20,000 nucleotides of DNA from an uncultured virus (IMG/VR IMGVR_UViG_3300028588_000802) (Duplodnaviria > Heunggongvirae > Uroviricota > Caudoviricetes). This document shows, piece by piece, positions 1-20,000 of this stretch (its first letter is position 1; each line of letters opens with the position of its first letter). The notes beneath the pieces were generated by a model. The model worked only from the letters and a program-made list of their open reading frames with translations, ran no database searches and had not been told where the DNA came from. The stretch lies in IMG/VR virus record IMGVR_UViG_3300028588_000802; one strand, written 5' to 3'. Made by a program: the position numbers and the translations under genes.

Positions 1-268
1 TGCGGTTTCGCTGGTCCTGATGCGAGGCGCCGCAACCCACAATTCACTTCCAGGTGGCTACCTGGCCATTACCTTGAAGGAGTACACGCCGTCAGGCTGC
101 AAGTCATACCTGCTGCTCTCGCTGCGAGACAATGACGACGGCTTGGCCATTTCGACCTGGCCGGCCGAAGAGCGCGCCGCAGCGGAATCTGTCGTTGCGA
201 ACATGAAGTTGCTGGCACCTTTCAGCATGCGCGAAGCGGTGGAGGTATTCGGCCTGCGCTTCGACTAA
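1..268 (+). CDS. Hypothetical protein, probably 5'-truncated by the window edge
   Basis: The frame of ORF 20..268 is open back to the window start. It ends at TAA 266-268 and is followed by a terminator-like hairpin. Confidence 0.6.
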   Translation, partial: AVSLVLMRGAATHNSLPGGYLAITLKEYTPSGCKSYLLLSLRDNDDGLAISTWPAEERAAAESVVANMKLLAPFSMREAVEVFGLRFD

Positions 269-289
269 GCGAATTGGTTTTCATTCGGG

Positions 290-326
290 AACCCCGCGCG
301 GTACGCTACCGCCGGGGTTTTCTTTT
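290..326 (+). terminator. Rho-independent terminator between convergent genes
   Basis: Stem AACCCCG-c-GCGGTA, loop cgc, TACCGC-CGGGGTT, followed by TTCTTTT. Confidence 0.7.
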
Positions 327-370
327 GGGTAGCCTTGACCGAGGAGGATGAGGCGGCCTCTCCACGAGGC

Positions 371-751
371 TTAGGCTGCGGAGGATGGCTCCTGCGGAGC
401 AGGGGCGGGCGTTGGCCACGTATCACGGGCTTGGTCCATCTCGAGGTCGCCGGCGCAGCGCTTGCACAGGGAGTTCTCCTGCGCGCACGGCAGGCAAAGC
501 ACGTCGGTAGCGGAGGTCGAGTACTGTTGTTCCTCGTGACAGCACGCACATGGCTGCTTTGTGAATGCCTGTTGGGCCAGCCGGCGGCCGTAGTGGCAGT
601 TTTTGCAGAAGTGGCGCTCGAGCCGCGCCGCCTTGTCAGTATCTTCGAGCAAGGCACGGGCTTGCTCCAGGGTCGAGTCGACCCGCAGACGTGCCATCCG
701 CGTCTGTGCGGACATGAAGTTCTTGTCGAGCTTTGGGGCTGTGCGGTCCAT
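371..751 (-). CDS. Cys-rich putative zinc-binding hypothetical protein (126 aa)
   Basis: Four CxxC motifs (CKNC, CACC, CLPC, CKRC). GGAG SD lies just upstream of the ATG, 13 bp after the stop of the upstream gene. Confidence 0.8.
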   Translation of the reverse strand: MDRTAPKLDKNFMSAQTRMARLRVDSTLEQARALLEDTDKAARLERHFCKNCHYGRRLAQQAFTKQPCACCHEEQQYSTSATDVLCLPCAQENSLCKRCAGDLEMDQARDTWPTPAPAPQEPSSAA

Positions 752-764
752 CGTATCTCCAGGG

Positions 765-1511
765 TTATTGGGGGCTTGCCTCGGGGCGGAAGCGTCCGCG
801 TTTGGGTGTTATCCATTTGCCGGTCGCACGCTGCACCTGGAAGCCTGGTTCCATTGAATAGTCGACATAACCTGGCCAGCCGGCGTCGGTCGTCAGCAAG
901 GTGATACCCATCGCCTCCGGCACGCCAGGCACCGCCGCACCAAAATCAAATGACAGAAACGTCTGCATCGGCAGGGTCGTATAGGACCGGGCATTGAACA
1001 CCTTCAGGCCTTTGCGAATGACGCCATGCGGCTGCCCCGCATCAAACACGACGATGGTGCCGAAAGAGAGCGGAACTCGCACATCGAGGGCAGGGAACAC
1101 CAGCTCTAGGCCACAGCCTTCCTCCGTCCAGACAACGCAGAACACGCTGTCGCCGAAAGCACTGAGGTCGTGGTGGAACGACGCAGCGACGCACCCCAGC
1201 GGGCTGACACTTGCTCGCTCACGCAGGTCAGGAAGGCCACGCTCCTGCATCCAGGCCATTGCGGCCTCACGAGCCTCATCACAAATAGGATTCGCCCGCA
1301 CGCAGTCAGAGGACACCACCACGATATCAGAGGGCTTCGATGTCGGGCTCTTCAACGATTCGTGCCAGGCTGCGCGCTTCCGGGTGATGGAGTCAGGCAG
1401 CGCCAGCTGGCCCGACAACACCTTTTCGCTGATAGTCCGAAACTCGCCGTCTCCGCCAACAACAGGAGAGATGATTTCGACCAGAATGTCCGATGTGCGA
1501 ATTGAGTTCAT
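765..1511 (-). CDS. 2OG-Fe(II) dioxygenase-like protein (double-stranded beta-helix fold)
   Basis: HxD motif (SFHHD, 1167-1175), then GLELVFPALDVRVPLSFGTIVVFDAGQPHG with a distal His (1026-1028). ATG 1511 is preferred over GTG 1526 because a TATAAT lies 6 nt upstream of it. Confidence 0.6.
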   Translation of the reverse strand: MNSIRTSDILVEIISPVVGGDGEFRTISEKVLSGQLALPDSITRKRAAWHESLKSPTSKPSDIVVVSSDCVRANPICDEAREAAMAWMQERGLPDLRERASVSPLGCVAASFHHDLSAFGDSVFCVVWTEEGCGLELVFPALDVRVPLSFGTIVVFDAGQPHGVIRKGLKVFNARSYTTLPMQTFLSFDFGAAVPGVPEAMGITLLTTDAGWPGYVDYSMEPGFQVQRATGKWITPKRGRFRPEASPQ

Positions 1512-1517
1512 TTCGAC

Positions 1518-1582
1518 ATTATACACCTATGTGCTACGTTAATGCGTTCAAGCGGTAATTTAATACCGGAATATGGTATCAT
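1518..1582. promoter_or_regulatory. Divergent promoter region with a 16-bp palindromic operator candidate
   Basis: Minus-strand TATAAT at 1518-1523. Palindrome CGGTA-ATTTAA-TACCG at 1553-1568. Plus-strand extended -10 GAATATGGTATCAT at 1569-1582. Confidence 0.6.
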
Positions 1583-1588
1583 GTTGGC

Positions 1589-2179
1589 ATGCCATCTCTA
1601 ACCCATCCCTGGTCGGCGCCCGCCGCCAACCTGTCCCTCATCCGCGAAGTCCGATTCACGGCTAGGCCGGGTGCGGTGGTGCCCGCGGCAATGAAGGCCC
1701 GGGTGCTGACGGCGCTTGCGGCGTGGGTGGAGCAAGCGAGAGCACACGTGTCGAAGGACTTCCCTGCGCCCAACGTAAGCTTCGACCTAAATGGCTCCTG
1801 CGCTGGCGAAGCATACTCCGGGCTTGGGCTGATTAGGCTCAATCCCGTTCTGCTACTCGCGGAGCCTGACACATTCGAGAAAATCATTCTTCCGCATGAG
1901 CTGGGGCACCTGCTTGCGCACTATCTGCATGGTGACGACATTTCGCCACATGGTGCAGAGTGGGCGGCGGTGATGCGCCTGCTAGGCGTCGAGCCGCGTC
2001 GACACCACAGCATCGTGAACCCAAAGGACGTCGGCGGGTACGCCTGTTCCTGTAATGACGACAATCGGCTTACATATCGGCAGCACCAGAAGGCTCGCAC
2101 CGGGCAGGTGTACTGCTGCGTCGAGTGCCATGGGCCACTTACGTACCGTGACGGCGCTTCCGTGGTGGCACCCGACTAG
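1589..2179 (+). CDS. SprT-like zinc metalloprotease (196 aa)
   Basis: IRLNPVLL..ILPHELGH (HExxH)..HGAEW..M motif and a C-terminal zinc ribbon (YACSC..CVEC), as in SprT proteins. Confidence 0.9.
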   Translation: MPSLTHPWSAPAANLSLIREVRFTARPGAVVPAAMKARVLTALAAWVEQARAHVSKDFPAPNVSFDLNGSCAGEAYSGLGLIRLNPVLLLAEPDTFEKIILPHELGHLLAHYLHGDDISPHGAEWAAVMRLLGVEPRRHHSIVNPKDVGGYACSCNDDNRLTYRQHQKARTGQVYCCVECHGPLTYRDGASVVAPD

Positions 2180-2224
2180 GAGTCGGCAGTCGCTATATGG
2201 GTATTACCCCGATGGCCGCTGCTA

Positions 2225-3247
2225 ATGCACTCGACGCCTCTACAACTTCCGCGGGAAGTCCCCATTTCCAAGCGGCGCGCACCGCCCGTTGCCGCGGCGG
2301 TTAAAGAACGCGCAAGACAGTCCTTGGCCAACTGGGTCGCTATCGCGCAGGCCCGGTTCGGCCAGCCCCTCTTCGTCCCCACTATCAGTTTCGACCTGGT
2401 CGGCACAGCAGGGGGAATGGCGTACACCGAGAAGTTGCACGTCCAGCTCAATGGAGTCCTTTTAACCGAAAACCTCGAAGAATTCGAGCGGCAAATCATT
2501 CCGCATGAGCTGGCGCACCTTTTGGTTCAGTTCCGCCATGGCTTCCCCGGCGGGCATGGCAAAGAGTGGAAGGCCACGATGCGCACGCTTGGGCTTGAGC
2601 CGGACCGCACGCATAGCCTGGACACAACGAATTCCCGTACCACTCCAGTCGTCCTCGGGTACCGATGCGATTGCGGCCCACGTCCAGTGTCGATGAAAGA
2701 GCACCGGAGTGTTCAGCGTGGGGGATGGATTAAGTGCAAGCGATGTCAGAAGAAGTATGTGCTGGAAGGTGCGCCGCAGCTGAAGATGCCGGGGAAGGCC
2801 CCGGTTCCTCTTTCGCAGGTACGAGTAGTGCCTCGGGGCCGCCCTGTTGCCCCGCCATCCGTGTATCGACCGACACCGCCGGCGCCATCTGCTCGAGCGC
2901 CGACTGAGCGAATGCTTAGTTTTGCGAGCTCTTTGGCGGCTAAACACAGCATCACGTTGGACGCTGCAAGTCGACGTGATTTCAGGGCGTGCCAGGCCTT
3001 CTTGGACAAGTGGAGCAAGGCTCCAGTCGCTCCGCGGCCGGCAGGGCCGGTGCCGCGGCTTGAGCCACGTCCGGCGCCGTTGCCGGCTCCTCGCCCGGCT
3101 GTCCCAACTCCGAACAGTTTTGACGCGCCTACAGAGCGCCAGCTAGAGTATGCCCGCAGCATCGCGTCGCGGAAGAGGCTTGACATCCCTGCTGCTGTCT
3201 TGGGGTCCAAGCGAGGGCTGTCCGCTTGGATTGACCAGCACAAATGA
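2225..3247 (+). CDS. SprT-like metalloprotease with Pro-rich linker and two C-terminal helical repeats (340 aa)
   Basis: IIPHELAH, HGKEWKATM, YRCDC..CKRC, then two ~40-aa repeats that each begin APTER. Confidence 0.88.
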   Translation: MHSTPLQLPREVPISKRRAPPVAAAVKERARQSLANWVAIAQARFGQPLFVPTISFDLVGTAGGMAYTEKLHVQLNGVLLTENLEEFERQIIPHELAHLLVQFRHGFPGGHGKEWKATMRTLGLEPDRTHSLDTTNSRTTPVVLGYRCDCGPRPVSMKEHRSVQRGGWIKCKRCQKKYVLEGAPQLKMPGKAPVPLSQVRVVPRGRPVAPPSVYRPTPPAPSARAPTERMLSFASSLAAKHSITLDAASRRDFRACQAFLDKWSKAPVAPRPAGPVPRLEPRPAPLPAPRPAVPTPNSFDAPTERQLEYARSIASRKRLDIPAAVLGSKRGLSAWIDQHK

Positions 3248-3263
3248 CAAGACCCTAGCAGGC

Positions 3264-5024
3264 TTAGTGCGAAACTCTCGGGCGGAGCATTTGAGATTCT
3301 GGGATGCGCAGTGACGTTTGGCGCTTTTCTACGAAGGCCTCGAAAGCGGAAGGCGCCAAAGGCACGCTGATGCAATAGCCCTGAATTTCGTCACAGGCGG
3401 TACTGCGCAGGAAGCTCAGGTGTTCCTCGGTCTCGACTCCTTCAGCAACGACCGTCAGGTTCAGCGAGTGGGCCAGGTTGATAATGGCTGTTGCCAGCTG
3501 CTCCGGGTTGATAGTCGGTGACCGTTGCTTAAGGAACGAGCGGTCGAGCTTCAAGCAGTCCAGGGGGAACAGGCTGAGGTAGGAGAGGGATGAGTACCCT
3601 GTGCCGAAATCGTCGACCGCCAGGTGTACGCCGAGCTTCCTGAGTTCCGACAGGACTCCCACGGCCAGCTCTGTATCGGTCATCAGTGCGGTCTCCGTCA
3701 ATTCCAGCTCCAGCTGGTCCGCATCGAGGCCGCTTGCCCGGAGGGCGTCCTCCACTGTTTCCAGAAGACGTCTGCTCTGGAGCTGTCGAGCCGACACGTT
3801 GACCGATACTCGGAACGGACGCTTGTGGAGCTCTGACCAAGTCTTGGCCTGACGGGTAGCCTCTCGAAGCACCCACGCGCCAATCTGCTCAATAAGCCCG
3901 GCCTCTTCGGCAAGAGGTACAAAGCTAGCAGGCGAGACGGCGCCCAGTTCCGGATGATTCCAGCGAAGCAACGCTTCCATGCCGGCGATTTCCATGGTGC
4001 GCAGGTCTACACGGGGCTGGTAGTGAATCTTGAACTCGCCGTTGTCCAAAGCTTGGCGCAGGGCACTCAGTAGCAGCATCCGCGACTGGGATTGCAGGCT
4101 CATCTCCGCATCGTAGAAACGAAGGTGCAGCCCCGACTCGCGGCTGAGCTTCGCGGAATAGAGCGCCGTGTTCGCGCACTTGAGCAGGACTTCGCACGAA
4201 TCACCATCTTGAGGAAACAAGCTGATGCCCATGGACGCAGTGATACCAATTTCGCGACCGCGAACAAGCATAGGCTGAGATAGCGCCTGTAGGACCTTCG
4301 AGGCAACTCGACTCGCGGAGGTGCGGCCGTTTCGGCATTCAGCGATGATGATGAATTCGTTACCTCCCAGGCGGGCAACTAAATCGTTCTCCCGGACAGT
4401 TGCGGCCAAGCGCTTTGCCACCTCTTGCAAGACGACGTCGCCGAATTCCATGCCCAGGCCTTCATTGATGGCCTTGAACCGGTCTAGGTCGAGAAACATG
4501 ACGGCCTGCGCCATTTCGCCCCGCGGGTCGTTCAGCCGAAGTCGAAGCCGCTCCAAAACTGCTGTGCGCGTCGGGAGGCCCGTCAACGGGTCATACTTGG
4601 AGAAGTTCCTGAGGCGGGGAGTTTGGCGGTCAGAAACGTCAATGACGGCGCCGACGTAACCTTCCACCTGGCCCTGGCCGGTTAGCCGCGGTGCACCTGA
4701 GCTAACCATCCAGCGCGTCGTTCCATCGGACTTGATGACCCGATACTCGACTTGATACTCTGTTCCCTGGGCGCGAGCATTTTCCAGCACCGCGCGTACA
4801 TGCTTCACGTCGTCAGCGTGAATCACGCTCAACCAGTCGTCCAGACTGAGGGTCTCGATAGAATCGAGGCTTTCTCGTGCCCCTGGATTCAGGTAGATGT
4901 ATGTCCCGGCCGCGTTCATCTCCCAAACAATCATCGAAGCGGTGTCTGCGAGGTTACGCAATGCACATTCACGTGAAACGTCGGGCGGATTAGTTTCTGT
5001 TGATTCTCGCAAGGTTTTTTCCAT
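3264..5024 (-). CDS. PAS-GGDEF-EAL c-di-GMP signalling protein, likely a phosphodiesterase
   Basis: PAS/PAC region (IHADD..EYRVIKSDGTTRW). GGDEF domain (DPLTGLP, FLDLDRFKAIN, RLGGNEF). EAL domain (YQP..EALLRW, VSVNVS, ELELTE, DDFGTGYSSL, LKLDRSF, VVAEGVET, IQGY). Confidence 0.95.
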   Translation of the reverse strand: MEKTLRESTETNPPDVSRECALRNLADTASMIVWEMNAAGTYIYLNPGARESLDSIETLSLDDWLSVIHADDVKHVRAVLENARAQGTEYQVEYRVIKSDGTTRWMVSSGAPRLTGQGQVEGYVGAVIDVSDRQTPRLRNFSKYDPLTGLPTRTAVLERLRLRLNDPRGEMAQAVMFLDLDRFKAINEGLGMEFGDVVLQEVAKRLAATVRENDLVARLGGNEFIIIAECRNGRTSASRVASKVLQALSQPMLVRGREIGITASMGISLFPQDGDSCEVLLKCANTALYSAKLSRESGLHLRFYDAEMSLQSQSRMLLLSALRQALDNGEFKIHYQPRVDLRTMEIAGMEALLRWNHPELGAVSPASFVPLAEEAGLIEQIGAWVLREATRQAKTWSELHKRPFRVSVNVSARQLQSRRLLETVEDALRASGLDADQLELELTETALMTDTELAVGVLSELRKLGVHLAVDDFGTGYSSLSYLSLFPLDCLKLDRSFLKQRSPTINPEQLATAIINLAHSLNLTVVAEGVETEEHLSFLRSTACDEIQGYCISVPLAPSAFEAFVEKRQTSLRIPESQMLRPRVSH

Positions 5025-5238
5025 CCGTGAGTAGCCATACGAAATGTTGCACGACCGTCAGACTGGGCCACTCTCCAGTTACTGGCGCTATATTGCGCGG
5101 AAATCCAGGTGTAATGACGTTAGGATTTTTCGCTGTTTACACGCTATTAAACCATAATGTCAAATTTCCTGCTTGCCGCATGTAACAACTCGTTACCTCT
5201 GAAACAGTACCGGTAGTGCTTATTAGTCTACTTGTTGC

Positions 5239-5268
5239 TTGCGTACACATCAGCATTGGTGTTACTCT
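5239..5268 (+). promoter_or_regulatory. Candidate sigma70 promoter for the 5356 gene
   Basis: TTGCGT (5239-5244), 18-bp spacer, TG-t-TACTCT extended -10 (5263-5268), in an AT-rich divergent intergenic region. Confidence 0.35.
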
Positions 5269-5355
5269 AAGGCAAGCCAGTCCCTGGCGAGATTTTTGTT
5301 CTTAAATTTGTAACCGTTATCGGTTGCCTCGTTCAGCTAGGCTTATTTCATCACT

Positions 5356-6309
5356 ATGCGCCATCCCCTTCCTACGCAACACCAAGAAGTCTATGCCGCG
5401 TTTATTTCAAAAATCGTGGACGATGCCGCTAACCGGGAATTTACTCGTAGCTTGGTCGGGCGCCATGTAGTTACAATGCTTATGGAGCAACGGGCGGAGA
5501 TGGCGAAGGCTCAAACTGAGGGAGAGCCTATTGATACGTTCAAGTACGTCGGCTCCTTCATTCTTGCACTTCACGACTACGTCAAATGGATGTCCGAAAA
5601 AGGCGAGGAGTTCCGCGCCAAGCTTGACGAAGAGTTCGCACGCCTTACCGAAGTCTGGGAGAACAAGGCTCGCCACTCCTGGATGACGGACCATGGCAGA
5701 TTCCGATTGCAGAGGGCACTGGACTTGCAGCCGATGACCCGGCAACATTCCGCGCTGTTCCCGTTACGTACACGGGCGATGACGGCAACGCTAATTGCGG
5801 CTTACGACGCGCTTGCAACCGCATCGCCGGCGGAGAACTGGAAAATTGCGTTGGAGGCCTTTTTCGGCGCGTACAAGAACTACCGGTTCGACTTCGTTGC
5901 CCTCACAAAAACGGCAGGGCCGGCTTTCATCGCGCAGAATGGTCTCGTAACCGAGATGGTCCAGGACATTGATGAGCGTATCGCAGCTATCGAGCGAAAA
6001 GCCAGAGCGCAGGTAGCTGCGGAATTGGCGGCCGAGCGCGCCGCGGCGGAGGCTCAGGAAGACGAGGATGACACCGCGCAGGCGCCGCATTACGCAGGGG
6101 ATTCGTACCCGGCAGGGCGCACGGCAGCTGTCCTGGATGAGCCGTTCGAGAGCTCCAACACTGCCTGGGAATTAGATTCGTCTTTCGAGTCCGTGGACAA
6201 TAGCTATTGGACTTACGAGCAGGAGTACAACCCAGCGAACGGCCTGCCTATGGTCGGGGCGTATGATACCAACAACAATATGTACGGCACGAACTTCAAC
6301 GATTTCTGA
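5356..6309 (+). CDS. Hypothetical helical protein with an acidic tail and C-terminal NPANGLPM motif (317 aa)
   Basis: Long ORF with protein-like composition. The C-terminus is YNPANGLPMVGAYDTNNNMYGTNFNDF. Confidence 0.8.
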   Translation: MRHPLPTQHQEVYAAFISKIVDDAANREFTRSLVGRHVVTMLMEQRAEMAKAQTEGEPIDTFKYVGSFILALHDYVKWMSEKGEEFRAKLDEEFARLTEVWENKARHSWMTDHGRFRLQRALDLQPMTRQHSALFPLRTRAMTATLIAAYDALATASPAENWKIALEAFFGAYKNYRFDFVALTKTAGPAFIAQNGLVTEMVQDIDERIAAIERKARAQVAAELAAERAAAEAQEDEDDTAQAPHYAGDSYPAGRTAAVLDEPFESSNTAWELDSSFESVDNSYWTYEQEYNPANGLPMVGAYDTNNNMYGTNFNDF

Positions 6310-6443
6310 CCGCGGGGCCGCCGCCGGGGCTAGACCCTGGTTTGCGGCTCACGACGGCCGCCGCGCAATCGATACGTAAGCACTCCTCTCCGGAGAACTA
6401 CTCCTGCAGAGCGAATTTGTTCCAGCTCCCTATACATGGTCTA

Positions 6444-6557
6444 GGCCACAACAGCCTGCCGTCTGCGCCACCTCGGTGGTATGGCAAACGTTGGTTAAAC
6501 CCCTCCCAATTCGCAAACCCGCCTCGTAGGCACAAGGGTGAGCGGAGCAATGCAGAC
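6444..6557 (+). ncRNA. Candidate structured RNA in the leader of the Glyoxalase_8-like gene
   Basis: Nested stems found by eye: TGCCGT/ATGGCA enclosing GCCAC-ctcg-GTGGT; TTCGC/GCGGA enclosing ACCC/GGGT and GCCT/AGGC; long-range pairing GTCTGCG(6461-6467)/TGCAGAC(6551-6557). Confidence 0.45.
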
Positions 6558-6611
6558 AGTTCCAAGGACATCATCATGACCATCGCCCTTGCGCAAACAA
6601 GGAATAGAGAA

Positions 6612-7298
6612 ATGCACAACTCGCAACTGCAACTGAAGGACCTGTCGGAGAAGAACGCAAAGGCACTGGCAAGCTCGGTGACGAAGTTTTTGAAAGCTCA
6701 TGGCATCGAGCTTCAACACACGAAGGCACTTGACCTGACTGGCACCCTCTGTGGATTCGGCAACTGGCAAGGCCTGCAGGCGGCCATCGTCAAGAAGGAA
6801 GAGGAGGACGCGTCTAAGCCCATCATTATGAGCTACGACGAGTTCTTTGACACCTTCCGGCCTGTGAAAAACAAGCTGGACCCACATGCTCCGGCAGATG
6901 GGTATGGGTTTGAAACCTACGGCGCCGAGTGGGAAGCGGTTCAAGCTGCTCACGCTCGAGACCCCGGCACCGTCTGGACCGTCGTTGACGGCGAGGGCAC
7001 TGCCTGGCTCTCCGAGGGGCTGCACTACGTGAACCGGGCGTTCTACTTCATCACCAGGAAGCCTGCGATTGCCGGCCGGGTCTACAACATCCCTTACGGG
7101 CATGAGGTAGGCGACCTGGCTTTTGAGATTTCGGTTATCAATCCGGACACGCAAGAGTCGGAAATTATCGACGTGCGCTATGGCGCTTCCGCTGAAGAGG
7201 TGCTGGCCGATGCAAGTATCGACTACACCGAAGAAGTCGAAGGCGTTGTTGAAGAAGGCCAATCCCGAGTCATCATCGTAAAGCAGGTCGCACACTGA
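6612..7298 (+). CDS. Protein with an N-terminal Glyoxalase_8 (PF20066)-like helical domain fused to an uncharacterised domain
   Basis: KNAKALASSVTKFLKAHGIELQHTKALDLTGTLCGFGNWQGLQA fits the K..AK.L...L...G..l.h..AL.l.a...G..nW..l.A pattern. AAGGA SD precedes ATG 6612; ATG 6576 is an alternative start. Confidence 0.75.
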   Translation: MHNSQLQLKDLSEKNAKALASSVTKFLKAHGIELQHTKALDLTGTLCGFGNWQGLQAAIVKKEEEDASKPIIMSYDEFFDTFRPVKNKLDPHAPADGYGFETYGAEWEAVQAAHARDPGTVWTVVDGEGTAWLSEGLHYVNRAFYFITRKPAIAGRVYNIPYGHEVGDLAFEISVINPDTQESEIIDVRYGASAEEVLADASIDYTEEVEGVVEEGQSRVIIVKQVAH

Positions 7299-7308
7299 CC
7301 TTTCATTT

Positions 7309-7338
7309 GCCCTCAACTAACGTTGAGGGCTTTTTTTT
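7309..7338 (+). terminator. Rho-independent terminator
   Basis: GCCCTCAAC-taac-GTTGAGGGC followed by T8, 10 bp after the stop codon. Confidence 0.92.
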
Positions 7339-7418
7339 GCCTTGCGGGCACCTTGGGAAGCCTTCACGGCGGCCGGTTCGCTATACCTCGTAGGACATCA
7401 TCTTTTCGAGGTAAAACC

Positions 7419-7685
7419 ATGTGCACCACCTTCTTCTGCCCCAGCTGCCGTCGTCACAAAGACCTGTCAGCACGCAGCGACCGCAAGTCGAGCAACTCCT
7501 ACGTTTGCACGACATGCGAAGAGCGCATCAACAAGCTGACAAAGCCAAAAGTGCTCAAAACCCGTGATGGTCAGGAATTCACCATCAAAGGTCAGCACGT
7601 TCAGACTTCTCGCGTCAACGCGGCTAACGCCCGTGCACTGGAAACCGTGAAGTGGCTGGAGACGCATGTGGTAGCACGCCTCTGA
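7419..7685 (+). CDS. Small zinc-ribbon hypothetical protein (88 aa)
   Basis: GAGGT SD before ATG 7419; CPSC..CTTC motifs; flanked by terminators. Confidence 0.75.
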   Translation: MCTTFFCPSCRRHKDLSARSDRKSSNSYVCTTCEERINKLTKPKVLKTRDGQEFTIKGQHVQTSRVNAANARALETVKWLETHVVARL

Positions 7686-7710
7686 CACGAAACTTTCCAA
7701 CGTAATTAAC

Positions 7711-7739
7711 AACGCCTCCAATCGGAGGCGTTTTTCTTT
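7711..7739 (+). terminator. Rho-independent terminator between convergent genes
   Basis: AACGCCTCC-aatc-GGAGGCGTT followed by TTTCTTT. Confidence 0.85.
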
Positions 7740-7757
7740 GGGCGGGCGCCGCGCAGC

Positions 7758-8963
7758 TTACGCGGCGAGCCTGTCCTCGGGGGTCAGGCTAAAGCGGCTC
7801 AAGTCCTTCACCGAGCGCAGGATTGCGATACCTGCGGTGCCCAGAACGGTCACGACCTCGTCGCCCTCGAGCAGCCAGTCGAAGAAGCGCGTTTTCAGGC
7901 GCACTCCGAGGGAGTCACTCAGCCGGGCGCACTTCACGCCGCCACTCGGCGCTTTCACGAGCATCACCTGGTCGGAATAGAGTCGCAGCTCCATTGGCTG
8001 ACCACGCTTCATGCCCACCACCTTGCCGGCCAGTCCGTCGATGTCGATGTGGCGAGTGTGCACCTTGCCGGATTCGAGCACTGGAAGGATGGTCCAGGCG
8101 ACGGCGCCGATGCCGGCGGCATCCTCTTGCGTGCTCGGGGGGACTGCCATCTCCGGCCCATCGAGTTTTTCACGTCCCTTGTGCTTTTCGGAGAAGTTAC
8201 GCTTTGCAACCTCGACCATTGACACGCGCATCTCGTCTTCATCGCCCAGACCGAACTTGGCCAACTCGTCCTTGGAAGGAAGAAGAGTGATGCCATCCCG
8301 GCCGTAGACTGCAACGACCTGGCTCTGCTCGCCGAACTGCTCGAAATATCGGGCGCTCAGGCGGAAGCCTGGGAACGTTTTCTTGTCCATGCACAGAAGG
8401 GAGCCTTCATCGTCTTTCAACACGGTGACCCGGTCTTCATAGACAGTGACCCGCACGCGGTCGCCTGGTGCCAGGCCGGTGTCGCTGAGGAATTTGCCCT
8501 GCACGTCGATGAATCGGATGTGCGCGCGGTCCTTTAGCGCAGAGACCGCCGCCCAGCGCCAGCCGAAGGCCGAGAAGGCCTTGTGGTCAGGGGTGTCGAG
8601 CGTTGGCATCGGAAGATTGATTGGTCGCAGCACAAGCGCGCCGGCGAGGGCGGCGATGGACAGCTGGGCATCAATCGGCAGGCCCATAGCCTCGGAGTGC
8701 AGTTGGATTTTCTGCTCGAAGTCGACTGTTACGCACGCCAGTCGAGTTGGGTCTTCGGCGCGGCGCAGGACCCAGCCTTCTGCATGGCGGAAGAGCTGAA
8801 GTCGGCTTCCCGCTTCGAGGCCCGAGGCCTTCAGGAAGCGCGCAGGGATTCGGAATCGCCAGGACCCGTTACTGGCATAGGCTCGGCTTTGGCCGGACAG
8901 AAGTGGCTCGTCGGCCGGCAGTGGAACTTCGGTTGCAATTGTCGATACGATAAAAGGGCTCAT
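7758..8963 (-). CDS. Multi-repeat AbrB/MazE/SymE-like swapped-hairpin protein (401 aa)
   Basis: FRIPARFLKASGLEAGSRL, IDVQGKFLSDTGLAPGDRVRVTVYEDRVTV and IDIDGLAGKVVGMKRGQPMELRLYSDQVML each match AbrB/SymE-type motifs. There is an internal ~100-aa duplication. Confidence 0.65.
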   Translation of the reverse strand: MSPFIVSTIATEVPLPADEPLLSGQSRAYASNGSWRFRIPARFLKASGLEAGSRLQLFRHAEGWVLRRAEDPTRLACVTVDFEQKIQLHSEAMGLPIDAQLSIAALAGALVLRPINLPMPTLDTPDHKAFSAFGWRWAAVSALKDRAHIRFIDVQGKFLSDTGLAPGDRVRVTVYEDRVTVLKDDEGSLLCMDKKTFPGFRLSARYFEQFGEQSQVVAVYGRDGITLLPSKDELAKFGLGDEDEMRVSMVEVAKRNFSEKHKGREKLDGPEMAVPPSTQEDAAGIGAVAWTILPVLESGKVHTRHIDIDGLAGKVVGMKRGQPMELRLYSDQVMLVKAPSGGVKCARLSDSLGVRLKTRFFDWLLEGDEVVTVLGTAGIAILRSVKDLSRFSLTPEDRLAA

Positions 8964-9514
8964 ACTCTCTTCGGTTCAAATTCGGTTAGAGGTGCGATGG
9001 TGGCCCAGGGAAAGGCAGTGCTCGAGGAGGGGCGCCGGTAATCCCGGTGAAAATTCCCCCGGTAATTTTGCGCGTTTCGCCACCCCGTTCGCGCTCCGCG
9101 AAGCAACTCGAGCACCGGCATGCTGTGCGGTGTACGAGGCCCAACGTGCGCCATGGACGAGGAGGTGAGGGGAATGCTCGAGAAGTGCGTAGAGAAGCGA
9201 AAGTACGCCAAACGTCGGCGTACTCTGAACAATCGGCGCGCGGTGGCGAGGAGACGACACTTGGACAGTCCCTGCTTCAGCTGCTTCCCGCTGTGCAAAA
9301 CCAGCTTGTGAGGTCAAGTTCCCGCCTAAATGCTGCGCCGGCGCCAGACGATGATTCATGATGCTTCGTGACTTTCCGTGAGACAACTAAACTGGTGCTA
9401 TAGTAATCTATTCGTAGTGGGTTTGTATACCCTGTGTAGGAACATTCTCACAAATTATCACGATGGCGGGGGTAGTGAAACTACGTAGAGGGGTCGTGCA
9501 AGCCCCGTAAATGC

Positions 9515-10201
9515 TTAGCCTTGGCTTAAAATCGGCTTGGAAGCTTGTAGGAGAACTTCTGCTAGTCCTTCCAGCGATTCGCTGCTATTTAGCCGCTTAG
9601 CGGCGCTACCCAGAGCGATTCGCATGCGTCGATTATGGATACGCAAAGCCGTAATTTCGTCGACAACCGTTTCGTGGCCGCCCAGCAGGTTGAAGTCCAC
9701 GTCCAGTGAGCGAAGCGCTTCCGCATTGCCCATTGCATCGACCAACGGGTCGTGCGTTGCCTTTGTGACGATTCGCTCGCGCCATTCGCGGCCCGCGTGA
9801 AGGTTTGCTACCAGGCCGCCGTAGATGTCGCCGATTCGTTTCGCGGAGTGTCCGAACGGGTTGCCCGCCGTGAACGCATGGAAGTAGTAGTTGATGAACT
9901 GCCAGTCGAAGGCCGGGTTGTCGGACACGAATACAACGTCCCGGTCCTGGGCACGCAGCGCCATCACCCACTTGTGGAACTCGTTCATTACCGGTGCCGG
10001 GTCAGAATAGGTCAAGTGCTGTTCGCGAGTCACGCCAGAGATGGCCAGCGACTCCGGGTCCCACCTCTCGGAAATTGGGCGAACGTTCGCGCGGAACGTG
10101 GTCTTGAGCTCTTGGTCGACGCGCACGGCGGCGAAGCTGACCATAGAGAACAGCCCCGCTGCGGGGCCGTCCGCTTCAACGTCTACAACGACTGGAATCA
10201 T
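9515..10201 (-). CDS. DEDDh 3'-5' exonuclease (DnaQ-like, RNase AS/DUF5051-type)
   Basis: ExoI VVVDVEADGP, ExoII SDNPAFDWQFINYYF, ExoIII HDPLVDAMGNA. Confidence 0.88.
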   Translation of the reverse strand: MIPVVVDVEADGPAAGLFSMVSFAAVRVDQELKTTFRANVRPISERWDPESLAISGVTREQHLTYSDPAPVMNEFHKWVMALRAQDRDVVFVSDNPAFDWQFINYYFHAFTAGNPFGHSAKRIGDIYGGLVANLHAGREWRERIVTKATHDPLVDAMGNAEALRSLDVDFNLLGGHETVVDEITALRIHNRRMRIALGSAAKRLNSSESLEGLAEVLLQASKPILSQG

Positions 10202-10210
10202 CTTTTTCCC

Positions 10211-11035
10211 TTATGCGAGGGCGTACAGGATGCGCACCTGGTTGCCGCGGCCGGCATCGGCAGCTTCTTTCGCCTGTTTGTATGCATCGAGTGTGCAGGT
10301 CTTCCACGTGCTCCAGCGACCGTCGTCGGCAGGGTCTTCATGCATGTCGCGGTAGCGGTATTGGTACACCGGGTTGTTCAGGGTGCCGGCCGGAAGCAGG
10401 AGGTATTCGGTGACCGAGCAGGTCTTCGCGATGCGCGCTTCCAGGGATGCGATGAGTTCCTTGCTTGGTTCTTCCGGGCAGGTCATCACATGGACGCCGG
10501 CCTCGTCGTTGACCACCCAAACGCGCTGGTAGAGACGCGATTCGCCGTCGAGGGGAGGGGCGCCTGGCCCCTGCGCTTTCGTACCAACCAGCTGCGCACG
10601 GCGAGCACGAGCATTTTCCAGCTTTTCGTCTGCGTCAGGGTCCGAGCCATCGATGATTGCTTCCAGGCCCTTGAGTTGCTCGAATTGCAGGCTATGGCGC
10701 AGGACGAGCTCGGAGAGGTCTGCACGGTGTTGCTCAGGCACCGCGGCGAGGTCGTGGAACGTGTCGCCAGGCGCGCGTCGAGCCGACACGGTATTGCGGG
10801 CATCGGCTAGAGGAGGGGATTCTTGTTCCAGGGCCCGGCAGCTACGGGCATGCGCGATGACCTCATCGGCAGAGGGCCATACACCCTCGACCACGGCCCG
10901 CGAGTAGTCCAGGTCCATGCCGACGTCATTGTAGTTCTCCAGAACAAGGGCGAAGAGCTCGCTTTGCTCGGCAGGCAGCGCAGGAAGAATAGAGGAGATT
11001 TTGCGGTTATAACGGCAGAGGTTGCAGTCGCACAT
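10211..11035 (-). CDS. Hypothetical protein (274 aa), N-terminal CxCxxC
   Basis: Co-oriented ORF ending 9 bp before the exonuclease start, with a promoter motif upstream. Confidence 0.75.
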   Translation of the reverse strand: MCDCNLCRYNRKISSILPALPAEQSELFALVLENYNDVGMDLDYSRAVVEGVWPSADEVIAHARSCRALEQESPPLADARNTVSARRAPGDTFHDLAAVPEQHRADLSELVLRHSLQFEQLKGLEAIIDGSDPDADEKLENARARRAQLVGTKAQGPGAPPLDGESRLYQRVWVVNDEAGVHVMTCPEEPSKELIASLEARIAKTCSVTEYLLLPAGTLNNPVYQYRYRDMHEDPADDGRWSTWKTCTLDAYKQAKEAADAGRGNQVRILYALA

Positions 11036-11046
11036 GGTCAGCGGTC

Positions 11047-11078
11047 CGGTAAATTATTTCCGCTATAGTACCATATTC
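11047..11078 (-). promoter_or_regulatory. Extended -10 promoter with an adjacent 16-bp palindrome
   Basis: Minus strand reads GAATATGGTACTAT (11065-11078). CGGTA-AATTAT-TTCCG (11047-11062) overlaps the predicted start site. Confidence 0.6.
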
Positions 11079-11103
11079 CAACAGTAAAATATACGCTGGG
11101 GCC

Positions 11104-11448
11104 TTACCCGGTCGTGTGCTGTACTTGCTCAGCCTTGACGAGCTCGAGTACAAAGTCACAGCCTTCTCCGCCTAGCGGGGCATACTCGACCTCGATGTCG
11201 AACAGCTCCGTAAGGAAGTCATGGAAAAAGTGATTCATCGCGACTTCATCGAGCGTGACCTTCTGTGCAGGGATAGCGAATTCAACGTGTCCCCCGTAGG
11301 TGCAAGACATTCGGAGCGACAACGAGTATCGCTTTGCGACGTCCCTCAGCGAATTGTAATACTCCTCTTCAGCTTCGACCTGCTCGTCAGAGAGGTCTGC
11401 CGGCAGAGGTACTCGAAAGTACAGGTCTTTTTGGATGAGAAGCTTCAT
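11104..11448 (-). CDS. Acidic hypothetical protein (114 aa)
   Basis: GGAG SD before the ATG; part of a co-oriented gene run. Confidence 0.75.
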   Translation of the reverse strand: MKLLIQKDLYFRVPLPADLSDEQVEAEEEYYNSLRDVAKRYSLSLRMSCTYGGHVEFAIPAQKVTLDEVAMNHFFHDFLTELFDIEVEYAPLGGEGCDFVLELVKAEQVQHTTG

Positions 11449-11478
11449 CGGAGACTCCGGGTTTGTAGGGGTGTGCAG

Positions 11479-12261
11479 TCAGGAGGCGGCGACCAGCTTC
11501 AGTCCGGCAGGCAGGCCGTTGTTTTCTTCGGGCTGGTGCCGATGGGGCACTTTCTCAGCATGGCATACCCCGCACATCGGGCCGCACTCCGTGGAGTAGC
11601 TGGCCGCCCAGGCGGGCCGGCGCCGTTTGGCCGTCGGCAGGTCGCAAGCGATACAGATGTCGGTTGCCATGCGCAGGTGCGGAACCTTCATGAAGTCGGC
11701 GACTCGCCCGAGGAGGGACGAGCATTGGCCGCCGTCGATGCCCCAGCCGTATCCCGCCTCCCGGGATACAACCCAGACATCCGGGTGATACCTGGCGAAC
11801 CATTGTTCGCGGCGGGAGAGCCAGGCGTCGTCGGACTCCCCGCGTTCTCGGCCGCAGTACGCAACGCAGTGGTTCACACCGAGCATGCGACGGTACGCTG
11901 GTCGGGTGCTCAGCTTTCCGTCGTCGAGACCGCCCCCGACCTGTGCTTCAATCCAACCGCGGTGAGCAACCGCGATAGGGTCAATGATGGTGTCCATCTC
12001 GCGCGCCATGTCCATACTGACAATGAATGCCATTGGCTGGGACGAGTCCAGCAGTCCGTCGACACCGTCCGCTTTGGCTCGGCAGGCATGCAGGTATTGC
12101 ATCGCGGCTTCCGGCGCCAGCGGGGCCGTAACCTCCGCGAGTTGCTCGCAGCGCTCGGACCAGCTCCTAGCCCCGATTTGGTCCCAAGCGGTAACCGGAT
12201 TAGCGTAGCGGTCCGCGTACTTAGCCGCGCGTTCGCGCAAGTGTTTTTCGACGTAATGCAT
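11479..12261 (-). CDS. Hypothetical protein with C-terminal CxxC pairs (~260 aa)
   Basis: ATG 12261 with a GGAG SD lies 11 bp after the upstream stop; the ORF-track start at 12351 overlaps the upstream gene. CIAC..CGVC motifs are present. Confidence 0.75.
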   Translation of the reverse strand: MHYVEKHLRERAAKYADRYANPVTAWDQIGARSWSERCEQLAEVTAPLAPEAAMQYLHACRAKADGVDGLLDSSQPMAFIVSMDMAREMDTIIDPIAVAHRGWIEAQVGGGLDDGKLSTRPAYRRMLGVNHCVAYCGRERGESDDAWLSRREQWFARYHPDVWVVSREAGYGWGIDGGQCSSLLGRVADFMKVPHLRMATDICIACDLPTAKRRRPAWAASYSTECGPMCGVCHAEKVPHRHQPEENNGLPAGLKLVAAS

Positions 12262-12272
12262 CTTCGACTCCG

Positions 12273-15200
12273 TTAAGCGGTAGGCAAGCCAGGGAAAAAT
12301 TCCGAGACGCGGAATGCGCCGGTAGCGGTATAGCATTGCGGCGGGAACCACACGTCGTCAAGAGGAAACGCATTCTTGCGGCTGAAGTGGCCACGCTCCG
12401 GCTCCAGCTTACCTGCAGCAAGCAAGGTCAACGAGTGGTCCAGCTTCGCTGGTCCTTCGTATTGGCGGTCGGACAGCATGTAATCGCAGTAGCTCGAGAC
12501 GCCGGTCGCCATGATGCCGAGCTTGAAGTCTTTGGCTTCGGCGCGCGTTTGCACCGTGAAATTAAGCTCTGGCCCGACGTACGGGATTGGCTTCTTGTCC
12601 GCACCTTTACGCAGCTTTGGCAGCGTATAGCCCTGCTCGCTGAGAACCGCGCGCTGTGCATCCGAGCCGTAGAAATACAGCAGGTCGTACACCTTCACAC
12701 GGAGGCCCAGGGCGCTCCGGCGCGCGGTTTTGAGCGCAATCGGAATCAGCACGTCTTCATTCTTTTCTGCGGGGTTGCGGTCCGATGCCCACGACTTTGT
12801 CTGGGCCGTCAGCAGGAGCCAAGCTTCGTCACTAACGCCTTGACGCTCGCCCTTGAACGCGCCGGACAGGACGCGAACGCATTCGGCCGTTTTGTCGAGC
12901 ATAGCCTGCAGCTCTTCAAGCGAACCACCGCGAGTGTCGGCTTCCGAGCGCTCGAATTCGCACTCGGTTGCGACCCGGTGCATCTCAGTCTCGCCAAGGA
13001 TGACACCTTTCGGCAGCCAAACAGTCGTCGGCGCTTCCTTGCTTGGTTTGCCAGCCACGTTGAAGGTACGGCGACCAACCCATTGCCAGTTCGCGATACG
13101 CGGGTCGCGCTCCTCGGCCGGCTGCTCGTAATAGGCGACGAGCATGCCTTTCTTGCCGCGAGTGATGCGCACGACCTTGCCGCCGACGGCTTCCACGCAA
13201 GCGATAACCTTTGGAACGGCGTTGAGGTAGCTGAAAGCCGTTTCAGCCAGCTGTCGGTCGAGAACCTCGAACTCATGCGATGCCGTATGCGGCAGCACGC
13301 TCACGCTCACTTCGCGCGTCGAGTGCTTCTCGCGCCAGGTCTGAATAGCGGACAGCACCGCGGCGTCGGCCGCGCTGACAGGCAGACCGTAGTGGTGGAC
13401 GGCACGGTCCTTGAGCAGCGCCACGCCAGGCGCATTTTCTGCTTCCTCTTCGCCGAGCAGCTGGATAGCCAGCTTGAAACCGTAGAGGTAGTTTTCGTGC
13501 GATGCGCGGCTGCGGCGGTTGTAGACGAACGGACGCAGTTCGTCCACCTTGACGGTATCTGCAATCAGGTAGCCCAGCCGGTCGTGCTCTAGCTTGTTGA
13601 GTGCGACGCGAACGTCAAAGTGCGTGCGCTCGAGCTTGCGGCGGGTCCAACCGCTGTACGAATACGAGTCCGTACGCTCGACAGGGAGGTACACGACCAG
13701 GTCGCCCTTGTCCCGGAACACGGTCAGCATGTTCGTCTTGCTGCGCGCACGCACGAGCAGGCTCGGGTCGGTGCGGTAGCTGCCAGGGCTGTAGGCGCCG
13801 GGAGCAGCTCGTTGCTGGAGCAGCTCGCGACCGAACACCAACACGCGGCAGCCGGCCGTCAGCTGGTCATGGTTCTGTCGGATGAGCTCATGGACCGAGC
13901 CCACATTGTCGCCGAGCATGACGTCGCCGTCGTCATCGGAGACGAAGCGCATGTACTTTGCCTGGAAGCTCATCGAAATGAAGCTAAACGTCTCGCTGTC
14001 CGGGTAGAAGTCACCGAAGAGCTTGTGCATGTGGTCCAGGCCGCAGGCCAGAATCAGGAATCGCTTGTAGGTCAGCGATTTCCGGTCGAACTCTTTCGTG
14101 CGATTCGTGAAGCGCAGGTCGTCGAAGTTGATTTGTTCGCCATCCAGGCCGCGGAAGACCTCGTTCATTTCGTTGCGCGTCGGGAACAGACGCGCCGAGA
14201 CTTCGTGCGACGGCTCATCCGACCAAACCTGGTACCAGTTCTCGCCGTTGCGCACGAGCAGGAACAGAGCCTTGTTGTGGTTGTTGCGGGCTTCGTTGTT
14301 GATGATGTCGGCCAGCGACTTCGCGTCGTACTTAACGTCGCTGCGACGAATAGCCATCGACACCACGCCACGGGGCGCCGGAATGAGCTGTTGACGCAGC
14401 GTCTCGTTGGTTTCCAGCTCTTTGAAGAAGTCGTCGGTGTGCGTATAGTCGAAATTTGGGGTCACATCCGCCCACACAGCGAATTCCTCGGCCATGAAGA
14501 GCTTGCGCTGGTACAGCGTCAGAGGCTCGGTCGACGGCGCCGCGGCGCCTTTCAGCAGTGGATTGATGGTAACGCCTTCGCCGGTGTAGAGGCGCAATGA
14601 TGCCAGGCCCTTCTCGACGTCCTTGGCCAACCCGAGCTGGTCGTGTGCGCGTGCCAGAGCCACGGCCGCATGCTCAGCCATGAACGGAGTAAGGCGCTGC
14701 AGGTGGCGGCCCATCTTCTCGGCTTTTTCTTTAATCCAGGTGCCTTGGATTTCGGCAATCTTGCCCTGTTTTTGAGCCATGTGGCGGAATACCGCTACGT
14801 CCGTGGAGCGAATCTTGTGCTGGACAGCGGCGGACAGGTTGAAGCGGCCGTTGGTGGTAAGGGCCGGCAGATTGGAGGAGGGCTTGGCGTCAACCTCTTC
14901 ATCGTCTTCGCCGCGCTCACGTTCACGCGCACGCGCGAGGTCCGCTTCCCACTTGCGCAGGCCTTCTTCGATTACGGGCTGCAGGACGGCAGGGTTGGTC
15001 TGTGACTCGGCGATTTCTGCCTGGACGTCGGCAACGTCCTGGTGAATCTGGGCCATCTGACGCTCGCGGAATTCACGGGCTTCGTCGTCGGGCAGCACTT
15101 CGAAGTTGGCCATGAGCATGTCGATGGTCAGTTTGCCCTTGCAGTTGCCCTGAGTCGGGTCGTCGAGCAGGACGACCGTATGGAGCTTGCCGTCAACGAA

Positions 15201-15401
15201 CTCGAGGTTGACCAGCAGATACAGGGCCGATTCGACGAACTTAAAGGAGGAGCCTTCACGCCACTCCGCCATGCCGGTCGTGTCCTTATTGCAGTACCAG
15301 AAGTGACCTGGCTCGATAATGGCGGTGTGCTCGATGCGGTGGATGTTACCCGAGTCTTTGTCGTCGTCGCGGTCGCTGTCGAGAATAATCAGTTCGCTCA
15401 T
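12273..15401 (-). CDS. Large hypothetical protein (~1042 aa) with an N-terminal coiled-coil region
   Basis: >3 kb ORF with GC3-biased codons. AGGA SD precedes ATG 15401 (alternative start 15443). No catalytic motif recognised. Confidence 0.9.
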   Translation of the reverse strand: MSELIILDSDRDDDKDSGNIHRIEHTAIIEPGHFWYCNKDTTGMAEWREGSSFKFVESALYLLVNLEFVDGKLHTVVLLDDPTQGNCKGKLTIDMLMANFEVLPDDEAREFRERQMAQIHQDVADVQAEIAESQTNPAVLQPVIEEGLRKWEADLARARERERGEDDEEVDAKPSSNLPALTTNGRFNLSAAVQHKIRSTDVAVFRHMAQKQGKIAEIQGTWIKEKAEKMGRHLQRLTPFMAEHAAVALARAHDQLGLAKDVEKGLASLRLYTGEGVTINPLLKGAAAPSTEPLTLYQRKLFMAEEFAVWADVTPNFDYTHTDDFFKELETNETLRQQLIPAPRGVVSMAIRRSDVKYDAKSLADIINNEARNNHNKALFLLVRNGENWYQVWSDEPSHEVSARLFPTRNEMNEVFRGLDGEQINFDDLRFTNRTKEFDRKSLTYKRFLILACGLDHMHKLFGDFYPDSETFSFISMSFQAKYMRFVSDDDGDVMLGDNVGSVHELIRQNHDQLTAGCRVLVFGRELLQQRAAPGAYSPGSYRTDPSLLVRARSKTNMLTVFRDKGDLVVYLPVERTDSYSYSGWTRRKLERTHFDVRVALNKLEHDRLGYLIADTVKVDELRPFVYNRRSRASHENYLYGFKLAIQLLGEEEAENAPGVALLKDRAVHHYGLPVSAADAAVLSAIQTWREKHSTREVSVSVLPHTASHEFEVLDRQLAETAFSYLNAVPKVIACVEAVGGKVVRITRGKKGMLVAYYEQPAEERDPRIANWQWVGRRTFNVAGKPSKEAPTTVWLPKGVILGETEMHRVATECEFERSEADTRGGSLEELQAMLDKTAECVRVLSGAFKGERQGVSDEAWLLLTAQTKSWASDRNPAEKNEDVLIPIALKTARRSALGLRVKVYDLLYFYGSDAQRAVLSEQGYTLPKLRKGADKKPIPYVGPELNFTVQTRAEAKDFKLGIMATGVSSYCDYMLSDRQYEGPAKLDHSLTLLAAGKLEPERGHFSRKNAFPLDDVWFPPQCYTATGAFRVSEFFPGLPTA

Positions 15402-15458
15402 TTGGTGTCCTATCGAAGCCGGCCCAGCTGGCCGTGAGTTCATATTTTTAGAACAGCT

Positions 15459-15472
15459 ATATTAACATATTC
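15459..15472 (-). promoter_or_regulatory. Extended -10 promoter motif
   Basis: Minus strand reads GAATATGTTAATAT, matching the motifs at 1569-1582 and 11065-11078. Confidence 0.55.
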
Positions 15473-15484
15473 AGATGCTATAGT

Positions 15485-15514
15485 AAAAAGAAACCGGCAA
15501 ATATTTGCCGGTTT
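15485..15514 (-). terminator. Perfect 24-bp palindrome: terminator for the 15537 gene and/or operator
   Basis: AAACCGGCAAATATTTGCCGGTTT (15491-15514). On the minus strand it is followed by CTTTTT. Its core CGGCA-AATATT-TGCCG fits the recurring 16-bp motif. Confidence 0.6.
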
Positions 15515-15536
15515 TTAGGGGGAGGGAGCGCCGAGG

Positions 15537-16430
15537 TTACTTGGGAAAAGCGATACTTTCCAATAGGCCCGGACCTGACCGAAGCACTCGAAACGTATAA
15601 ACCGGACCCTTGGCCGAGGAAGTACGCTGGGCACGGATGAAGTAGTTCTGCCCACCTTGGGCCAGGTCGAAACTGTAACTAGCAGAGACTCTTTCAGCGA
15701 GGGGGAATTCCGCGTCAAATTGAGCGCGCAGCTCGTTCCCCGCAGTGGTCGCCACGGAGTTGCGACGGAGCTTCATGTAGCTTTGAGTGGGGCCGCAGAA
15801 AATATCGGAAGCAACGCGAAGGGTATTCTCCAACACCTTATCCGGGCCGCCCAGGTCAAAGCCTAGCGCCTCAGGCCACGGCGCACAGATTGCAGCAGGC
15901 GCTGGCCTGAGACTGGGGCGTTCACAGCCTTCCATGACGTCGTTCTGGAACTGTGGCGAGTGCTGATAGGCAACCCACTCCAGGTAATCGAGGTAGTCGT
16001 CGGGTGAGCACGTAAGCGCGGCCGGCCCTTCGTTGGCGAGCAGCTCTACAACGAGGTACGGCGCGGTCTCCCGAATCGGGTGGCTGGCCATCTCTGCTGC
16101 GGCTACTGCGGCAACGCACCACTGGAGTACCACCGTCCCATGTTTTGTCGCGGCCTCCGACCCTGGCGTAGCGGCTGCGAACGCCAGTGCATTTGCATTC
16201 AAGTGGTCCCAAGGCTCTAAACCCGACGGTTCCGTTTCACCTTGAGGGAGCGGAACCGCGCAGGGTTTCGGAAAGAGCGTCGTAAGTACCTCGATAACGG
16301 CCACCGACGTGTTAAAGACAATCCGGGCCAATTCAACAGAATGGCGTAATTGCCGGCGAATGCCGTCGACGACTAAGCCTTCTTGGGTCACGACCGCATT
16401 CGGGCCGATGTGTTGGACGAGGGTGCTCAT
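15537..16430 (-). CDS. Hypothetical protein (297 aa)
   Basis: Co-oriented ORF between the 69-aa gene and the palindrome. The C-terminus weakly resembles the N-terminal domain of PilT/DotB-type ATPases. Confidence 0.7.
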   Translation of the reverse strand: MSTLVQHIGPNAVVTQEGLVVDGIRRQLRHSVELARIVFNTSVAVIEVLTTLFPKPCAVPLPQGETEPSGLEPWDHLNANALAFAAATPGSEAATKHGTVVLQWCVAAVAAAEMASHPIRETAPYLVVELLANEGPAALTCSPDDYLDYLEWVAYQHSPQFQNDVMEGCERPSLRPAPAAICAPWPEALGFDLGGPDKVLENTLRVASDIFCGPTQSYMKLRRNSVATTAGNELRAQFDAEFPLAERVSASYSFDLAQGGQNYFIRAQRTSSAKGPVYTFRVLRSGPGLLESIAFPK

Positions 16431-16448
16431 GTTTGGGGATTGTGGACG

Positions 16449-16658
16449 TTAGTGCTCGATTGTCGAGGTGTCGAGTTCGGAGATATGCCAGGCTTCGGTG
16501 CCGACGCATTCGGTATTCTGAATGACGTTGTGCCGGTCGGCGCCAAAGAACAGGCCAAGCGTATCGCCGTCCACTGTGCAGACCATTCCGTCTTGGCCTG
16601 GCCTGAAGTCGGAGGTGCTTTTCACGCGGATGAAACTGCCGCTACGAATTTGGGTCAT
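16449..16658 (-). CDS. Small hypothetical protein (69 aa), beta-rich
   Basis: GGAG SD before the ATG; fits the gap between the ligA hairpin and the next gene. Confidence 0.7.
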   Translation of the reverse strand: MTQIRSGSFIRVKSTSDFRPGQDGMVCTVDGDTLGLFFGADRHNVIQNTECVGTEAWHISELDTSTIEH

Positions 16659-16682
16659 CTTTGGCTCCAGAGAATCGTCGAC

Positions 16683-16708
16683 AAATGGGGGCCAATGGCC
16701 CCCATTTT
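16683..16708 (-). terminator. Hairpin downstream of ligA (probable terminator)
   Basis: AAATGGGGGCC-aat-GGCCCCCATTT, 11-bp stem, ~7 bp after the ligA stop. Confidence 0.7.
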
Positions 16709-16714
16709 GCGTGC

Positions 16715-18751
<2,037 letters not shown>

Positions 18752-18764
18752 TTATGATGTGCTT

Positions 18765-18895
18765 ATTATAGCGTGCGTATCACTAAAAGTCTATCCAAAT
18801 GGGCCGTTTTCGGTAAAAAATTACCGGTCATCCGGCGTCGAACGCAGCTTGGGATGCGGCGTCTGCTACTCTATTCGTTGCTGATGGTATATAAT
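18765..18895. promoter_or_regulatory. Divergent promoter region with a 16-bp palindrome
   Basis: Minus-strand TATAAT near 18765-18770. CGGTA-AAAAAT-TACCG at 18811-18826. Plus-strand TATAAT at 18890-18895. Confidence 0.55.
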
Positions 18896-18902
18896 CTGAA
18901 CG

Positions 18903-19334
18903 ATGCCGCAAGGCAATTTCACATTTGAACAGGCAATGCTAATGGACATCGTACGTAAACTTCATCTGAACGTAGCAGCTGTCAAAATCGCAGACGCATG
19001 CGGCTTCAACATTTCGGGCCGAGACGTCAAGGAATTTGAGAGTGGGGGTTTTGAAATCGTTTGGCATGCTGTGACTGGGGAGACGGTTGAGCTAGTTTGT
19101 CAGCCGCATCTGGAGGGCGGCAAGGGCTGGGCGGGCTGGGTGGCGGTCATTTCAAACACTGAAGTCCTACTTCGAAGCGCGCTGCTTGTGCTCCCGAGCG
19201 AGAATCTGCAAGGCCAAGAGGCGGGCATGGCGACTGGCGAGCGTGTACGCACCTGGGCAGACCGGCTGGTGAACGAACCGGGCCTGGGCCTGGTGTCGAG
19301 TCCTGTCACGCCTATCCTGAGCCTTGCCGCCTAA
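18903..19334 (+). CDS. Hypothetical protein, GWAGW-motif paralog 1
   Basis: Shares L.C.P...G..GWAGW...LL.R...ER...WA..L..PG with the next ORF. Confidence 0.75.
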   Translation: MPQGNFTFEQAMLMDIVRKLHLNVAAVKIADACGFNISGRDVKEFESGGFEIVWHAVTGETVELVCQPHLEGGKGWAGWVAVISNTEVLLRSALLVLPSENLQGQEAGMATGERVRTWADRLVNEPGLGLVSSPVTPILSLAA

Positions 19335-19348
19335 CTGGTCACTGAACA

Positions 19349-19747
19349 ATGACATCTACCACGGACGTGCCTCGTACCCGGATGAACTTGAACAGGGCTG
19401 CCGAGCGCGTCGCAGCGGCGTTTGGGTTTCAGCTGGGTTATCGAGAAACTCTCAGCCCCTCGTCTAATCGAACGATTATCCGATGGTCTCTCCGACAAGG
19501 CGAGGAGCCTGTAAGCTGGGAACTGACTTTACGCTGCCTGCCGCCGGCGTGGGGTCAGGGCGGGTGGGCGGGGTGGGCTGAGCTTACCCGCTTCGGCGAG
19601 CCAGACTTACTGTACCGACGATTTGTCGTGTTCGACGATATGCTGGCCGGCGCTAGCGCCAGCGCGCTGACGCGAGAGCGATTTTGCGAGTGGGCTGCAA
19701 CGTTGGAGCCAGGAAGTCAGCATCTGCAGAGCACCACGCCGACCTAA
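19349..19747 (+). CDS. Hypothetical protein, GWAGW-motif paralog 2
   Basis: Starts 14 bp downstream of paralog 1 and shares the same motifs. Confidence 0.75.
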   Translation: MTSTTDVPRTRMNLNRAAERVAAAFGFQLGYRETLSPSSNRTIIRWSLRQGEEPVSWELTLRCLPPAWGQGGWAGWAELTRFGEPDLLYRRFVVFDDMLAGASASALTRERFCEWAATLEPGSQHLQSTTPT

Positions 19748-19775
19748 CCATCGCCCTGCCAAAAGGAAATTTCCA

Positions 19776-20000
19776 ATGTTTATTTCGCGCATTTTGAAGG
19801 CCCTAGTGGCCCCTCCAGTCCTAGTGTCCCGTGAGGGGAAACCGCCCTTCGCATCGTTCAACAAACTTCAGTTCTGGGCCCACCCCGACCTGTGCACTGC
19901 GCAGTTCGAGGAGGCTATGCGGCATTGCCCCGAAGACGTAGCGGTCAAGGCACGCGCCTTCGTGCAGGCATACTTTGGCCTTGTATCGTCTCCGGCATAA
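19776..20000 (+). CDS. Small hypothetical protein (74 aa)
   Basis: AAGGA SD before the ATG; co-oriented with the upstream pair; stop codon at the window end. Confidence 0.6.
   Translation: MFISRILKALVAPPVLVSREGKPPFASFNKLQFWAHPDLCTAQFEEAMRHCPEDVAVKARAFVQAYFGLVSSPA

Follow-up and report, generated by a model that had tools for sequence, protein, structure and literature searches.

The window analysed here is a stretch of 20,000 nt from an uncultured virus of the Caudoviricetes (IMG/VR record IMGVR_UViG_3300028588_000802). It carries a gene for a protein of 228 aa on the + strand (6612-7298), preceded by an untranslated region at 6427-6611. The following features were assigned, the covariance model R1 named in the first line being described below:

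6428..6435, + strand: CCCTATAC, a conserved box marking the 5′ edge of the element; positions 1-9 of model R1 are near-invariant in the seed
6443..6457, + strand: hairpin H1, AGGC (6443-6446) pairing with GCCT (6454-6457) around the loop CACAACA
6458..6485, + strand: helix P1, 6458-6462 with 6481-6485 (G6458-T6462/A6481-C6485), enclosing PKa and P3
6461..6467, + strand: PKa, 5′ strand of the pseudoknot (GTCTGCG), partner 6551-6557
C6468-C6471/G6476-G6479, + strand: hairpin P3, loop CTCG
6486..6489, + strand: purine-rich conserved junction after P1, AAAC here and GAAU in most copies
6490..6529, + strand: linker of variable length and sequence among copies, with a C/U-rich stretch CCCCTCCC (6500-6507)
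6530..6541, + strand: P5a, 5′ strand GCACAAGGGTGA of the long-range helix P5, pairing with 6583-6594 at 11 of 12 positions
6546..6550, + strand: junction J, AGCAA (G-Y-A-A-Y in the family), directly 5′ of PKb
6551..6557, + strand: PKb, 3′ strand of the pseudoknot (TGCAGAC), inside the loop of P5
6565..6575, + strand: motif AGGACATCATC, between PKb and P5b
6583..6594, + strand: P5b, 3′ strand TCGCCCTTGCGC of P5, pairing with P5a
6599..6604, + strand: Shine-Dalgarno (SD) sequence AAGGAA, 7 nt 5′ of ATG 6612, read from the sequence
6612..7298, + strand: gene for the 228-aa protein, with a three-helix domain of PF20066 type at the N-terminus (approximately residues 8-68) and an alpha/beta C-terminal domain of no assigned family
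7309..7330, + strand: terminator-like hairpin followed by a T run, 3′ of the gene

The original prediction had allowed for translation of the upstream region as an N-terminal extension of the protein, but 16 of 20 homologues start at an ATG equivalent to 6612. It is extremely improbable that the region is coding, with an extension from TTG 6342 or ATG 6576, or that it is merely a chance fold. The frame is open from 6342, and in four of the 20 homologues the start was called 12 aa earlier, at the equivalent of ATG 6576; the orthologue from Agitococcus (L001), however, has an in-frame TAA two codons 5′ of its ATG. Both upstream starts were rejected on the homologue starts and this stop codon. 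An extension from 6576 would moreover overlap P5b, the conservation of which is explained by RNA pairing. As to a chance fold, the minimum free energy (MFE) of the single sequence was not significant: the z-score for 6436-6565 was -1.03, with 26 of 200 shuffles folding equally well, and neither the whole intergenic region (z = -0.18) nor the minus strand (z = -0.34) folded better than shuffles. This reading is contradicted by the covariation tests described below, and the predicted structured, pseudoknotted RNA directly 5′ of the gene was supported by comparative, not thermodynamic, evidence.

The original prediction had also mentioned similar leaders ahead of genes with the same N-terminal domain. 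This proved correct. In total, 24 genes with a PF20066-type N-domain were examined (that of the window, 15 from an Agitococcus MAG and eight from a Variovorax megaplasmid), and the leader was found before 22 of these, with further copies on plasmids. The search was done with R1, a covariance model of the 5′ domain only, built from a seed of seven leaders; in 131 kb it gave 26 matches at E≤1, including those 22. When the search was extended to all of the Agitococcus MAG and of the Variovorax plasmid at E≤0.01, 14 of 15 matches preceded genes matched by PF20066, and the 15th preceded an ORF carrying the N-domain according to the HMM built here. Of four further leader matches, three preceded N-domain ORFs. 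Exceptions to the association are L159, L154 and L155.

The leader was also observed 5′ of canonical ‘glyoxalase superfamily’ genes on plasmids of Pseudomonas and Microbulbifer and 5′ of MATE efflux genes on five alphaproteobacterial plasmids, including MATE-PF20066 operons. On the Ensifer and Thioclava plasmids it precedes a MATE gene (or a remnant of one), and neither plasmid has a PF20066 gene. The large plasmids on which it stands before efflux or glyoxalase-superfamily genes include those of Pseudomonas (P. aeruginosa included), rhizobia and Paracoccus. The carriers of the leader are bacteria, mostly their plasmids and other mobile DNA.

The leader is conserved in the distant orthologue L001, where identity is 59% for the protein and 67.7% over 161 nt of the leader. 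Whole-protein relatives in genome contigs were restricted to L001 and a distant match in Afipia, and none were found in metagenome contigs, viral contigs or phage records. A two-motif DNA pattern scan of metagenome contigs yielded 120 stretches. Among 122 loci compared by tblastn and blastn, L001 was the sole relative, together with one blastn match of 18 nt in L115. Plasmid searches by blastn gave no match, either with window DNA 5300-7800 (near) or with the leader (distant).

Comparison of the leaders revealed a fixed architecture: the 5′ hairpin H1, a short P1 enclosing the hairpin P3, a pseudoknot, and the long 3′ helix P5. In the pseudoknot, of 5-7 bp, the strand that connects P1 with P3 pairs with the P5 loop. 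Two A-rich junctions are conserved in the family: GAAU, which follows P1, and G-Y-A-A-Y, which leads into the pseudoknot strand. In the first of these, G58 and A62 do not vary and A61 is kept in at least 90% of 20 leaders; for the second, ..AA(N) stands directly 5′ of the predicted PKb in 19 of 21 leaders.

Pairing within the alignment of the leaders was found in 88.3% of cells, as compared with 74.1% after shuffling (0/500) and 36-41% after sliding. In a structure-blind MAFFT alignment of ten leaders the corresponding values were 76.2% and 67.0% (0/500), and six of the seven pairs of the pseudoknot changed on both sides. Cognate strands of the pseudoknot also paired better than non-cognate ones (354 vs 273.9 ± 10.5; 0/20000 permutations). 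P3 was paired in 96.4% of cells, its pair 79/110 occurring as CG (9), GC (9), UA (4) and AU (2), and P1 in 80.6%, its pair 69/115 occurring as GU (9), GC (6) and AU (4). For H1, 88.5% of cells were paired (87.5% in the structure-blind alignment) and three of four pairs changed on both sides. By an alignment-free search, 20 of 21 leaders were found to have a Watson-Crick hairpin immediately 5′ of an AYGGY motif; one leader, L146/L001, showed no clear P3.

A conserved, covarying motif that includes P1, P3 and the pseudoknot is present upstream of the homologues. All three had been part of the original prediction, P1 as the pairing TGCCGT/ATGGCA, P3 as the hairpin GCCAC-ctcg-GTGGT and the pseudoknot as GTCTGCG (6461-6467) with TGCAGAC (6551-6557), and each was found where it had been placed, conserved and covarying. 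Two further stems from the same source were not kept in the relatives. Of the proposed outer stem, GGCC..AAC (6444-6452) with GTT..GGTT (6490-6496), the GGCC belongs to the conserved hairpin H1; the proposed nested stem at 6510-6546 overlaps with its 3′ half P5a, which is paired with 6583-6594 in all relatives. A related DNA contig from run X7 differed from the window by two substitutions and a 2-nt deletion, all within the variable linker (6496, 6500, 6509).

The leader was assigned to the + strand because the frequent G-U pairs in P1, P3 and P5 would become A-C mismatches on the opposite strand. RNA contigs from two metatranscriptome runs covered the coding region only (6758-6982 and 7150-7300). 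No Rfam covariance model matched the window at its gathering score. At E≤10, only two chance matches on the minus strand were obtained in 6250-6850, and nothing relevant was found at six related loci. Judged from comparison of the sequences, the leader family is a well-supported class of structured RNA that is missing from Rfam 15. We regard it as likely that 6427-6611 is the 5′ leader of the mRNA, a member of this uncatalogued family of structured leaders (about 150-190 nt), acting in cis on translation initiation.

The order of the strands had originally been noted to echo that of HDV-like ribozymes, with P1 and P1.1 still to be placed. The helix order is real and P1 has now been placed, but membership of that family was not supported. 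HDV-like ribozymes have a P1 of 6-7 pairs with a G-U pair first at the cleavage site, a P1.1 formed between an L3 of 5-8 nt and the strand after P1, and, in the junction that leads into the last strand, a catalytic cytosine that is invariant. The leader shares with them (HDV_ribozyme, CPEB3, HDV-F-prausnitzii) the short P3 enclosed by P1, the A-rich junction, here ending in (C/U)AA before the last strand, and the order P1, pseudoknot strand, P3, P1′, variable region, A-rich junction, second pseudoknot strand, which is that of the nested double pseudoknot; the commonest first pair of P1 is also G-U (11 of 26 leaders). However, P1 has only 3-5 pairs, the innermost being unpaired in 13 of 26 leaders. 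The P3 loops are of 3-7 nt, mostly 3-4, and of unrelated sequences (CTCG, TTCG, GCAA, TCAC, TTTT), and since they are so short and variable no P1.1 can be drawn; a long L3 is likewise lacking. There is no invariant C either: at the would-be catalytic position before the conserved AA, C was found in nine, U in seven and G in three of 19 leaders. H1 is conserved although cleavage would remove it, and the SD-linked helix P5, an addition to the ribozyme fold, crosses the pseudoknot. No Rfam ribozyme model matched 6250-6850 at E≤10. A self-cleaving HDV-like ribozyme, or a derivative keeping its fold, that cuts just 5′ of P1 and so sets the 5′ end and the stability of the mRNA is therefore very unlikely. 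The leader shows that the HDV-like order of strands can occur in an RNA without the catalytic hallmarks of the ribozyme.

The helix P5 (6530-6541/6583-6594) ends 4 nt 5′ of the SD sequence. In 18 of 21 leaders the distance from the end of P5b to the start codon is 15-23 nt; in the three exceptions (L136, L140 and L134) the start codon or the assignment of P5 is doubtful. Cognate P5 strands scored 504, as compared with 345.8 ± 16.5 for non-cognate ones (0/20000 permutations), the helices of these 3′-domain tests having been chosen by our own script. At full length MAFFT left P5 out of register, and evidence for the 3′ domain was drawn from the scripts and from the structure-blind alignment of ten leaders. 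The 5′ flank of P5a was also found to pair with the SD/start region better than with permuted partners (335 vs 293 ± 12.2; 13/20000; shuffles, 1/2000). When SD accessibility was modelled with P5 formed and with P5a blocked, it was lower with P5 formed in seven of 19 leaders and higher in none. In the window's own copy the helix closing the SD is weak, its best gapless match being 3 bp, and modelled accessibility was nearly constant between the two states (0.25-0.27).

Control of translation is probably the role of the leader family. The SD/start region would pair with the base of the P5 domain and with a pyrimidine-rich stretch preceding that domain, so that a fully folded leader, locked by its pseudoknot, would keep the ribosome-binding site closed. 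A factor binding or remodelling the double-pseudoknot core might then set how often the site opens. In general layout the leader resembles the ZTP/pfl and preQ1-III riboswitches, which are two-domain, pseudoknotted and translational: a variable linker connects a 5′ sub-domain to a 3′ hairpin, a long-range pseudoknot locks the two together, and the 3′ helix lies beside the ribosome-binding site. Unlike these, to which it shows no similarity in sequence or by model, the leader is linked to one protein domain and to MATE pumps and not to a metabolic pathway.

As for the protein, the original prediction of a PF20066-like N-terminal domain held in one respect: an HMM built from the paralogues scored the window protein at 5e-20. 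The match to Pfam itself was weak and below the cut-off. PF20066 (Glyoxalase_8) aligned with residues 12-64 of 228 at E 0.002 and 18.6 bits (cut-off 23.7), covering only positions 7-59 of the 143-position profile; the paralogues exceed the cut-off, yet only over profile positions of about 4-72. Since the matches are confined to the N-terminus of the profile, the protein is considered to have the N-terminal helical module and not the glyoxalase-fold part. The AF2 model showed a three-helix N-domain. Foldseek gave no match in the PDB at E≤0.001, and in the wide VIA-align comparison (best Z 5.1) no structural relative of the N-domain was found among RNA-binding folds. Pfam assigned no family to any C-terminal part of 22 paralogues. 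In public data the N-domain family comprises 3193 cluster representatives.

The leading, though speculative, candidate for the effector is this PF20066-type N-domain encoded downstream, which could possibly provide an autogenous feedback common to all paralogues. The T4 gene 32 leader pseudoknot and the leaders of ribosomal-protein genes are autogenous translational operators of comparable design, with a pseudoknot before the gene of the candidate binder and the SD at the edge of the fold. In contrast to these, the candidate binding domain is here fused to many unrelated C-terminal parts, there are at least 18 copies per genome, and some leaders have no gene for the protein nearby. It may tentatively be proposed that the leader and the N-domain of 55-65 aa constitute a portable RNA-protein module, in which the domain would recognise the double-pseudoknot RNA of its own gene's leader. 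If so, one handle for feedback or assembly would be shared by drug-efflux operons and by a large group of fast-diversifying proteins, borne on plasmids, islands and phages, whose C-terminal parts are interchangeable; the domain would then be a new RNA binder and the leader its cognate RNA, the two possibly forming an RNP that carries variable effectors. The MATE leaders on two plasmids without a PF20066 gene argue against an obligatory cis-encoded protein partner.

A small molecule as the effector is nearly as likely as the N-domain, and equally speculative. The leader would then be a riboswitch with a double-pseudoknot aptamer for a toxic compound or signal, and binding of the ligand would shift the P5/SD equilibrium; MATE efflux, a ‘glyoxalase superfamily’ protein of VOC fold and, on mobile elements, the N-domain regulon would thereby be turned on. 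This reading, which must also be regarded as doubtful, is consistent with the leaders before MATE genes on five alphaproteobacterial plasmids, two of them without a PF20066 gene, with the annotation of the canonical partners as glyoxalase-superfamily proteins, and with a compact pseudoknotted fold having conserved unpaired purines beside the SD-proximal helix. At least 18 leaders were present in one genome (G001), and many copies per genome are also seen with second-messenger riboswitches. On the other hand, few unpaired nucleotides are conserved outside the two A-rich junctions, and the P3 loops vary freely. The regulated proteins have only the N-terminal domain in common, their C-terminal parts being of no known family; no ligand can be proposed, and Rfam gave no match.

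An unlikely alternative is that the leader serves constitutively as a structural module, lacking an effector of its own, for protection of the 5′ end and for low, insulated translation of horizontally moving genes, or that it is a platform for a regulator of the CsrA/RsmA type acting on AGGA motifs. The hexamer AGGACA occurred 11 times in 21 leaders (0.8 expected; maximum of five in 1000 shuffles), the SD sequence is itself AAGGA, and a csrA gene lies 3′ of the PF20066 gene on a plasmid of P. tremae; AGGACA was, however, absent from the alphaproteobacterial and Pseudomonas leaders examined. An elaborate pseudoknot of three helices, which covariation has preserved on replicons of alpha-, beta- and gammaproteobacteria, also exceeds what a protective hairpin would need.

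The leader is a candidate either for an orphan riboswitch or for a new pair of RNA-protein recognition. Its pseudoknot topology, with three helices, is unusual, as many as 18 or more copies occur in one genome, and it is tied strictly to a domain of unknown function; it offers a testable handle on the role and the switching of unannotated genes of mobile elements. A literature search found no paper naming PF20066 or Glyoxalase_8. One preprint (bioRxiv 10.64898/2026.10.21.760802) mentions a motif, cluster #630,527, that lies ahead of genes for glyoxalase, flavin-monooxygenase or NmrA and is conceivably the same RNA; passages of PMC8632094 and PMC11109978 contained nothing of relevance to the leader.

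At the 5′ edge of the element, a sigma-70 promoter scan gave no + strand site 5′ of the leader and no consensus match for the CCCTATAC box, and no -35 element was seen by eye 5′ of the CTATAC box. A hexamer [CT]TA[TC]A[CG] was found in 17 of 21 collected leaders, 154-198 nt before the chosen start codon; that of the window lies 182 nt 5′ of ATG 6612. The related contig from run X7 matches the window from 6427 onward, and the sequence upstream diverges. The CCCTATAC box may be a -10-like promoter element, or the RNA may begin with it. The 11-mer AGGACATCATC of the 3′ domain was found again at position 7392 of the window.

The 300 nt upstream of the genes encoding the small PF20066-type (Glyoxalase_8) N-terminal helical domain (N-domain genes) in the Agitococcus MAG genome G001 and on the Variovorax plasmid W01 showed a single common architecture. 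In the window, the corresponding leader (6427-6611) and the gene behind it comprise the following features:

6428-6435, plus strand: CTATAC box, CCCTATAC
6443-6446 / 6454-6457, plus strand: hairpin H1
6458-6462 / 6481-6485, plus strand: P1, a GCCGT/AYGGY helix
6461-6467, plus strand: PKa, pseudoknot strand between P1 and P3, partner of PKb
6468-6471 / 6476-6479, plus strand: hairpin P3
6486-6489, plus strand: A-rich junction
6490-6529, plus strand: variable, pyrimidine-rich linker
6530-6541, plus strand: P5a
6546-6550, plus strand: junction AGCAA
6551-6557, plus strand: PKb, partner of PKa (6461-6467)
6565-6575, plus strand: AGGACATCATC
6583-6594, plus strand: P5b
6599-6604, plus strand: Shine-Dalgarno sequence (SD) AAGGAA, start ATG at 6612
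6612-7298, plus strand: 228-aa protein gene, the gene caller's product on record in the protein collection
7309-7330: terminator-like hairpin 3′ of the 228-aa gene

Three pairings of the original prediction recurred as family features, namely TGCCGT/ATGGCA as P1, GCCAC..GTGGT as P3 and GTCTGCG/TGCAGAC as the pseudoknot PKa/PKb; its outer GGCC..AAC/GTT..GGTT pairing and its stem at 6510-6546 did not belong to the family. On the single sequence alone the predicted stems were not above chance expectation, and the folding energy was unremarkable, with z scores of -1.03 (6436-6565), -0.18 (the gap as a whole) and -0.34 (opposite strand). A DNA contig from sequencing run X7 (air metagenome) matched 6427-6580 with four changed letters and two gaps, the changes being confined to the variable linker, and diverged exactly upstream of 6427, which delimits the conserved element on its 5′ side. 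No sigma-70 match was found at the CTATAC box in a promoter scan of the window.

The leader of L001, an Agitococcus MAG locus, showed 67.7% identity to that of the window over 161 nt, while the proteins were only 59% identical, and common blocks extended from the CTATAC box through to the ribosome-binding site. Seven leaders were used to build R1, a covariance model restricted to the 5′ domain (64 positions, 14 pairs). At E<=1 it gave 26 matches in 27 sources (131,395 bases), 22 of which were upstream of the 24 N-domain genes, in line with the original suggestion that similar leaders precede such genes; the window itself was hit exactly once (6427-6492, 65.9 bits). When G001 and W01 were searched in full (E<=0.01), 9 and 6 matches were obtained, 14 of them preceding PF20066-matched genes. 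The 15th (L157) and two of three weaker matches (L158 and L160) were 5′ of ORFs in which a paralogue HMM detected the N-domain; with the same HMM, the ORF following the weak match L159 (17.4 bits) showed none. In the R1-fitted alignment of the 26 matches, 88.3% of cells were paired, compared with 74.1% after shuffling (0/500) and 36-41% with slid partners; P3 was 96.4% paired, one pair showing all four Watson-Crick types (CG9, GC9, UA4, AU2). Since this alignment is biased towards the model, an alignment-free search was added, in which 20/21 leaders showed a Watson-Crick hairpin immediately 5′ of the AYGGY motif, the exception being L146 (= L001).

The statistics for the 3′ domain come from purpose-written scripts. 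For the pseudoknot, an 8-nt segment whose last base is the first of P3 was taken from each of 21 leaders, and the best gapless helix was sought in their own and in the others' downstream parts. The own-partner sum was 354, against 273.9 ± 10.5 when permuted (0/20000 permutations), and the A-A junction, unused in the search, lay directly 5′ of the chosen partner in 19/21 leaders. P5, tested by the same design, yielded 504 against 345.8 ± 16.5 (0/20000). Spacings were regular (P5a-PKb 8-14 nt, PKb-P5b 13-28 nt, P5b-ATG 15-23 nt) in 17-19/21 leaders, depending on the spacing; L136, L140, L146 and L134 fell outside at least one range. As a structure-blind check, ten full leaders were aligned with MAFFT and the window's own pairs imposed, the structure thus deriving from one of the aligned sequences; 76.2% of cells were paired, compared with 67.0% after shuffling (0/500) and 34-45% when slid. 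Six of the seven pseudoknot pairs changed on both sides (e.g. CG6, UA3, GC1, with none unpaired). Together, the comparisons support the predicted pseudoknotted RNA upstream of the gene. Frequent G-U pairs point to the plus strand as the functional one.

The likeness to HDV-like ribozymes suggested in the original prediction held for the order of the strands, which is identical. P1, which had been left unplaced, is the GCCGT/AYGGY helix and has only 3-5 pairs; the short, variable loops of P3 rule out a P1.1; and the base preceding AA at the junction differs among 19 leaders, with C in 9, U in 7 and G in 3. Also, H1 is conserved although it lies 5′ of the would-be cleavage site, and P5 is an extra crossing helix. 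Rfam 15 gave no match at gathering score over the whole window and nothing relevant at E<=10 within 6250-6850; no Rfam ribozyme model matched. Because these hallmarks fail, the leader was not classed as an HDV-like ribozyme, as judged from sequence and structure features. In a preprint (bioRxiv 10.64898/2026.10.21.760802), motif cluster #630,527 is placed upstream of glyoxalase, flavin-monooxygenase or NmrA genes; it could be the same RNA as the leader or a different one.

The frame upstream of 6612 is open from TTG 6342, and a 303-nt gap separates ATG 6612 from the stop of ORF 5356-6309. The 228-aa protein has 19 relatives in the protein collection (52-69% identity). The methionine equivalent to 6612 was the start in 16/20 aligned proteins, while 4/20 carried a 12-aa extension (corresponding to ATG 6576), and the frame from TTG 6342 is therefore no conserved coding extension. 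L001, the only orthologous locus with DNA, has an in-frame TAA two codons 5′ of the ATG. Translation of the leader as an N-terminal part of ORF 6342..7298 was thus not borne out. Relatives of residues 66-162 occur as stand-alone proteins of about 110 aa on Vibrio plasmids of roughly 300 kb (e.g. L125 3983-4315), next to toprim and oligoribonuclease genes, and further relatives of the C-terminal part were observed on Methylomonas and Sphingopyxis plasmids.

PF20066 matches numbered 15 in G001 and 8 on the 816-kb plasmid W01, with none in 14 control genomes. The open frames concerned were 232-417 aa long, and in every one the match was limited to about positions 4-72 of the profile's 143; the C-terminal parts of 22 of these proteins matched no Pfam family. 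In an AlphaFold model (mean pLDDT 83.9) the N-terminal module had three helices, at residues 13-29, 36-46 and 52-68. Among 1.84 billion cluster representatives, 3193 matched the N-domain profile at E<=0.001; in 147 of the best 150 (59-596 aa) the domain began within the first 29 residues. Four stretches of the 462-aa representative P0021 matched the profile, so the domain can recur in tandem. On five G001 contigs (C1, C29, C18, C13 and C34) leader-bearing paralogues were clustered in groups of two to five, spaced over a few kb, each with a separate leader.

In a 400-genome sample of its class only G001 passed the PF20066 cut-off; the system is therefore patchy and tied to mobile elements. With an N-domain as query, tblastn detected plasmid-borne genes annotated as canonical 'glyoxalase superfamily protein' (about 110-155 aa). 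R1, with filters off, matched directly upstream of these genes in Pseudomonas and Microbulbifer; its match in Paracoccus and Agrobacterium vitis lay 5′ of a MATE efflux gene, the end of which overlaps the PF20066 gene. H1, P1, P3, the junctions, the covarying pseudoknot and P5 were all present in the plasmid copies, as assessed by eye and by script. The MATE-type leader occurred on 5 alphaproteobacterial plasmids (82-100% identity) and the Pseudomonas type on 19 plasmids of that genus, among them P. aeruginosa plasmids of 160-275 kb. Ensifer and Thioclava plasmids carried the leader and no PF20066 match, the plasmid sequences having been searched. On P. tremae plasmid p1 (L148 3708-4374), csrA (carbon storage regulator) and traR/dksA were observed directly 3′ of the leader-bearing PF20066 gene.

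Comparison showed that the fold sits at a fixed position beside the SD. The 16 nt 5′ of P5a paired with their own SD/start region at 335, compared with 293 ± 12.2 for non-cognate regions (13/20000 permutations, 1/2000 shuffles); inspection by eye showed clear examples among the MATE and Pseudomonas copies and in several from G001. ViennaRNA modelling left the SD mostly paired, with a mean unpaired probability of 0.37 without constraint, 0.28 when P5 was formed while the pseudoknot strands were kept open, and 0.41 with P5a blocked; its accessibility in the folded state was lower in 7/19 leaders and higher in 0/19. This pairing and the lowered accessibility indicate that the folded, pseudoknot-locked leader probably holds the ribosome-binding site shut. 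In the window's own copy closure was weak, with a 3-bp flank helix and an accessibility of 0.25-0.27 in all states. We infer that some factor tunes the opening of the closed site. The N-domain protein itself is one candidate, given that the leader is associated almost exclusively with the N-domain and that the C-terminal parts have no common function, although no RNA-binding fold was found among the structural neighbours of the domain (Foldseek against PDB; VIA-align). The MATE and VOC-fold gene context, and two leader-bearing plasmids without a PF20066 gene on the plasmid, would rather fit a small ligand as the candidate effector; outside the A-rich junctions, however, few unpaired bases are conserved.

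The surroundings in the window look like mobile-element cargo. Cargo-like ORFs lie at 1589-3247 and, on the minus strand, at 9515-10201, 16715-18745 and 7758-8963; the types observed were two SprT-like ORFs, an exonuclease of the RNase T type, an additional NAD-dependent DNA ligase and an ORF of 401 aa that repeatedly gave weak AbrB/MazE/SymE-like matches. The 1056-aa ORF at 12273-15443 (minus strand) had no Pfam match. A second box, CGCTATAC, was located at 7379-7386; it precedes by 42 nt the start, ATG 7421, of a small ORF that weakly matched a zinc ribbon (E 0.005, under the cut-off). The box suggests a promoter-like element common to neighbouring genes. The window contains only 2 box matches, a number reached by 19/200 shuffles. 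The 11-mer AGGACATCATC also occurs twice, in the leader (6565-6575) and in the next intergenic gap (7392-7402). AGGACA, which resembles a CsrA/RsmA-type GGA site, was observed 11 times in 21 mobile-element leaders (0.8 expected).
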